Shown here one piece after another: positions 1 to 64,000 of a stretch of DNA of 64,000 nt (the stretch's first letter is position 1; every line of letters starts with the position of its first letter). A program made the position numbers and the translations under genes. The stretch lies in contig OZ245006.1 in NCBI GenBank assembly GCA_965223545.1, positions 7,488,001 through 7,552,000 of the forward strand. Direction: 5' to 3'. Source of the DNA: Planctomycetota bacterium. GTDB lineage: Bacteria > Planctomycetota > UBA1135 > UBA2386. The notes under the pieces are model-generated. The model did not search any database and had not been told where the DNA came from. It was given only the letters and a program-made list of their open reading frames with translations.

Positions 1-2
1 GC

Positions 3-59
3 TCTTGCGCGATCGGGCCGAGCGAGCTGTCCAACGCGCTGCGCGTCACCGTCGAGTGA
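3..59 (+). CDS. 3' end of an upstream gene (partial), ending in the shared C-terminal motif SNALRVTVE*
   Basis: The frame starting at nt 3 reads SCAIGPSELSNALRVTVE then TGA (57-59), matching the SNA-x-x-x-T ending of other secreted proteins here. Confidence 0.55.
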   Translation, partial: SCAIGPSELSNALRVTVE

Positions 60-148
60 TCGCCGGGAGGAACCCGGTAGCGGGCCAACGAGTGGCATTT
101 TCGCTGGCTCGGATCCGCTGGTGGACCGCCGGCGGGTAGGCTCGGTGC

Positions 149-3013
149 GTGCAGTCTCACCGACCCCGAAGCGTTCTCCCCATCGCCGCCGCCGTCTTGG
201 CGTGCTGTGCCGCGGCGCAAGAGGCGGCGCCGCCGCCGGCGGACCCGGTGCGGAGCGCGCTCGCCGCGTTGACCCTCGAGCAGAAGGCCGGCCAGCTGTT
301 GATGGCTTGGAGCCTCTCCAGTTCCGAGGGGCAAGAAACAGCCCGCGACCAGCTGCGCTCGTGGCTCGACGAGGTCGAGCTGGGCGGCGTGGTGTTGTCG
401 CTGGGCCACGTCGACGAGGCCCGGGCGTGGGCGGTGGAGCTGCAGCGGCACAGCCGGTTGCCGCTGCTGATCGCCGCCGACTTCGAGGCCGGCGTCGCCT
501 TTCGCCTCGAGGGTGGCACGGATCTCGGTTCCAACATGTTGTTGGGAGCCGGGGGCTCGGTCCAGCTGGCAGAGGAGAAGGGGAGGATCACCGCGAGGGA
601 AGGGCTCGCGCTGGGCGTGCACTGGGGCTTTGCGCCGGTGCTCGACGTCAACGTCAACCCGCGCAACCCGATCATCAACGTGCGCTCGTTCGGCGAGTCG
701 CCCGCGCTGGTCGCCCGCATGGGCGCGGCGTTCGTGCGCGGCATGGAGGGGGCCGGAATGCTTGCCACCGCCAAGCACTACCCCGGCCACGGCGATGTCG
801 CCTCGGACTCGCACCTGGTGATGCCGACCGTGATCGGCGACCGCGCGCGCCTCGACGCGGTCGAGCTGCCGCCGTTCCGCGCGGCGATCGACGCCGGCGT
901 CAGCGCGATCATGACCGGTCACTTGGCGGTGCCTGGCCTCGGTGAGGAGCCCGGCACGCCGGCGACCCTGTCGGTGCCGATCCTCACCGGCCACCTGCGC
1001 GGCGAGCTGGGGTTCGACGGCATCATCGTCACCGACGCGCTCGACATGGGTGGCGTGCGCAAGAGCATCCCGTCCGAGGAGGCCGCGGTGCGTGCGCTCG
1101 CCGCCGGGGCGGACTTGCTGCTGATGCCCACCGATCCCGTCGCGGCGCGGGCGGCGATCGTGGCGGCGGTGCGCGAAGGTCGCGTTTCCCCGCAACGCCT
1201 GGACGAGGCGGTGGGGCGGCTGTTGGCTGCAAAACAGCGGCTGGGCCTGTCGCTGCAGCGCGCGGCGGAAGTCGCGGCGCCGGCTCCCGCGCAGGAGCTC
1301 GCCGAGGCCTCCGACTCGGCCGCCGCAGAGACCGATGCGATGGTGGGCAGCGACGCGCACCGGGCGGTGGCCAAGCGGATCGCCGTGCGCGGCGTCACCT
1401 TGGCGCGCGATACCCACGGCTTGGTGCCGCTGCCGTCGGTCGAGGGCCGCAAGGTGATGGTCACCGTGCTCGATCGAGACGACGCCGGCGCCGGCGAGGG
1501 CTTTCGCGACTACATGCGCGCGCAGCTGGGGGCCGACCTCGAGTGGCATCGGCTGCACGCGGAGAGCGAGGCCGAGGCCGTGCAAGCCGCGGCGGCCGCC
1601 GTGGCCGAGGCCGAGCTCGTGCTGGGAGCGCTCTATGTTCGGGTGCGCAGCTACAGCGGTGCGATCGGCATGCCGCCCGCGCTCGGACCGGTGACCGAGG
1701 CGTTGGGCGCCGCCGGCCGCGCCGTGGTGGTTTCGTTCGGCAACCCCTATCTGCTGGCCGAGCTGGGTGAAGTCTCGACCTACCTGTGCGCCTACAACGG
1801 CGGCGAGCACACCGAGTCGGCGGTCGCTGACCTGCTCGCGGGCTACGGTCCGGCCACCGGGCGGCTGCCGGTGACGCTGCCCGACCTCGCCGAGCGCGGC
1901 ACCGGCTTGACGGTGCTGCCGGGCCGCGACCTCGGCGAAGCGCTGCCAACGGACGAGGGCTTTGCCGCCGATCTCGAGCAGCGCGTGCGCGCGGTGCTCG
2001 CCGCCGGGGTGGCGCGCGGTGCGTTCCCCGGCGCGGTCGCGCTGGTGGCGCGCCGCGGGCAGGTCGTGGTGGAGACCGCGGTCGGGTCCGAGAGCTACGC
2101 CGCGGACGCCCCGCCGGTGACGGTCGGCGCGCGGTTCGATCTGGCGTCGCTGACCAAGGTCTGTGCGACGACGCCGGCCACCCTCCGGCTCGTCGACCGC
2201 GGTGCCCTGCAGCTCGACCAGCCGGTGCACGAGCTGGTCGAGTCGTTCGGCGGCGAGGACAAGCGAGCGGTGACCGTGCGCCACCTGCTGACTCACAGTG
2301 CCGGCCTGATGGCGCACCAGCACTTCTGGGAGGAGCACGAGGGCGCCGGCGCCATCGTCGAGGCTGCGGCGGGCCGGCCGCTGGAGGCTGCGCCGGGCAG
2401 TCGCGAGCGCTACAGCGACCTCGGTCTCATCCTGCTGATGGCGTGCGTCGAGCGCGCCGCCGGGGCGCCGTTCGAGCAGGTCGTGCGCGACGAGGTGCTG
2501 CAGCCCCTCGGCATGCAGGGCGCCGTGTTCTCGCACTCGGGCCAACCGATCGACGCCGTGCCGACCGAGGCCTGTGCGTGGCGCGGCCGGGTCGTGCGCG
2601 GCGAGGTGCACGACGAGAACGCCTTCGCGATGGGGGGCGTCTCCGGCCACGCCGGTCTGTTCGGCACCGCGCGCGACGTGGCGCGGGTCGGCGTCGCGTT
2701 CTTGAGCGGTGGCCGGGGGTGGCTCTCGCCGGCCCTGACCCGGCACGCGACGCGCCGCGCGGGGTTGGTCGAGGGCAGCAGCCGGGCGCTGGGCTGGGAC
2801 ACCTACGTGCCGGGGGGCGCCGGCGGCCACCTCCTGTCCGCCGACGCGTTCGGCCACACCGGTTTTACGGGGACATCGATCTGGTGCGATCCGCGCACCG
2901 ATCTATGCCTCGTGCTGCTGACCAACCGCGTGCACCCGACGCGCGACAACCCGCAGATCACCTCTGTTCGGCAGGCGTTCGCCGACACCGTGGTCGAGGC
3001 GTTGGAGCCGTAG
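149..3013 (+). CDS. Secreted GH3 beta-N-acetylglucosaminidase (NagZ-like) fused to a C-terminal beta-lactamase-like serine hydrolase
   Basis: Signal peptide; GH3 motifs ADFEAG, FAPVLDVN, RSFGE, KHYPGHG-x4-DSH, TDALDM; C-terminal SxxK (ASLTK), LLTHSAGL, YSD, GHTGFTG. Confidence 0.9.
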   Translation: MQSHRPRSVLPIAAAVLACCAAAQEAAPPPADPVRSALAALTLEQKAGQLLMAWSLSSSEGQETARDQLRSWLDEVELGGVVLSLGHVDEARAWAVELQRHSRLPLLIAADFEAGVAFRLEGGTDLGSNMLLGAGGSVQLAEEKGRITAREGLALGVHWGFAPVLDVNVNPRNPIINVRSFGESPALVARMGAAFVRGMEGAGMLATAKHYPGHGDVASDSHLVMPTVIGDRARLDAVELPPFRAAIDAGVSAIMTGHLAVPGLGEEPGTPATLSVPILTGHLRGELGFDGIIVTDALDMGGVRKSIPSEEAAVRALAAGADLLLMPTDPVAARAAIVAAVREGRVSPQRLDEAVGRLLAAKQRLGLSLQRAAEVAAPAPAQELAEASDSAAAETDAMVGSDAHRAVAKRIAVRGVTLARDTHGLVPLPSVEGRKVMVTVLDRDDAGAGEGFRDYMRAQLGADLEWHRLHAESEAEAVQAAAAAVAEAELVLGALYVRVRSYSGAIGMPPALGPVTEALGAAGRAVVVSFGNPYLLAELGEVSTYLCAYNGGEHTESAVADLLAGYGPATGRLPVTLPDLAERGTGLTVLPGRDLGEALPTDEGFAADLEQRVRAVLAAGVARGAFPGAVALVARRGQVVVETAVGSESYAADAPPVTVGARFDLASLTKVCATTPATLRLVDRGALQLDQPVHELVESFGGEDKRAVTVRHLLTHSAGLMAHQHFWEEHEGAGAIVEAAAGRPLEAAPGSRERYSDLGLILLMACVERAAGAPFEQVVRDEVLQPLGMQGAVFSHSGQPIDAVPTEACAWRGRVVRGEVHDENAFAMGGVSGHAGLFGTARDVARVGVAFLSGGRGWLSPALTRHATRRAGLVEGSSRALGWDTYVPGGAGGHLLSADAFGHTGFTGTSIWCDPRTDLCLVLLTNRVHPTRDNPQITSVRQAFADTVVEALEP

Positions 3014-3017
3014 CGCG

Positions 3018-3710
3018 ATGCGGGTCGTGGTGCGGTGCTTTGCCAGCGTGCGCGAGCTGCTGGGCGGCGACGAGCTCGAGGTCGAGCTGCCGGAGGGCGC
3101 CACGGTGCGCGACCTGCGCGCGCGGCTGTGCGCGCAGGCGCCGGACTTCGAGCGGCTGCGGGTGACCTGCGCGGTCAATCGCGACTACGCCACCGCCGAG
3201 CACGTGCTGGCCGACGGCGACGAGGTCGCGTTCATTCCGCCGATCAGCGGCGGCAGCGCGGCGGCGCTGTTCCGCTTCGACCTGGTCGAAGGCGCGCTCG
3301 ATCCGCGCGCACTCGAGCGCGAGGTGCGCACCGACGAGGATGGCGCGGTGGTGACCTTCGCCGGCGTGACCCGCAACCACAACGAGGGCAGCGCGGTGGC
3401 CGGTCTGCGCTACGAGGCCTACGCCGAGATGGCGGAGTCCGTCATGCAGCGGCTGTTCGAGGACGCGGTGCAGCGGTTCGCCGTCAGCCGTGCGCGGGTC
3501 GCGCACCGGCTCGGCGAAGTGCCGGTCGGCGAGGCCTCGGTCCTGGTGGTGGTCGCGGCGCCGCACCGCGGCCCGGCGTTCGACGCCTGCCGCCACCTGA
3601 TGGACCGCATCAAGAGCGAGGTGCCGATCTTCAAGCAGGAGCGTCTGATCGGCGGTGACGGCGAGCAGCGCTGGGTGGGGGACCTGCCGGCGGGCCGCCC
3701 CGAGGTGTGA
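3018..3710 (+). CDS. Fused molybdopterin synthase MoaD-MoaE (MoaX-like)
   Basis: N-terminal MoaD (FASVRE, AVN, DGDEVAFIPPISGG) followed by MoaE (GAVVTFAGVTRN, LRYEAY, HRLG, APHR, VPIFKQE). Confidence 0.92.
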   Translation: MRVVVRCFASVRELLGGDELEVELPEGATVRDLRARLCAQAPDFERLRVTCAVNRDYATAEHVLADGDEVAFIPPISGGSAAALFRFDLVEGALDPRALEREVRTDEDGAVVTFAGVTRNHNEGSAVAGLRYEAYAEMAESVMQRLFEDAVQRFAVSRARVAHRLGEVPVGEASVLVVVAAPHRGPAFDACRHLMDRIKSEVPIFKQERLIGGDGEQRWVGDLPAGRPEV

Positions 3711-3713
3711 GCC

Positions 3714-5030
3714 GTGGCCGAGCGGTCAGCTTCGCGGCGGCGGCTCGGCGTCGTGTCCTTGGCGGCGGTGGTGGTCGGCAACATGGTCGGCGCCGGCGTG
3801 TTCACGACGTCGGGCTTCGCGCTCGCCGATCTCGGTTCGCCGGGGCGCGTGCTGGCCGCTTGGGGCGTCGGCGCCATCGTGGCGGTGGCGGGCGCGCTCT
3901 GCTACGGCGCGTTGGCGGTGCGCCTGCGCGAGTCGGGTGGTGAGTACCTGTTCTTGTCGCGGACCCTGCATCCCGGCGTCGGCTTCGTCGCCGGCTGGGT
4001 GTCGCTGTGGGCGGGGTTCACCGGCGCCATCGCATTCGCCGCGGAGACGGCGCAGAGCTACCTCTCGCCGTGGCTGCCGCGGCCGCTGCAGGGCGATCCA
4101 TGCGGCAGCCTGCTCATCCTCGGCGCCGGCGCGCTGCACGCGGCGCGGCTGGCGGCGGGCACTCTGGTGCAGAACGTCTTGGTCGCGGTCAAGCTCATCG
4201 CCCTGCTCGCCCTGGTCGCGTTCGGCGCCTGGCACTTGCCGGACCTGGCGCCTCCGGCGGCGCTGCCGCCGTGGTCGTGGGGGGCGTTTGCGGTGACGCT
4301 GACCTGGGTCTCGCTCAGCTACTCGGGCTGGAACGCCGCCGTCTACGTCGCGGGTGAGGCGCGCGCGCTCGACCGCGCCCTGCCGCGGGCGATGCTCGGG
4401 GCGACGCTGCTGGTGAGCGCGCTCTACCTCGCGCTCAACGCCGTGTTCGTCGCCGCCGCACCGGCCCCAGACTTGGCGGTGCCCGACATCGCCGCGGCCG
4501 CCGCCGGCGCGCTCGGCGGAGCCCCCGCCGCGGCCGCGGTGCGCGCGGTCGTCGCACTGGCGTGCACGACGTCGATCTTCTCGATGGTGATGGCGGGGCC
4601 GCGGGTCTACGCGCGGATGGCGGACGACGGCGTGTTCCCGCGCTGGCTGCGCTTCCGCGGCGAGGTGCCGCGCGCCGCGGTCTGGCTGCAGGTCGGGCTG
4701 TCGGTGGCGGTGCTCTGGGCGAGCGGTCTGCGCGCCCAGCTCAGCAATCTCGGCTGGATCCTCAGCCTCGGCACCGTCCTCGCGGTGATCGGCCTGTGCG
4801 TTCTGCGGCGGCGCGAGGGCCCCGTTGCCGTACCGATCCCCGGCTATCCATGGGTGCCGCTGGGTTTCGTCGCCGCCACCCTCGGCGCCGCCGTCGGCAT
4901 GGTGCTGGTGCAGGCCGCCGCGGTGCTGCCGGCGGTGGCGGTGCTCGGCAGCGGTGTCCTCGTCTACGCGTGGTTCGCGCGGCGGGCCGCCCCCGCCGGC
5001 GGCGTCACTGATCGTTCTCGATCTTCTTAG
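3714..5030 (+). CDS. APC-superfamily amino acid permease
   Basis: About 12 hydrophobic segments; GNMVGAGVF, SGGEYLFL, YSGWN motifs. Confidence 0.88.
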   Translation: MAERSASRRRLGVVSLAAVVVGNMVGAGVFTTSGFALADLGSPGRVLAAWGVGAIVAVAGALCYGALAVRLRESGGEYLFLSRTLHPGVGFVAGWVSLWAGFTGAIAFAAETAQSYLSPWLPRPLQGDPCGSLLILGAGALHAARLAAGTLVQNVLVAVKLIALLALVAFGAWHLPDLAPPAALPPWSWGAFAVTLTWVSLSYSGWNAAVYVAGEARALDRALPRAMLGATLLVSALYLALNAVFVAAAPAPDLAVPDIAAAAAGALGGAPAAAAVRAVVALACTTSIFSMVMAGPRVYARMADDGVFPRWLRFRGEVPRAAVWLQVGLSVAVLWASGLRAQLSNLGWILSLGTVLAVIGLCVLRRREGPVAVPIPGYPWVPLGFVAATLGAAVGMVLVQAAAVLPAVAVLGSGVLVYAWFARRAAPAGGVTDRSRSS

Positions 5031-6192
5031 CGACCATCTCGACGGTGCGCATCACGTCCTCGCCGAGGTCGAGCTCGCCGGTGGCGGCAAGGGTCTTCTT
5101 GGCCTTGTCGCGCTTGCGGTTCAAGAGCTCGGTCTGCGCCAGCACGCACAGCCGCTGGCCGAGCGCGTCGTCGGAGCGTTCGAAGCCGTCGCCATCGGCA
5201 CCGGCGTCGACGGGCTTGGCGCGGGCCTTCTTGGTCAGCGCCACCGCTTCTTGCGCCAGCTCGAGGGCGAACTTGCGCTCGACCGACGAGATCCGCTCGG
5301 CGTTGTTGACGGCCCACCCCGCCAGCGCGTTGCACCACTGGGCGCGGTTCTCGTCGGCGACGTCCTTCAGCGAGTGCTCCACGGCTTCGCGCGCGGCGGC
5401 GACGTCGCCGCGGTTGGCCTCCATCTGGGCCAAGTTGCGCCAGGCGGAGAACCGCACGGTGCGCTGCGGGCAGCTCCGCGCAAACGCGTACACCGGCCCC
5501 AAGTCCGCCATCGCCAGCCCGGCGCGAGCCTCGTCCGGCGGCAGCTGCTGCAAGTGGCCGACGGTGGCCTGCACGAGGTCGCCGAAGCGTAGCTGGGCGC
5601 CGGGCAGGCTCTTGCCGTCGGGGTCGAGCTCGCGGATCTTCTCGGTCTGGGCGTTCTCCTCCTCGGTGAGGCCGAGCTCCTGCAGCTTGCCCACCAAGAG
5701 CCAGCGCACGTCGAGGCCCTCCTCGGAGGTCGGCTCGTGCTTGCCGAGCTCGGTGCGCAGGCCGGTCAAGGTGCCTTCCGCGCGGCGAATGCGCGCCACT
5801 TCGCGCTCGAAGTCCTCGAGCGGCACGAAGCCGGTCATGATGTCCTCGGGCTGTCCGTCGGCCCGCAGCACGAGCATCGTGGGCAGCGTCTGCACGCTGT
5901 AGCGCTCGAACAGGGCGGCGGTGTCGGTGTCGTGCTTGGCGCTGAAACACACCATTCCGTCGAGCGCGGCAGCCGCGGCGTCGGTGTTCAGCGTTTCCTG
6001 GTAGAGCTTGCCGCAGTAGTCACTGCCGTCCGCCCAGAAGTAGACCAGCGCCAGGCCCGACTTCTGACCGGCCAGCTGCAATGCCTGGTCGAGCGAGCCG
6101 TAGTGCCATTCGATGCCGCCGCCGCAAGGCGGCGCCGCGGTCAGAGTGGGAGAGAGAAGAGTGCACAGGAGTGCGAGTCCGGTTCGGTTCAT
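5005..6192 (-). CDS. Secreted thioredoxin-fold protein with helical/TPR-like C-terminus
   Basis: Signal peptide MNRTGLALLCTLL; W-x3-LDQAL, VYFWADGSDYC (SxxC in place of CxxC), YSVQTLPT cis-Pro motif. Confidence 0.65.
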   Translation of the reverse strand: MNRTGLALLCTLLSPTLTAAPPCGGGIEWHYGSLDQALQLAGQKSGLALVYFWADGSDYCGKLYQETLNTDAAAAALDGMVCFSAKHDTDTAALFERYSVQTLPTMLVLRADGQPEDIMTGFVPLEDFEREVARIRRAEGTLTGLRTELGKHEPTSEEGLDVRWLLVGKLQELGLTEEENAQTEKIRELDPDGKSLPGAQLRFGDLVQATVGHLQQLPPDEARAGLAMADLGPVYAFARSCPQRTVRFSAWRNLAQMEANRGDVAAAREAVEHSLKDVADENRAQWCNALAGWAVNNAERISSVERKFALELAQEAVALTKKARAKPVDAGADGDGFERSDDALGQRLCVLAQTELLNRKRDKAKKTLAATGELDLGEDVMRTVEMVAKKIENDQ

Positions 6193-6422
6193 CGGGTTCG
6201 TCGAGTCATCGGGTTCGTCGGGGTCATCGCCCGGCGGGAGTGCGGGCACCGAGATCCGGGATGCCGCGCCGCCGCGCGGGGACTCGGGAATATGTGGGGG
6301 GTGCCCTTGGCCACCGCCGCCGGCGCAAAAGGCGTGGAGCCATTCCCGGCCGGCCGCTACCCTGCGCCGCCGAGCGGCCGAGCCGGCAAGAGGTGGCGGT
6401 TCCTGCCGAGGAGAACGTGTCG

Positions 6423-7919
6423 ATGAAGATCCGTGTGTCCGCGAGCGCCGAGGTTTCGGCGAAGTCCGATTTGGTGTTCGGCTTGGCGTTCGAGGGCAAG
6501 ACGCCGCAGCTGGGGTCCTCGCTGCAGGGCGCGGTCAAGGCGGCCAAGGCCACCGGCGACCTGGCGCCCGCTTTCCGCCGCGTGAGTGTGTTCTATCCGC
6601 GCCGCGAGGCCGGTGTGCGCCGCCTAGGGTTCGTCGGCATGGGCGCGGTCGGCGATGTGTCCACCGACCGCCTGCGGCGGGCGGCCGCGCTGGCGCAACA
6701 GCGCGCGGAGCAGCTCGGCGTGCGCGAGTTCGGCATTGTCGTCGGTGCGGCCGATCACAAGAAGATCGGCGCCGAGGCCGCCGGGGTGGCGGTTGCCGAG
6801 GGCTTGGTGCTCGGCGCCTACCGCTTCGAGCCCAAGCGCAAAGAGAAGCCGAAGCCGCGCAAGGGACAGGCCGCGGTCGTCTACTACCGGGGCGCCGCCG
6901 GCGACGGCAAGGCGTTCCGCGCGGGCTTCACCCGCGGCAAGTCGACCGGCGAGGGCACCGCCTTCGCCCGCGACCTGGGCAACCGGCCCGGCAACGAGTG
7001 CACGCCGACCTATCTGGCGAGCCAGGCGAAGAAGCTGGCGGGCACGGGGCTGTCGGTCAAGGTGCTCGAAGAGCGCGACATGAAGCGCCTGGGCATGGGG
7101 GCCTTGCTCGGCGTGTCGCGCGGCAGCGTGCAGCCGGCCAAGCTGATCGTCCTCGACGCCAAGCCATCGCGCGGCGCGGCCAAGCGCACGGTCTGCGTCG
7201 TCGGCAAGGGACTGACCTTCGACAGCGGCGGGATCAGCATCAAGCCATCGGCGAAGATGGACGAGATGCGCTACGACATGTGCGGCGGCGCGGCGGTCAT
7301 GGGGCTGTTCCACGCGATCAAGAACGGCGCCCTGCGCGGCGGCCGCACGCGGGTCGTCGGCGTGATCGCGGCGAGCGAGAACATGCCCGATGCCGACGCG
7401 CAGAAGCCCGGCGACGTCGTCACCGCGTGTGACGGGACCACCATCGAGGTGCTGAACACCGACGCGGAGGGCCGGCTGATCCTCGCCGACGCGCTCGCCT
7501 ACGCGGTCAAGACCTACAAGCCCGCGATGATGGTCGACCTGGCGACGCTGACCGGGGCGGTCGTGGTCGCCCTGGGCCACGAGATGTTCGGCGTGATGGG
7601 GGACGACACGGTCGCCGAGGCGGTGATCGCGGCCGCGGCCGAGGTCGACGACCCGGGCTGGCGCCTGCCGCTGTGGGACGTCCACAAGGAGCAGATCAAG
7701 AGCCAGTTCGCCGACATCGCCAACCTCAACAGCCCGGCGCACGGCAACGGCTCCACCGCCGGCGGCGCCTTCTTGTCGCGCTTCGTCGGCGATGTGCCGT
7801 GGGCGCACCTCGACATCGCCGGCTCGGCCTGGGGTGGCCGCGCCAAGGACTACTACCGGGGTGGTGCGTCGGGTTCGGGTGTTCGGCCCTTGGTCCAGTG
7901 GATCCGCGGCTTGGATTGA
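6423..7919 (+). CDS. pepA: Leucyl aminopeptidase (M17)
   Basis: VGKGLTFDSGG, MRYDMCG, NTDAEGRLILADAL, DLATLTG, WAHLDIAG; start chosen at ATG 6423. Confidence 0.95.
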   Translation: MKIRVSASAEVSAKSDLVFGLAFEGKTPQLGSSLQGAVKAAKATGDLAPAFRRVSVFYPRREAGVRRLGFVGMGAVGDVSTDRLRRAAALAQQRAEQLGVREFGIVVGAADHKKIGAEAAGVAVAEGLVLGAYRFEPKRKEKPKPRKGQAAVVYYRGAAGDGKAFRAGFTRGKSTGEGTAFARDLGNRPGNECTPTYLASQAKKLAGTGLSVKVLEERDMKRLGMGALLGVSRGSVQPAKLIVLDAKPSRGAAKRTVCVVGKGLTFDSGGISIKPSAKMDEMRYDMCGGAAVMGLFHAIKNGALRGGRTRVVGVIAASENMPDADAQKPGDVVTACDGTTIEVLNTDAEGRLILADALAYAVKTYKPAMMVDLATLTGAVVVALGHEMFGVMGDDTVAEAVIAAAAEVDDPGWRLPLWDVHKEQIKSQFADIANLNSPAHGNGSTAGGAFLSRFVGDVPWAHLDIAGSAWGGRAKDYYRGGASGSGVRPLVQWIRGLD

Positions 7920-8989
7920 CCCTGCTCCTGGCCGCGCTGCCGGCGGCCTGCCGCGGTGAGGCCGATCCGCGGGCGGCGCCGCCGGCGTTCGCCGAGGAGC
8001 TGTCCGGGCGGGCATGCGTAGTGGCCTGGAGTCCGACCGGTGCGCCGATCCCGCCGCCGGTGCACGCGCTGGTGGCGGCGTTGCCGGCGGAACTCGGGTT
8101 GCGCGCGGTGCAGCACCGCGACGCGTTGGTGCTGGAGTCGCCGGCCGACCTGGCCGTCGGTTGGCCGAGCCTCGCCGAGTCGCGGCTGTTCCAGCGTGCT
8201 CTGGGCGGGCTCGCCGCCGCGGGCGCCGAGCCGGGCGCCGCGTCCATGTTGGTCTACGTCGACCTGCAGCAGCTCGTCGAGCTCCTGCGCCGCGCCATGC
8301 GGCAGAGCATGCGCGGATGGCAGATCGATCGGCTCGAGCGCGGCCTGGGTCTGCGTGGGCTCGACAGCTTGGCGCTGGCGGCGCGGCAGCGCGACGGCGC
8401 GCTGCAGGGTGCCGGCGTACTGGCGACCACCGGCAGCGAGCTGGGCTTGCCGGGAGCGCTGACCGCGGCGGCGCCGGCGCGCATGGGGGCCGCGCGGGAC
8501 GGCGGTGCGCGCGTGCAGATCGAGCTGTCGTGCGCCGATGAGGTGTTGCCGCGCATGGCGCGGGTGATGTCCGATCTCGGCGACGGCGCCTCGCTGTTCG
8601 GCGGGGTCGCCGCTGCGCCGCTGGCGTCGGCCTACGGCGTCGTCCGCCACTTGGCTGGCCGGGCATCGCTGGTGTTGCGTGGACGCGCCACACCGACTCT
8701 CACCGCGGCGGTGGCGGTGGGCGACGAACCGGGCTTGCGCTCCGCCCTGCGCGACCTGCCGATGCTCGGCGGCGCGCGGGGGGCGCTGCCCGGAGTCGAG
8801 ATCGACGACGGATGGATGTTGTTGGGGCCGGGCGCCGACGTGCCGCCCGAGTCCGGCGAGGAGCGTGCGGGACCGTGGTTGTCGGTCTGGGCGGAGTGGC
8901 CGTTGTCGGGCGCGGTCGAGCTGCGCGCGGAGGTGCACGTCGAAGGCGCGCGCGCGGATCTGGCCCACCTGCGCTGGCGGCTGTGGTGA
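7898..8989 (+). CDS. Hypothetical protein, possible lipoprotein
   Basis: Overlaps the pepA stop; N-terminus [12 protein letters not shown] is lipobox-like; start uncertain (7898 or 7916). Confidence 0.5.
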
Positions 8990-9059
8990 ACTGCCGACGC
9001 CCCGGCGGCGGGTCGGTTTTTGCGCCGCCGGCGGTGGCGTGCCGGGCTATAACGCGGCG

Positions 9060-10977
<1,918 letters not shown>

Positions 10978-10985
<8 letters not shown>

Positions 10986-11048
10986 AGGTACGGAGCCAGG
11001 CTCCGTACTCGACACACCGGTGAGGGTACGGAGCCAGGCTCCGTACTC
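10978..11048. repeat. Two tandem copies (38-bp period) of a REP-like palindrome GTACGGAGCC-A-GGCTCCGTAC
   Basis: Perfect 10-bp inverted arms at 10988-11008 and 11026-11046, between convergent acs and the KaiC-like gene. Confidence 0.9.
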
Positions 11049-11054
11049 ACGTAC

Positions 11055-12671
11055 TCAGACGCGCCGGTAGTCGATCGGAAACTGCGTCTGCTTGAAGTCG
11101 TTGGCGCTCGACTTCAGCACGCGCAGGTACGGGCGCTGGTCTTCCCCTTCTTGGCGCTCGAGGTAGAGATGGAAGACGTTGTCGAACGTCGTCATGTACT
11201 GCGCCGGGTTGAAGTCGGCGCGGCCGCGCGCCGAGCCGGGGGGCACCAGGTCGACGAACAGCGAGGTGACGCCCTGATAGCGCAGCAGGTCGAGCAGGGC
11301 CGAGATCAGGAAGGTCTGGTTGTCGAGCAGCGGGAAGCGGTCGGCGAGGCGGAAGGCGTTGTCGAAGGCGAGCCGCGCCGCCGGCCTGCCCTCGCCGCGG
11401 ACGCGGCCGACGACGTCCCAGATCAGCTTGCCGGGGCTGACGTATTCGGGGTGGAGGTACATCACGCGCAGGTCGGGCTGCAGCTCGTCGTCGCCGCGCA
11501 AGCAGTGCGGTGCGAGTGCCGTCTCGCGCTGACAGATGCGCGTCAGGGTGTCTGGGTCTTCCTTGGTGGACACCATCAGCCCGGGCCGACCGCCGGCGAG
11601 GCCGGCCGCCAGGAAGCGGAGCGCGAGGTAGGTGTAGCGCGTGCCGGGTTCGGCCAACAGCACCGTCGAGGAGCCCTCGACCGGGCCGGTGCCGTTGAGG
11701 AACGGCGCCCGGAAGTCGGGCTGCCCGAAGTCGATCGGCGTCTGCCCGCGCCTCGGCGGCTCGGTCGCGTTGTCGCGCGCGATCGACAGCTGCGCCGCCA
11801 CCGACGGGTACAGGTGGATACCGGGACCCCGCTCGTTGCGCGCGCCGAGATAGCCGTCGCGGCGCATGTCGCGGCCGGCGATCGAGAAGTGGTGCGAACC
11901 GCGGTAGTAGTACTGGTGGCGCGCCTTGAGGATCTCCAGGCTGCGCGCCTTGAAACCGTAGAGCCGGTCGAGGAACGACAGCCGGATCAGCAGATCGGTG
12001 GAGAACTCCTCGGCGCTGGGCGTGCGCAAGTCGCGCGGGCTCGACTCCTCCTGCACGAAGATGCCGTGGATGCGCCGCGACATCAGCATGTGACGGGTCG
12101 CGACCAGGCGCGTCCGCTTGGCGAAGTAGTCCAGGTCGGTGAGCAGCAGGCCGACGTTGTCGATGCAGACCATGCCGACCCCGCTGGCCAGCCGGTAGTT
12201 GCCGATCTCGGCCAAGATCCACTCGATGTCGACGGTCGCGCCGGCGCGAGATTCGGGGTCGAGCGAGGCGGGATTGGCGTGCGTGATCACCAGCCGCGTC
12301 GTGCCGTTCGCGGTCTTCGCCTGCAGGCAGAGCTTGTTGGGCACCTCGCGCGGCAGCGTCTCGACGTCGACCTGCAGACCGTAGTGGTCGAAGTCGGCGG
12401 CGATCTTCTTGTGCAGATCGTCCGGCGACTGCTCGACCGAGTAGTAGAGGTAGGTGGTGCCGTCCGGACCGGTCAACCACGCCCGCGCCAGCATCTCCAA
12501 CGCCAGCAGGGTCTTGCCCGAGCCGGGTCCGCCGGTGATGAGCACGAACGCCGCGGTCTCCGCCGGGTAGCGGACGCCGCCGCCGAGAACGGCATCGAGC
12601 CCGTCGATGCCCGTCTTCAGGGTCTCGAACAACGTGCGGCACAGCGTCCCGGCCGGGTGGGCGCCGGTCAA
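11055..12671 (-). CDS. KaiC/RAD55-family double-domain ATPase
   Basis: KTGIDGLD, Walker A GGPGSGKT, CIDN, EEFSTD, RSLEILKAR; second domain has degenerate Walker A (AEPGTRYT) and RPYLRVLKS; start may be TTG 12632. Confidence 0.85.
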   Translation of the reverse strand: MTGAHPAGTLCRTLFETLKTGIDGLDAVLGGGVRYPAETAAFVLITGGPGSGKTLLALEMLARAWLTGPDGTTYLYYSVEQSPDDLHKKIAADFDHYGLQVDVETLPREVPNKLCLQAKTANGTTRLVITHANPASLDPESRAGATVDIEWILAEIGNYRLASGVGMVCIDNVGLLLTDLDYFAKRTRLVATRHMLMSRRIHGIFVQEESSPRDLRTPSAEEFSTDLLIRLSFLDRLYGFKARSLEILKARHQYYYRGSHHFSIAGRDMRRDGYLGARNERGPGIHLYPSVAAQLSIARDNATEPPRRGQTPIDFGQPDFRAPFLNGTGPVEGSSTVLLAEPGTRYTYLALRFLAAGLAGGRPGLMVSTKEDPDTLTRICQRETALAPHCLRGDDELQPDLRVMYLHPEYVSPGKLIWDVVGRVRGEGRPAARLAFDNAFRLADRFPLLDNQTFLISALLDLLRYQGVTSLFVDLVPPGSARGRADFNPAQYMTTFDNVFHLYLERQEGEDQRPYLRVLKSSANDFKQTQFPIDYRRV

Positions 12672-12751
12672 GAAAGGACTCCTCGGCGAGTCCGCTCCGG
12701 GCGGGGTTCGAATGCGTTGACAACCGCGGCGATGGAGCCCAGCCTGGCGGC

Positions 12752-13402
12752 GTGCTGCCCGAGGTCACCGACTTCTGTCGCCTGCTGCTGTTGCACCACC
12801 CGGAGCTCGAGGCCGGCAGTGCCGCCGTCGCCCTGGGTGCCGGCAACGCCGCGCTCAGCCGGCGGGGCAAGCGCGCCGTGCTGCGCTGGATGGACCTGCT
12901 GCAAGCCGTGCCGATCGACGCCGTGCACGCCTCCGATCAGGAGCAGTCGGCTGCGCCGGCGGCCGGTCTGGCGCGCGCCAAGCAGCTCGAGGTACAGCTC
13001 GAGCCGCGGCTGCGGGACCAGGCGATGGGGCGGTGGCAGGGGCAGCGGTGGGACGCGTTGGTCGAGAGCGACCCGACCGCGGTGACCGACTTCTTCGAGA
13101 GCTTTGCCGAGCGCGTGCCGCCGGACGGCGAGAGCTTGGGGCAGGCCACCGAGCGCATGCTGCAGTGGTGGTGGGAGCAGGCGCCGGAGAGCGCCGGCCG
13201 CACGCTGGCGGTGATCACCAGTGGTGCGATGATCGCCGGCTTCGCCGCGGCGATGTTGGGCATGCGGCTCACCCGGTGCCTCAGTCTCCGCCTACCGCCC
13301 GGCGGGCTGGGCATCCTCGACGTCTACGGCAACGGCGTGCGCATCGCCGCCTGGCACCCGGACGTCTTCCACGACGGAACAGACGCCCCGGCAGCGACAT
13401 GA
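12752..13402 (+). CDS. Histidine phosphatase (PGM/CobC)-fold protein with degenerate active site
   Basis: PRLRDQAMGRWQG, PPDGES, V-I-T-S-G; RHG replaced by HHP. Confidence 0.75.
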   Translation: MLPEVTDFCRLLLLHHPELEAGSAAVALGAGNAALSRRGKRAVLRWMDLLQAVPIDAVHASDQEQSAAPAAGLARAKQLEVQLEPRLRDQAMGRWQGQRWDALVESDPTAVTDFFESFAERVPPDGESLGQATERMLQWWWEQAPESAGRTLAVITSGAMIAGFAAAMLGMRLTRCLSLRLPPGGLGILDVYGNGVRIAAWHPDVFHDGTDAPAAT

Positions 13403-13451
13403 TCTGTCGATGCCGGCTGGCCGGCGACGCCCCTCGATCGTCGATCGCCTC

Positions 13452-14117
13452 TCACCGCGCGTTGGCGTTGCGACGGCGGTACTGCATCTCCATGACCAGC
13501 ACCTCCTTGTTGTCGAGGGTCTCGTACATCTTCTTGATGATCCGCGTTTGGGCGCGCTCGTCGCCCCTGACGATCTCGATCGCGGTGCGGAACGGCTGAC
13601 CGTTCGGCGTGATGTGGTTGGTGCGCAGGCCGCGCAGATTGATGACGCCGTTGTCGTCGCGCTTGCCGCGCGCCAAGTGGATCATGGTGCCGAACGTGTC
13701 CATCCAGTTCATCACGTAGGCCTTCATGATCCGGTCGTAGCCGATCACTCCCAACCCCTCGAACGCCTGCTCCTGCATGACGCCCTCGATGCGCTCGACC
13801 AGGAAGCGGCTGCCGAGCGTGGCCTCGATCTCGGCCACTGCGGTGCTCTTCTGGGTCTCGCGGCCCGGATAGGTGACGGTCACGTCGACCGCCCACGGCC
13901 CGCTGAGCGCGGCGAGCTCGGCGTGCTCGGCCCCGGGCATGGCGTAGTGCAGGGCACGGCGCCACTCCTCTTGCGCGTCCGCCGGTGCCCGCACCGGATC
14001 CTGCGGTGCCGGCAGGGGCGTTGCGGCCGGCGTCTCTGCTGCCGGGGCGTCGGGTGCGCGGAGGCCGGCGATGGCGGAAACCACCGTTGCGGCGGAGATC
14101 GTGGTGAGCAGCTTCAT
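13452..14117 (-). CDS. Secreted DUF1579-like protein
   Basis: Signal peptide; PGAEHAELAALSGPW, LGSRFL, GVIGYD, WMDTFGT. Confidence 0.7.
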   Translation of the reverse strand: MKLLTTISAATVVSAIAGLRAPDAPAAETPAATPLPAPQDPVRAPADAQEEWRRALHYAMPGAEHAELAALSGPWAVDVTVTYPGRETQKSTAVAEIEATLGSRFLVERIEGVMQEQAFEGLGVIGYDRIMKAYVMNWMDTFGTMIHLARGKRDDNGVINLRGLRTNHITPNGQPFRTAIEIVRGDERAQTRIIKKMYETLDNKEVLVMEMQYRRRNANAR

Positions 14118-14213
14118 CCGGGACAGGATACCTCGGGATCGGCGTCGTGCGGGGTCCACGCGCGGGTGGTCGGGGGTGGTCACGGGCGCTCCGAGCGGGC
14201 ATCCTCGATACGG

Positions 14214-16115
14214 ATGGCGTGCTTCTGGGAGTGTGCGCGGGCCAGCGGCCAGCGATGGGCGCCGGCGCTGGCGGCCGCATTGGTGACGGGCGCGTGCCTC
14301 GTGGCCCAGCCCCGGCCGGCATGGGCGGTGTTGAGCCCCGGTGCGCCGATCAACACGAGCCTGATCCAGCAGCTCGGCAAGCTGGTGATCTACGAGGAGC
14401 CGGCCACCGTGCACGTGTTCTCCGCCTTTACCCGGCGGTGGCACAGCACTCCGCGGCCGGCGGGAGCCAGCCTGCGGCACGCCAACGACTGGCTGCTGCT
14501 GCGGGCGGGCGGCGCGTTCACGGTGTTCTCCTCGATGCGGGGGGTGTTCGAGACGCGCTCGTTCTCACCGCAAGCGGTGGTCCTCAATCCGGCGTCCCAG
14601 CGCAACGACTCGCTGCTGCTGATCGAGGATGCCGGAGTCCTGCACGCGTTTTCCGGCCTGACCGGCGTGTGGACGCAGATCCCACTCGGTCCGAGCGCGC
14701 AGGTTGCCGTCGAAGGCCACACGGCCGTGGTCGTCGATGGCGGGATCGCCGCCGCGCAGTCCGCTTACGGCGGCGGTTGGCAGCCGCAGGCGATCGTCGG
14801 CACCCCGCGGCGCGTGCACGCGAGCGGCACGGTGGCGGTGGTGGAGACCGAAGTCGCCGTGTTCGGCTATTCGGCGGCGCAGCGCGGCTGGAGTCAGACC
14901 GGGGCGCCCGCGCCCGGCGCGGTGTTCGCCAGCGGCGATGACGTCGCCCTGTGGGAATCCGCCGGCACAGCACTGGGCTTCAGCGGTGTGCGCGGCGCGT
15001 TCGCCACCGCCGCGGTGGAGCCCGGCGCCGGCCTCGTCGCCGAGCAGCAGCTCGGCGCCGCCGTCGGCGGCAGCGCGGTCGATTTCTTCTCGGCGCCGCG
15101 GGCGCAGTGGACCGAGGTGCCCCGTCCGCCGGGCGCGGCGGTGATGAGCAGCGCCGCCGTCGCCGCGGTCCTCGACACGACCGGCGTGCGCGCCTACAGC
15201 GCGGTCACCGGAGGCGCTGTGTTCCAGGCCGCGCGCCAGGCGTTCGTCGGCGTGAGCTGGACCGTCGCCGCGTTGCAGGACGGCGTCAACCAACAGAGCT
15301 GGTTCTTCAGCGCGTTCTCCGGCGCCTGGCACGCAGCGCCGGCGGGACCGGTGGCGGCGTTTCCCCGGGTCGCGTTCAACGGTGGCCTGATCGAGGCGAA
15401 CGGCGGGTTCGCGGCGTTCTCCGCCCGCGACGGCAATTTCGTGTTCACGTCGGCAGGCCCCGGATCGGTGCCGCACGTGGATCCGCAGAGCGGTCTGCTG
15501 GCGGTGGAAGAGCCGGCGGGTCTGTCGGTGTTCGAGCCGCGGCGGCGGGTCTGGGTGCGCGCTCCGGTCGCCGGGGGCGGGCTGGTCGTGCAGCAGTGGC
15601 GCACCGCGCTGTTGGCCGAGCAAGGCACGCGGGTTTGGGGATTCGGCAGCCAGGACGGCACCGTGCACCCGCACGACGTCGGCGCGGCGGTGATCGACAC
15701 CAAGGCGAGCTCCGAGAGCCTGCGCGTCGTGACCGCGGCGGAGATCCACGCTTTCAGTCCATTGCCCGATGTCCTGCCGCTGACGCAGTTTCCCGAGTTC
15801 CGCCGGATGTTGGCGGGAGGTGCTCCGTTGGACGTGGTGATCTCGGCCGACAGCGGAGCGGTGGTGGCGCCGGTCGGCGGGCTGCCGGCGACCGCGCCGG
15901 TGCCGGTGGTGGGGCTGAGTGGTCTGCTGTTGCTGGCTCCGCCGCTGGTGCCGTTGCCGCCCCTGATCGCCGGTGCGGACGGTCGCGCCGCGCTGTCGGT
16001 GCCGGTGCCGGCCGCCCCCACCCTGGTCGGCTTGACGCTGGGGTTGCAGGCGTTGGTGGTGCCGGCCGTCCGCGCGCCGTATCTGACCGGCCTCGGCGCT
16101 GCGACGCCCTTTTGA
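14214..16115 (+). CDS. Secreted beta-repeat protein (~13 repeats of F/Y-S-A-x-x-G-x-W/F) with shared C-terminal domain
   Basis: Signal-like ALAAALVTGACLVAQ; repeats VFSAFTRRW, AFSGLTGVW, GYSAAQRGW, FFSAFSGAW; ends ADGRAALSVPVP..LVGLTLGLQAL; the longer ORF-track start overlaps the opposite-strand gene. Confidence 0.7.
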   Translation: MACFWECARASGQRWAPALAAALVTGACLVAQPRPAWAVLSPGAPINTSLIQQLGKLVIYEEPATVHVFSAFTRRWHSTPRPAGASLRHANDWLLLRAGGAFTVFSSMRGVFETRSFSPQAVVLNPASQRNDSLLLIEDAGVLHAFSGLTGVWTQIPLGPSAQVAVEGHTAVVVDGGIAAAQSAYGGGWQPQAIVGTPRRVHASGTVAVVETEVAVFGYSAAQRGWSQTGAPAPGAVFASGDDVALWESAGTALGFSGVRGAFATAAVEPGAGLVAEQQLGAAVGGSAVDFFSAPRAQWTEVPRPPGAAVMSSAAVAAVLDTTGVRAYSAVTGGAVFQAARQAFVGVSWTVAALQDGVNQQSWFFSAFSGAWHAAPAGPVAAFPRVAFNGGLIEANGGFAAFSARDGNFVFTSAGPGSVPHVDPQSGLLAVEEPAGLSVFEPRRRVWVRAPVAGGGLVVQQWRTALLAEQGTRVWGFGSQDGTVHPHDVGAAVIDTKASSESLRVVTAAEIHAFSPLPDVLPLTQFPEFRRMLAGGAPLDVVISADSGAVVAPVGGLPATAPVPVVGLSGLLLLAPPLVPLPPLIAGADGRAALSVPVPAAPTLVGLTLGLQALVVPAVRAPYLTGLGAATPF

Positions 16116-16180
16116 GGCGCCGCCGAGCGCGGTGACTTTCGCGCTGGCCCGGGCGCGGGAGACGGCTACAACTACGAGCC

Positions 16181-16639
16181 ATGCCGGAGAAGGCCATCCA
16201 CCGCATTCTGGCGCCGGTCGAGCTGTCGGAGCCGGTCGTCCCCGACATGGAGTATGCGATCCGGGTGGCGGCGCAGCTGGGCGCCGAGCTGATCCTGTTC
16301 GTCTGCATCGACACGCCGGCGGCGGTGAGCATGATCGGCAAGCACCGGGCCCAGCGACGGGGTTCGGCCAGCTTCGACCAGGCGTTGGTCGAAGATGCCA
16401 AGGCGATTCTGTCGAAGATCGTGGATGAGGCCACGGGGCGCGGCGTCGTCGCACTCGGGCACGCGACCGTCGACGAGGATGTCGAGGAGCAGATTCTCAA
16501 GGAAGCGCTGGTGCAGAAGGTCGACCTGATCCTGGTGCGGTCGAAGGGCCGCCACGGCCTGATGAAGGCGCTGTTGGGCAGCACGGCGGGTGAGATCCTC
16601 AAGGCCGCGCCGTGCCCCGTCCTGGTGGCGCGCTCGTGA
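16181..16639 (+). CDS. Universal stress protein (Usp family)
   Basis: RILAPVELS, DLILVRSKGR, LLGSTAGEILKAAPCPVLV. Confidence 0.92.
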   Translation: MPEKAIHRILAPVELSEPVVPDMEYAIRVAAQLGAELILFVCIDTPAAVSMIGKHRAQRRGSASFDQALVEDAKAILSKIVDEATGRGVVALGHATVDEDVEEQILKEALVQKVDLILVRSKGRHGLMKALLGSTAGEILKAAPCPVLVARS

Positions 16640-19044
16640 CCAAGTCGGGACGACCACTCAACGGGGCGGACGCGCCGCTGCCGGCCGGCCCGGTCGAGTT
16701 GGCTGCCGAGGACCTGCGCTGGAGCTGTGCGCCGGTGCGGGCATCGCGGCGCGAGCCGCGGGTCTCGGAGACCCTGGGCCAGGAGCGGCCGCTGGCCGCG
16801 ATGCGCGCCGGCCTGGCGATCCGCGCGCCGGGCCACCACCTGTTCGTCTCTGGCGCCCCGGGCAGCGGTCGCCGCACCCTGGTCGAGCACGTGCTCGCCG
16901 AGCTGCAGCCCGAGCGCCGCCCGGGCCCGGACTACGCCTACGTCAGCGTTTGTGGCGACCCGCAGCGGTTGCGGCTGCTGCGGCTGCCGCGCGGTGCGGG
17001 CGATCGCTTTGCCCGCGAGTACGAGACCATGCTGTGGTCGGTGCGGGACGCCATGCGCGCGGCGCTGGCGGCGCGGCCGCACCGCATGTCGCGGCAGCTG
17101 ATCCTGCGCGCGGCCGAGGAGCGGCGGGATCGCTTGATGACCGCGCTCGGGCGCGTCGCGGAGCAAAACGGCTGTGCGATCGTGCAGCACGAGGAAAACG
17201 GCGCGTTCTCCGCGGACGTGCAGCCAGTGCACGAGGGGCACGCCCTCGGCGCCGAGGCGATGGCGGCGCTGGTCGGTGACGGCCGGCTGACGGCGACGCA
17301 GCGCGATGGCTTGCTGCGGCGGCGCGAGGCGATGCTGGAGCGCGTCGAAGAAGTGTTCGACCGCCTCCGGCGGCAGACGCGGCGCACCGAGGAAGAGCTG
17401 GCCGAGCTCGACCGCCAGCACGTGCTGCGCCACGTCGGGGCTCTGCTCGACGAGTTTCGCCGTGCCTGGCCGCAGCCCGAAGTCGACGCGCGCTTGGCCG
17501 AGATCCGTGCCAACATCGAGCGGGAGCTGCCGCGCTGGGTGCTGGAGCCGAGTGAGTCCGAGGGCGAGGTCGTCGATCCCGGTCCCCTGCACGAGCTGTC
17601 GGCGCATTCGGTCAACGCCACCGACCCGGGCGATCCGTGTCCGGTCGTGTTCGAAGCGCACCCCAGCTATGCCAAGCTGTTCGGCGCCCTCGAGCTGATG
17701 CGCGAGGCGCCGTGGGGGTTGGCGCGCGTGCAGGAGGGGGCGCTGCTGCGCGGCGACGGGGGCTTCGTCGTGATGCGCGCCGTCGACGTGTTTTCCGAAC
17801 CCAACGCGTGGAGTCAGCTCAAGCGGACGCTGCGTTCGGGCGAGCTCGAGCTGCGCGAGGTCGACGTCAACGCCGGCCAGGGCGGCGGCGTGCTGCAGGC
17901 GGATCCGATCCCGCTCGACGTCAAGGTCGTGTTGATCGGCGAGCCGGGCCAGTACGAGCACATGGTGGCCGAGGATCCCCAGTTCGCGCAGCTGTTCAAG
18001 GTACACGCCGAGTTCGACGCCAGCATGCCGGCCGACGCGGCCGGCTGCCGGCGCTACGCCGACCAGCTGGCGTGGCTCACCCGCAACGAGGGGCTGCGCG
18101 CGTTTGCCGGTGCCGCCGCGGCCGCGGTCGTCGAGTTCGGCGCGCGCCAGGCCGGCCGCCGCGACCGCCTGTCGACGGCGTTCGGCGATCTCGCCGACGT
18201 CGCCCGCGAGGCGTCGTGGTACCGCGAGCAGCGCGGCAACGGGCCGGTGCAGCGCGAAGACGTCGAGCGCGCGGTGGCGGCGCGTGAGGCCCGCGCCGAG
18301 CTCGGCCGCGAGCACCTCGAGCGCGACTTCGCCGACGGCTATCTGCGGGTGAGGACCGAGGGCGAAGCGGTCGGTGAGATCAACGCGCTCACCGTCCTCG
18401 ACAGCGGCACCTTCGCGTTCGGCCGGCCGAGCCGGGTGACGGTGTCGACCGGCGTCGGCAGCCGCGGTCGCAGTGGGCTGTTGAACATCGAGCGCGAAGC
18501 CGAGCTGTCCGGTCCGCTGCACGACAAGGGTGTCTTGATCCTCGGCGGCTATCTGCTGCGGCGCTTTGCGCAGGACGCGCCGCTGTGCCTGCAGGCCAGT
18601 ATCTGCTTCGAGCAGAACTACGGCGGCGTCGACGGCGACTCGGCCTCCGGCGCCGAGCTGGTGGCGCTGCTCTCCAGCCTGGCCGGCGTGGCGCTGTCGT
18701 GCGCCTACGGCATGACCGGCGCGATCAACCAGGCCGGCGAGCTGCAGGCCGTCAGCGGCGTCAACGAGAAGATCGAGGGCTTCTTCCGCCTGTGTGCCAC
18801 GCGTGGATTGCGTGGCGGGCAGGGCGTGGTGATCCCGGCGGCCAACGTGCTCGATCTGATGCTGCAGCAAGACCTGGTCGCGGCGGTGCGGGCGGGAGCG
18901 TTTCGCGTGATCGCGGTCGACACGGTCGAGCAGGCCCTGGCCGTGCTGACCGGCCGCGAGCCCGAGGCGGTGTTGGCTGCGGCCGGGCAGCGGTTGCGGG
19001 CGTTCGCCGAACAGCCGGGCGCGGCGTCGTCACCGCGCGGGTAG
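16636..19044 (+). CDS. Lon-like (LonC/AAA_32-type) S16 protease
   Basis: GQERPL, degenerate Walker A GAPGSGRRT, KVVLIG, VDGDSAS (catalytic Ser), VNEKIEGF (Lys); GTGA overlap with usp. Confidence 0.88.
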   Translation: MTKSGRPLNGADAPLPAGPVELAAEDLRWSCAPVRASRREPRVSETLGQERPLAAMRAGLAIRAPGHHLFVSGAPGSGRRTLVEHVLAELQPERRPGPDYAYVSVCGDPQRLRLLRLPRGAGDRFAREYETMLWSVRDAMRAALAARPHRMSRQLILRAAEERRDRLMTALGRVAEQNGCAIVQHEENGAFSADVQPVHEGHALGAEAMAALVGDGRLTATQRDGLLRRREAMLERVEEVFDRLRRQTRRTEEELAELDRQHVLRHVGALLDEFRRAWPQPEVDARLAEIRANIERELPRWVLEPSESEGEVVDPGPLHELSAHSVNATDPGDPCPVVFEAHPSYAKLFGALELMREAPWGLARVQEGALLRGDGGFVVMRAVDVFSEPNAWSQLKRTLRSGELELREVDVNAGQGGGVLQADPIPLDVKVVLIGEPGQYEHMVAEDPQFAQLFKVHAEFDASMPADAAGCRRYADQLAWLTRNEGLRAFAGAAAAAVVEFGARQAGRRDRLSTAFGDLADVAREASWYREQRGNGPVQREDVERAVAAREARAELGREHLERDFADGYLRVRTEGEAVGEINALTVLDSGTFAFGRPSRVTVSTGVGSRGRSGLLNIEREAELSGPLHDKGVLILGGYLLRRFAQDAPLCLQASICFEQNYGGVDGDSASGAELVALLSSLAGVALSCAYGMTGAINQAGELQAVSGVNEKIEGFFRLCATRGLRGGQGVVIPAANVLDLMLQQDLVAAVRAGAFRVIAVDTVEQALAVLTGREPEAVLAAAGQRLRAFAEQPGAASSPRG

Positions 19045-19055
19045 CACACTGTCTC

Positions 19056-19769
19056 TCAGAAGCGCGAACGGCGGCTCGGCGTCGGCCGTCGGGCCGGCGC
19101 GGGTGGCGCCAGGAGGTGCGCCAGCAGCATGCCGACGACGAAGCCGCCGATGTGCGCCCACCAGGCGACCCCCGGCCCCGATGCGCCGAACGCGCTGAAC
19201 ACCTGGATCGCGAGCCAGAGCCACAGGAACACCGCGGCCCGCACGTGGATCAGCACCGGCAAGAAGCCGAGCGGCACCAGGGTGAGCACGCGCACCCCGG
19301 GGTAGAGCACGAGGTAGGCGCCGAGCGCGCCGGCCACCGCCCCCGAGGCGCCGACCATCGGCACGGCCGAGGCGGGCTCGGCGAGCACCTGGCTGGCCAG
19401 CGCTGCGAGGCCGGCGACGCCGTAGAGCGCGGCGAAGCGACCGGCCCCGAGGCGCTCTTCGACGTTGTCACCGAACACCCACAGGAACCACATGTTGCCG
19501 AGCAGGTGCAGCAGGCCGGCGTGGACGAACATGTGGGTGCCCACCCGCCAGACCTCGCCGCGGCCGGCGCTGACCAGCCAGCCGGAGTCGGCGCCCGGCC
19601 ACAGCTCGGGTTGGCGGCCGGTCAGCAGGTAGGCCAGGGCGCCGAAACGCTCGATGGCCCCGACCGGATCGCTCAGCGACAGCGCGAAGACGGCGAGGTT
19701 GAGCACCACCAGCACGCGCACGACGCGCGCGGGGCGGAGCGTCGGCAGCTGGTCGCGGAGCGGGATCAT
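19056..19769 (-). CDS. Rhomboid intramembrane serine protease
   Basis: MIPLRD start; HLLGNMWFLWVFGDNVEERLG, GASGA, AWWAHIGG. Confidence 0.93.
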   Translation of the reverse strand: MIPLRDQLPTLRPARVVRVLVVLNLAVFALSLSDPVGAIERFGALAYLLTGRQPELWPGADSGWLVSAGRGEVWRVGTHMFVHAGLLHLLGNMWFLWVFGDNVEERLGAGRFAALYGVAGLAALASQVLAEPASAVPMVGASGAVAGALGAYLVLYPGVRVLTLVPLGFLPVLIHVRAAVFLWLWLAIQVFSAFGASGPGVAWWAHIGGFVVGMLLAHLLAPPAPARRPTPSRRSRF

Positions 19770-19928
19770 GCGCGCGTTGGAACGCGAGAACCGGCGCGCG
19801 CAACCGCCGAGATGGCATCTTTCGGCGGCCGGTGGCTTTGCTATAGTGCCCGCGCCCACGCGTGTAAAGACAGGTGTGGCAAGCGCTGGCCGTGGCGCTG
19901 ACCGCCGCGGCGACACCCATCGAGACTC

Positions 19929-21845
19929 GTGACCAGCACCGATCAACCCAACCAGGTCGACGACCGCGCCCGACAGAATGGCGGCGGTGGCGAGCGCGAG
20001 CTCGTCGAGGTCGAACAAGTCGTGATCCGCTTCGCCGGCGATTCCGGCGACGGGATGCAGCTGACCGGCAGTCAGTTCACCCGAACGACGGCGATCATGG
20101 GCAACGACCTCGCGACGTTCCCGGACTTCCCCGCCGAGATCCGTGCTCCGGCCGGCACCCTGCCCGGGGTGTCCGCGTTCCAGCTGCGCTTCTCGAGCTT
20201 CGACATCCACACGCCCGGTGACGAGCCCGACGTACTGGTCGCGATGAACCCGGCGGCGCTCAAGGTGCACTTGGGCGACCTCAAAGCCGGCGGCATCCTC
20301 ATCGTCGACACCGGCAAGTTCCGGCCCAACGATCTGAAGAAGGCGCAGTGGGCCGACAACCCGCTGGAGAGCGGCGCTCTGGACGGCTACCGCGTCATCG
20401 AAGTCGACCTGCAGAAGCTCACGCGGGAGACCCTGGAGCAGTCGCCCCTGGATGTGCGCAGCAAGGACCGCTGCAAGAACATGTTCGCGCTGGGCGTGCT
20501 CTACTGGCTCTACAACCGCGACCCCGCGCCGAGCGTTTCGTTCCTCGAGGCCAAGTTCCAGAGCAAGCCGGACGTCTGCGAAGCCAACGTCAAGACCCTG
20601 CGCGCCGGCTACCACTACGCCGACATCGCCGGCATCTTCCAGACGTCGTACTCGGTGCCTCGCGCGCGCTTCATGGCGCCGGGCCGCTACCGCAACATCA
20701 TGGGCAACCAGGCGCTTTGTCTGGGGCTGGTGGCGGCGGCGGAGAAGGCGGGGCTGCAGCTCTTCCTCGGCTCGTATCCGATCACTCCCGCCAGCGACAT
20801 CCTGCACCAGCTGAGCACCTACAAGCACCGCGGCGTGGTGACGTTCCAGGCGGAGGACGAGATCGCCGCGGTCTGCGCCGCGATCGGCGCCTCGTACGCC
20901 GGCTCCCTGGGGGTGACCAGCACCAGTGGCCCCGGCATGGCGCTCAAGGCGGAGGCGATGGGCTTGGCGGTGATGGCGGAGCTGCCGCTCGTGGTCGTCA
21001 ACGTGCAGCGCGCCGGGCCGAGCACCGGCATGCCGACCAAGACCGAGCAGGCAGACCTGCTGCAGGCCATGTTCGGCCGCAACGGTGAGTGCCCCGTGGC
21101 GATCGTCGGCGCGACCACTCCGGCGGATGCCTTCGACGCGGCCTACGAGGCCGTCCGTCTGGCGACCAAGTACATGACGCCGGTGGTGTTGCTGTCGGAC
21201 GGCTACATCGCCAACGGCTCCGAGCCGTGGCGCATCCCCGATGCCGACAACCTGCCGGCGGTCGAAGTCGAGTTCGCGCCGCCGCGCGAGGGCGGCGACG
21301 GCGAACCGTACCGGCCGTACGAGCGCGACCCGAGCACGTTGGCCCGGCCGTGGGCAGTGCCGGGGACGGCCGGCTTGATGCACCGGATCGGCGGCATCGA
21401 GAAGCAGGACGGCACCGGCAACGTCAACTACGAGCCGGAGAACCACGCGCACATGGTGGCGACGCGCGCCGCGAAGATCGCCGGCATCGCGCGGGACATC
21501 CCCGATGCCGAGGTTCTCGGCGACAGCGAGGGCGACGTGCTGGTGCTGGGCTGGGGCTCGACGCGCGGCGCGATCACCGGTGCGGTGCAGCGCCACCAGG
21601 AGGCGGGGGCGCGCGTTTCGGCGTGCTTCCTGCGCCACCTCAACCCGTTGCCGCCCAACTTGGAGACGCTGCTGCGCGGCTTTCGCGCCGTGCTGATCCC
21701 CGAGCTCAATTGCGGTCAACTCGCCATGCTGGTGCGCTCGCGCTTCTTGGTCGATGCCGAGCCGGTGACCAAGGTGCAGGGCCGGCCGTTCACCAGCGCC
21801 GAGCTGACCGACAAGATCGAACAGACTCTGGAAGGGCTGTCATGA
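19929..21845 (+). CDS. korA: 2-oxoacid:ferredoxin oxidoreductase alpha subunit (gamma-alpha fusion)
   Basis: FAGDSGDGMQL, YPITPAS, QAEDEIAA, TSGPG, QRAGPSTG. Confidence 0.93.
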   Translation: MTSTDQPNQVDDRARQNGGGGERELVEVEQVVIRFAGDSGDGMQLTGSQFTRTTAIMGNDLATFPDFPAEIRAPAGTLPGVSAFQLRFSSFDIHTPGDEPDVLVAMNPAALKVHLGDLKAGGILIVDTGKFRPNDLKKAQWADNPLESGALDGYRVIEVDLQKLTRETLEQSPLDVRSKDRCKNMFALGVLYWLYNRDPAPSVSFLEAKFQSKPDVCEANVKTLRAGYHYADIAGIFQTSYSVPRARFMAPGRYRNIMGNQALCLGLVAAAEKAGLQLFLGSYPITPASDILHQLSTYKHRGVVTFQAEDEIAAVCAAIGASYAGSLGVTSTSGPGMALKAEAMGLAVMAELPLVVVNVQRAGPSTGMPTKTEQADLLQAMFGRNGECPVAIVGATTPADAFDAAYEAVRLATKYMTPVVLLSDGYIANGSEPWRIPDADNLPAVEVEFAPPREGGDGEPYRPYERDPSTLARPWAVPGTAGLMHRIGGIEKQDGTGNVNYEPENHAHMVATRAAKIAGIARDIPDAEVLGDSEGDVLVLGWGSTRGAITGAVQRHQEAGARVSACFLRHLNPLPPNLETLLRGFRAVLIPELNCGQLAMLVRSRFLVDAEPVTKVQGRPFTSAELTDKIEQTLEGLS

Positions 21846-22861
21846 CCACTGCCGCCAAGCTGACCAAGAAGGACTACAAGTCCGACCAGGATGTGCGCTG
21901 GTGCCCGGGCTGTGGCGATTACGGCATCCTCAACGCCGTGCAGTCGGCGTTCGCCACGCTCGGCAAGGACCCGAGCAACACCGTCATCGTCTCCGGCATC
22001 GGCTGCTCGAGTCGGTTTCCGTACTACATGGAGACCTACGGCTTCCACACCATCCACGGCCGCGCCCCGGCGTTGGCCACCGGCGTCAAGGTCGCCAACC
22101 CCGATCTGGACGTCTGGGTCGTCACCGGCGATGGCGATGCGCTGTCGATCGGCGGCAACCACTTCATCCACGCGCTGCGGCGGAACATCGACCTCAAGAT
22201 CCTCTTGTTCAACAACCGGATCTACGGCCTGACCAAGGGCCAGTACTCACCGACCTCGGAGGCCGGCAAGCGCACCAAGTCGACGCCGATGGGGTCGGTC
22301 GACAATCCGTTCCGGCCGATCTCGCTGGCGATCGGCGCGCGCGCGACCTACGTCGCACGCTCGGTCGACGTGTTCGGCCCGCACCTGGAGCAGACCGTCA
22401 TGCAGGCGGCGGCGCACCGGGGGACCGCGGTGGTCGAGATCTATCAGAACTGCAACATCTTCAACGATGGTGCGTTCAAGGGCTTCACCGACAAGGGCGC
22501 GCGCGACGAGCGGGTGCTCTACCTCGAGCACGGCAAGCCCCTGCTGTTCGGTTCCGAGCAGAAGCAGGGCATCCGCGTCGACGCCGATCTCAACCCGGAG
22601 ATCGTCACCGTCGGTGAGGACGGGGTCACCGCCGACGACGTGCTGGTCTGGGACGAGAAAAGCACCAACCTCGCGGTGCCGATGATGCTGGCCGAGATGT
22701 CCGAGGTCGACTTCCCGGTGCCGGTGGGCGTGTTCCACCGCCGCGAGCGGCCGACCTTCGAGACGGGGGTGCGCGCGCAGATCGATGCCGCCGCCGCCAA
22801 GAACGGCGGCGAGTCGCTGGCCGACTTGTTGTCGCGGGGCGAGACCTGGGTCGTCGAGTAG
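21842..22861 (+). CDS. korB: 2-oxoacid:ferredoxin oxidoreductase beta subunit
   Basis: WCPGCGD, SGIGCSSR, TPP motif GDGD...NN; ATGA overlap with korA. Confidence 0.93.
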   Translation: MTTAAKLTKKDYKSDQDVRWCPGCGDYGILNAVQSAFATLGKDPSNTVIVSGIGCSSRFPYYMETYGFHTIHGRAPALATGVKVANPDLDVWVVTGDGDALSIGGNHFIHALRRNIDLKILLFNNRIYGLTKGQYSPTSEAGKRTKSTPMGSVDNPFRPISLAIGARATYVARSVDVFGPHLEQTVMQAAAHRGTAVVEIYQNCNIFNDGAFKGFTDKGARDERVLYLEHGKPLLFGSEQKQGIRVDADLNPEIVTVGEDGVTADDVLVWDEKSTNLAVPMMLAEMSEVDFPVPVGVFHRRERPTFETGVRAQIDAAAAKNGGESLADLLSRGETWVVE

Positions 22862-22907
22862 CCGCCTCGTCGTTTCCTTCTTCAGCGCCTCACCATTATC
22901 AGCGGTC

Positions 22908-23663
22908 TCACTTCTTCAGGGCGTCGAGGTAGGCGCGGATGCGTGTCTGCGTGTCGGGCAACGCCCAGACCCGGTGGACTTCGGACTCGAACTCCTGAGA
23001 ACGCGCGATCGCGTCCAGCAGTGGTGCGCGCAGCTGGCGTTTGGTGACGGCGAAAGCCGGCGGCGACAGGGCCGCCAACGCGCCCGCGCGCCGCATCGCC
23101 TCGTCGAGGACCGCGTCGCCGGCGGTGACTGCGTCGACGAGGCCGCAGTCCGCGGCGGCGTCGCCGCGCATCGTGCGGCCGGTGAGGACGAGATCGGAGG
23201 CGGTGTGCGGCGGCAGCAGCCCGCGGATGACCTCCAGCGCCACCGCCGGAAACGGCACGCCCACCGGCAGCTCGGTGACGCCGATGCGGCCGTGCTCGCG
23301 GTTCATCACCCGGGCGTCGCACGAGGCGGCCAGCACACAGCCGCCGGCGATGGCGTGGCCGTTGATGGCGGCGACGATGGGGCGGTCACACTCCAGCAGC
23401 TGTCGGACGGCGGCGTCGAGGCACAGCAGCAGCTCGCGGGCGTAGGCTTCGCCGCCCTGCAACAGGGCCGGCAGGTCGACGCCCGCGCTGAAGATGCCGC
23501 CGGTGCCGGTCAGCACGATGGCGCCGGCGCCGTCTCGGTGCGCGCCGTCGACGGCGTCGTGCAGAGCGCGCAGAAGATCGGGGTCGAGCGCGTTCGCCTT
23601 GGGCTTGTCGATGCGCAGGACGGCGATCGCGTCATGGTCTTGGCGGTGGATCACATCCGCCAC
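22908..23663 (-). CDS. Enoyl-CoA hydratase/isomerase family protein
   Basis: KANAL, FSAGVDL, PIVAAINGHAIAGG. Confidence 0.9.
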   Translation of the reverse strand: MADVIHRQDHDAIAVLRIDKPKANALDPDLLRALHDAVDGAHRDGAGAIVLTGTGGIFSAGVDLPALLQGGEAYARELLLCLDAAVRQLLECDRPIVAAINGHAIAGGCVLAASCDARVMNREHGRIGVTELPVGVPFPAVALEVIRGLLPPHTASDLVLTGRTMRGDAAADCGLVDAVTAGDAVLDEAMRRAGALAALSPPAFAVTKRQLRAPLLDAIARSQEFESEVHRVWALPDTQTRIRAYLDALKK

Positions 23664-23703
23664 TGTGCCCCGCGCGCCGGCCGCTGCAAGTCCCGCACGG
23701 CCG

Positions 23704-25266
23704 CTACTGCACGAGATGGGGATACGTCGTGTCCAGCTCTGCGCGCAGCGCGGTGTAGCGGCCGTTGTAGGCCGGGGTCCCCTTCTGCGCGATGATGTTG
23801 TTCGACTCGAACGGGTCGAGTGCCAGGTCGTAGAGTTCTTCGACCGCGGTGATCAGGGCGCCGCTCTTCTTGACCTTCTCGACCAGCTTGAGGCCGCCGT
23901 TGTCGCGGATCGCGCGATTGTGCTTGTCGAGCGTGTAACCCGGCGGTGGCGTGCCGAATGCCGTCGGTGCGAAGTTGTTCTTGAAGTTCTCGGCGTAGAC
24001 GAACTGTCGCATTGGCACGGTGCAACCGAGCAGGTACGGGGCCAACGAGACCGATTCGCGCAAGCCGGCCGGATCGGGCGGCTGCGGGGCACCGGTCAGA
24101 TCGGCGACCGTGGCGAACAGGTCGGTGGAGCAGACGATCGGCAGGGCGACCGTGCCGGTCTGCGCCGGCGCGATCACCGGCGACTTGACGATGAGCGGTA
24201 CGTGCACGCCGCCCTGGTAGACCGTGCCCTTGTTCTTCCCCGGCGACGGAAACGGCGGCAGGCTCGCGTGCTTGGTCGTGCCGTTGTCGCCGATGAAGAT
24301 GATCGTCGTGGGACTGGCTGGCGCATCGCTGCCGTTCTCGATGGCGCAGACCAGGCGGCCGATCTCGTTGTCCATCCACTGCACCATGCAGCGGACGAAG
24401 CGCGGGGTGTCGTTCGGGGTGAGGCCGCAGTCGGGGTTGCCGTTGATGCCGGCACAGGAGGCGGCCTGCAGCGGCGCGCCCGGGGCGTCGAGCGGGGTGT
24501 GCGCCGCGTTGAAGGCGACGTAGAGAAAGAACGGCTCGGGCATGGTGCGCACCAGGTGGATGGCGTCGTCGGCCGTGTCTTCGGTGGCGTAGGTCAGCAC
24601 CTGTTGTTCGCAGTAGGAAGCGCCCATGCCGGGCACGCATTCGTCCGCGGGTGGGCCCTGGATCTGGGTCGCGAACGTCTTGGTCCAGTTGTTGTACGTC
24701 TGCGTGCCGCCGAGGTTGCCGATCGAGCCAGCGTACTGGTGGAACCACTGCGTCATCCCGCCGCCGAGGGGGTGGATCGGATCCAGAGGATTCGGCGGAG
24801 GGTGCTGGCAGCCGTCGGCGAGGTGCCACTTGCCGACGGCTGCGGTGTGGGTGGCAAAGGGCGCGGCCGGATCGCGCAGCATCGAGGGGATCGTGTCGAT
24901 GCCGTACTGGAGGCCGGTGCCGTTGCCGGGTGGGCAGGACCGAGTGGCGATCTTGCCCACTCCGGTGTGCAGGCCGTGGCGGCCGGTCATGATCTGCGCC
25001 CGCGTCGGTGAGCAGACGGGGTTGGTCCAGGCGTGGCGGAACAGCATTCCGGTCTGGGCCAGGTAGTCGAGGGTGGGCGTGGTGTTCGGGTAGCCGGCCG
25101 GCGGGTGGCCGTGGGCGGCGTAGAACTGGTCGTAGGCGCCGACCATGTCGACGCCGACGTCGTCGGCGACGATGACGACCACGTTGTGCGGTCCGACGAC
25201 CGGCAGGGAGGGACAGGGTTGGAGGGCCATCGCCCAGAGAAGCGCCGCGGGGAGGTGTAGAGCCAC
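23704..25266 (-). CDS. Secreted formylglycine-type sulfatase
   Basis: NVVVIVADD, CSPTR (CxPxR), GKWHL, AAHTP, GDNG, KGTVYQGGVHVP. Confidence 0.92.
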   Translation of the reverse strand: MALHLPAALLWAMALQPCPSLPVVGPHNVVVIVADDVGVDMVGAYDQFYAAHGHPPAGYPNTTPTLDYLAQTGMLFRHAWTNPVCSPTRAQIMTGRHGLHTGVGKIATRSCPPGNGTGLQYGIDTIPSMLRDPAAPFATHTAAVGKWHLADGCQHPPPNPLDPIHPLGGGMTQWFHQYAGSIGNLGGTQTYNNWTKTFATQIQGPPADECVPGMGASYCEQQVLTYATEDTADDAIHLVRTMPEPFFLYVAFNAAHTPLDAPGAPLQAASCAGINGNPDCGLTPNDTPRFVRCMVQWMDNEIGRLVCAIENGSDAPASPTTIIFIGDNGTTKHASLPPFPSPGKNKGTVYQGGVHVPLIVKSPVIAPAQTGTVALPIVCSTDLFATVADLTGAPQPPDPAGLRESVSLAPYLLGCTVPMRQFVYAENFKNNFAPTAFGTPPPGYTLDKHNRAIRDNGGLKLVEKVKKSGALITAVEELYDLALDPFESNNIIAQKGTPAYNGRYTALRAELDTTYPHLVQ

Positions 25267-25354
25267 GCCAACGGGGGAACGTCTGGGGCGATGGCGTTAC
25301 GGCGCTTTCGCGGGAGGTCTTGTGAAGCCGTTGCGGTTCTCCTGAAATCCCGGC

Positions 25355-26800
25355 ATGACCGTTGTCTCGCGACTCGTGATTCCGGCCACTCTGGTGGCTG
25401 CCGGTGCCGCGCTGGGGGTTTGGCTGCAGCGCTCGGGGTGGCTCGACTCGGCCGGTGGCGCGACGGAGGCGAGCGCCGATCCCGCGCAGCCGTCGGCGGC
25501 CACGCCGGCCACCGGCATGTGGCACAGCGCGCCCGACGATGTGGGCGCACCGGTCACCGGCGGCAGTGCGATGGACGCCAACGAGCTCGCCAATCTGCCC
25601 TACTTGCGCGGCTCGCAGGCGGCGCCCGAGGTCGAGTGCGTCACCCTGTTCGAGGTGGAGGCCACCCATCCGGGTCTCAACCTCGTGGTCTCCGGCCACG
25701 AGCCCCGTGCCGAGCTGCAGGACCTCAAGGGCAACGTGCTCCATGAGTGGCATTGCGCGTTCGACACCGTTTGGCCCGGCGGACTGGACTACGCGGAGGC
25801 GCCCGTGCACCGCACCTTCTGGCGGCGCGCCCACCTGCTGCCCAACGGCGAGCTGCTGGCGATCTTCGAGGGCTACGGCATGGTCAAGCTCGACCGCGAG
25901 TCCAACGTGGTCTGGGCCTACGACGGCCGCGCTCACCACGACCTGGACGTCCGGCCGGACGGCAGGATCTACACGCTGACGCGCGTGCGTCGCGAGGACG
26001 CGGCCGCCGACGGGCGCGCCGGTCCGCCGACCTACCTGGAGGGCTGGTACCTCGACGATCGCATCACCGTGCTGGCGGCGAACGGCGCCGAAGAGAGTTC
26101 GCTGTCGCTGCTGGAGTGTCTGGAGAACTCCGAGTTCCGCCACCTGCTGTCGTTCGCCGTGCGCAGCGGTGACGTGCTGCACGCGAACACGATCGAGGTG
26201 ATGGACGGCAGCCTCGCGGACCTCCATCCGATGTACGCGGCGGGCAATGTCCTGGTGTCCTTGCTGACCCTGCACACCGTGGCGATGATCGACCCCCGCG
26301 CCAAGACCGTGGTCTGGGCCGCACCCGGTGTGACGCGGTTCCAGCACCAGCCGACGGTGCTGGCCGACGGGCGCATCCTGGTGTTCGACAACCTCGGCGA
26401 CCCCGATCCGTCGGGCCCGCGGTCGCGGGTGATCGAGCTGGACCCGCGCACGCTGGCGGTGGAATGGAGCTTCGCCAGCACCGCCGAGCGCGTGTTCTCG
26501 TCGTACCGGTTGGGGTCGTGCCAGCGCTTGGCCAACGGCAACACCCTGATCACCGAGTCGACCGCGGGCCGCGCCCTCGAGGTGCGGCGCGACGGCGAGG
26601 TCGTCTGGGAGTGGGTCAATCCGCACCGCGCCGGCGAGGACGACGCGCTGATCGCCACCCTGTTCGAGGTCGTGCGCCTCGATCTGGATTACTTCGCCGG
26701 ACGGTGGCCAGAGCTCGAAGCACGCTTTGTCGATCCGGGCGATGCCGGGGCGCTCGATGGGCTGGACGAGGCGCTCAAGGGCCTCGGCGGCTCGCGCTGA
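25355..26800 (+). CDS. Arylsulfotransferase (ASST)-like beta-propeller protein
   Basis: N-terminal anchor; AHHD, DVLHANT, QHQP, VFDN, SRVIELD, QRLANGNTLITE. Confidence 0.8.
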   Translation: MTVVSRLVIPATLVAAGAALGVWLQRSGWLDSAGGATEASADPAQPSAATPATGMWHSAPDDVGAPVTGGSAMDANELANLPYLRGSQAAPEVECVTLFEVEATHPGLNLVVSGHEPRAELQDLKGNVLHEWHCAFDTVWPGGLDYAEAPVHRTFWRRAHLLPNGELLAIFEGYGMVKLDRESNVVWAYDGRAHHDLDVRPDGRIYTLTRVRREDAAADGRAGPPTYLEGWYLDDRITVLAANGAEESSLSLLECLENSEFRHLLSFAVRSGDVLHANTIEVMDGSLADLHPMYAAGNVLVSLLTLHTVAMIDPRAKTVVWAAPGVTRFQHQPTVLADGRILVFDNLGDPDPSGPRSRVIELDPRTLAVEWSFASTAERVFSSYRLGSCQRLANGNTLITESTAGRALEVRRDGEVVWEWVNPHRAGEDDALIATLFEVVRLDLDYFAGRWPELEARFVDPGDAGALDGLDEALKGLGGSR

Positions 26801-26807
26801 CTCCACC

Positions 26808-26855
26808 CCGATCCACCGTGGGGCCGACCCACAGTGGGGCCGATCCTCAGCGGGG
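26808..26855. repeat. Three imperfect 16-bp tandem repeats between convergent genes
   Basis: ccgatccaccgtgggg / ccgacccacagtgggg / ccgatcctcagcgggg. Confidence 0.6.
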
Positions 26856-28292
26856 CTCGACCCGAACCAGGTGGACGCCGCCCCGAGACCAGCCGCGCAG
26901 CGCGTAGCGGTTGGGCAGGTGTTGACGGGCCAGCTGTCCGACCGGGCCGTGGTCGACGCGTCGCAGGCGGTCCAGGGCGCCCCGGCTGAAGCACAGAGTC
27001 CGGCCGCTCGCGGCGAGACCGGTGACGAGTGCGTCGAACTGGGTTGCCGCCGCATCGGCCTCGAGCGGCGCCAAGCTGGCGGCGAGGTCGTGCACGCTCG
27101 TGCCGGGGATCTGCACGCGGTAGCGCACGATGGTGTCGACTTCGCGCCGGCCGTCGAAGATGAAGAACATGGGGCGTTCTGCGGCCATTTCGCTGAGGGT
27201 CTGCGCCCGCGCCGGATCGTGATGGGGGCGGTCTTGGGCGTGCAGCCAGACCGCGCTGGCCAGAGCGGTCAGCACCGCGCCGGCCATCGCCAAGTCGCCG
27301 GGCAGGACGCGGGCTGCCAGCAGCGCCGCCAGCGCGGCCAGGGGCAGCTGGTAGGCACCGTGCTCGTCAGCGCCGAGCAGCAGGATCGCGCTCAGCAGGA
27401 CGTAGCCCGCCGCCCCGGCGCAGACGACCGCAGCGGGGCGGGCGGTGTCTCGTCGCGCCAGCGCCGCCAAGGCCAGCAGCGAGACCGGGGCGAACGGAAG
27501 CAGCCACTCCCGAACCGCGGCGTCGAGGAACGCCAGCGGCGATTGGCTGGCGGAGAAGTGGCGCGCGAACTCGAGCACGAAGCCAGCTTGGTTGGCGGCG
27601 GCCGCCTCGCCGCCGGCGGTGGCGGCGCCGACCGCCAGCGCCGCCGCGACGTGGCCGGCGATCATGCTGCCGGCGAGCCGGGCGCGGACGGCGCGACGGT
27701 CGGCTTCGGTGGCGAGGTACCAGACCAGCCACAGCGGCGTCAACAGGTGCCCCGTCGCGTGGACCGATGCGGCGATGCCGACCGACAGACCGGTGACCAG
27801 GCCGCGCAGCGCGCGACCGCGGCGAGCGACGAACAACCAGAGCGACAGCATGGCGAAGGGCAAGAACGCGGCGTGCACTTCGGCGACGGTGGCGAAGAAC
27901 ATCAGCCCCGGCGTCGCGGCCAGCCAAGCGGCGGCGGCGGCAGCGCGCAGGCGCGCCGCAACGCGGCCGAAGACGCGGTGGGCGATCGCGACCGCAGTGG
28001 CCGCGCCGCACGCCGACAGCACGCACAGGGCGTCGAGCGGCTCCAGCCCCAGCGGAGCCAGCGCCGTCGCGGCGGCGATCGCCAGGCGCAAGTACAGCGT
28101 GTGGTGGTGGTGGTAGGGCTCGCCGGCGTACACGCTGTCGAGAAAGCCGTGCACGTCGACGCCGTGGAGAGCCTCCTGCCGCAGCGCGACGTACACCGCG
28201 CAGGCCACCGCGAACAGGAGCGCGGTGTCGCGCCATGGCGGGCGCCGCGGGGCGGCGATGGCGGAGGGCGGCGATGGCGATGAGCTGGTCAC
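26847..28292 (-). CDS. Polytopic membrane protein, GT-C glycosyltransferase-like
   Basis: Many TM segments; D followed by HHHTLY and FATVAEVH, reminiscent of DUF2723/PMT-like proteins; start estimated at GTG 28292. Confidence 0.55.
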   Translation of the reverse strand: MTSSSPSPPSAIAAPRRPPWRDTALLFAVACAVYVALRQEALHGVDVHGFLDSVYAGEPYHHHHTLYLRLAIAAATALAPLGLEPLDALCVLSACGAATAVAIAHRVFGRVAARLRAAAAAAWLAATPGLMFFATVAEVHAAFLPFAMLSLWLFVARRGRALRGLVTGLSVGIAASVHATGHLLTPLWLVWYLATEADRRAVRARLAGSMIAGHVAAALAVGAATAGGEAAAANQAGFVLEFARHFSASQSPLAFLDAAVREWLLPFAPVSLLALAALARRDTARPAAVVCAGAAGYVLLSAILLLGADEHGAYQLPLAALAALLAARVLPGDLAMAGAVLTALASAVWLHAQDRPHHDPARAQTLSEMAAERPMFFIFDGRREVDTIVRYRVQIPGTSVHDLAASLAPLEADAAATQFDALVTGLAASGRTLCFSRGALDRLRRVDHGPVGQLARQHLPNRYALRGWSRGGVHLVRVEPR

Positions 28293-28509
28293 GGGCGTCT
28301 GCGGCTTCAGGATCTTCGAGCGGCGATGACATTTTCGCAGCCCCGTTGCCCCGAGAACTTCGGTTGCGGCCCCGCGTCTTTCTGCGCCGACCACGCATGT
28401 GTTGACCGAGCCGTCCCGCAGGCGGTAAACCCGTGGGCGCTTTGCTTGGAGCGCGCGTGGTTGCAGCCCATCTCGAACCCGCCGCGGTGGCGCGGAGGGG
28501 CGTGTACCG

Positions 28510-30234
28510 ATGACCGAGGCTCCTCGCCGGCGCAGCGGTGCGCGCTCCTTCGGGCTGGCGGTCGTGCTGCTCGTGGTCGCGCTCGCCGCCGGCGCGGCCG
28601 CGGGCATCGCGATCCATGCCAGTGCGCACGCTGCCATGCGCGAGGCCGCGGTCGAGGTGCGCCGCGCCCTGTGGCGACCGCTGGCCGAGACCGCCGCTGC
28701 GGCCGGCGGCGGCGCGCGTCGCGCCGGTCAGCTCGAGCGGGTGCTGGAGGCCTACGACCGTTTGGCGGTGGAGGCCGCCGAGGACACTCTGGTCTACGAG
28801 CGCGCGCTGCTCGGCAGCGCGCTGGCCGAGGTGCTCGAGGCCGGCGAGCGGCTCGAAGCCGCGCAAGTGCGTCGCCGCGCGGCGATGGCGGATCTGCTCG
28901 GCGTGGTCCGCGCGCGCCCGCGGCACGGCGAGGCGAGGCTCGCGTTGGCACAGAACCGGGCGCGGCACGCCGAGTTGGCCGCGCTGGTCGGCAATCGGGG
29001 GCGCGCCGAGCGGGCTGCGCGCAGCGCCGCCGAGGCGCTCCGCGCGCTGCTGGATCTGCCCGACGAGCGCCGGCGCGGGCAAGCGGCGGCAGCGTTGGCG
29101 CGCTTGCACGCCGCCGCCGCCGAGCGCGCTCTCCTGGACGGGGACGTGGAGCGTGCGTCGGCCCGGGTGGAGGAAGGGCGCGCCTTGCTCGCCGGCACCG
29201 GCGCGCCGACTCCCGGCGCCCCGACTCCTGGCGCCCCGACACCGGGCGCCCCGACACCGGGCGCATCGGCGGTGCGCCTGGCGGCGCTGGCCGCGGGCTG
29301 TGGCCTACCGCCTTCTCCCGGCTTGCCCGCGGACTTTGCCGGGCAGCGGCTGCTGATGCGCGATTGGTCGAGCCGGCGAACCCTCGCCGTGGCCACCCTC
29401 GCCAGGGGGCCCGCGGCGTCGGACCCTGCCGCGCTGCGCCAGGCGTTGGAGCTCGAGGCCGACCTGCCAGAGGCGGTCCGCCTGGGCGCGGAGTGGCGAG
29501 CCCGCGGCTGGTTGCAGCTCGGGCTACAAGAGCGCGCCGCCGGCGCCGACCCGGCGCCGGCGTTCGCCCGCGCGCTGGCCGAGGCGCCGGCGACGGCGCA
29601 CGCGTTGCGGGGCGACATCGCCTCGGCGCGGGCCCGGCATGCCGCCGCCGGCGGTGAGGCCGAGCCGCGGGCCGTCGCGGCGGCGTTCTCGCGGGCCGCC
29701 GGCGAGTATCGCACGGCCGCCCGTGTCGCCCCTGCGACGCCGGCGCGGGACGCGCTGTTCGCCCTGCTGTTGGACTTGGCCGCGTGGCGCGTCGGGCGCG
29801 GAGACGAGTCGGCGGCGGCGCGGGCGATCGACGAGGCGGAGACCCTGCTGGCGGCGGCCGAGATCGGCGGTACCGAGCGCGACGCGCGCGACCGGCGCCT
29901 GCTCGAGGCCCTCGAAGAGCTGGGCGACGGCCCGCGGCTGGCGGTGGCGGCGGCGGCGTATGCGGGGCGGCGTCCGACCGAGCCCGCGGTGGTCCGCCGC
30001 GCGGCGGCCGCGATCGCCGCCGCTCTCCGCCACGGCGGGCCGGCGATCGGCGACGGGGGGCGCCAGCCGCCGGACGAGGCCGTGCGGGCAGCGGCGGTGG
30101 CCGTCGGCCGGTTGATCCTTGCGCTCCCGGTCGAGGTCCGCCAGTCGCTGCTCGACGATCCGGCGTTGGCGCCGCTGTGGGAGCATCCCGAGTCGAGGCC
30201 GTGGTCGGCGGCGACCGGCGCTGACCGGCGCTGA
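28510..30234 (+). CDS. Ala/Arg-rich helical (TPR-like) membrane-anchored hypothetical protein
   Basis: N-terminal TM; helical repeats; internal (GAPTP)4. Confidence 0.55.
   Translation: MTEAPRRRSGARSFGLAVVLLVVALAAGAAAGIAIHASAHAAMREAAVEVRRALWRPLAETAAAAGGGARRAGQLERVLEAYDRLAVEAAEDTLVYERALLGSALAEVLEAGERLEAAQVRRRAAMADLLGVVRARPRHGEARLALAQNRARHAELAALVGNRGRAERAARSAAEALRALLDLPDERRRGQAAAALARLHAAAAERALLDGDVERASARVEEGRALLAGTGAPTPGAPTPGAPTPGAPTPGASAVRLAALAAGCGLPPSPGLPADFAGQRLLMRDWSSRRTLAVATLARGPAASDPAALRQALELEADLPEAVRLGAEWRARGWLQLGLQERAAGADPAPAFARALAEAPATAHALRGDIASARARHAAAGGEAEPRAVAAAFSRAAGEYRTAARVAPATPARDALFALLLDLAAWRVGRGDESAAARAIDEAETLLAAAEIGGTERDARDRRLLEALEELGDGPRLAVAAAAYAGRRPTEPAVVRRAAAAIAAALRHGGPAIGDGGRQPPDEAVRAAAVAVGRLILALPVEVRQSLLDDPALAPLWEHPESRPWSAATGADRR
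29200..29265 (+). repeat. In-frame 15-bp tandem repeat (x4.4) encoding GAPTP
   Basis: ggcgcgccgactccc ggcgccccgactcct ggcgccccgacaccg ggcgccccgacaccg ggcgca. Confidence 0.85.
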
Positions 30235-30592
30235 CCGGCGGCCCGATCGGGTGACGACCGCGTGCGCCCCAGCAGAATAGAAAAACCGGTCCGACAAAAA
30301 TCCGGCGGCCGGCCCTGGACGAGATTGTGGCAGTTTGCTTCACTTCCGCCGCTGGCATAGTCGAGCAATATCGCCAGCGGAGGGGGCGGTGCGCAGGCCG
30401 GCGGCAGCCGATCCGCCGGCGTTCCGCCCGGCCCTCGGAATCCGGACGCGAGAGCCTCGGGATCCACAGGCACCCGGAGACTCCGGGCTCCACCCATTGC
30501 CATGACTGTGACGGCCGACCGTGGCCACCGGCGGGGCGTGCCGCTCGCGCGCGACCAGCCCTGACTGAATGAACCCCTTTCGTCCCCCGACC

Positions 30593-32701
30593 ATGATGAC
30601 CAACACCCCGACCCGTGGCGCCTCCGGCAAGGAGAGCAAAGACGAGCAGATGATCCGCATGACGCGGAACATCGGCATCATCGCCCACATCGACGCGGGC
30701 AAGACCACCGTCAGCGAGCGCATCCTGTTCGTCACCGGCCGCAGCCACAAGGTCGGCGAGGTGCACGAAGGGGAGGCCACCATGGACTACCTCGAAGAGG
30801 AGCGCAAACGCGGCATCACGATCACGTCCGCCGCGACCTCGGCGAGCTGGAAGGACTACAAGATCAACATCATCGACACGCCCGGCCACGTCGACTTCAC
30901 CGCCGAGGTGGAGCGCTCGCTGCGCGTGTTGGATGGCGCGGTCGGCATCTTCTGCGGCGTGGCCGGTGTGCAGCCGCAGTCGGAGACGGTGTGGCGGCAG
31001 GCCAACAAGTACAAGGTGCCGCGCTTGGCCTTCGTCAACAAGATGGACCGGACCGGCGCCAACCTCGACCACGCGGTCGAGACCATGCGCGCGCGGCTCA
31101 ACGCGCGTCCGGTGCCGCTGCAGATGCCGATCGGCACCGAGGCGGGCTTCCGCGGCGTCGTCGACCTGATCGACATGAAGGCCTACACCTGGGACGAGAA
31201 CGCCAAGGACCTGCACATCAACGACGTGCCCGAGGACCTGCGGGCCGAGGCCGAGTCGCGCCGCGAGGCGATGATCGATGCCGTCGCCGAGTTCCACGAC
31301 GAGCTGCTCGAGAAGTTCGTCGAGGGCGAGCCGGTGACCAACGAGGAGATCAAGGCGGCGATCCGCAAGGGCACTCTGTCGCTCGGCATCACCCCGGTGC
31401 TGTGCGGCTCCGCCTTCAAGGACAAGGGCGTGCAGAACCTGATGGACGCCGTCGTCGACTACCTGCCCGCGCCCAACGAGGTGCCGCCGATCGAGGGCTT
31501 CCACCCCAAGACCGAGGAGAAGATCGTGCGAGGCTTGCACTCGGACGAGCCGCTCGGCGCGATGGCCTTCAAGACGATCTCCGACCCCAACGGCGATCTC
31601 ACCTTCATCCGCATCTACTCGGGCGTCCTGCGCAAGGGCGAGAAGTACATCAACGGCCGCACCGGCCGCACCGAGCGCATCGGCCGGTTGGTGCGGATGC
31701 ACGCCGCGCAGCGCGAGCCGCTCGAGGAGGCCAAGGCGGGCGACATCGTCGCCGCCATCGGCATCAAGGAGATGATGACCGGTGACTCCATCTGCGGCAA
31801 AGAGCACCCCGTCGTCTACGAGGCGATGCAGTTCCCGGACACGGTGATCTCGATGGGCATCGAGCCCAAGGTGCACGCCGATCGCGACAAGCTGGCCGAC
31901 GTGCTGTCCAAGCTGGTGCGCGAGGATCCCACCTTCACCGCGCGGACCGACGAGCAGACCGGGCAGACGCTGATCAACGGCATGGGCGAGCTGCACCTGG
32001 AAGTGGTGTGCAACCGCATCGAGTCGGAGTTCAAGGTGCCGATCAAGCTGGGCAAGCCCAAGGTCGCCTTCAAGCAGACGATTCGCGAAGGGCGGGACAT
32101 CGAGGCGCGGCACATCAAGCAGTCGGGCGGCTCGGGTCAGTACGCGGTCGTGCGGGTTCGCTTCAGCAAGGATGCGGAGGCCGAGCGCGTCGCGTTCACC
32201 GACGCGGTCACCGGCGGCTCCGTGCCGAAGGAGTACATCCCGGCGGTCAGCGCCGGCGTGCAGATGGGCGCGGACGGTGGCGGCCGGCTGGGCTACCCGT
32301 TCGTCAACATCGCCGCCGAGCTGTACGACGGCAAGGCGCACGAGGTCGACTCCAGCGTGATGGCGTTCGAGGCGGCCGGCCAGCTCGCGTTCCGCCAGCT
32401 GATCGACGGCAACGCCGTCTTGCTCGAGCCGATCATGCAGATCGAGGTCGAGAGCCCCGAGTCGTACACCGGCGACGTCATCGGCGATCTGAGCTCCCGG
32501 CGCGGCATCATCGAGGAGATGATCACCAAGCCGGACGGGATCGCGTCGGTGCGCGGCCGCGTGCCGCTGTCGGAGATGTTCCAGTACTCGACCAAGCTGC
32601 GCTCGATCACCCAGGGGCGCGGCCACTACTCGATGCAGCCGCTCAGCTACGAGATCGTGCCGGAGTCGGTGCGCGAGAAGCTGCTCGAAGAGCAGCTCTG
32701 A
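30593..32701 (+). CDS. fusA: Elongation factor G (stand-alone copy)
   Basis: [48 protein letters not shown]; start 30569 or 30593. Confidence 0.95.
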
Positions 32702-32766
32702 CCGCCCTCCGCTGACCGCCGGCACCCCCCGTTGACAGAGGTGGGGGCGTCGCCGACGGTGGCGGC

Positions 32767-34488
32767 GTGCGTTGCTCCTCTCCTCTGCGGTTCACCGGGG
32801 CCGCGTTCGCCGCCGCGGCCGCTGCGGCGGCACCCGGCCTCGTGGCGCAGCCGGTCGTCTCCACCGGTGGCGAGACCATGCGATTGGCGGCGGCCAGCGT
32901 CACCGCGAGACCGGGTGGTGGTTGGAACGTCGACCTGACCATGCAGGACGACAACGGCAATGCGTCCCTGCCCACCAGCTGGCGGCGGTGGTGGCACTGC
33001 CAGATCGACGGTCTGCAGGCGGGCGGCGAGACCTTGTTCGTCACGGTGCGCAACGCCGGCTACAGCGATGTCATCCTGCCGGTTTGGTCCACCAGCACCG
33101 ATGGCGCTCAGTTCGGCGCCTACACGCGGTTGCCGCCGAGCGCGGTCCCGGTGGTCTCCGGCAGCACGCATCGCTTCACCGTGACCACGCCCCCCGGGGT
33201 CGTCAGCCTGCGGCTGGCGAAGTACTTTCCATACACGACGGCCGATAAGGCGGCCCTGCTGGCGAGCATCGCCGGGCACCCCTCGGGTAGGGTGCGCGGC
33301 ATCCGCAGCCTGGGCGCGTCGTGGCAGGGGCGCGCCATCGAGCGCGTGCAGCTCACCGATCCGAACGTGCCCGACCCGGGCAAGGTCCGGGTCTGGGTGC
33401 ACGCTGGCGTCCACCCCGCCGAGACCACCAGCTACTTCATGGTCGAGGGGTTGATCGGCTTCCTGCTGTCGTCCGACCCGGCCGCAGCGGACCTGGCCGC
33501 GCAGACGATCTTCGACATCGTGCCGATGGCCAACCCGGACGGCGTCGCGCTCGGCAACTACCGCACCAACAGCAGGAGCGTGGAGATCGAGTCGCAGTGG
33601 GCGAGTCCGTACAACAGCCCCGAGCGCGAGGTGGTGGCCTTGCGCACCGAGATCGAGCAGCTGATGGGCACCGCGGCGAGCCCGGGCACTGCGCCGATCC
33701 AGGTGTTGCTCAACCTGCACAGCACGCACAACATCGCGTTTCCGTTCCACTTTCAGCACAGCGCCAACCCGAGCTGGAACCCGGTGACCAACAACAGCGG
33801 GGTGGTGCCGGCCGTCAACGCGCTGGAGGCGCGGTTCATCGCCGATTTTCGCAATCGCAGCGCCTTCGTCGCCCGCGGCTCGACGCTGTCGAGCAGCTGC
33901 GGGGCGCCGGTGCGTCCGTTCGTCGAGTGCATGATGCACGACCGCTGGAGCGCGACCCAGGCCTGGGCCAGCGCGGGCGGCGCGCCGGTCATGGCGATCA
34001 CCTTCGAGGGCACCTACGGCCGTGGCCCGGACGGGGTGCAGTGGAACACGCCGGACGACTACCGGCGGGTCGGCGCGGAGCTCGCGCGGGCGCTGCACGA
34101 TTACCTGGGCTTGGTGCCGGTCGTCGTGCCGAGCGTGCTGAGCTACGGGCCGCCGTGTGGGGCGTCGCTGGCTGGCACGGCTTCGCCGTCATCGGCAGGG
34201 GCGACGGTGCGGTTGACCACCACCGGGGCGCCGCCGGCCGCGCCGGGCGTCCTCTTGTTCGGCGCGCTGCGCACCGTGCTGCCGTTGCCCGCGCCGTGGT
34301 CGTGCTTCGTGCTGACTCAGCCGTTGGCCGATCTGCCGATCGGCACCGATAGCGCGGGCACTGCGGTCGTGACCTTGCCCTTCCCGCCGGTGCCCGGAGC
34401 CGTGGTCGACGTGCAGGCCGCGATCGCGAACACCGGTGTCGCGCCGATCCAGATCGTCACCAGCAACGGCATCGAAGTGCGCAACTGA
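32767..34488 (+). CDS. Secreted M14 zinc carboxypeptidase with shared C-terminal domain
   Basis: Signal peptide; HPAE (HxxE), ANPDG, LNLHS, ITFE; C-terminal YGPPC...TSNGIEVRN. Confidence 0.85.
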   Translation: MRCSSPLRFTGAAFAAAAAAAAPGLVAQPVVSTGGETMRLAAASVTARPGGGWNVDLTMQDDNGNASLPTSWRRWWHCQIDGLQAGGETLFVTVRNAGYSDVILPVWSTSTDGAQFGAYTRLPPSAVPVVSGSTHRFTVTTPPGVVSLRLAKYFPYTTADKAALLASIAGHPSGRVRGIRSLGASWQGRAIERVQLTDPNVPDPGKVRVWVHAGVHPAETTSYFMVEGLIGFLLSSDPAAADLAAQTIFDIVPMANPDGVALGNYRTNSRSVEIESQWASPYNSPEREVVALRTEIEQLMGTAASPGTAPIQVLLNLHSTHNIAFPFHFQHSANPSWNPVTNNSGVVPAVNALEARFIADFRNRSAFVARGSTLSSSCGAPVRPFVECMMHDRWSATQAWASAGGAPVMAITFEGTYGRGPDGVQWNTPDDYRRVGAELARALHDYLGLVPVVVPSVLSYGPPCGASLAGTASPSSAGATVRLTTTGAPPAAPGVLLFGALRTVLPLPAPWSCFVLTQPLADLPIGTDSAGTAVVTLPFPPVPGAVVDVQAAIANTGVAPIQIVTSNGIEVRN

Positions 34489-34491
34489 TCA

Positions 34492-35595
34492 TCACAGACA
34501 GTCGCGCAACGCCGCGAGCACCCGCCGTACCGAGCACGAGGTGGCGCCGTGTCCCATCAGCCCGATGCGCCATACCGCGCCGGCCAGCGGTCCGAGCCCG
34601 CCACCGATCTCGATTTGGTGCTCGGCGCGCAAGCGCCGGCGCACCGCGGCCTCGTCGACCCCGTCGGGCACGCGCACCGAGGTCAGCATCGGTGTGCGTA
34701 GCGGCGCATCGACCAGACAGGACAGGCCGAGCGCGGCGAGGCCTTCGTACAGCTCGGTGGCCACCGCGCGGTGGCGCGCGGCGCGAGCGCCGACGCCCTC
34801 TTCGAGCGCCAGGTCCAGACTCGCCGCCAGGCCGTAGATCTGGTTGATCGGCGCGGTGTGGTGGTAGACCCGCTCGCCGCCCCAGTAGCCCCCGAGCAAG
34901 TTGACGTCGAGATACCAAGACGGTGGCGCCGCCTTGCGCTGGCGGGCGCGCTGAATCGCGCGCTGCGAGAAGGTGACCGGCGACAGGCCCGGAGGGGCCG
35001 ACAGGCACTTCTGCGTGCCGGCGTAGGCCGCGTCGACTCCCCACGCGTCGATGTCGAGCTCGACGCCGCCGAGGCTGGTGACGCAGTCGAGCACCAGCAG
35101 GGCGCCGGCCTCGCGTGCCGCCGCGGCGATCTCGTCCATGGGCTGCAGCACGCCGGTCGAGGTTTCCGCATGGACCACGCCGACCAGCGCGGTCTCGCCG
35201 GCGGCGATGGCGTCGCGCATGGCGGTGGGGTCGAGTGCGGTGCCGAACTCGGCGGCGACCTCGACGACGTCGCCACCTTGCCGGCGGGCGAGCTCCGCCA
35301 TGCGCCCGCCGAAGGCGCCGTGCACACCGATGACGACGCGGTCACCCGGCTCCACCAGGTTGACGAAGCAGGTCTCCATGCCGGCACTGCCGGTGCCGGA
35401 GATCGGCAGGGTGAACGGATTGTCGGTGCCGAACAGCGCGCGCAGATCGGCCTGCACCCGGTCCATCAATGCGAGGAACTCGGGATCCAAGTGGCCCAGG
35501 GTCGGTGCCGCCATCGCGGCCCGCACGCGGTGCGGCACGGGTGACGGGCCGGGGCCCAGAAGGAGGACTTCGCTGGGGGCAAACGGGGTGCGCAC
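34492..35595 (-). CDS. Alanine-glyoxylate/serine-pyruvate aminotransferase (class V PLP)
   Basis: LLLGPGPS, HAETSTG, DCVTSLGG, GTQKCL; start placed at GTG 35595, 7 nt after a TACGGT box. Confidence 0.92.
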   Translation of the reverse strand: MRTPFAPSEVLLLGPGPSPVPHRVRAAMAAPTLGHLDPEFLALMDRVQADLRALFGTDNPFTLPISGTGSAGMETCFVNLVEPGDRVVIGVHGAFGGRMAELARRQGGDVVEVAAEFGTALDPTAMRDAIAAGETALVGVVHAETSTGVLQPMDEIAAAAREAGALLVLDCVTSLGGVELDIDAWGVDAAYAGTQKCLSAPPGLSPVTFSQRAIQRARQRKAAPPSWYLDVNLLGGYWGGERVYHHTAPINQIYGLAASLDLALEEGVGARAARHRAVATELYEGLAALGLSCLVDAPLRTPMLTSVRVPDGVDEAAVRRRLRAEHQIEIGGGLGPLAGAVWRIGLMGHGATSCSVRRVLAALRDCL

Positions 35596-35643
35596 GGGCA
35601 AGACCGTAGCCCACGCGCTGGCGCTGGGCGAGAGACGTCGGCG

Positions 35644-36444
35644 TCAGCGCATGCGGTGCAAGGCGTCGGCGACGCGGCGCTGCAGCGCCTTGGGGGCGAG
35701 CACCAGGAGGTAGCCGCTCTCGGTGGCGTCGATGCGCGCGCCGTCCTCGGACCAAACTTCGGGGCCGGTGATCGTGCGCACCAGCTCGACGAGGACGTCC
35801 GGCTCGTAGGCGGCGGCGGACTCGCGCTCGCCACCGGCGCGCGGTACTCCGTCGTCGCTCGGCAGGCCCTGGATCACCGGTGGCAGGAACTCGGTGCGGG
35901 CGAACAGCAGGTCGCGCACGTCGTGGCTCTGCAACACCGCGTCGCGGCGGCCCTCGGCCGCGGTCTCGATCGAGACCGCGCCGTGCCGCACGCGCCAGCG
36001 CAGTCCGTCCACTCGGGCGGTGATCAGATCGAGAAAGTCCGCGGCCGTCACCCCGGCGCGCAGATCGACGTCCAACGCGGCGCCGGTGTCGGCGATCAGC
36101 GCGCGCGCGGCAGGGGATTGCACCATCGGCAGGTCGGCGGCGGTCGACAGCCACTGCAACACGGCATCGAGACCGGCGGTGTCGGCGGTGAACGATGCCG
36201 CTGGCAAGCGCGTGGTGTGCAAGCGGGCGCCGAGTGCGGGCGCTCGCGCGGGAAGCGGGGTGTGGCGCTCTTCGGCCGGGCGGGCCAACCTGTTGTCCGG
36301 CGCGGTCGGCTGCGCGGTGCGCGTCTCCACCGGAGTCCCGCGCTGCGGTGTCGGTGGGGTCGTGCAAGCGATCGCCATGGTCGCAACGACGGCGAGCGTC
36401 GCAGGACCGCGCGACGCGGAGAAGGCGTTGGTCGGCAGCACCAT
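35644..36444 (-). CDS. Lipoprotein with secretin N-terminal (STN/N3)-like domains but no secretin barrel
   Basis: Lipobox-like AIAC; HDVRDLL, LVELVRTITGPEVW, LLVLAP...V..AL pattern. Confidence 0.5.
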   Translation of the reverse strand: MVLPTNAFSASRGPATLAVVATMAIACTTPPTPQRGTPVETRTAQPTAPDNRLARPAEERHTPLPARAPALGARLHTTRLPAASFTADTAGLDAVLQWLSTAADLPMVQSPAARALIADTGAALDVDLRAGVTAADFLDLITARVDGLRWRVRHGAVSIETAAEGRRDAVLQSHDVRDLLFARTEFLPPVIQGLPSDDGVPRAGGERESAAAYEPDVLVELVRTITGPEVWSEDGARIDATESGYLLVLAPKALQRRVADALHRMR

Positions 36445-36498
36445 CACCTCACTCTACCGGCGGCGCCCAGCGCGGACGCCGGGTGGATTGCCAGGGCG

Positions 36499-38649
36499 TC
36501 AGCGGCCGGCAGGCGTGGTGAGGAACACACCGGGATCGGAGTCGGTGGCGTAACGCGACATCACCGCGCGATCGCCCGACGCCGGGTGCACCACCACGGC
36601 TCCGTGCAGAGCGGCGTCATAGACCACCAGCTGACCGGTCCGCGGATCGGCCGCGAGCGCGGTGGGTTCCTCGAGCAACGGCCCCGTTCCGCTCCCCTGC
36701 GTTGCCCACAGGCGCCGGTGCCCGCCGCGGGAGTCGATGTCGACGATGGCGGCGTGGCCGGCGTCGGCGACGAAGATGCTGCCGGCCGCGGTCACCGCGA
36801 TGGCCCGGGCGTCGAGGAAGATCGAGCCCGTGCCAACGACGGCGCCCATGGCGGGTTCGCCGCTGATCGCGGCCACTGCGCCGCTGCCGAGGTCCACCGC
36901 GATGACGGCCTTCGGCTCCAACACCAGCAGCTGGCCGCGCGTGTCGTCGAAGGCGAGGTCGAAGCCCTGCGGGCCGATGGTCGCCAGCCGGCGCGCCGTG
37001 CCGCTGGCGCGCTCGACGAGCAGGACGTCGAGGCTGCGGGGGACGTCGCGTTCTGCCAGGAGCGCGAGCCAGAGGCCCTGGCGGTCGATGGCAACCGCCC
37101 GCAACCGGCGTCCACCGGTCGCCAAGGGCACGATCCTGCGGCTGGCTTGCCGCGTGTCGATGGCGATCACCTCGTCGTCGCGCAACGCCAGAATCGCGCC
37201 GGTGGCCGGGTCGTACAGCAGTTCGACCGGCGCGCCGAGGGCAGCGCCACCGAACGTAGTGCCATCATCGACGATGCGGCGGTCGCCGGTGCCACGTGCG
37301 ATCGCGAGGATTGCGTGTGTCCCGCTGCCGGCGGCCGGGCGCCGTACCACCAGAGCCTCGGTCGGCGTGACGGCGAGCGAGGGCGTGATGCGGTCCAAGG
37401 GTGGTCCGCCGCCGAGCGGTGGCTGAGGGGAGACGAGGCGCTGCTGCGTGCCGTCGAGTCGCATCTCCATCAGCGCGTGGAGGTCGTCGTACGTCAGCCA
37501 AACGCGGTCAGGGCCGGCGATCGAGAGGCCTGTCGCAGGGGTCGGGGCGCTGGCGAAGAGCGGCTGCGTGCTGGAGTGCACGCGCCAAGTGCCGTTCGCG
37601 AGACTGATCTCAGCGAGGTCGCCGTCGGTCGCGAGCGCCAGAGCGCGGCCGCCGTCCAGTCGCATCGCGGCGACCTCCGCGGTCAGGTTGCTCAGGTTGG
37701 CGGCGATCTGCCAGGCCCCGGTGTTGCGGTTGATCCAGCCCAGCACCGGGCCGCCACCCGGATAGAGCGATCCGGCGACGAGGATGCGGCCAGGAAAGCG
37801 CACCTCGACGGCCACCGCTGCCAACGACGTGAGCCATGGCACGGTGGGCGGCGGCAGTGGGCCGCCGGCCAGCAACCGTCGGCGGCCGGTGAGGATGTCC
37901 ACCTCGACGACCACCGGCAGCTCGCGCGGACCGAAGACCGATGGCTGGACGATGGTGCCGCCCACCACAAGTCGGTTCAGCCAACCCATCAGGGCGACGT
38001 CGATGGTGCGGTGCCAATCGGTGGTGGCGGCCGCTGGGCCCGGCGCCGACAGGAGCCGGGTGTCGCCACTGCGCAAGTCCACCGTGTACACCTCGTTGGC
38101 GCCCGCGATGAAGGCGCGGTCCCCGTCGAGCGCGATCGCTTGCCCCTTGATCACCGCTCCGGCGGCCGACTGCAGCGCGATCGAGCGGCGGTTGCCGGTG
38201 GTGGTGTCGATGTCGATCAGGCGCGACCAGAGCGAGTCGAGTACGACGGCGCGGCGGGCGTCGGAATCGATGGCGACTGGCTCGCGCAGCAGTGGGCTGC
38301 GGCGCACCTGCAACGGCGGCCCGGGCAGTGCGAACCTGCGGCCGTCGATCTCGAACTCGATCGCCATCGCGTTGTCGCCGGGCTGCAGCGGCACGTCGAT
38401 CGACCAGTCGGCGAAGCCGTTCTGCGTCGAGGCCCGGCGGCCATCGACGAGCACGGCGTCGATCCGCGCCAGGTGGGTGGTGCCGCGCAGCGTGATGCGC
38501 GATGCGTCGGTCAGCGCCGCCCGTCCCGGGAAGGTGACCTCGACGGCGGGTGTGGTCGTGCCGGGCGCGCTGCCGGCTCCGCCGCACGCGAAGGGGACTG
38601 CGACGAGCAGTGCCAAGGCCGAGAGGGCGAGTCGTCGGCGAACGAGCAT
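36499..38649 (-). CDS. Lipoprotein with Ig-like domain and beta-propeller repeats
   Basis: LLVAVPFACGG lipobox; VPLQPGDN; repeated D-x2-TG-x-RR and G-x-GP motifs. Confidence 0.65.
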   Translation of the reverse strand: MLVRRRLALSALALLVAVPFACGGAGSAPGTTTPAVEVTFPGRAALTDASRITLRGTTHLARIDAVLVDGRRASTQNGFADWSIDVPLQPGDNAMAIEFEIDGRRFALPGPPLQVRRSPLLREPVAIDSDARRAVVLDSLWSRLIDIDTTTGNRRSIALQSAAGAVIKGQAIALDGDRAFIAGANEVYTVDLRSGDTRLLSAPGPAAATTDWHRTIDVALMGWLNRLVVGGTIVQPSVFGPRELPVVVEVDILTGRRRLLAGGPLPPPTVPWLTSLAAVAVEVRFPGRILVAGSLYPGGGPVLGWINRNTGAWQIAANLSNLTAEVAAMRLDGGRALALATDGDLAEISLANGTWRVHSSTQPLFASAPTPATGLSIAGPDRVWLTYDDLHALMEMRLDGTQQRLVSPQPPLGGGPPLDRITPSLAVTPTEALVVRRPAAGSGTHAILAIARGTGDRRIVDDGTTFGGAALGAPVELLYDPATGAILALRDDEVIAIDTRQASRRIVPLATGGRRLRAVAIDRQGLWLALLAERDVPRSLDVLLVERASGTARRLATIGPQGFDLAFDDTRGQLLVLEPKAVIAVDLGSGAVAAISGEPAMGAVVGTGSIFLDARAIAVTAAGSIFVADAGHAAIVDIDSRGGHRRLWATQGSGTGPLLEEPTALAADPRTGQLVVYDAALHGAVVVHPASGDRAVMSRYATDSDPGVFLTTPAGR

Positions 38650-38665
38650 TGGGTAGCCTCGAGCG

Positions 38666-40285
<1,620 letters not shown>

Positions 40286-40413
40286 GGCACGGGAAGGGTA
40301 GCCGGTGGCGTCGTGGGCGCACCAGGCTGCGGCGGGTCGGGCGCCCCGTACGTGCGAGCGGGCGCGGCGTTGCACGCCGCGCCCGCTCGCCGGGCAGCAG
40401 TCGAGTCTGCGCG

Positions 40414-40803
40414 TCAGGCGCCGATCAGGCCCTTGAGCTGGTCGATCACCGCCTTGAGCGGGCCGGCCAGGTTCTCGTTGGCAGTGATCCTCGAGATCTG
40501 CTCGGTGATCGCACTGAAGTCGAACTTGCCCGACACCGCACTCATCGCGGCCTCGGCGGCGCCCTTCGCCTTCTCGGCGAGGTCGCCACCGCTCGGCAGG
40601 GCTTCCTTGAGCTTGGTGACCAGGTCGCCGAGCTTGCCGGCGGCGGACTGCGCGGTCTCCGGCGTGGTGACGCCCTTCAGGGCTTCGGTGATCTGCTCGG
40701 CGATGCCGGCCACTTGGTTGCCCGCGGAGCCGGCTTCGGCGGTGCAGGAAGGCATGGCGAAAACGAGCGCGAGTGCGATGACAGGGGCGATCCAGAGCTT
40801 CAT
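40414..40803 (-). CDS. Small helical lipoprotein, hypothetical
   Basis: MKLWIAPVIALALVFAMPSC lipoprotein-like signal; RBS GGAG upstream. Confidence 0.7.
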   Translation of the reverse strand: MKLWIAPVIALALVFAMPSCTAEAGSAGNQVAGIAEQITEALKGVTTPETAQSAAGKLGDLVTKLKEALPSGGDLAEKAKGAAEAAMSAVSGKFDFSAITEQISRITANENLAGPLKAVIDQLKGLIGA

Positions 40804-41145
40804 GTTTGGGTTCTCCAGCAAAACGAGGGGTGGGTTCGAGGCCGTCTCGGGGCGGAGAATCTTAGCCCGCCTCGGCCCGGCGGCCAGAGATGGCCGGCAA
40901 ATGGCTGACTGAAGCGGGCGGCCGGGTATATTCAACCGGATCCCCTTCGCCGACGGAGGCCGCGCGCAGCCCCGGCCTCAGGTCCGCGTGACCGGGGCCG
41001 TCCACCCAGGCGCGACTGCCTTCGACCAAGGCGTCCACCATGCAGCCAGTTGTCGCGGCACGGCGAGCGTTTGCTCCCAGTCGCGAGCGCAGGCTGCCGG
41101 TGCATCTTCATTGCTCTCCCGAGAAACGAACCAAGCGAACTGTCC

Positions 41146-42858
41146 ATGTCTCAACTCATTGCTCCCCACGGTGGCACGCTGTGCGACCTGACCGTCGACG
41201 ACGCCCGTAGTGCGGCCCTCAAGGAGGCCTCGCGCGAGTGGCCATCCTGGGACCTGACCCCGCGGCAAATGTGTGATCTCGAGCTCCTGCTCAACGGCGG
41301 ATTCTCGCCGTTGCGCGGCTTCATGGGGCGCGAGGACTACGAGGGGGTGTGCGAGAAGATGCGGTTGGCGGATGGCACGTTGTGGCCGATGCCGGTGACC
41401 CTGGACCTGCCGGAGGAGTTGGCCGCGAAGCTCGAGAGTGGCAGCAAGCTGGCGCTGCGTGATCCCGAGGGCGTGATGCTCGCGGCGATGACCGTCGGCG
41501 ACGTCTGGAAGCCGGACCTCGAGGCAGAAGCACAACGGGTGTTCGGTACCACCGACGAGCTGCATCCGGCGGTCGCCCACCTGATGCGCAACACCAACCC
41601 GTGCTACGTCGGCGGCACGCTCGAGGGCCTGCAGCTGCCGACGCACTACGACTTCAAGGCGCTGCGCCGTTCGCCCGCCGAGCTGCGGCGCGACTTCGAG
41701 CGCCAGGGCTGGACCAAGGTGGTCGCGTTCCAGACGCGCAATCCGATGCACCGCGCGCACTTCGAGCTGACGTTGCGCGCCAGCAAGGAGATCGAGGCCA
41801 ACCTGCTGATCCAGCCGGTCGTCGGCTTGACCAAGCCGGGCGACGTCGACCACTACACCCGCGTGCACTGCTACAAGGCGTTGTTGCCGCGCTACCCGCA
41901 GATGACCGTCAAGCTGTCGCTGCTCAACCTGGCGATGCGCATGGGCGGGCCGCGCGAGGCGGTGTGGCACGCCATCATCCGCAAGAACTACGGCTGCACG
42001 CACCTGATCGTCGGCCGCGACCACGCCGGTCCCGGCAACGACAGCAAGGGCGAGCCGTTCTACGGCCCGTACGACGCGCAGGACCTCATGCGCGAGCACC
42101 AGGAGGAGATCGGCGTCCAGATGGTGCCGTTCAAGCTCATGGTCTACGTCGAGGAGCAGGACACCTACTTCCCGGCGGACGAGGTGCCCGAGGAGGCCCG
42201 CGTGCTGAACATCTCCGGCACCGAGCTCCGCAAGCGTTTGGCGGAGGGCAAGACCATTCCGGAGTGGTTCACCTACCCCGAGGTCGCGACGGCGCTGCAG
42301 CAGTCCCACCGGCCGCGGCACCGCCAGGGCTTCACGGTCTTCATGACCGGGCTCTCCGGCTCCGGCAAGTCGACCATCGCCAACGCACTGCTGGTCAAGT
42401 TCTGCGAGATGGGCGGTCGTCCGGTGACCCTGCTCGACGGCGACATCGTGCGCAAGAACCTGTCGTCGGAGCTCGGCTTCTCGCGCGAGCACCGCGACAT
42501 CAACATCCGCCGCATCGGCTACGTGGCGTCGGAGATCACCAAGAACGGTGGCATCGCCATCTGCGCGCCGATCGCCCCGTACGACAACGTGCGGCGCCAG
42601 GTCCGCGAGATGATCAGTCCGCTCGGCGGCTACATCCTGGTGCACATCGCCACACCGATCGAGGAGTGCGAGAAGCGCGACCGCAAGGGCCTCTACGCCA
42701 AGGCGCGCGCCGGCATCATCAAGGAGTTCACCGGCATCTCCGATCCTTACGAGGAGCCGGAGGACGCCGACGTCGTGATCCAGACCACCGAGCTCTCGCC
42801 GGAGCAGGCCGCGCAGCAGATCATTCTGCACCTGGAGAGCGAGGGCTACATCAGCTGA
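41146..42858 (+). CDS. sat: Bifunctional sulfate adenylyltransferase / adenylylsulfate kinase (Sat-CysC)
   Basis: QTRNPMHRAH, GRDHAG, P-loop GLSGSGKST, LLDGD, KGLYAKARAG. Confidence 0.95.
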   Translation: MSQLIAPHGGTLCDLTVDDARSAALKEASREWPSWDLTPRQMCDLELLLNGGFSPLRGFMGREDYEGVCEKMRLADGTLWPMPVTLDLPEELAAKLESGSKLALRDPEGVMLAAMTVGDVWKPDLEAEAQRVFGTTDELHPAVAHLMRNTNPCYVGGTLEGLQLPTHYDFKALRRSPAELRRDFERQGWTKVVAFQTRNPMHRAHFELTLRASKEIEANLLIQPVVGLTKPGDVDHYTRVHCYKALLPRYPQMTVKLSLLNLAMRMGGPREAVWHAIIRKNYGCTHLIVGRDHAGPGNDSKGEPFYGPYDAQDLMREHQEEIGVQMVPFKLMVYVEEQDTYFPADEVPEEARVLNISGTELRKRLAEGKTIPEWFTYPEVATALQQSHRPRHRQGFTVFMTGLSGSGKSTIANALLVKFCEMGGRPVTLLDGDIVRKNLSSELGFSREHRDINIRRIGYVASEITKNGGIAICAPIAPYDNVRRQVREMISPLGGYILVHIATPIEECEKRDRKGLYAKARAGIIKEFTGISDPYEEPEDADVVIQTTELSPEQAAQQIILHLESEGYIS

Positions 42859-42870
42859 GCGGAGAGCGCG

Positions 42871-42897
42871 GCCCCGTTCGGCCAGTGCGAACGGGGC
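42871..42897 (+). terminator. GC-rich hairpin after sat-cysC, putative terminator
   Basis: GCCCCGTTCG-7 nt-CGAACGGGGC perfect 10-bp stem; weak U-tract. Confidence 0.5.
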
Positions 42898-42946
42898 TGT
42901 CGCCAGGGGCTCGGCGGCCGCGATCACGGCGCTATCGTGTGGTGTC

Positions 42947-43456
42947 GTGAACGCTCTTTTTCGCGCGACGATCGGTCTGCTGGTGCTCCTGTGCGGGGCG
43001 GCGTGCGGAACCCCGGTGGAGTACTTCGCGGTGCGCACGCACGCCGCGGGCAACGACGCCTCGGCGCAGCCGTTGGCCGAGACGTGGCTGGCCCGCAGCT
43101 GGCATCCGACCCGCGGCGCGACCATCAGCGAGGTCGTGCACCGGCCGGCGGGGAGACCGGCGGAGCGGCACGCCTGCGTGAGCAGCGCGTCGGGGGGGCG
43201 GTTCGAGTTCCGCAGCGACTCCGGTCTGTACCAGGGCGTCGGCGAGCTAGATCCGGCAGGGGCGACGGCGCGGACGCGCACCGAGCTGCGTGACGGCGGC
43301 CACACCTGGGCGCGAACGACCTTTCGCGCGGATGGCTGGGCCTCCGAGGTCGAGGTGTTCGATCGGGCCGGAGTGCGGCGGAAGGTGCTGCGGCAGAGTG
43401 CCCGGCGCATCACCGCGGACGAGTTTGCCGCGGCGGCGTCGCGCGTGCAAAACTGA
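42947..43456 (+). CDS. Hypothetical lipoprotein
   Basis: LLVLLCGAAC lipobox-like; TATCGT 8 nt upstream. Confidence 0.55.
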   Translation: MNALFRATIGLLVLLCGAACGTPVEYFAVRTHAAGNDASAQPLAETWLARSWHPTRGATISEVVHRPAGRPAERHACVSSASGGRFEFRSDSGLYQGVGELDPAGATARTRTELRDGGHTWARTTFRADGWASEVEVFDRAGVRRKVLRQSARRITADEFAAAASRVQN

Positions 43457-43464
43457 CGGATCTG

Positions 43465-43953
43465 TCAGCTGCCCCCGACGCGGTGGCGCCGCTTGGGGTG
43501 CGCCTGGAGCTCCGCCTGCAAACGGTCGACCAGCGCGCGTTCACCGTCCGTCTCCGTGTCGGAGGGCGCAAGCCGCAGCACGCCGCCCGCGGCCTCGTCG
43601 TCGAAGAAGCGCTGGCCGGGGCGGCACGGGCACAGCACGGTGCCGTCGGCCCCGGGCCGCAGATCTTCGCTGCGGGCCTCGATCCACATACCGGTGGTCA
43701 CCAAGGCGTCGCGCGAGGACCAGCGTTCGGTCGGCCTGGGGATGACGCCGCGGTCGGCGTCCAGCAAGTAGGTCGGGGTGACGTCGTAGAAGCGGCACAG
43801 CTCCACCATCAAGGCGGCGGAGGGCAGTGAAGTGCCGCGTTCGACGTGCGACAGGGTGGCCTGGCGAATGCCGAGCGCGTCGGCGACCGCTTGTTGGCTC
43901 AACCGCCGCTCGCGGGTGCGCAGATAGAAGATCTTCAAGCCGAGATTCACCAC
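43465..43953 (-). CDS. XRE-family HTH transcriptional regulator with unknown C-terminal domain
   Basis: LGLKIFYLR..RRLSQQAVADALGIRQATLSHVERG..PS; start placed at GTG 43953/43950. Confidence 0.85.
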   Translation of the reverse strand: MVNLGLKIFYLRTRERRLSQQAVADALGIRQATLSHVERGTSLPSAALMVELCRFYDVTPTYLLDADRGVIPRPTERWSSRDALVTTGMWIEARSEDLRPGADGTVLCPCRPGQRFFDDEAAGGVLRLAPSDTETDGERALVDRLQAELQAHPKRRHRVGGS

Positions 43954-44014
43954 GGCGCGACCTCGCGAGTGACGGTGTCGGCAGGTGGGGGCTGGCGCTG
44001 GGGCATGGCGGGCG

Positions 44015-45112
44015 TCACGTCTGCAGGCAGAGGACCGGGATCCGCCCGGAGTACGAGCTGCCGGTGGTGGCGCCGAGGTCCGTGCTCTCGACCCAGCCGA
44101 TGTCCCAACGCGGCAGCGACGCGCCGAGCTGCAGGTGGATGGCGTTCGAAGTCGACCAGCCGAGCGCGTTCTCGGTGGCGTCCGACAGTGCCCACTGCAC
44201 GAACAGCGGAATGTTGGCGAGCGCCGGAGTCGCGGGAATCGGCGCGCGCACGGTGGCCAGGCCGTTGCGCGGTCCGAGGGGCTGCAGGGCTGTGGGAATC
44301 GAGATCTGGCCACTCGTCAACAGCCAGCAGCCGGGGGCGCCGAGTGGCCCCATCTCGTACGGCAGCCGCAGCGGGCCGAGCGCCGTGCGGTTGGTGCCGA
44401 TCATGCACAGCACCGGGGCGGGCGTGGGGCGCGGTCCCGACAGGCTCAGAGTCGCCGTGCTGCCGAGCGCCAGCAGCGCGGTGTCCGCGGTTGCCGGCTC
44501 GGTGCCCATGTTGGTCATGCAGCTGGTGCCGTACGACGTCGCCGCGCCGCGCTCGGGCTGCACCACCGCGTCGATCGGCCACCAAGGCGTCGGTGCGGTC
44601 GGGTCGGTGGTGGTGATCGTCTCGATGCACAGCGTCCCGCCCAGGTACGCAAACGGCGTGTCCAGCGGAATGTCCACGGCAAACGGCGCGACCCATGGTG
44701 CCGGCGCGGTCGTCGGTTGTGGCACGTCGGGCAGGGTCAGCCAGCCGGCGAACACCTGTTGGTGGTCGGCGCCGCGGTTGCCGGCGAATGCCGCCTGTGG
44801 TGCGCTCGCCGCGCGGCTCGTGTGCGACATCCAAACCTCGACGTGCAAGCGGCCGCCGCGGTGGCGGTCGCCGGCGGCGTTGCGACGCACCGACAGGGTG
44901 AGGATGGGTTGGTTTACGATCTGGCCCAGATGGCGCGCGTCGAGCAAGAGCTGACGCCGCGCGTCGAAGGGCGAGAGTGCCCAGAACACGAGCCCGTCGC
45001 CCTCGACGTTGGTGTTCGCCGCCGGCACGGTGACCTGTGGCCGTTGTTGCGCCGCCAAGGGAGCCAGGCCGGCGGCGGCGGCGAGCAGCAGGTCTACGGT
45101 CCGAAATCGCAT
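44015..45112 (-). CDS. Secreted hypothetical protein with shared C-terminal domain
   Basis: Signal ...LAPLAAQ; YGTSC...GAPGCWL...PIPATPALANIPLFVQW...TSNAIHL plus a ~35-40 aa extension. Confidence 0.75.
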   Translation of the reverse strand: MRFRTVDLLLAAAAGLAPLAAQQRPQVTVPAANTNVEGDGLVFWALSPFDARRQLLLDARHLGQIVNQPILTLSVRRNAAGDRHRGGRLHVEVWMSHTSRAASAPQAAFAGNRGADHQQVFAGWLTLPDVPQPTTAPAPWVAPFAVDIPLDTPFAYLGGTLCIETITTTDPTAPTPWWPIDAVVQPERGAATSYGTSCMTNMGTEPATADTALLALGSTATLSLSGPRPTPAPVLCMIGTNRTALGPLRLPYEMGPLGAPGCWLLTSGQISIPTALQPLGPRNGLATVRAPIPATPALANIPLFVQWALSDATENALGWSTSNAIHLQLGASLPRWDIGWVESTDLGATTGSSYSGRIPVLCLQT

Positions 45113-45124
45113 GGCGAACGTTCT

Positions 45125-45385
45125 CTACTTGCCCTCGGTGGAAACGATGTAGCGGTGGAGGTAGCCCGGGGCGCCCTGCTGGTCCGACAGCACGAGCTCG
45201 CCTCCCGATGGAACCGGGTCGATCACGAAGTTGCCGTCCTTGTCGGGATCGACGGAGACCCCGTCTTCGCCGTCGACCTGCCACTCGACCGAGTCGGCCG
45301 GCCCGACGTAGGTGACCGTGGCGGTCTCCCCGGCCACCGGCGGGTCGGGCTCGATGCTGAAGCGGCTGCCGTCGGCGAGCACCAC
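45125..45385 (-). CDS. Small acidic beta-rich hypothetical protein
   Basis: 86 aa, host-like codon usage, packed between co-oriented genes. Confidence 0.55.
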   Translation of the reverse strand: MVLADGSRFSIEPDPPVAGETATVTYVGPADSVEWQVDGEDGVSVDPDKDGNFVIDPVPSGGELVLSDQQGAPGYLHRYIVSTEGK

Positions 45386-45387
45386 GT

Positions 45388-45993
45388 CTACCGAACCTCC
45401 CGGGTGCGCACGCGCGCCTGTGCTGCGTGCAGGGCAGTGCGGGTGTCGGGCAGCAGGGGAGCCGCGCTGGGCATCGGCCCGAACGTCGCCAGCTCCTCGA
45501 CGGCCCCCAGGCGGGCGAGGCTGCGCGCCGCCACGGCGCCCGCCGCGTCCGCGTGCGCCAGCTGCGGGCGCTGCAACACGCCGCGCAAGAGGCGGGCGAA
45601 GAGGGGAATCAGCTCGGTGGCGGTGCGGTCGCGCATCGACACGCGTTCGAGCTCACCGGACCAGTGGATCAAGTCCGCCAAGGGCGCCGAGCGCAGCGAC
45701 TGCGCCCATGCCAGGCTGCCGATCGCGGGGGGTGCCGCCGGCTCGCGCGGCGGGCGGGGTGTCGTGGCCGCGCGCGTGCCGGCCAGAGCTCCACCGCCGA
45801 AGGCTCCGGTGGCCGCTCCCGCGGCGAAGCCGACCGCGGCGATCAGCCACGCTCGCCGGCTGTGGGGGGCGCCGGCTTCGAGCTGCTGGCGCGTCCACTG
45901 ACCGCGGCGGTAGTTGTCTTTGCCACCGGTCGGAAAGGAGCCTGTATGCATGGGGAGCGCCGTGATGATAGCGCTGGGAGACGGGTTCTGCAC
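45388..45993 (-). CDS. Hypothetical membrane-anchored protein (Tat-like SRRAWL)
   Basis: SRRAWLIAAVGFAAG hydrophobic segment; start uncertain. Confidence 0.5.
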   Translation of the reverse strand: MQNPSPSAIITALPMHTGSFPTGGKDNYRRGQWTRQQLEAGAPHSRRAWLIAAVGFAAGAATGAFGGGALAGTRAATTPRPPREPAAPPAIGSLAWAQSLRSAPLADLIHWSGELERVSMRDRTATELIPLFARLLRGVLQRPQLAHADAAGAVAARSLARLGAVEELATFGPMPSAAPLLPDTRTALHAAQARVRTREVR

Positions 45994-46017
45994 TGCCCGC
46001 CGGCGTCCGCGCGGTGG

Positions 46018-46884
46018 TCAACGGTGGGCGGCACGGCGCAGCTGCTCGTCGTCGGGGTGCCGGGCGAGTCCCTCGGCGCGCACCGAGGCCGCCTTCTCGG
46101 CGTTCCCCGTTTGCTCGTAGAGGTTGGCGAGATAGACGTAGGTCTGCGCTTGCCGCGGGCCTCGGCCCATGGTGCGCTGTTGCTCGACCAGCACCTCGAA
46201 GTGGCGGATCGCCTCGGCGCGAACTCCCGATGCCGCGGGCCAGTGGGCCAGGCCCTCCGCCTTGCGAAAGCGGGCCCGCCAGCTGGTCGGGTCGAGCTCG
46301 AGCGCCTCGCTGAAGGCGGTGTCGGCGGCTTCGCCGAGTTGCCGGCGCTGGTCGGGACTCGACGTCCGGAGCAGCTGCTGCACCAGCGCCTGGCCGAGAT
46401 CGACGCGGGCCTCGGCCGAGGCCGGCGCAGCCGCGGCACGCGTCCGCAGCTCCTCGACCGCCAGATCGAGCGCTCCGGCGTCTGCGAGCTGCTGCCAGAT
46501 GGCTTGGGCCGCGGCGTCGTCGGGGGCTGCCGAGAGGTCGGCGAGCGCGCGCTGCAGCAGCCCGTCGTCGGCCGGCGGCGGCGCTGCTCCTCGGAGTTCG
46601 GTGACGTGCTCGGCGACCAGGTGGCGGACGAGCGCCTCGAGGTCCGGAGTTGCCGTCACTGCGGTGCGGCGTGGAGCGGCGGGGTCTGCCGGCACGGGCA
46701 TGGACCGTTGCTCGAGGCGATGCTCCAGGGTTGCTACCCGCTCGCCGAGTGCCCGCAGCTGGCGCTCGAAATCCTCGCTGCGGGGTGATCGGTCGGGATC
46801 GGTGCGCCGGTCGCCGAGCCAGACGGCGAGCAGCACCACGCCGAGAGCGGCTCCGATCGCGATCAAGGTCCCGCCGCGACTCAT
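46018..46884 (-). CDS. Membrane-anchored coiled-coil/TPR protein
   Basis: N-terminal TM; AFSEALELDP, YVYLANLYEQTG, GLARHP TPR motifs; ATGA overlap with the upstream gene. Confidence 0.75.
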   Translation of the reverse strand: MSRGGTLIAIGAALGVVLLAVWLGDRRTDPDRSPRSEDFERQLRALGERVATLEHRLEQRSMPVPADPAAPRRTAVTATPDLEALVRHLVAEHVTELRGAAPPPADDGLLQRALADLSAAPDDAAAQAIWQQLADAGALDLAVEELRTRAAAAPASAEARVDLGQALVQQLLRTSSPDQRRQLGEAADTAFSEALELDPTSWRARFRKAEGLAHWPAASGVRAEAIRHFEVLVEQQRTMGRGPRQAQTYVYLANLYEQTGNAEKAASVRAEGLARHPDDEQLRRAAHR

Positions 46885-49403
46885 TGGATCGTGACCACCA
46901 GGGTGGCGCTAGCGCTGGCGTTGCCGGTCGGACCGCAGCCGGCCGGGTTGAGCCAGACCGCTTGTGCGTAGGCGCGGGCGCCACTGCTCACGTTGGTCAG
47001 CGGAACCGGCAACCGCGCTTCACCGTCGGCGGTCGACAGTGCCGGCAGCAGCACCAGCGGTGCCGTCGGGTCCAAGTAAAGCGTGGCGCCGAGCAGGGGC
47101 AGGCCGGTTGGAATCGCGCGACCCCCGAGCAGGATCGCGCCGGCCGCGTTGGCGGGGGCGTTGCTCGCGAACAGGGCGAAGCGGGACTCGCCGGCAGCGG
47201 GGCAGCGTGTCCCCCCGAGCGCCGGTGCCCCGACGCAAGATGGTGTCGCGCTGCCGAGCGAGGTGAGTCCACAGCTCGCGAGGTCGATCTGGGTGGCGAA
47301 ACCGTCCGCGGTGCCGCGCAGTGTTTGGCCGACAGCTCCGGCGGTCGTCGGGAAGTCCGAGGAGCCGGTGACTCCAGCCAAGACCACCCGGCGCTCGCCG
47401 TCGGCGGCGAGGCCCTCGCCGCCGTCGCTGCCTCCGCCACCGAGGTAGGTCGAGTACAGCACGGCACTGCCATCCGGGCTGATGCGTGCCACGAAGCCGT
47501 CCGCGGACCCTCTGGCCGCAGCCTGCACTGCGCCCTGGGTCGACGGCAGATCGCTGGACGAAGTCTGCCCGCCGATCAGGACTGCGCCGGTGCGTTCCAA
47601 CGCGGTGCCCTTCGGGACATCGCCGCTGCCCCCGCCGAACAGCGTGGAGAAGAGCATTCGTTGACCATCGGCGCTGAGTTTGGTGACGAATGCATCCGAC
47701 GAGCCCTGGGCTGTCGACGAGTACGCCCCCGCCGTCGTCGGGAAGTCATTGGAGGCCGAAACACCGGTGACGATGACGGCACCACCATCTTCGGTGGCGA
47801 GTGCCTCGGCGACGTCACCGCTGGCGCCACCCAGCAGGGTCGCGAACACGGCGGCGTCGCCGCTCGGAGTCAGCCGCACCACGAAGGCGTCCGAGGTGCC
47901 GAGCTGCGTGTTCTGTACGACGCCCGCCGTGGTCGGGAAGTCTCCCGAGGATGTCGTGCCGGCGACCACGACGTGGCCGCCGGCGTCGACGGCGACTGCT
48001 TGCGCGACGTCGCCGCTACGGCCGCCGAGCAGCGTGCTGAAAACCAGGCTGGTGCCGTCGGCGGCGAGCAGCGTGGCGAACGCGTCGGAGGTGCCGGCCG
48101 GTGCGGTGCCGAACGCGCCAGCGGTGCGCGGAAAATCGCTCGACGAAGTCACGCCGGCGACGGCGGCACGGCCGCGGTCGTCGAGGGCGACCCCGTGCGC
48201 CACATCGCCGGCAGAGCCGCCCAGAAACGTGGAGAAGCGCAGGGTGCTCCCGTCCGCCGATAGCTTGGTGACGAAGCAATCCGAGCGGCCGCTGAGCCGG
48301 CGTGAGTGCGCGCCGGCCGTGGTCGGAAAGTTGGTGGACTGTGTATTGCCGGCGACCACGACGTCGCCGTTTGCGTCGATGGACACGCCGTAGGGCTTGT
48401 CGCCCGAGCTGCCACCCAGGTAGGTGCCAAACCGCAGTCCCGTCCCGCTCGGGTCGAAGGATGCAATGAACACGTCGGCGGTGGGAGCGCCGAAGCCGTT
48501 GTAGGTCGGGTCGAAGACTCCGGCGGTGACCGGGAAGTTGCTCGATGCGGTCTCGCCGCAGACCACGGTGTCGTCAGCCGCCGAGCGGGCGACATCGATG
48601 GCGAATTCGTAGCTCGAGCCACCGAGGAACGAAGACCAGTCGATGCCGGGGTCGATCACCGTCGGGTGTCCGCGGTCGTAGTCGGGCAGCTCAAAGCCGT
48701 AGGCGGCTTCGCCGAGCCGCCGGTAGCGACAGGTGATGGGCATCCGTCTGCCGTCCACGACCTGCCACGTCTTTGGCCGGGGCTGGCGCAGCGGCCCAAA
48801 CGCCGTCGACAGCTGCAAGTCGCCGCCGCCGTCGACGGAAAGGTCGCCCGCGCCCTGGACGTCGATGGCGATGCGCGAGGGATCGGCGCCGGCGGCCAGC
48901 AGCAAGTCGTAGCCGAGCGTGCCATCGCGCACCCAGAGCTGTAGATCGACGCCGGGGTACAGTTGGCGGTAGCGCACGCTGTGGTGGGCGGGGACGCCGA
49001 CGTGATGGTCGCTGGCCTGCTCGCCGAGCAAGAAGTGGCGCACGCCGGCATCGCCTTCGCCGACCAGTTCGGCTGCTGGATCGGCGCCGCGGAACCGCAG
49101 GCGCACGACGTTGCGCATTGGGCCTCGGTCCGGCCCGATGTACCGTTGGAAGTCGAGTGCGATGGCGTCGCGCTCGACCCAAACCAGCGCCCCCGCAACC
49201 TCGCCCCGGAATCGGACGGTGGCCGGCCACTGGCCGTGGTTGGCGGTGAATCCACGCGGAAAGACCGCGGGTGCCCGCGCCGATGGGGCGGGAGTGGACG
49301 GCCGAGCAGCACTGGTTGGCCGTAGGTCGGTTTGCGTGGCACAAGAACCGAGCGCCAGCAGTGCGGCAATCGCCAGGGGACGGGAGTGGTGGTTCCGGTT
49401 CAT
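46881..49403 (-). CDS. Secreted SBBP (beta-propeller) repeat protein with shared C-terminal domain
   Basis: FTANHGQW, YRQLYPGVDL, IDP, about 6 repeats of ST-x-LGG...G-x-T-x-SxDFPTT-x-GA...DAFV; lipobox-like LGSC. Confidence 0.85.
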   Translation of the reverse strand: MNRNHHSRPLAIAALLALGSCATQTDLRPTSAARPSTPAPSARAPAVFPRGFTANHGQWPATVRFRGEVAGALVWVERDAIALDFQRYIGPDRGPMRNVVRLRFRGADPAAELVGEGDAGVRHFLLGEQASDHHVGVPAHHSVRYRQLYPGVDLQLWVRDGTLGYDLLLAAGADPSRIAIDVQGAGDLSVDGGGDLQLSTAFGPLRQPRPKTWQVVDGRRMPITCRYRRLGEAAYGFELPDYDRGHPTVIDPGIDWSSFLGGSSYEFAIDVARSAADDTVVCGETASSNFPVTAGVFDPTYNGFGAPTADVFIASFDPSGTGLRFGTYLGGSSGDKPYGVSIDANGDVVVAGNTQSTNFPTTAGAHSRRLSGRSDCFVTKLSADGSTLRFSTFLGGSAGDVAHGVALDDRGRAAVAGVTSSSDFPRTAGAFGTAPAGTSDAFATLLAADGTSLVFSTLLGGRSGDVAQAVAVDAGGHVVVAGTTSSGDFPTTAGVVQNTQLGTSDAFVVRLTPSGDAAVFATLLGGASGDVAEALATEDGGAVIVTGVSASNDFPTTAGAYSSTAQGSSDAFVTKLSADGQRMLFSTLFGGGSGDVPKGTALERTGAVLIGGQTSSSDLPSTQGAVQAAARGSADGFVARISPDGSAVLYSTYLGGGGSDGGEGLAADGERRVVLAGVTGSSDFPTTAGAVGQTLRGTADGFATQIDLASCGLTSLGSATPSCVGAPALGGTRCPAAGESRFALFASNAPANAAGAILLGGRAIPTGLPLLGATLYLDPTAPLVLLPALSTADGEARLPVPLTNVSSGARAYAQAVWLNPAGCGPTGNASASATLVVTIQ

Positions 49404-52147
49404 GATTGGCTCACGGTTGGAGAGGTTCGTTCGCGTCGGCGGCTGCGCGTCAGCGCGGCGAAGAAGGACACCGTAGCGAGCGCGAGCAACACCAAGACGA
49501 TGGTCATCGCCGAGGACCAGTCGCCGCCGGCGACCGGCGGCGAGCCCGCGGCAGGCGTCGCGGCGAACATCGCCGCGACCGCTTGGTAGGCGGCCTTGGG
49601 CCGCCGCTCGCCAGTGACCAAGCCGTAATGTTCCTCGGGGTCCTCGTCGTGCTGCAAGTGATCGTCATCGACCGTCGTGCGGTCCCACCACGCGCCGTGC
49701 AGCTGCGGATTCGAGTAGTTCTTCCACCACTCGTCGGCAAACTCGAACACGAAGCCACCGCACGCGCCGGCGGCGTTGAGTCCGGTCCAGCATTCGGTCG
49801 TCCGTTGCGCTTGCCCGTCTTCTCCGGCCTCCATGCTGTTGACGCCGAACTCGGTGATCAACAGCGGCCGGTCGCCGGCGATCGGCTGCAGCACTTTGCT
49901 GATGAAGTTGCCGTAGCCCATCGCGACGACCTCCGGTGGCCACAGCGGATAGAGGTTGAAGGCGCAGACGTCGAGGAACGACAGATCGAGCGTGCGCGTG
50001 TTGGGCCAGTTGGCGTGCGTGACGAAGTGCCTGCTGTCGCGGGCGCGAATTTCGTCGTACAGGCCGCGCAGTACGCCTTCGACTTTCGCGGTGCCGTGCT
50101 GCACCACGATCCACGGTGGGATCTCGTGCCCCAGCATCCAGCCGAGCACCGCAGGGTGGTCGTGCAGCGCTTCGACGCGATCGAGCAGCGCCTGCTGTTG
50201 CCCGGCAAACGCGTCGTTACCGAGCTGAGGCCAGTCGAGCCAGCCGGCGACGAGCACGCGCAACTGATGTCTCCATGCGACGTCGAGCAGGGTGCGTGGC
50301 GGATCGTAGGCCAGCACGGTGTTCGCGCCGAGGGCGGCGATCATGGCGAGGTCTTCGGCCAGCTCTTCCTCGCTTGGGAACGGCGAGCGGCCGGGCCCGG
50401 TGCCCGGTCGCCAGGGACCGTAGTGCACCCCCTTGACCTTGTAGGGAGCGTCTTCGAGGGCGAGCGTCTTGCCGGTGACGCGGACCGCCGGGGGGTCTTG
50501 TGGCGGCACACTGCCGAGGCCGGGAAGCACGAGGAGCGCGGCGCCGAGGGCGCTGGCCGTGGCGAGCGGTGCCCAGCGTGGACGCAGGGGAGGCAGGTGG
50601 CGGTCGCGGTAGAGGACTGCCATGGTCGGGATGAACAGGAACTTCGCCGCAATCACCACGGTGAGGGGAGACCACAGCAGCATGGGAAACCACAGCAGGG
50701 GCACCAACAGCAGGGCGGCGCCGAAGCCGGCCTCCCACAGCAGTGCAGGGTCGAGTCCGTTGTCGGCGATCCCGTTGGTCGGCACCCAGCGGCGCTCGCG
50801 GCGGGACAGGCCGTGGAGGCTGCCGCGTGCGGTCGGGAAATCGGTGGCGCCGTAGCCCAGCCAACACGTGCAGATGAACGCGGGGAGTTCGCGGAGCCGG
50901 CCGTGGCGCAGCGAGAACGCGATCACCGGCAAGAAAATCAGGACCGGGATGACGCTGCCCGCGATCAGAGTCGTGCGCAGATCGAAGTGAGTGTCGCGCA
51001 GCACGAACGGGCCGAGCAGGTAGAGGGCGCACACATACCCCAGCAGCACGGTTTGCAGGGTGTAGAAGCCCGTGAAGTGCAACAGACCCCATTTTTCCGC
51101 GAAGCGGAGCCGGTTGGTCGTGAGGATCGTCCAAAGGTGCCGGCGGAGCACTTGCATGCTCCCGAGCGCCCACTTGTACGTGCGAATGCGGAACGCCGCG
51201 TACGAAGGCGGGTGCCTTTCGCCGAACGGCACATCGCTCGCGTACGCGACGCGGTAGCCCGCGAGGTTGAGTCGCACCGTGAGGTCGATGTCGTCGGCGA
51301 AGCAGCCGGGCGTGTAGCCACCGACAGCGCGCACGGCTTCGTTGCGCAGTAGCCCGTTGTGGCCGACGAACGGGGTCCAACCGTGGCGCTGGGCCACCGA
51401 GAGAAACAGGTGGAAGACGTCGATCGCGCGCGACAGCACGCGGTTGACGCCGCAGTGGCTGGCGTCGGCGACCGACACGTTGCGCGCTTGCGCGATCGCG
51501 ATCGACGGATCGCGCAGCCGCTCGAGCAAGCGGTGGATGCAGTCCGGATCGACTGCCACCGAGTCGTTGTCGCAGATGAGCGTGAAATCGGCGATGCCCT
51601 CGAGCTCGCCCAGCACGTAGTTCAGGGCACCGGGTTTGCCGCCGGTCTTCTCTGGCCTGTTCAGAAGCAGTAGCTCGAAGCGCGGGTCGGCTTCCAGGCT
51701 CGGCCGCAGTCGGTCGACGGCGGGGTCGCCTCCGGCGAGGTCGTCGTGGAGTACGAGGAGGAGGCGCCCCGGTGCCCTGAGGCCGCGCAGGCTTTCGAGC
51801 GCCTGGTGATCGAGGTCGCCGCAGCACAGATAGACCACCGCCACGGTCGGAGTGGGTGTGTCGGGCTCGCGTGGTTCAGCGGGCGTGCCCGCGGTATCCG
51901 CACCGCGGCGCTGGAACAGGTAGACCAGTGCGACCATCGCCATGGTCGCCGCCGGAAAGCTGAAGACGATCTCGGCCGTCAGCTTTCCGTACAACAGCAG
52001 GCTCTCCAGGCCGTTGCGAGGGTCCGAGAGGTAGGCGGGCAGTACCGTCGCGGCGTAGCACGCGCTAAACGTCGTTGCGAGGAGAACTGCCGCGATGGCG
52101 ACGCGGTTGCTCGGCAACGGCGCACTGCCGCCGAGGCGATCGGGCAT
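49400..52147 (-). CDS. Processive GT2 glycosyltransferase fused to a C-terminal clan GH-A TIM-barrel glycoside hydrolase
   Basis: KPGALN, DND, FADD, RTYKW (QxxRW variant), TM block; then KGVHYGP, GANTV, WMLGHE, LITEFG, FEFADEWWK, EEHYGL. Confidence 0.85.
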   Translation of the reverse strand: MPDRLGGSAPLPSNRVAIAAVLLATTFSACYAATVLPAYLSDPRNGLESLLLYGKLTAEIVFSFPAATMAMVALVYLFQRRGADTAGTPAEPREPDTPTPTVAVVYLCCGDLDHQALESLRGLRAPGRLLLVLHDDLAGGDPAVDRLRPSLEADPRFELLLLNRPEKTGGKPGALNYVLGELEGIADFTLICDNDSVAVDPDCIHRLLERLRDPSIAIAQARNVSVADASHCGVNRVLSRAIDVFHLFLSVAQRHGWTPFVGHNGLLRNEAVRAVGGYTPGCFADDIDLTVRLNLAGYRVAYASDVPFGERHPPSYAAFRIRTYKWALGSMQVLRRHLWTILTTNRLRFAEKWGLLHFTGFYTLQTVLLGYVCALYLLGPFVLRDTHFDLRTTLIAGSVIPVLIFLPVIAFSLRHGRLRELPAFICTCWLGYGATDFPTARGSLHGLSRRERRWVPTNGIADNGLDPALLWEAGFGAALLLVPLLWFPMLLWSPLTVVIAAKFLFIPTMAVLYRDRHLPPLRPRWAPLATASALGAALLVLPGLGSVPPQDPPAVRVTGKTLALEDAPYKVKGVHYGPWRPGTGPGRSPFPSEEELAEDLAMIAALGANTVLAYDPPRTLLDVAWRHQLRVLVAGWLDWPQLGNDAFAGQQQALLDRVEALHDHPAVLGWMLGHEIPPWIVVQHGTAKVEGVLRGLYDEIRARDSRHFVTHANWPNTRTLDLSFLDVCAFNLYPLWPPEVVAMGYGNFISKVLQPIAGDRPLLITEFGVNSMEAGEDGQAQRTTECWTGLNAAGACGGFVFEFADEWWKNYSNPQLHGAWWDRTTVDDDHLQHDEDPEEHYGLVTGERRPKAAYQAVAAMFAATPAAGSPPVAGGDWSSAMTIVLVLLALATVSFFAALTRSRRRERTSPTVSQS

Positions 52148-52327
52148 GGATGCGAGGCTGAGGTGAGAGGTGGCCTCGCTTTATCGGTGCCTCCGTATGA
52201 TGTGTCAATTCAGGTGATCTCCCACGACTCTCGACCGAAAATTGGTGTTTATCCGTAGGCGCGGCGTGCGCGTTGCTCGGGAACCGCGCCTCTGTCGCAT
52301 GCCGACCTCGACCGTATGATTTGACCG

Positions 52328-53293
52328 ATGCGCTCCATCCTCGTCCTGAGCACGATGTCCGCCGCGGTGTTTGCCGCTACCGTCTACAGCTATCAGCGAG
52401 GGGCTTTGCCCGGTGCCACCGGCCAGGCCGGTACCGTGCCGGTGACCATCGCCCGCAATGGTCAGGGCTGTGGTCAGTGCCACACTCCGACCGCTGGTGC
52501 GCCGTTGCCGTCGTTGGATTTTGCCCCTCAGCAGCGATCTCTCGACCTGAGCCAGGCGATCCAGGTCACCGCGACCGCCAACGGTGGGGTGAACGGCACC
52601 CACGGCGGTTTCGTGGCGGAGGCGACGGCCGGCGCGTTCAGCGCCGGTACGACGAGCAAGATCGATGCGACCGGTGCGTTCATCACGCACCAGATCGCCG
52701 GGTTCGGGCGCACATGGCAGTTCGGCTACACCGCGCCGGCGACGCCGGGCGTGATCGAGATCTGGGCGGCGGGCAACACTGCCGATGGCGATGCCAGCGA
52801 GAACGGCGACAGCTGGGCGTTCCTCGGCGGCGCGCAGGCCAACTCGGCACCCACGCGGCTGTATGCCAACGCCGCTGGCGTCACCAACCTCGGCGATGGC
52901 TGCGTCGGTGGCTTCGGCCAGTGGCCCGTCCTCGGCGCGCCGCAGTCGCCGACGGTGGGCAACCCCACCTTCCGTTTGGAGTTGCACAGCGCGCCCCCCG
53001 CGACGGCCGCGATCTTCCTGCTGGGCACGACTCCGGTGTCGCTCAGCCTGACCCCGTTCGGCGTCGACAACTGCACGCTCTACACGCTGCCCAGCCTGCA
53101 GCTGACGATTCCGACCTCGCCGGGCGGCACCGCCGTCAACGGCGACGGCACCGCCGCGCTGCCGTTGCCGCTGCCGAACAACCCCGCCATCCGCGGCGTG
53201 ATGCTGCACGCCCAGGTCCTGGTCATCGATCCTGCCAGTGGCCGGCCGGCGAACGCGACCATGTCGAACGCGGTGACCATCACCGTCCTCTGA
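52328..53293 (+). CDS. Secreted Reeler/choice-of-anchor-V-like protein with CxxCH and shared C-terminal domain
   Basis: Signal peptide; GCGQCH, THQ, WQFGYTAP, AGNTADGD; ends MSNAVTITVL. Confidence 0.7.
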   Translation: MRSILVLSTMSAAVFAATVYSYQRGALPGATGQAGTVPVTIARNGQGCGQCHTPTAGAPLPSLDFAPQQRSLDLSQAIQVTATANGGVNGTHGGFVAEATAGAFSAGTTSKIDATGAFITHQIAGFGRTWQFGYTAPATPGVIEIWAAGNTADGDASENGDSWAFLGGAQANSAPTRLYANAAGVTNLGDGCVGGFGQWPVLGAPQSPTVGNPTFRLELHSAPPATAAIFLLGTTPVSLSLTPFGVDNCTLYTLPSLQLTIPTSPGGTAVNGDGTAALPLPLPNNPAIRGVMLHAQVLVIDPASGRPANATMSNAVTITVL

Positions 53294-53320
53294 AGGTACG
53301 GAGCCTGGCTCCGTTCCATC
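53291..53320. repeat. Intact REP-like palindrome (same family as 10988/11026)
   Basis: TGAAGGTACGGAGCC-T-GGCTCCGTTCC. Confidence 0.85.
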
Positions 53321-53353
53321 ACCGACCGAAGGTCAACTTCAAGCCGGCGGTGA

Positions 53354-53370
53354 TGAAGGTACGGAGCCTG
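53354..53370. repeat. Left half of the REP palindrome interrupted by IS110
   Basis: TGAAGGTACGGAGCCTG, ending in the CTG core. Confidence 0.85.
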
Positions 53371-53379
53371 ACCTGAAAC

Positions 53380-54762
53380 TCACCCAGCCTCGGCGATCGG
53401 TATGAGCTTGTACCCGAGGGATTTAGCGTTCTGTCGGAGTCCGACGATGCGTCGCTGGGTGAAGCGCTCCTCGTAGGCCTTGGCGCCTTCGTCTACGTAG
53501 TCCTGGCCGAACTTCAGCATGCGGTAGATGAGCAGGGCCAGTTTGCGGGCGATGGCAAAGATGGCGACGTTGCCGTCCTTCGCGCGGGCGATCTTGCGGA
53601 AGTGTGCGCCGAGAGCTGTCTGAGTACGTTGGAGGGACAGGGCGGCCATCCGGAGGACCGTGGCGATCCTGCTGACCGCGATGTTGTTGCGGTGCTTCTT
53701 GATGCGCTTTCCACCCGAGACGGCTTGACGTGGGCACAGGCGTAGCCAGGAGACGAAGTGCTTCTCGGTCGGGAAAGCTTCGAGGTCGTAGCCGACCTCG
53801 GTGAGCACGATCATGGCCGTGCTCGGGCTGATACCGTCGATTCGCGTGAGATCACACCCGACGAGCCGGCAGAGGGCATCGCGAAGCTCCCGGCCGCCCT
53901 TCGTTCGGATGCTCCTCTCCTTGCGGGGGTCTGGATGCTCGGGGACGTCGGCCGTCTTGGCTTCCTCCGGTTGCAGGTCCTCGATCATCGCCATCAATCG
54001 CTTCTCGACCGACTCGATCTCGTGGTCGGTGTGCTCGAGCATCCGCAAGCCCGAAGCGAGAGTGAAGATGTGCTCCTCGATCCAGGTCCCTTGCAAGTGA
54101 TCCGCGAGCTCCTTCTCGGAGATCTTGCAGCGCGGATCACGCAGTCTGGCGAGCGCTCGAGGGTCGCGTTCACCAGCGAGAATCGCGCGGATGATCGCGA
54201 GGCCGGTCTTGCCGGTGATGTCCGTTACCGCGCGATGGATCGCCACGTTCATCTGATCCAGTGACCGCTGCATCAACTGCGTGTGGCGCGTGCGCTGCGC
54301 GATCAAAGACGCGGCATGGCGTTGCAGGGTCCGCAACGCACAGATGTCCTTCGGAGGCCGGAACGAAGCGCGAATGAGGCCATAGGTGTGTAGCTTCTGC
54401 AGCCAACTGCAATCGCTGGCATCGGACTTGGAGCGGCCCGGCACGTTCTTCACCTCGCGGGCATTCGCGAGGATGACCTCGAAGCCTCTCGACTCGAGTA
54501 GCTCGTAGACGGGAATCCAGTAGACATAGGTGCTCTCCATCGCGACGGATCGCACTCCGAGCTCCTCCAGCCAGTCCGCGAGCGCCTCTAGCTGGGGCGT
54601 CGTCGTTCCGAATCGCTTGATCGGACGACTGCCGTCGGGTGCTGCTGCGCACACCCAGTGCTCGCGGCTGCCGATGTCGATTCCGGCGGCGTTGGGCTTC
54701 ACGACTGGCAATACTTCCGCTGCGGGCTTCTTGCCCTTCCTCGTTCTGCTCTTCCCAGCCAT
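53380..54762 (-). CDS. IS110-family DEDD recombinase/transposase
   Basis: GIDIGS (D), AMEST (E), KSDASD (D,D); C-terminal Tnp20 domain with IDGIS and LCP..AVSGG catalytic Ser. Confidence 0.95.
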   Translation of the reverse strand: MAGKSRTRKGKKPAAEVLPVVKPNAAGIDIGSREHWVCAAAPDGSRPIKRFGTTTPQLEALADWLEELGVRSVAMESTYVYWIPVYELLESRGFEVILANAREVKNVPGRSKSDASDCSWLQKLHTYGLIRASFRPPKDICALRTLQRHAASLIAQRTRHTQLMQRSLDQMNVAIHRAVTDITGKTGLAIIRAILAGERDPRALARLRDPRCKISEKELADHLQGTWIEEHIFTLASGLRMLEHTDHEIESVEKRLMAMIEDLQPEEAKTADVPEHPDPRKERSIRTKGGRELRDALCRLVGCDLTRIDGISPSTAMIVLTEVGYDLEAFPTEKHFVSWLRLCPRQAVSGGKRIKKHRNNIAVSRIATVLRMAALSLQRTQTALGAHFRKIARAKDGNVAIFAIARKLALLIYRMLKFGQDYVDEGAKAYEERFTQRRIVGLRQNAKSLGYKLIPIAEAG

Positions 54763-54784
54763 ACTTCATCCTCATTGTTGTGGT

Positions 54785-54937
54785 GGGCCCGGCCCGAGGC
54801 GGCGATCAAACGAATCTGACCTGCGGGAGTGGGCACGGCGACGTGCCCCTCACCAGTGAAGGATGGCCAACTCGGACCCAGACTGGCTCTGGGGCAAACG
54901 TGCTCCAGTGGCTATTGGGGGCGTAGCTGCCGGGCCC
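54785..54937 (-). ncRNA. Candidate bridge RNA in the IS110 non-coding end
   Basis: Long-range stem GGGCCCGGC/GCCGGGCCC encloses two hairpins; GAGCCAG (target match, 54883-54889) and CAGGTCAG (donor match, 54816-54823) on the transposase strand; boundaries approximate. Confidence 0.7.
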
Positions 54938-54968
54938 CTCACACGTTCCCCTCCCCCTTCCTCAGCGG

Positions 54969-56000
54969 CTAGTTTCCTGCCCTGAAGGGCCGACAAATCT
55001 GCCGGGGCAGGACTGGCTCCGTACCTTCAGTTCCCTTTCCGGGCGCGAGCCACGCTGCGGTGAATGCGCCGAGCCACCCACCCAGCGCGTTGCACCAGAA
55101 GTCGTCGATGGACGGGTTGCGCGCCGAGACGAACAGCTGCAACCCCTCGATGCCTGCGCTGTACGCCGCCGCCCAACCGGCGGCGGCCCACGCCCTGCGG
55201 CGCGCTAGCCACACGAGCACGGCGCCGAGTGGGACGAACAGCGCAACGTTGAACAGCAAGTCACGGCGGTTGGAGAAGCGCAGCGGGAGAAACCGCGGGT
55301 AGTTGCGCACCGACCAAAAACGCGCGGGCACGTCGAGATCGCCTCCGCGGACCCGGTGCTCGACGCCGCCGGCGTCGAACGTGAGCGCTTCGACGTCGCC
55401 GAGCCACGGCCGGTTGTAGGTGGGATCGTTGCCGACGACGAGCCGGTAGTCCGGGTCCCAGCGGGGAAACGGAGACTCGTTCAGTGCGCGATCGACGCGC
55501 ACGACTCCGTCCACCGCGACGCGCAGCCGGTGCGCACCAATGTCGACGGTGATCTCCCGCCACTCTCCTGCAGCCAGGGCACCCGCCACCGTCGCCACCG
55601 GCGCACGCCGCACGCGGCCGCCGGGATCGGAGCCCGGCATGCGCAAGTAGAAGACCAGGTCGTCTCCGTCTTGGCCGATGCCGAAGTTGCGCCGGTGCAC
55701 GTGCAGCGCGGTGGTCACAATCCATCCGAGCGGCGCGTCTTCCACCCGGGCCCTGGCGCGCAGGGAGATGCGCAGCTCGCCGCCGCCCATCGCTACAGCT
55801 TGCCAGGTCGGCGCCGCCTCGGTGCGAGCGATGCCGGGGCCCGCGAACTCGAACCCGCCGCTCGCCGTGGCGCGGGCGGCGTTCTCGAGCCGGCGAGGCA
55901 GTTCCCACTCGAACGGCCGCAGCAGTCCCCACGTGTAGATGCCGCCCATGGCGACGAGGACGAGCAGGCGGGCGCGCACACTCAGGTTCGGACTGGGCAA
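54969..56000 (-). CDS. LamG/concanavalin-like domain fused to a VanZ-like membrane domain
   Basis: NFGIGQDG, LVVGND...RPWLG; NVALFVPLG, IEGLQLF..R..SIDD..N..G; C-terminus now runs into the IS end. Confidence 0.75.
   Translation of the reverse strand: MPSPNLSVRARLLVLVAMGGIYTWGLLRPFEWELPRRLENAARATASGGFEFAGPGIARTEAAPTWQAVAMGGGELRISLRARARVEDAPLGWIVTTALHVHRRNFGIGQDGDDLVFYLRMPGSDPGGRVRRAPVATVAGALAAGEWREITVDIGAHRLRVAVDGVVRVDRALNESPFPRWDPDYRLVVGNDPTYNRPWLGDVEALTFDAGGVEHRVRGGDLDVPARFWSVRNYPRFLPLRFSNRRDLLFNVALFVPLGAVLVWLARRRAWAAAGWAAAYSAGIEGLQLFVSARNPSIDDFWCNALGGWLGAFTAAWLAPGKGTEGTEPVLPRQICRPFRAGN
55013..55029. repeat. Right half of the REP palindrome interrupted by IS110
   Basis: CTGGCTCCGTACCTTCA. 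Confidence 0.85.
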
Positions 56001-56070
56001 TGTGCTTGGATTCTACGACCGCCCGACCGAGGTCGCGTGCGCGCTGCGGCCGGCGTAGCATGCCCGGCGC

Positions 56071-59000
56071 ATGTCGTCCTCCCCCGACCGTGTCGTCGTC
56101 GTCGGCGCGCGCGAGCACAATCTGCAGAACGTCGACGTCAGCTTTCCGCGCGACGCGCTGACCACGTTCACCGGCGTGTCCGGCTCGGGCAAGTCGAGCC
56201 TGGCCTACCACACGGTCTACCAGGAGGGGCAGCGGCGGTTCTTGGAAAGCCTGTCCAGCTATGCGCGCCAGTTCCTCGGCCGCATGGAGAAGCCAAAGGT
56301 CGACCGCGTCGAGGGGCTGTCGCCGACCGTGTCGATCGACCAGAAGCAGGGCAGCCACAGTCCGCGGTCGACGGTCGGCACGCTGACCGAGGTGCTCGAC
56401 TACTTGCGGCTCTTGTTCGCCCGGTTGGGCACGCCGCGCTGTCCGGTCTGCGATGCCGAGATCGAGGCCTGGTCGGTGGATCGGATCACCGAGACCGTGC
56501 TGCAGCGTTTCGCAGGGCAGCCCCTGCTCGTCTTGGCGCCGGTCGTGCGCGAGCGCAAGGGCGAGTATCGCAAGGAGCTGGCCGAGTTCCGCGCCCGTGG
56601 CTTCGTCCGTGCCCGCATCGACGGGCAGGTGCGGCGCCTCGACGAGGACATCGCGCTGCACCGCTACAAGTACCACACCATCGAGCTCGTGGTGGATCGC
56701 CTGCGCGTCGACGCCGCGCACAGCTCACGCCTGGCCGAGGCGGTCGAGCAGGCGCTGGGGTTGACCGGTGGGCTGCTGGCGGTGCTCTGCGAAGACGACT
56801 ACCAGCTGTTCTCGACCCAGCGGGCGTGCCCGGACGGACACGGCGCCCTGCCGGAGCTCGAGCCGCGGCTGTTCTCGTTCAACAGCCCGATCGGCGCGTG
56901 CGCCCACTGCGACGGCATGGGCGAGGTGCACAGCTTCGCGGAGAGCTTGCTGGTGCCGGACCCCGACCTGTCGCCGCGCGAAGGCGGGCTGCTGTGCATC
57001 ACCGGCGAGGGGCGATTGGCGTACAGCCAGCTCACGCTGGATCACCTCGACACGGTGGCCGCCGAGTACGGCTTCGACATGGACACGCCCTGGCGCGCGC
57101 TCAGCGCGGCGCAAAAGCGGGTGATGCTGCACGGCACCGGCAAGAAGAAGTTCGAGTTCGTCTGGCGCCGGCAAGGGCGCGGCTACTCGGCGCGCGGCAA
57201 GGATCGCAAGGCGTTTCCGGGGGTGATCGCGCACCTGGAGAAGGTCTACCGCGGCGCGACGGCGCGTCACCTCGACCGGTTTCGGGCCTCGACCGCGTGC
57301 CCCGAGTGCGACGGCCGCCGGCTCAACGACGCCGCCTGCGCGGTGCGGTTCGACGGGCACAGCTTGCCGGAGGTCTCCGCGTGGTCGGTGGCCGAGGCGC
57401 GCGCGTTCTTCGACGACCTGGAGCTGACCGGCAACGCCCTGGCGATCGGTCGCGAGGTGGTGCGGGCGATCCAGCAGCGGCTGCAGTTCCTCGACGAGGT
57501 CGGCCTCAGCTACCTGACCCTGGATCGGCGCGCCGACACGCTGTCCGGTGGCGAGTCGCAGCGCATTCGGTTGGCGGCGCAGGTGGGCTCCGGTTTGCGG
57601 GGAGTGTTGTACGTGCTGGACGAGCCCAGCATCGGTCTGCACGCCCGCGACCATGAGCGGCTGCTGGGTACGCTGGCCGCACTGCGCGACCGCGGCAACA
57701 CCGTCTGCGTCGTCGAGCACGATGAGGCGACGATGCGCGCCAGCGATCACGTCGTCGACGTCGGTCCCGACGCCGGCCGCGGCGGCGGGCGGATCGTAGT
57801 GTCGGGCACCGCGGCCGACGTCGCCGCCGCGCCGGCGTCGCTCACCGGCGCGTATCTGCGCGGCGAGCGTCGCATCGAGCTGCCGGCGGCGCGCCGGACC
57901 GACGACTGCGGCGCGCTCGTGGTGCGCAATGCGCGCCACCACAACCTGCGCGGCATCGACGTCGAGCTGCCGCTGGCGCGCTTGGTGGCGGTCACCGGAG
58001 TCTCCGGCTCGGGCAAGTCGACCTTGGTCAACCATATCCTGAAGCGGGCGTTGCGGCGCGCGCTGCACGGCGCACTGGACGTGCCCGGCGCGCACGACCG
58101 CATCGAGGGCGTCGAGCAGATCGACAAGCTGGTGGAGATCGATCAGGCGCCGATCGGCCGCACGCCGCGCAGCAATCCCGCGACCTACACCAAGACGTGG
58201 GACCACGTCCGCGATCTCTTCGCGGCGTTGCCCGAGTCGCGCGTGCGCGAGTACAAGAAGGGGCGCTTCTCGTTCAACGTCCGCGGCGGCCGCTGCGAGA
58301 GCTGCGAGGGCGCCGGCATCACCCTGCTCGAGATGCAGCTGTTGGCGCCGGTCGAGGTCGTCTGCGAGGACTGCGGCGGGCAGCGCTTCAATCCGGAGAC
58401 CCTGGAGATCGAGCTCAAGGGCCACAACGTGCACGACCTGCTCGAGCTCAGCGTCGACGAAGCGCTCGCCTTGCTCGGCGCGTTCCCCAAGATCGCGCGA
58501 CCCCTGCAGGCGCTGCACGACGTCGGTCTCGGCTACGTCAAGCTGGGCCAGCCCTCGACCACCTTGTCCGGCGGCGAGGCACAGCGCATCAAGTTGGCGA
58601 CCCAGCTGCAGCGGCCACCCACTGGCCGCACGCTGTACTTGTTGGACGAGCCGACCACCGGCCTGCACTTCGAGGACATCCGCCGGCTGATGCAGGCGTT
58701 GCAGCGGCTCGTCGACGCGGGCAACACCGTGGTCGTCATCGAACACAACCTCGACGTGGTTGCCTGCGCCGACTGGATCATCGACCTCGGGCCGGACGGC
58801 GGCTCGGGCGGCGGCGAGATCGTGGGCACCGGCACGCCGGAGGAAGTGGCGGCGTGCGCGGGCTCGCACACCGGCCGTGCGCTGAAGGCCGCACTCGCTC
58901 CGCGCAAGGCGCCGGCGCGGCGGCGGGCCGCGCGGCGCCGCGCGAGCCAGCGGCCGACGCACCTCGAGGTGGTCGGCGCGCGGCAGAACAACCTGCAGTC

Positions 59001-61860
59001 GGTCGATGCGCGGTTGCCGCTGGATCGGCTGACGGTGGTGACCGGGGTGTCGGGGTCGGGAAAGTCGAGCTTGGCGTTCGACACCCTGTTCAGCGAAGGC
59101 CAGCGCCGGTTCGTCGAGAGCTTGTCGACCTATGCCCGGCGATTCCTCGGTCGCATGGACCGCGCCCCCGTCGATCGGCTTGAGGGCATCGGACCGGCGA
59201 TCGCCATCGACCAGCGCGCCAGCCACCGCAGCCCGAGGTCGACGGTCGCCACCGCGACCGAGGTGCACGACTACCTGCGGCTGATGTACGCGCGCATCGG
59301 CCGGCCCCACTGTCCGGAGCACGGTCAAGAGCTGGTGCTGCACTCGCCGAGCAGCATCGCCCGCCAGCTGCGAGCCGAGTTCGAGGATGAGCGCGGCTAC
59401 ATCCTGGCGCCGGTGCGGATGCCAGAGGGCGTCCGCGGTGGTACCGAGGAGGGCCGCCGCGCGTTCCTCGATGCGCTGGTCGCGGGTTGGCGCGAGCAGG
59501 GGTTCGTGCGCGCCTGGGTCGACGGCGGCGAGCACCGGCTGGAGAAGCCGCTGCCGGCGTCCGCTGCCGCCGAGGCTGCGGTCGCGTTGGTCGTCGACCG
59601 GCTGCGGTTCGCCGATCGCGGCCGCGTCGTCGACAGCGTCGCGCAGGCCGGCGTGATGAGTGGCGGCCTGGTGATCGCGCGCACCACCGACGGCGCCGAA
59701 CGCGTGTTCTCCACCGACCGTTCTTGCCCGCACTGTGGCGTGTCGGTGCCCGCGCAACCGCACCCGCGCTACTTCTCGTTCAACCACCACAGCGGAGCGT
59801 GCAAGGCCTGCGGTGGGCTCGGGCAGTCGGTGGCGTGCGATCCCGACCTCCTCGTCAACCTGCCGGAGCGGCCGCTGTTCGGCGGCGCGATCAAGCACCG
59901 CGGCGCTGCCTTCACGTTCTTGTCCAAGCGCAACGGCTGGTACCACAAGGTGGCCAAGCAGGTCGCGCAGCACTTGGGCTTCGACCTCACGGTGGCGTAC
60001 GAGGAGTTGGCGCCAGAGCACCAGCGCGTGCTGATGTGGGGGCTCGAGGAGCCGCGCTTCGAGGTCACGTTTCGGCGCCAGCGGGCGAGCGGCAGTCGGA
60101 GCTACAAGGTCGCCGCCAAGTGGAAGGGGCTGTGCTCTCAGGTCGAGCAGTGGTTTCACGGTCACGATCAGAGCCAGGCGCCGGAGCGGCTGTCGGCGGT
60201 GATGCGGGTCGGGTCGTGCCCGGCGTGCGAGGGCGACCGGCTGCAGCTGGCGCAGCGCCACGTGACCATCGGCAAGCGGCCGCTGCCGGCGGTCTGTCGG
60301 ATGACCGTCGACGACGCCCTCGCCCATCTGCGCCGGTTGCGCCTGCGCAAGGCGGAGCGGACCGTCGCCCAGGACATCCTCGCCGAGATCGACAACCGGT
60401 TGGGGTTCCTGTCCGCGGTGGGGCTCGGCTACCTGACCTTGGATCGCTCGGCGGCGACGCTGTCGGGCGGCGAAGCGCAGCGAATCCGGTTGGCGAGTCA
60501 GCTCGGCAACCAGCTGGTCGGCGTGCTGTACGTGCTCGACGAGCCGACTGTCGGGCTGCACCCGCGCGACACCGAGCAGCTGTTGCAGACGCTGCACTCG
60601 CTGCGCGATCTGGGCAACACCGTGGTCGCGGTCGAGCACGACGAGCAGGTGATCCGCAGCGCGGATCACGTGCTCGACGTCGGCCCCGGCGCAGGCCATC
60701 GCGGCGGTCGGCTCGTCGCCAGCGGCAGCCCCGAAGAGGTGGCGGCGGCCGACTCGCTCACCGGTCGCTACCTGCGCGGCGAGCTCGGCATCCCCGTGCC
60801 CGCCGCGCGCAGCACGCCCCGCGCGCACATCGCGGTGCGCGATGCGCGCTGCCACAACCTGCGCGGCGTCGACGTCGACGTTCCGCTCGGCGTTCTCGCC
60901 GCGGTCACCGGGGTGTCCGGCTCGGGCAAGTCGAGCCTGGTGATGGACGTGCTGCTGCCGCAGTTGCGGCAGCCCAAGCTGCGCGTCGACGGCATCGGCG
61001 ATGCTTCGGTCGTGGTCGTCGACCAATCGCCGATCGGCACCACGCCGTCGAGCAACCCGGCGACCTACGCCGGGGTCATGACCCCGATCCGCGAGCTCTT
61101 CGCGGCGTTGCCGGAGTCACGGGTCAAGGGCTTTCGCGCCGGCCGCTTCTCCTTCAACGTCGCCGAGGGGCGCTGCCCGACCTGCGAGGGCAAGGGCCAG
61201 CTCCGCGTCGAGATGCACTTCTTGGCGGACGTCTGGGTCACCTGCGAGCTCTGTCGCGGCCGGCGCTACAACCAGGAGACCCTCACCGTGCACTACCGCG
61301 GCCGGACGATCGCGGACGTGCTGGAGATGGAGGTCGAGCAGGCGCTGCCGTTCTTCGCCAACTTGCCCAAGATCCGCGCACCGTTGCAGGCGCTCGCCGA
61401 CGTCGGGCTGGGCTACCTGAAGCTGGGACAGCCGGCCAACACCCTGTCGGGGGGCGAGGCCCAGCGCATCAAGCTGGTGTCGCGGCTGTGCAAGGCGTCG
61501 CGCGGTCACGTGATCCACCTCCTCGACGAGCCGACGACCGGGCTGCACCTGGAAGATGTGCGCAAGCTGGTCGATGTACTGGCTCGGCTGGTGCGGGCCG
61601 GCGACAGCGTGGTGGTCATCGAGCACCACCTCGACGTGATCAAGTGCGCCGATTGGGTGCTCGAGCTGGGTCCCGAAGCGGGCGATGGCGGCGGCCGCAT
61701 CGTGGTCGCCGGCACTCCCGAGGAGGTCGCGGCGTGTCGCGACAGCCACACTGGGCGGTTCTTGGCGCCGCTGCTCGCGCCGGCTCGTGCGCCCCGGACA
61801 AAGCGCCCGCGGCGCACATCCGCCGGCGTTTCGCGCCGCAATCGGGAGCAGGCGCAGTGA
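56071..61860 (+). CDS. uvrA: Excinuclease ABC subunit A, tandem-duplicated (1929 aa)
   Basis: Four GVSGSGKS Walker A motifs, four LSGGE/LDEP signatures, zinc-finger CxxC pairs; two UvrA units. Confidence 0.95.
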   Translation: MSSSPDRVVVVGAREHNLQNVDVSFPRDALTTFTGVSGSGKSSLAYHTVYQEGQRRFLESLSSYARQFLGRMEKPKVDRVEGLSPTVSIDQKQGSHSPRSTVGTLTEVLDYLRLLFARLGTPRCPVCDAEIEAWSVDRITETVLQRFAGQPLLVLAPVVRERKGEYRKELAEFRARGFVRARIDGQVRRLDEDIALHRYKYHTIELVVDRLRVDAAHSSRLAEAVEQALGLTGGLLAVLCEDDYQLFSTQRACPDGHGALPELEPRLFSFNSPIGACAHCDGMGEVHSFAESLLVPDPDLSPREGGLLCITGEGRLAYSQLTLDHLDTVAAEYGFDMDTPWRALSAAQKRVMLHGTGKKKFEFVWRRQGRGYSARGKDRKAFPGVIAHLEKVYRGATARHLDRFRASTACPECDGRRLNDAACAVRFDGHSLPEVSAWSVAEARAFFDDLELTGNALAIGREVVRAIQQRLQFLDEVGLSYLTLDRRADTLSGGESQRIRLAAQVGSGLRGVLYVLDEPSIGLHARDHERLLGTLAALRDRGNTVCVVEHDEATMRASDHVVDVGPDAGRGGGRIVVSGTAADVAAAPASLTGAYLRGERRIELPAARRTDDCGALVVRNARHHNLRGIDVELPLARLVAVTGVSGSGKSTLVNHILKRALRRALHGALDVPGAHDRIEGVEQIDKLVEIDQAPIGRTPRSNPATYTKTWDHVRDLFAALPESRVREYKKGRFSFNVRGGRCESCEGAGITLLEMQLLAPVEVVCEDCGGQRFNPETLEIELKGHNVHDLLELSVDEALALLGAFPKIARPLQALHDVGLGYVKLGQPSTTLSGGEAQRIKLATQLQRPPTGRTLYLLDEPTTGLHFEDIRRLMQALQRLVDAGNTVVVIEHNLDVVACADWIIDLGPDGGSGGGEIVGTGTPEEVAACAGSHTGRALKAALAPRKAPARRRAARRRASQRPTHLEVVGARQNNLQSVDARLPLDRLTVVTGVSGSGKSSLAFDTLFSEGQRRFVESLSTYARRFLGRMDRAPVDRLEGIGPAIAIDQRASHRSPRSTVATATEVHDYLRLMYARIGRPHCPEHGQELVLHSPSSIARQLRAEFEDERGYILAPVRMPEGVRGGTEEGRRAFLDALVAGWREQGFVRAWVDGGEHRLEKPLPASAAAEAAVALVVDRLRFADRGRVVDSVAQAGVMSGGLVIARTTDGAERVFSTDRSCPHCGVSVPAQPHPRYFSFNHHSGACKACGGLGQSVACDPDLLVNLPERPLFGGAIKHRGAAFTFLSKRNGWYHKVAKQVAQHLGFDLTVAYEELAPEHQRVLMWGLEEPRFEVTFRRQRASGSRSYKVAAKWKGLCSQVEQWFHGHDQSQAPERLSAVMRVGSCPACEGDRLQLAQRHVTIGKRPLPAVCRMTVDDALAHLRRLRLRKAERTVAQDILAEIDNRLGFLSAVGLGYLTLDRSAATLSGGEAQRIRLASQLGNQLVGVLYVLDEPTVGLHPRDTEQLLQTLHSLRDLGNTVVAVEHDEQVIRSADHVLDVGPGAGHRGGRLVASGSPEEVAAADSLTGRYLRGELGIPVPAARSTPRAHIAVRDARCHNLRGVDVDVPLGVLAAVTGVSGSGKSSLVMDVLLPQLRQPKLRVDGIGDASVVVVDQSPIGTTPSSNPATYAGVMTPIRELFAALPESRVKGFRAGRFSFNVAEGRCPTCEGKGQLRVEMHFLADVWVTCELCRGRRYNQETLTVHYRGRTIADVLEMEVEQALPFFANLPKIRAPLQALADVGLGYLKLGQPANTLSGGEAQRIKLVSRLCKASRGHVIHLLDEPTTGLHLEDVRKLVDVLARLVRAGDSVVVIEHHLDVIKCADWVLELGPEAGDGGGRIVVAGTPEEVAACRDSHTGRFLAPLLAPARAPRTKRPRRTSAGVSRRNREQAQ

Positions 61861-62495
61861 CGCGGCAGCGGGTGCCGCGCGGCGTGTTGTGGATCAGCGA
61901 CGGCCGTGGCGACGTGGAGCGGTTGGTGGCGATCGCCGAGGCGGCGTTGGCCGGGGGGGTGTGCGGCGTGCAGCTGCGCGAGCCCGGGCTCGATGCGCGC
62001 GCGCTCGGCGCTGCCGCCGCGCGCATCCGGCCGCACTGCGACGCGGCCGGTGCCCTGCTCTGGATCAACGACCGCGCCGACGTCGCCGCCGCCACCGCGC
62101 ACGGGGTTCATCTCGGCCACCGCTCGCTGTCGGCCGCAGCCGTGCGCCGCTGGGCGCCGGCCGACCTGTTGCTGAGCGTGGCGGTGCACGATGCCGAGGC
62201 GGCGGCGGGCGCAGGGGCGGACCGGGCGGACTGCGCGACCCTGGCGCCGGTGTTCGACACGACGTGCAAGCCGGGCGCGCGCCCACTGGGCGTGGCGGCG
62301 GCGGCGGCGATCGCGGCAGACGTCGCGCTCCCGATCTACTGGCTCGGCGGCATCGATGCCGCCCGCGCGGCGCAGCTGCGGGCGGTGCAGCCGTTCGGGC
62401 TGGCGGTGCGCAGCGCGATCGCCGCGGCCGCCGATCCTCGCGCGGCGGCCCGTGCCCTGGTCGCGGGGTTTCGTGGTGAGGAGGCCGCGCGGTGA
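61857..62495 (+). CDS. thiE: Thiamine phosphate synthase (ThiE/TenI family)
   Basis: VQLREP, INDRADVA, GVHLG, PVFDTTCKP, LGGI; GTGA overlap with uvrA. Confidence 0.8.
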   Translation: MTRQRVPRGVLWISDGRGDVERLVAIAEAALAGGVCGVQLREPGLDARALGAAAARIRPHCDAAGALLWINDRADVAAATAHGVHLGHRSLSAAAVRRWAPADLLLSVAVHDAEAAAGAGADRADCATLAPVFDTTCKPGARPLGVAAAAAIAADVALPIYWLGGIDAARAAQLRAVQPFGLAVRSAIAAAADPRAAARALVAGFRGEEAAR

Positions 62496-62863
62496 ACACG
62501 TTGCGGGCGACGCGGGTGGCCATGCGGCTGGGGCTGCCGTTGTTCGTCGCCTCGGTCGCGTTGTTGTGGTGGTTCTTCGGTCTGCTGCGGGTACCGGACG
62601 GCATGGACTCGATGCTGGACACCCACCCGCCGGGGACGACTTGCATCATCTGGAAGACGCCGCGTTCGGTCCCGGTCGGCGCGGTGGTGTTCTGCGATGT
62701 GGAGGGCGGCAGCTGGCTGGCCCGGGTCACGGCGGTGGCCGAGGACGGTGGCCTCGCCTTGCGCTGCGACAACCGAGCTTCCCGCTTTGTCGCCTTGGAA
62801 CGGGCGTCGAGCTATCCCGCCGCAGCGGTGCGCGGCATGGTGCTGACCCAGTTTCCGCCGTAG
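62492..62863 (+). CDS. Small S24/S26 peptidase-like membrane protein
   Basis: TM then DSM, G.VV, ARV (catalytic Lys apparently missing), CDN. Confidence 0.45.
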   Translation: MNTLRATRVAMRLGLPLFVASVALLWWFFGLLRVPDGMDSMLDTHPPGTTCIIWKTPRSVPVGAVVFCDVEGGSWLARVTAVAEDGGLALRCDNRASRFVALERASSYPAAAVRGMVLTQFPP

Positions 62864-62926
62864 TCGGACGCCCTGAGGGTTGCGTCGGGCACGCTGCCGC
62901 CCGAGAGTCCCGCTGCCGAGATTCTG

Positions 62927-63859
62927 ATGGCAGGCAAGACCGAACGCGAATGGACCGCGTGGTTGGCGGAGCTGTTTCCGCGGCCGCGCTCGGTGCTGGT
63001 CGGCATCGGCGACGACGCTGCGGTGGTCGCCGAGCGGCGCGGTGCCTCGGTGATCACCACCGATCCGGTGATCGAGGGCGTGCACTTCGACGCCGGTACG
63101 CCGCCGAGCGCGGTGGCGGCCAAGGCCGTCAACCGCAACTTGGCGGACTTGGCGGCGATGGGCGCGCGCCCGCACCATCTGGTGGCCTCCGTGTTGCTGC
63201 CGCGGCGCATGCCCGCGGCGCGCGTGCGGGCGCTGTTCATCGGGCTGCGCAACGCCGCGGTGCGCGCCGACTGCGCGGTGGTGGGGGGAGACGTCGGCGC
63301 CACTCCCGGGCCGCTGACCCTGGCGATCACCGCGGTCGGGCACCTCGGCGGGGCTGCGCTGCGGCGCAGCAACGCGCGCGCCGGCGACGCCCTGCACGTC
63401 ACCGGTGACCTGGGCGGTGCCGCGCTCGGACACCACCTGCGCTTCACCCCGCCGGTCAGCGAGGGAGTGTGGTTGGCCGAGCGCACCGACGTCCGCGCCG
63501 CGATCGACGTCAGCGACGGTTTGCTGCTGGACTTGGCGACCCTGCTGGCCGCGTCCGGCGGCCTCGGTGCCGAGCTCGACCGCGAGGCCGTGCCCATCTC
63601 GGCCGCGGCGCGCCGCCGCTCGAGGCGCAGCGGGCGGACGCCGCTCGAGCACGCGATGAAGGACGGCGAGGATCACGTGCTGTTGTTCGCGGTGCCGCGG
63701 GGGGGGCGACTGCCGCGCGGCGGGCCGCTGCGGCCGGCGGCGCGCCAGCCCATCGGTCGGGTCACGCGGGCACCCGGCTTGTGGCTCGTCGATCGAGAGG
63801 GGACCCGCGTCCGGCTGGCGGCGGCCGGCTACCAGCACGAGGTCGGGGGCGGCCGGTGA
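62927..63859 (+). CDS. thiL: Thiamine-monophosphate kinase
   Basis: GIGDDAA, EGVHF, NLADLAAMGA, GGD, IDVSDGL, GEDH. Confidence 0.92.
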   Translation: MAGKTEREWTAWLAELFPRPRSVLVGIGDDAAVVAERRGASVITTDPVIEGVHFDAGTPPSAVAAKAVNRNLADLAAMGARPHHLVASVLLPRRMPAARVRALFIGLRNAAVRADCAVVGGDVGATPGPLTLAITAVGHLGGAALRRSNARAGDALHVTGDLGGAALGHHLRFTPPVSEGVWLAERTDVRAAIDVSDGLLLDLATLLAASGGLGAELDREAVPISAAARRRSRRSGRTPLEHAMKDGEDHVLLFAVPRGGRLPRGGPLRPAARQPIGRVTRAPGLWLVDREGTRVRLAAAGYQHEVGGGR

Positions 63860-64000
63860 CCGAGGTCGAGCGAGCGCTGTTTGCCGCCGATGAGGCGGCG
63901 ACCCTCGCTCTCGGCCGTGCGATCGGCGCCCAGCTGCGCCGGGGCCAAGCCCTGGCGCTGAGCGGCGACCTCGGTGCCGGCAAGACCACGCTGGCGCGCG
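63856..64000 (+). CDS. tsaE: tRNA threonylcarbamoyladenosine biosynthesis ATPase (partial, runs off the window)
   Basis: MTEVERALFAADEAATLALGRAIG...LSGDLGAGKTTLAR. Confidence 0.85.
   Translation, partial: MTEVERALFAADEAATLALGRAIGAQLRRGQALALSGDLGAGKTTLAR

Follow-up and report, generated by a model that had tools for sequence, protein, structure and literature searches.

The element, its target repeat and its copies

The window, which is the whole stretch of 64,000 nucleotides analysed here, carries an IS110 element inserted into the centre of a REP palindrome. Its single gene encodes a DEDD/Ser recombinase of 460 aa (53380..54762, minus strand), assigned from the open reading frame, profile matches, an alignment and a structure model. 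The gene lies between a left end of ~250 nt and a right end of ~10 nt, and the left end contains a predicted bridge RNA of 159 nt (54782..54940, minus strand). In the terms used for IS621, the plus strand of the window corresponds to the top strand, and with respect to the CT core the cassette has the inverse orientation. The left half of the target REP occupies 53354..53367 (junction sequence and empty-site reconstruction) and its right half 55015..55029 (junction sequence and guide matching), the latter being read by the guide G2 described below. The triplet CTG is present at both junctions (53368-53370 and 55013-55015). When the element and one CTG were removed in silico, the rebuilt empty site was a 31-mer, self-complementary at 30 of 31 positions and matching the 15+1+15 palindrome that a sequence-only reading of this DNA had proposed. 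The three intact repeats of the same family that this reading had placed in the window were found in a repeat search: an unoccupied neighbour of the element (53291..53321, core at 53300) and a pair at 10983..11049 (cores at 10992 and 11030).

The genome (8.1 Mb, two contigs, 69.7% GC) has 85 intact 13-nt REP cores, compared with 0.33 expected under an order-5 Markov model. The short palindrome is thus abundant, is often paired and stands beside a gene for a Y1 tyrosine transposase (PF01797) that sits between two occupied REPs, and we therefore regard it as a RAYT-type REP. A second PF01797 gene, 45% identical to the first, has no REP core within 400 bp. Insertion into a REP is ordinary in itself, as REP targeting is already known for IS621, ISPpu9 and ISPpu10.

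We found 23 full copies of the element and one relic in the genome. The full copies are more than 99% alike and have fixed ends, measure 1642 or 1643 bp between the CTG triplets, and vary at 12 internal columns, which define two main haplotypes (n = 17 and n = 6). The proposal that all other copies would lie in the REP centre held up in the genome-wide check: the left end follows one REP arm in 23 of 23 copies, the right end leads into the other arm in 22 of 23, and the orientation is the same throughout. The exception, at C1:4826231, is a tandem duplication of the element with 175 bp of its flank, in which the right end is joined to a non-REP site carrying TAG where the donor has CAG.

This copy bears on the extent of the core, for which the full CTG had been put forward. 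The triplet is indeed present at both junctions, but the exceptional right end joins a site that shares AG alone, and among 42 elements with an AG core the third base (before AG) is common to target and donor in just 18. We therefore rejected the 3-nt core in favour of a core of 2 nt, CT on the plus strand and AG in the direction of the gene. It was placed at 53368..53369 at the window-left junction from the AG-only join and the 42 AG-core elements, and at 55013..55014 at the window-right junction from the junction sequence and core comparison. A 2-nt core shared by target and donor, with no terminal inverted repeats in any of the 23 copies, is the pattern of IS110 elements.

In two sequencing runs of one study the element was assembled as a single 1636-nt contig at a depth of 60-69, with flanks at 2-10; the window may itself derive from these runs, and they are not counted as independent. 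Neither the circle junction nor the empty site of the window element was seen in the assembled contigs of 4 of 4 sequencing runs, which is no evidence either way, because contigs drop rare forms. Assemblies of three relatives (L106, L110 and L123) contain head-to-tail junctions exactly at AG, which may represent circles or tandem dimers. Judged from copies and junctions, the element is a real REP-targeting IS110 element that has been active recently.

The recombinase

The 460-aa open reading frame passed the cut-offs of PF01548, PF02371 and NF033542 in a profile search. The DEDD and Ser motifs recognized earlier are conserved: D29, D114 and D117 are invariant in 65 of 65 aligned relatives, E76 is present in 64 of 65, and 54 sequences carry S at position 349, the other 11 T. 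The predicted structure (pLDDT 89.5) has IS621 and ISCro4 as its best matches (Foldseek E 4e-13, TM 0.75 on the target, 20% identity). Domains, catalytic residues and fold thus all place the protein in the IS110 family. The sequence-only reading had implied that its length was new; it is not unusual within the family, since IS110 recombinases of ~300-460 aa are described in PMC11208160 and IS110 subgroup proteins of 395-455 aa in PMC11187229. The 64 relatives have 432-474 aa, with start codons called in this analysis and a filter of 400-500 aa applied. With one relative as the query, at least 7625 clusters among 8000 scored were found at E <= 1e-100, and no ISPpu9 or ISfinder name occurred among the best 120 matches of a protein search with one relative. 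One distant relative at E <= 1e-40 was present among 60 related genomes searched.

A predicted bridge RNA and its guides

The predicted RNA consists of a closing stem, a target loop and a donor loop, as judged from profile, alignment and fold; its ends were taken from the closing stem. Relatives were taken from loci in genomes (75) and metagenomes (80). A protein match was present at 157 loci; upstream sequence of at least 330 nt was available at 120 of them, and 106 matched an iterated left-end RNA profile. Removal of near-duplicates reduced the set to 80, and in 76 of these the upstream DNA was long enough. In 48 elements, 26 close and 22 distant (<50% identity), the two junctions were both callable. 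In an RNAalifold alignment of 41 sequences, the closing stem and two internal loops were recovered with compensatory change in 24 of 35 pairs; in this consensus G1, G2 and G4 are unpaired and G3 is mostly unpaired. General scans added little: an Rfam scan of 53200-55200 gave four matches, all at chance level, folding of the left end alone was uninformative (z = -1.68), and a scan for sigma-70 promoters and terminators found none, with no consensus promoter in 54740-55080 of the unjoined ends.

Guide matching assigned one guide to each loop strand, all on the minus strand. G1 (54909..54918), on the 5' strand of the target loop (IS621 'LTG'), matches with ~4 nt the REP half beyond the 3' end of the gene. 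G2 (54881..54890), on the 3' strand (IS621 'RTG'), matches REP and core with 7 of 8 nt, and its tail (54881-54882) supplies two handshake-like bases that equal the first two bases of the left end. G4 (54816..54823), on the 3' strand of the donor loop (IS621 'RDG'), is complementary at 8 of 8 positions to the core and 53370-53375 on the plus strand.

These matches recur across relatives. G2 matched the upstream DNA at 7/8 or better in 51 of 76 relatives (mean 6.67, compared with 5.33 for swapped guides), and G4 matched the right end equally well in 56 of 67 (7.03 compared with 5.40). Because the junctions were called from G2 and G4, the corresponding rows of the junction-based test are circular, and the evidence for these two guides rests on the swapped-guide test and the boundaries of multi-copy elements. 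G1 matched the reverse complement of the downstream flank weakly, yet above every permutation (3.77 versus 2.99 permuted, maximum 3.58; 26 elements). In the close clade the handshake-like bases after G2 were borderline (1.08 versus 0.69, maximum 1.12), and those after G4 gave no signal (0.27 versus 0.40). As in IS621, the two target guides match different strands, one on each side of the core, G2 over a long and G1 over a short stretch. Together they specify a 10-mer with 104 occurrences in the genome, which is contained in the 85 intact 13-nt REP cores, enough to account for the choice of REPs.

To summarize, the guides of the predicted bridge RNA track target and donor across relatives, and by sequence comparison alone the two-loop RNA behaves as expected of IS110, three of its four guides following IS621. 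With 23 copies at REP centres and guides that match and change with the target and the right end, the proposal of a REP-targeting, RNA-guided recombinase is well founded at this level.

The left-donor guide appears to read an internal site

The fourth guide, G3 (54857..54864, minus strand), forms the 5' strand of the donor loop (IS621 'LDG'). In IS621 the left-donor guide matches the reverse complement of the core and the start of the left end (PMC11208160, PMC11208158). At this canonical position G3 gave no signal in either 26 close relatives (2.42 versus 2.36 permuted) or 22 distant ones (2.50 versus 2.35), and in the window element the core-adjacent donor half on the left-end side (55006..55012, plus strand) has no guide match except two handshake-like bases. 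The simple double-stranded donor site proposed earlier is therefore not supported, since the RNA has no guide for this half.

Guide matching and co-variation assign G3 instead to a site inside the left end, at 54983..54990 (plus strand), to which it is complementary at 6 of 8 positions plus one possible wobble. Compared in the same sense with the upstream DNA, G3 matched in 32 of 38 relatives at 50% identity or above (7.26 versus 5.35) and in 6 of 38 distant ones. The site, 22-30 nt into the left end, comes directly after a conserved hairpin. When the hairpin was called independently, the 8 nt directly behind it matched G3 with 6.00/8, above the permuted mean of 4.76 and maximum of 5.42, and a shift by 1-2 nt abolished the match. 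Over 29 distinct G3 types the values were 6.07 versus 4.12. In 22 relatives below 50% identity, the test at a fixed offset was null (2.45 versus 2.37), with many matches of 5-7/8 at nearby offsets.

The two sites also change together. On a protein tree of 33 elements (three of 36 were dropped as they lacked an anchor; a fixed consensus served to anchor the site), the site mirrored 21 of 28 lineage-level departures of G3 against a background of 0.6, and four more were wobble-compatible; the 21/28 may be inflated by poorly resolved parts of the tree and by single lineages changing at several positions. Sign tests on independent pairs for each position were underpowered, with too few pairs and none significant. 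An antisense partner co-varying with G3 was not found inside the element (5.79 versus 5.81), and eight relatives with weak matches showed no clear antisense match either; a role of G3 as half of an internal RNA switch was rejected on this ground. With a same-sense match and no co-varying antisense partner, the two donor guides, G3 as well as G4, are complementary to the CT strand and so do not lie on opposite strands around the core as they do in IS621.

Thus, comparison across relatives demonstrates the co-variation of G3 with the left-end site, and the change in donor recognition is well supported. It is also apparently undescribed: we found no account of a same-strand fold-back donor in the IS110 literature covered, which excluded figures (for example the six diverse RNAs in Fig. 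6d of PMC11208160), preprint supplements and subscription journals, and three motifs of the clade were not found in six of the seven supplementary files of PMC11208160.

Architecture of the donor ends

On the right side, the 5 nt between core and inverted repeat (53370..53374, plus strand) form the right-donor half read by G4. The earlier reading had found no terminal inverted repeats. None is terminal, but repeat comparison revealed a sub-terminal one of 6 bp, with one copy at the 3' end of the gene (53375..53380) and the other within the left end at a distance of 36 nt from the core (54971..54976). Between the latter and the core lies the left-end hairpin (54990..55005), identified by folding and from the copies, with five Watson-Crick pairs and one mismatch; the 6-copy haplotype differs inside it. 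Both features are general in the 48 elements: the inverted copy of the right-end motif in the left end reaches 7.27 bp for an element's own motif versus 5.24 for swapped ones, and the hairpin 5.62 pairs versus 4.27 in shuffled sequence.

Since the G3 site is located between hairpin and inverted repeat, one folded strand would give a bubble of 15x13 nt that resembles a double-stranded donor. Among 26 close relatives, the core-side length is 8+2+5 = 15 nt in 18 and the opposite side 13 nt in 14. Variation in length is lower for the two sides (SD 0.75 and 0.82 nt) than for the hairpin, which spans 12-21 nt (SD 1.90). As naked DNA the window element prefers another 9-bp register of the left end, with pairing probabilities on the CT strand of 0.45 for the inverted repeat and 0.01 for the hairpin, so the fold would depend on selection by protein and RNA. 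Folding energies showed no preference between the strands, either of which folds equally well, and wobble counts gave no signal for strand choice (internal GT 10 versus AC 12).

Proposed mechanism and alternatives

We consider it probable that the element encodes a bridge recombinase of a large clade of long proteins in which G3 reads the folded CT strand, and that it moves as one strand with the help of host repair. The target loop would open the REP duplex as in IS621, with ~7 nt of G2 and ~4 nt of G1. The CT-bearing strand of the joined ends would fold on itself as the donor: the sub-terminal repeats would pair on one side and the left-end hairpin would close the other, leaving the bubble of ~15 by 13 nt. 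G4 would pair with the side that bears the core and is cut, and G3 with the part of this strand across the bubble, which would stand in for the bottom strand of a donor duplex. One strand would be copied out and inserted, and host repair would make the second. The fold, its use in catalysis and the movement of one strand are what we infer from this architecture; the fold is probably needed more for insertion than for excision.

An unlikely alternative, although the strongest, is a regulatory or docking function, in which G4 and the target loop suffice as a half-match and G3 forms an R-loop in an ordinary double-stranded left end, tethering it, biasing direction or controlling the element's promoter just downstream. 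It accounts for the G3 co-variation equally well; half-match recombination has been reported for IS621, one copy has its right end joined to a non-REP site sharing just AG, and the ISPpu9 palindrome mutant still circularises. It leaves unexplained the conserved hairpin, the inverted repeat and the spacings of 7-8 + 2 + 5, which reproduce the IS621 donor layout (core at positions 8-9, right half at 10-14), and deletion of the whole A box of ISPpu9 is reported to abolish circles.

We regard as improbable that a double-stranded circle extrudes the fold as a cruciform, through supercoiling and protein binding, and exchanges both strands as IS621 does. The exact AG head-to-tail junctions in the assemblies of the three relatives imply that joined ends exist as double-stranded DNA, circles of ISPpu9 were detected by PCR, and the fold is equally good on either strand. 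However, an unpaired bubble of 13-15 nt between two short stems would make a poor cruciform, and the stand-in strand has TG rather than AG opposite the core, so that exchange of a second strand there would not regenerate the ends. That the element is an ordinary IS621-like one, and the identity of G3 and left end a functionless relic left by an ancient duplication or by common descent, is very improbable: G3 is fairly conserved, kin share letters and distant relatives match weakly, but shared ancestry does not yield repeated identical changes at two sites (21/28 versus 0.6 expected), a concordance that largely refutes the relic, and the canonical donor match is absent.

For the preferred reading, G3 on a folded CT strand and movement of one strand, published observations fit in part. 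Single-strand excision has been reported for IS621, and excision and insertion of the top strand for CazIS110-1, both in agreement with it. The preference of CazIS110-1 for duplex does not agree: at one junction, integration of double-stranded donors was reported to be ~20-fold better, so single-strand donors cannot be regarded as the norm in the family. Whether IS110 elements move one strand or two is in open dispute, with two-strand structures on the other side, and the one-strand route would gain natural evidence from a clade whose donor guide can pair only with a single strand folded on itself. When elements are mined for tools, a donor reduced to 14 bp according to IS621 rules would fail for this large clade; if the reading is correct, the recombinase could serve to place single-stranded cargo at programmable sites of ~10 nt.

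Comparison with known systems

With IS621 and ISCro4 (IS622), as described in PMC11208160 and PMC11208158 and in PDB 8wt6 and 9t56, the element shares the fold, the DEDD and Ser residues, the 2-nt CT core, a two-loop RNA in the left end, handshake-like bases after G2 and a REP target. It differs in its protein (460 aa versus chains of 305-341 residues; the middle region is larger and residues 427-448 form a C-terminal helix), in a cassette inverted relative to the CT strand, in short 5' and long 3' guides, in inverted repeats of 6-9 bp in the clade versus 2-3 bp, and in a left-donor guide assigned to a site inside the left end, on the strand that the right-donor guide also reads. The IS1111 group (seekRNA, PMC11187229) has the same guide order relative to the gene, with the complement of the top strand first, and likewise has sub-terminal inverted repeats. 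Its RNA, however, is encoded downstream of the gene, where the window element lacks a long region, and its repeats of 11-13 bp lie 3 and 7 nt from the core, compared with 6-9 bp at 5 and ~35 nt in the window clade (6 bp at 5 and 36 nt in the window element, whose protein has 460 aa versus 330-350 aa). ISPpu10 (bioRxiv 10.64898/2026.03.19.712850) is a REP-targeting IS110 element in which a DNA stem-loop also adds to RNA guiding, but there the stem-loop is in the target and the donor guides are on opposite strands, whereas here it is in the donor. Canonical donor loops are described for both ISPpu10 and CazIS110-1.

The closest studied element, as judged by eye from the layout of the ends and not from the proteins, is ISPpu9 of Pseudomonas putida KT2440 (PMC12288879). 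Like the window element, it has a REP target, AG as the core in gene direction, a long left box (43-bp type), a short right box and a palindrome near the left end; no promoter is made at its own junction (the unjoined 54740-55080 was what we scanned in the window element). By eye, its right box (Tables S2, S4 and S5) reads as a 6-bp repeat, 5 nt and AG, and its left box as AG, 6-7 nt, the hairpin, 13-14 nt and the inverted 6-bp repeat; two ssr9 primers (Table S1) show the loop motifs of the window clade, and in one of them a 7-nt stretch matching the right box comes next. ISPpu9 uses another REP and other guides and has the small RNAs Asr9 and Ssr9. In the available text of PMC12288879 the bridge-RNA guides are not mapped and the inverted repeat of the A and B boxes is not mentioned. 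A mutant of the left-end palindrome gave wild-type minicircles by end-point PCR, and the left box was needed for circles; the authors suggest a role of the palindrome in integration (PMC12288879). Circularisation of this mutant counts against a need for the fold in excision. That a large IS110 clade, probably including ISPpu9, has a donor loop that reads a folded single strand, its own mock duplex, and moves as single-stranded DNA is a tentative proposal to which we give somewhat less than an even chance. If true, it would be an RNA-guided counterpart of integron cassettes and of IS200/IS605. IS200/IS605 elements and integron attC sites recombine on a folded single strand that resembles a duplex; they do so with HUH or tyrosine enzymes and recognition of the fold by protein only, whereas the element described here combines a DEDD/Ser enzyme with an RNA guide.

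Head-to-tail junctions and aberrant copies

Among the relatives of the element, three loci (L106, L110 and L123) contained a right end followed head-to-tail by a left end, joined precisely at AG, the core of the element in gene direction. The same right-end-to-left-end arrangement was found in a fourth relative, L122, with a few additional bases at the joint. In the element's own genome, a tandem duplication of the element together with 175 bp of flank was present on contig C1 at 4826056-4829690; its right end was joined to a non-REP site that had only AG in common, as would be expected if recombination at a half-matched site had occurred naturally at one end alone. A relic at C1:988112-988240, in which gene codons 7-44 were fused to the right end, lacked the left end and lay outside any REP.

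Genomic neighbourhood and other IS110 types

Within the window, a gene for a choice-of-anchor V domain protein (NF041895; 52328-53293, + strand) lies directly ahead of the neighbouring REP and the element. A 1929-aa open reading frame with four repeated P-loop segments (56071-61860, + strand) resembles a UvrA in doubled form.

At C1:3912823-3917190, two mutually inverted element copies, each occupying one flanking REP, enclosed the gene for a 333-aa Y1 (RAYT-like) transposase in a composite-transposon-like unit. The Y1 gene probably spreads the element's own target, the REP.

The IS110 profile NF033542 gave 15 additional matches on C1 beyond the element, including at least two other IS110 types: one with 11 copies of ~1950 bp and a long non-coding region on each side, and one with 3 copies of ~1500 bp and a non-coding region downstream. 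Their flanks look like a repeat distinct from the element's REP.

Comparison with relatives

The distant relatives L023 (archaeal) and L030 had neither the internal site for G3, the left-donor guide of the predicted bridge RNA, nor a clear inverted repeat. The hairpin and inverted repeat were retained in proteobacterial relatives with the core AA (L182-L186 and several metagenome loci), which were inserted in an A-run. One neighbour of these relatives carries an IS3 annotation, and we take the A-run to resemble the frameshift window of IS3 elements.

Follow-up and report, generated by a model that had tools for sequence, protein, structure and literature searches.

The left end of an IS110-family insertion element was found to hold a conserved RNA-like secondary structure with two internal loops; the 3' strand of one loop covaries with the DNA flanking the element on its left and the 3' strand of the other with the right end of the element. 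From this comparison of sequences the left end is considered to encode the bridge RNA of the element, with a probability of roughly 0.85. A first-pass annotation of the same DNA had proposed a structured non-coding left end with target and donor guides, and this was borne out by the covariation of both the helices and the guides. To our knowledge, bridge RNAs are the only RNAs known to specify both partners of a DNA recombination. Mechanistic work on bridge RNAs rests nearly all on IS621.

The element lies on the minus strand of the window (the whole stretch of 64,000 nucleotides that was analysed), and the genome that hosts it (8.1 Mb, 70% G+C) contains 23 near-identical copies. The ends of the element were set by comparing these 23 copies together with their flanks, divergence starting beyond the ends. 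With the AG core assigned to the right end, the element runs from 55012 to 53368. Its main parts are as follows.

53368..55012, minus strand: whole IS110-family element, 1,645 bp (23 copies; flanks diverge outside the ends)
53380..54762, minus strand: transposase (recombinase) gene, 460 aa (open reading frame and Pfam domains)
54763..55012, minus strand: non-coding left end, 250 nt, upstream of the transposase (aligns with the upstream regions of relatives)

The transposase contains the Pfam domains DEDD_Tnp_IS110 (PF01548; E = 1.3e-26) and Transposase_20 (PF02371; E = 4.7e-14), and the non-coding end thus adjoins the gene of a recombinase with DEDD (RuvC-like) and Tnp domains, as is expected of a bridge RNA locus. 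A distant match was obtained to the IS621 transposase (PDB entry 8wt6, E = 2.3e-10; the IS621 chain has 328 residues), and IS621 and ISCro4 were the only counterparts of the protein in the PDB. A tblastn search of the transposase against plasmids returned only entries labelled 'IS110 family transposase' and one ISArsp3 at 30%; control genomes, searched in order to place the transposase among named IS elements, yielded no loci. The right end extends for 12 nt past the transposase stop codon and the RNA region is situated upstream of the gene. A scan of the integrated copy gave no sigma-70-like promoters. In the DNA contigs of three runs the depth expected of a multi-copy element was visible and a joint between right end and left end was not found.

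The transposase family is very large: 7,941 of 8,000 scored proteins matched at E ≤ 1e-40, most of them with about 58% identity and a length of about 460 aa. A scan of one genome per species led to 578 confirmed stretches, from which 72 loci (L048-L119) were kept; their hosts belong to Acidobacteriota, Myxococcota, Verrucomicrobiota, Desulfobacterota and further phyla. Alignment over the full length of the 300 nt that precede the gene was possible in 65 distinct sequences, which were reduced to 37 non-redundant left ends before the core region was aligned. The single-sequence fold energy of the left end was ordinary (z = -1.41 against shuffles), and an E-value scan of 53200-55200 against Rfam returned no family; its one match, to HOTAIR_2, was at chance level and was rejected as an identity for the left end. 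The case was therefore built on the relatives. The predicted structure is made up of the following parts.

54785..54937, minus strand: predicted bridge RNA core, from closing stem to closing stem (structure count over 37 sequences; covariance model R1)
54929..54937, minus strand: 5' arm of the closing stem, GGGCCCGGC (helix 1; both sides vary in 8 of 9 pairs)
54785..54793, minus strand: 3' arm of the closing stem, GCCGGGCCC (helix 1)
54876..54922, minus strand: predicted target-binding module (helices 2 and 3)
54794..54875, minus strand: predicted donor-binding module (helices 4, 5 and 6)

The conserved secondary structure with its two internal loops amounts to 30 pairs in six helices. These are the closing stem, a 4-bp basal stem and a bulged 4-bp hairpin stem in the target module (module 1), and three helices in the donor module (module 2), namely a 5-bp basal stem stacked within the closing stem, a bulged 4-bp lower stem and the base of the distal hairpin. 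The 9-bp closing stem (54937-54929 with 54793-54785), which had already been read from the window element, appears in the minimum-free-energy fold and covaries at the eight pairs noted above. In the target module the basal stem GCCC/GGGT is followed by the 5' loop strand CCAATAGCCACT (54918-54907), the hairpin (54906-54892) and then the 3' loop strand; a hairpin had been recognized here by the first-pass annotation, but its pairing had to be corrected to G-G-(A bulge)-G-C (54906-54902) with GCCC (54895-54892). In the donor module the basal stem CCGAG/CTCGG is followed by the 5' loop strand (54870-54855), the hairpin (54848-54831) and the 3' loop strand. The previously described pairing GGGCACG/CGTGCCC of this second hairpin was retained, and a lower stem, GG(T)GA (54854-54850) with TCCC (54828-54825), was added beneath it. 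The motif CACTG is found ahead of the hairpin of each module, at 54910-54906 and 54858-54854.

Over the 37 relatives, 95.4% of the base-pair cells were paired, compared with 80.8% after column shuffling and 33-55% when the partners were slid. Compensatory changes were observed in 22 of the 30 pairs, and any one of the observed measures was reached by none of 500 shuffles. G-U pairs are frequent (for example, 16 of 37 sequences at one pair) and are compatible with the transposase-sense strand only. The covariance model R1, generated from the core alignment, recovered exactly the 23 copies from the genome, with a score of 126.2 bits for each, and did not match the two other IS110-family elements of the same genome. 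Two further genomes, with transposases of 41-43% identity, gave R1 scores of 35 and 32 bits and their flank and end matches were confirmed. A relative on a Burkholderia vietnamiensis G4 plasmid (44% identity) scored 38.6 bits and has kept both the layout and the matching rule; the relative on a Citrobacter freundii plasmid (43% identity) was not matched by R1.

The segments of the RNA that are candidates for guides, and the site at the other end of the element, are given below.

54881..54889, minus strand: candidate target guide GAGCCAG (5 nt of the left flank plus the core AG), then TC, the first bases of the element
54816..54823, minus strand: candidate donor guide CAGGTCAG (6 nt of the right end plus the core AG)
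53368..53375, minus strand: right end of the element, CAGGTCAG, matched by the candidate donor guide

The sequence GAGCCAGTC at 54889-54881 is identical to the left junction at 55019-55011, that is, to the flank GAGCCAG followed by TC of the element. Likewise, CAGGTCAG at 54823-54816 is identical to the right end at 53375-53368, so that the module-2 segment described earlier as identical to the other end of the element plus core was read correctly. When the left end was shuffled 20,000 times by mononucleotide, GAGCCAG turned up in 584 of the shuffles, CAGGTCAG in 85 and both in 3. The loop-1 3' strand varies from element to element, equalling the element's own left flank plus AG each time. When the 7-mer was searched for 118-162 nt upstream, it was found without mismatch in 25 of 37 elements and with at most one mismatch in all 37 (permuted mean 1.9), while the loop-2 8-mer was found within 160 nt past the stop codon without mismatch in 11 of 32 elements and with at most one in 26 of 32 (permuted mean 2.7); the compared sequences are related and these permutation figures therefore overstate independence. 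Right ends could be located in 26 of the 32 elements with enough downstream sequence. The guides end in AG in 36 of 37 elements for loop 1 and in 37 of 37 for loop 2, and AG (CAG in the window copy) is common to the left junction and the right end. The loops thus covary with the target flank and with the donor end, core included. A covariance model of homologues had been put forward earlier as the means of following the covariation of guide with target and of guide with donor; a model (R1) was built, and across the relatives both 3' strands covary.

For guide 1 a match of 9 nt to the REP arm plus core had been described. The eighth base, directly after the guide, is the same as the element's first base in 32 of 37 elements (0 of 2000 permutations were as high) and can be upheld; the ninth is weak, with a match in 15 of 37 (129 of 2000 permutations reached this). 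Past the loop-2 guide the bases hardly vary between elements and do not match the right flank (5 of 26 elements for the first base and 5 of 26 for the second). On the 5' strand both loops carry a nearly invariant CAYUGG, in which YU can pair with the AG core and GG opens the hairpin. A guide for the left end, taken as the core plus the first four bases or as the first five bases and searched for on either strand, was present in 0, 3, 6 and 6 of the 37 RNA regions, counts that are no higher in an element's own RNA region than in permuted regions. The apparent specificity is low, at roughly 7-8 guided bases per site.

We infer that an RNA is made from this region and is bound by the recombinase, and the following use of strands is proposed. 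The closing stem would enclose the two modules, each consisting of a basal stem, an internal loop and a distal hairpin. The loop-1 3' strand GAGCCAG, being identical to the sense-strand flank plus core, would pair with the opposite strand of the target, and the loop-2 3' strand CAGGTCAG would pair likewise at the right end of the element; target and donor would then be joined by the recombinase at the common AG core. The base after the loop-1 guide, which matches the first base of the element, may serve in a handshake-like manner, and the 5' strands would supply only the conserved CAYU, with YU pairing with the core.

In its general architecture the predicted RNA resembles that of IS621 (Durrant et al., 2024, PMC11208160; Hiraizumi et al., 2024, PMC11208158), which is also encoded in the left end, upstream of a DEDD/Tnp recombinase, and which also has two modules of stem, internal loop and hairpin for target and donor, with the core contained within the guides. 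For the target loop, the base that may serve as a handshake base is found directly 3' of the 3'-strand guide, as in IS621. In IS621 the guides LTG (9 nt) and LDG (8 nt) are located 5' of each stem-loop and are reported to pair with the bottom strand (PMC11208158), the guides RTG (4 nt) and RDG for the top strand are located on the 3' strands, the donor loop being analogous, and the core is CT (PMC11208160, PMC11208158). In the present element, in contrast, the only guides that covary (7-8 nt) are on the 3' strands, the core on the transposase strand is AG, with CT on the other strand, both modules lie within one closing stem, and the protein of 460 aa is only distantly related to the IS621 chain. 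The IS621-type layout with bottom-strand guides on the 5' strands was not found, and would be recovered only by reading the site on the opposite strand. Although the non-coding region precedes the gene, the bottom-strand matches lie 3', and the observation of the first-pass annotation that the long matches are situated 3' of the hairpins, unlike in IS621, was therefore correct; covariation of the 5' strands with the right flank or the left end was not detected.

A bottom-strand-complementary segment in a 3' position is also described for the IS1111-type seekRNAs of ISEc11, ISPa11 and ISKpn4 (Siddiquee et al., 2024, PMC11187229), in which the order of the segments is opposite to that in ISEc21. 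These elements also have subterminal inverted repeats, of 7-17 bp; the repeat found here, of 5-11 bp across elements and only 6 bp in the window element, is broadly similar in length. The IS1111-type elements differ in that their non-coding region lies downstream of the transposase and that their transposases have 330-350 aa rather than 460 aa. The long non-coding region and RNA downstream of the transposase that mark the IS1111 group are not found in the present element; in addition, no top-strand match was found on its 5' side and its left repeat arm is set about 40 nt inward from the end. The seekRNA of ISEc21 (IS110 type; PMC11187229) is closer in position, being a short RNA with target matches encoded in an upstream non-coding region, but there the top-strand match is 3' of the bottom-strand match, the reverse of the order found here. 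Finally, ISPpu10 from Pseudomonas putida (bioRxiv 10.64898/2026.03.19.712850) is an IS110-family element that inserts into REP palindromes, as the present element does; it is reported to follow the pairing logic of IS621, its core being CT and each loop bearing guides on both of its strands, and differs in this respect.

Taken as its reverse complement, the AG core becomes the CT core that IS621 and ISPpu10 use; the handshake-like base comes after a 3'-strand guide, and the 5' strands also end, in an LTG-like manner, in the core sequence (C/U)U. By analogy, these features suggest that the recombination site may be turned by 180 degrees with respect to the direction in which the transposase and RNA genes run. 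If it is turned in this way, the 3' strands would correspond to an RTG and RDG that have grown to 5-6 nt plus core, and the LTG and LDG would have been lost or reduced to the core. The first-pass annotation had spoken of a possibly distinct subtype. The difference from IS621 stands, but the opposite-strand reading aligns the loop-1 3' strand with RTG plus the handshake guide, and 'distinct' can be used only in a relative sense because surveys already report many shapes that deviate from IS621: the diversity of bridge RNA shapes is in print (PMC11208160), and many of 86 covariance models covering 32,190 loci are stated to deviate (bioRxiv 10.64898/2026.10.21.760802).

Bridge RNAs and seekRNAs are already established, and the diversity of their shapes is acknowledged in the literature. 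The combination found here (guides on the 3' strands only, an AG core, a common closing stem, and internal and inverted repeats) is undescribed as far as the accounts cited above extend, and supplements or extended figures of these papers may show it. The family apparently uses the opposite core strand, and what specificity can be detected in it apparently resides entirely on the 3' strands of the loops. If confirmed, it would allow the essential parts of the IS621 scheme to be recognized by a natural test, connect the IS110-type arrangement with the IS1111-type one and supply a compact scaffold as an alternative.

The choice of insertion site bears on whether the 5' strands contribute guides as well. 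The flanks of the window element are as follows.

55013..55030, minus strand: left half of the target palindrome (REP), ending in GAGCCAG
53354..53367, minus strand: right half of the target palindrome, GCTCCGTACCTTCA (GCTCC opens 22 of the 24 right flanks)

The left-flank consensus of 17 copies is GTACGGAGCCAG. Left flank and right flank, when joined, give the palindrome GGAGCCAGGCTCC, intact copies of which occur elsewhere in the window; the element therefore sits at the apex of a REP-like palindrome. The heptamer GAGCCAG occurs 1,969 times in the genome on both strands, and at unoccupied sites it is followed by GCTCC of the palindrome in 86 of 1,944 cases, compared with 22 of 24 right flanks of inserted copies. 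Insertions are thus almost confined to the palindrome despite the many free GAGCCAG sites, so that a 7-nt guide alone is insufficient and a further factor contributes. This factor could be a short, interrupted pairing of AGC..CU with AG+GCT, or the hairpin shape of the target, since the target stem-loop of ISPpu10 is reported to aid recognition beyond base pairing (bioRxiv 10.64898/2026.03.19.712850) and recognition of this kind could explain the confinement here; it could also be selection against, or loss of, insertions in genes.

The first of these possibilities belongs to an explanation in which the bridge RNA has four guides as in IS621, the variable 5' strands pairing in an interrupted manner with the right flank and with the left end. 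Besides the confinement to the palindrome, it can draw on the sequence AGC..CT in the loop-1 5' strand (54913-54907), which could pair with AG+GCT if CA were flipped out, and on IS621 itself, the right donor guide of which is reported to pair discontiguously (PMC11208160). The pairings predicted by a four-guide arrangement were, however, no better in an element's own combination than in permuted ones when bulges of 0-3 nt were allowed: 2.12 compared with 2.20 for the loop-1 5' strand against the right flank (n = 26), and 1.65 compared with 1.74 for the loop-2 5' strand against the left end (n = 37). The multi-copy relatives (7, 6 and 5 loci) also argue against it, as conservation of their insertion sites spans 7-8 nt on the left side and is almost absent on the right. 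The palindrome ties the right flank to the left, and the window element cannot separate the two. Four guides are on balance unlikely, although they deserve to be kept in mind, and a bridge RNA with its guides on the 3' strands is preferred.

Repeats were also found at the DNA level near the ends of the element.

54971..54976, minus strand: left arm of the subterminal inverted repeat, GAAACT (about 40 nt inward from the left end)
53375..53380, minus strand: right arm of the subterminal inverted repeat, AGTTTC (immediately before the site that the donor guide matches)
54857..54864, minus strand: variable part of the donor loop 5' strand, ATCCTTCA (a 6-mer of which recurs in the left end)
54983..54988, minus strand: internal copy CCTTCA of the donor loop 5' strand in the left end

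The longest reverse-complement match between the arms of the inverted repeat had an own mean of 8.19 in 26 elements, compared with 5.87 for permuted combinations (maximum 6.62). The repeat is 6 bp long in the window element and 5-11 bp across elements, and in distant relatives the arms have other sequences and still match each other. The 6-mer from the loop-2 5' strand occurs again, in the same strand, at positions +12 to +45 of the left end, without mismatch in 22 of 37 elements and with at most one in 35 of 37 (permuted mean 3.5 mismatches). Its reverse complement, which would be a complementary partner, was found in the element or its flanks in 0 of 37 cases. Pairing at the RNA level between the loop-2 5' strand and the region past GAAAC appeared possible by eye in two elements and not in others, and was rejected.

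Should the loop-2 5' strand pair with DNA, its sole complementary partner would be the strand opposite the internal copy, the same strand to which the loop-2 3' guide would bind. On the basis of this direct repeat it may be speculated, as a quite improbable refinement of the bridge RNA, that both strands of the donor loop pair with one DNA strand and that the element reads a folded single strand of its own junction. The 3' strand would then pair at the right end plus core and the 5' strand about 21-31 nt inside the left end. The joined ends might be folded by the terminal DNA hairpin and the inverted-repeat arms such that both sites are exposed, and the target might conceivably be the apex of the REP hairpin instead of the two strands of a melted duplex.

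The same repeats could be taken to mean that the matches act as DNA, either as binding sites of the transposase or in DNA-to-DNA pairing, and are not RNA guides at all. The left end does carry the subterminal inverted repeat and the direct repeat of the loop-2 5' strand as features of the DNA, and the bridge RNA is a prediction from sequence. This explanation would nevertheless leave the compensatory changes in six helices and the strand-specific G-U pairs without a reason, and the architecture matches that of bridge and seek RNAs demonstrated experimentally for the same transposase family; it is regarded as very improbable. A 5' leader that controls the translation or stability of the transposase mRNA, the guide-like matches being incidental, would agree with the position of the predicted structure, which stops about 20 nt short of the transposase start codon, but it cannot explain two loop strands that covary with an element's own flank and own right end and is hardly credible.

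At the extreme left of the element, the terminal hairpin that had been drawn at 55012-54975 could be kept in part. Its outer 8-bp stem was rejected as a feature of the family and is specific to this element, the mean longest match over 37 relatives being 3.19 for own and 3.15 for permuted combinations. A small inner terminal hairpin, located between the first four bases of the element and the direct repeat, is present in most relatives.

At no fewer than 14 of the 65 related loci, the loop-1 guide (the 3' strand of the target loop in the predicted bridge RNA) matches a left flank that is also the right end (…GTTTCAnnnnnAG) of a different member of the family. The loci identified from their left flanks, together with one further location, were as follows.

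L051, L057, L061, L066, L067, L069-L073, L079, L084, L094 and L111: left flank is the right end of another member
L151:380-470: further location

Targeting was reciprocal in some element pairs, each aiming at the end of the other, and in the L073 type the loop-1 guide was identical in sequence to the loop-2 guide, its counterpart in the donor loop. It follows that such elements form head-to-tail arrays, each inserting directly behind another.

A strong relative, L063, scored 132 bits with R1 (the covariance model built from 37 aligned left-end core regions); it lies on a 1.4 kb contig binned to a Methanosarcinales MAG, so that either the contig is bacterial and was mis-binned, or the host is a rare archaeal one. 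The genome under study holds two further IS110-family elements (e.g. L143-L149; G000:C1:614549-614980), one with a 515-residue open frame in 11 copies and the other with frames of 392-471 residues in 3-4 copies. R1 detected no copy of either, so different RNAs should be expected for both.

At the left junction of the studied element, an ORF call and domain search gave the following reading frame.

54969-56000, minus strand: 343-residue ORF with VanZ and Laminin_G_3 domains

This frame crosses the palindrome's left half and continues for 44 nt inside the element up to its stop codon; from this position of the stop, the insertion has replaced the final residues of the frame. In contigs of three DNA runs, a variant form of the element carries an additional A behind position 54994, within the terminal-hairpin loop; this form made up roughly a tenth of the summed depth of the element.

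Intact target palindromes were located within the window at the following positions.

53295-53317: intact palindrome, ∼50 nt past the right end of the element
10987-11047: one pair of intact palindromes, near 11 kb

Genome-wide, 86 unoccupied palindrome copies are left in the orientation of the guide.
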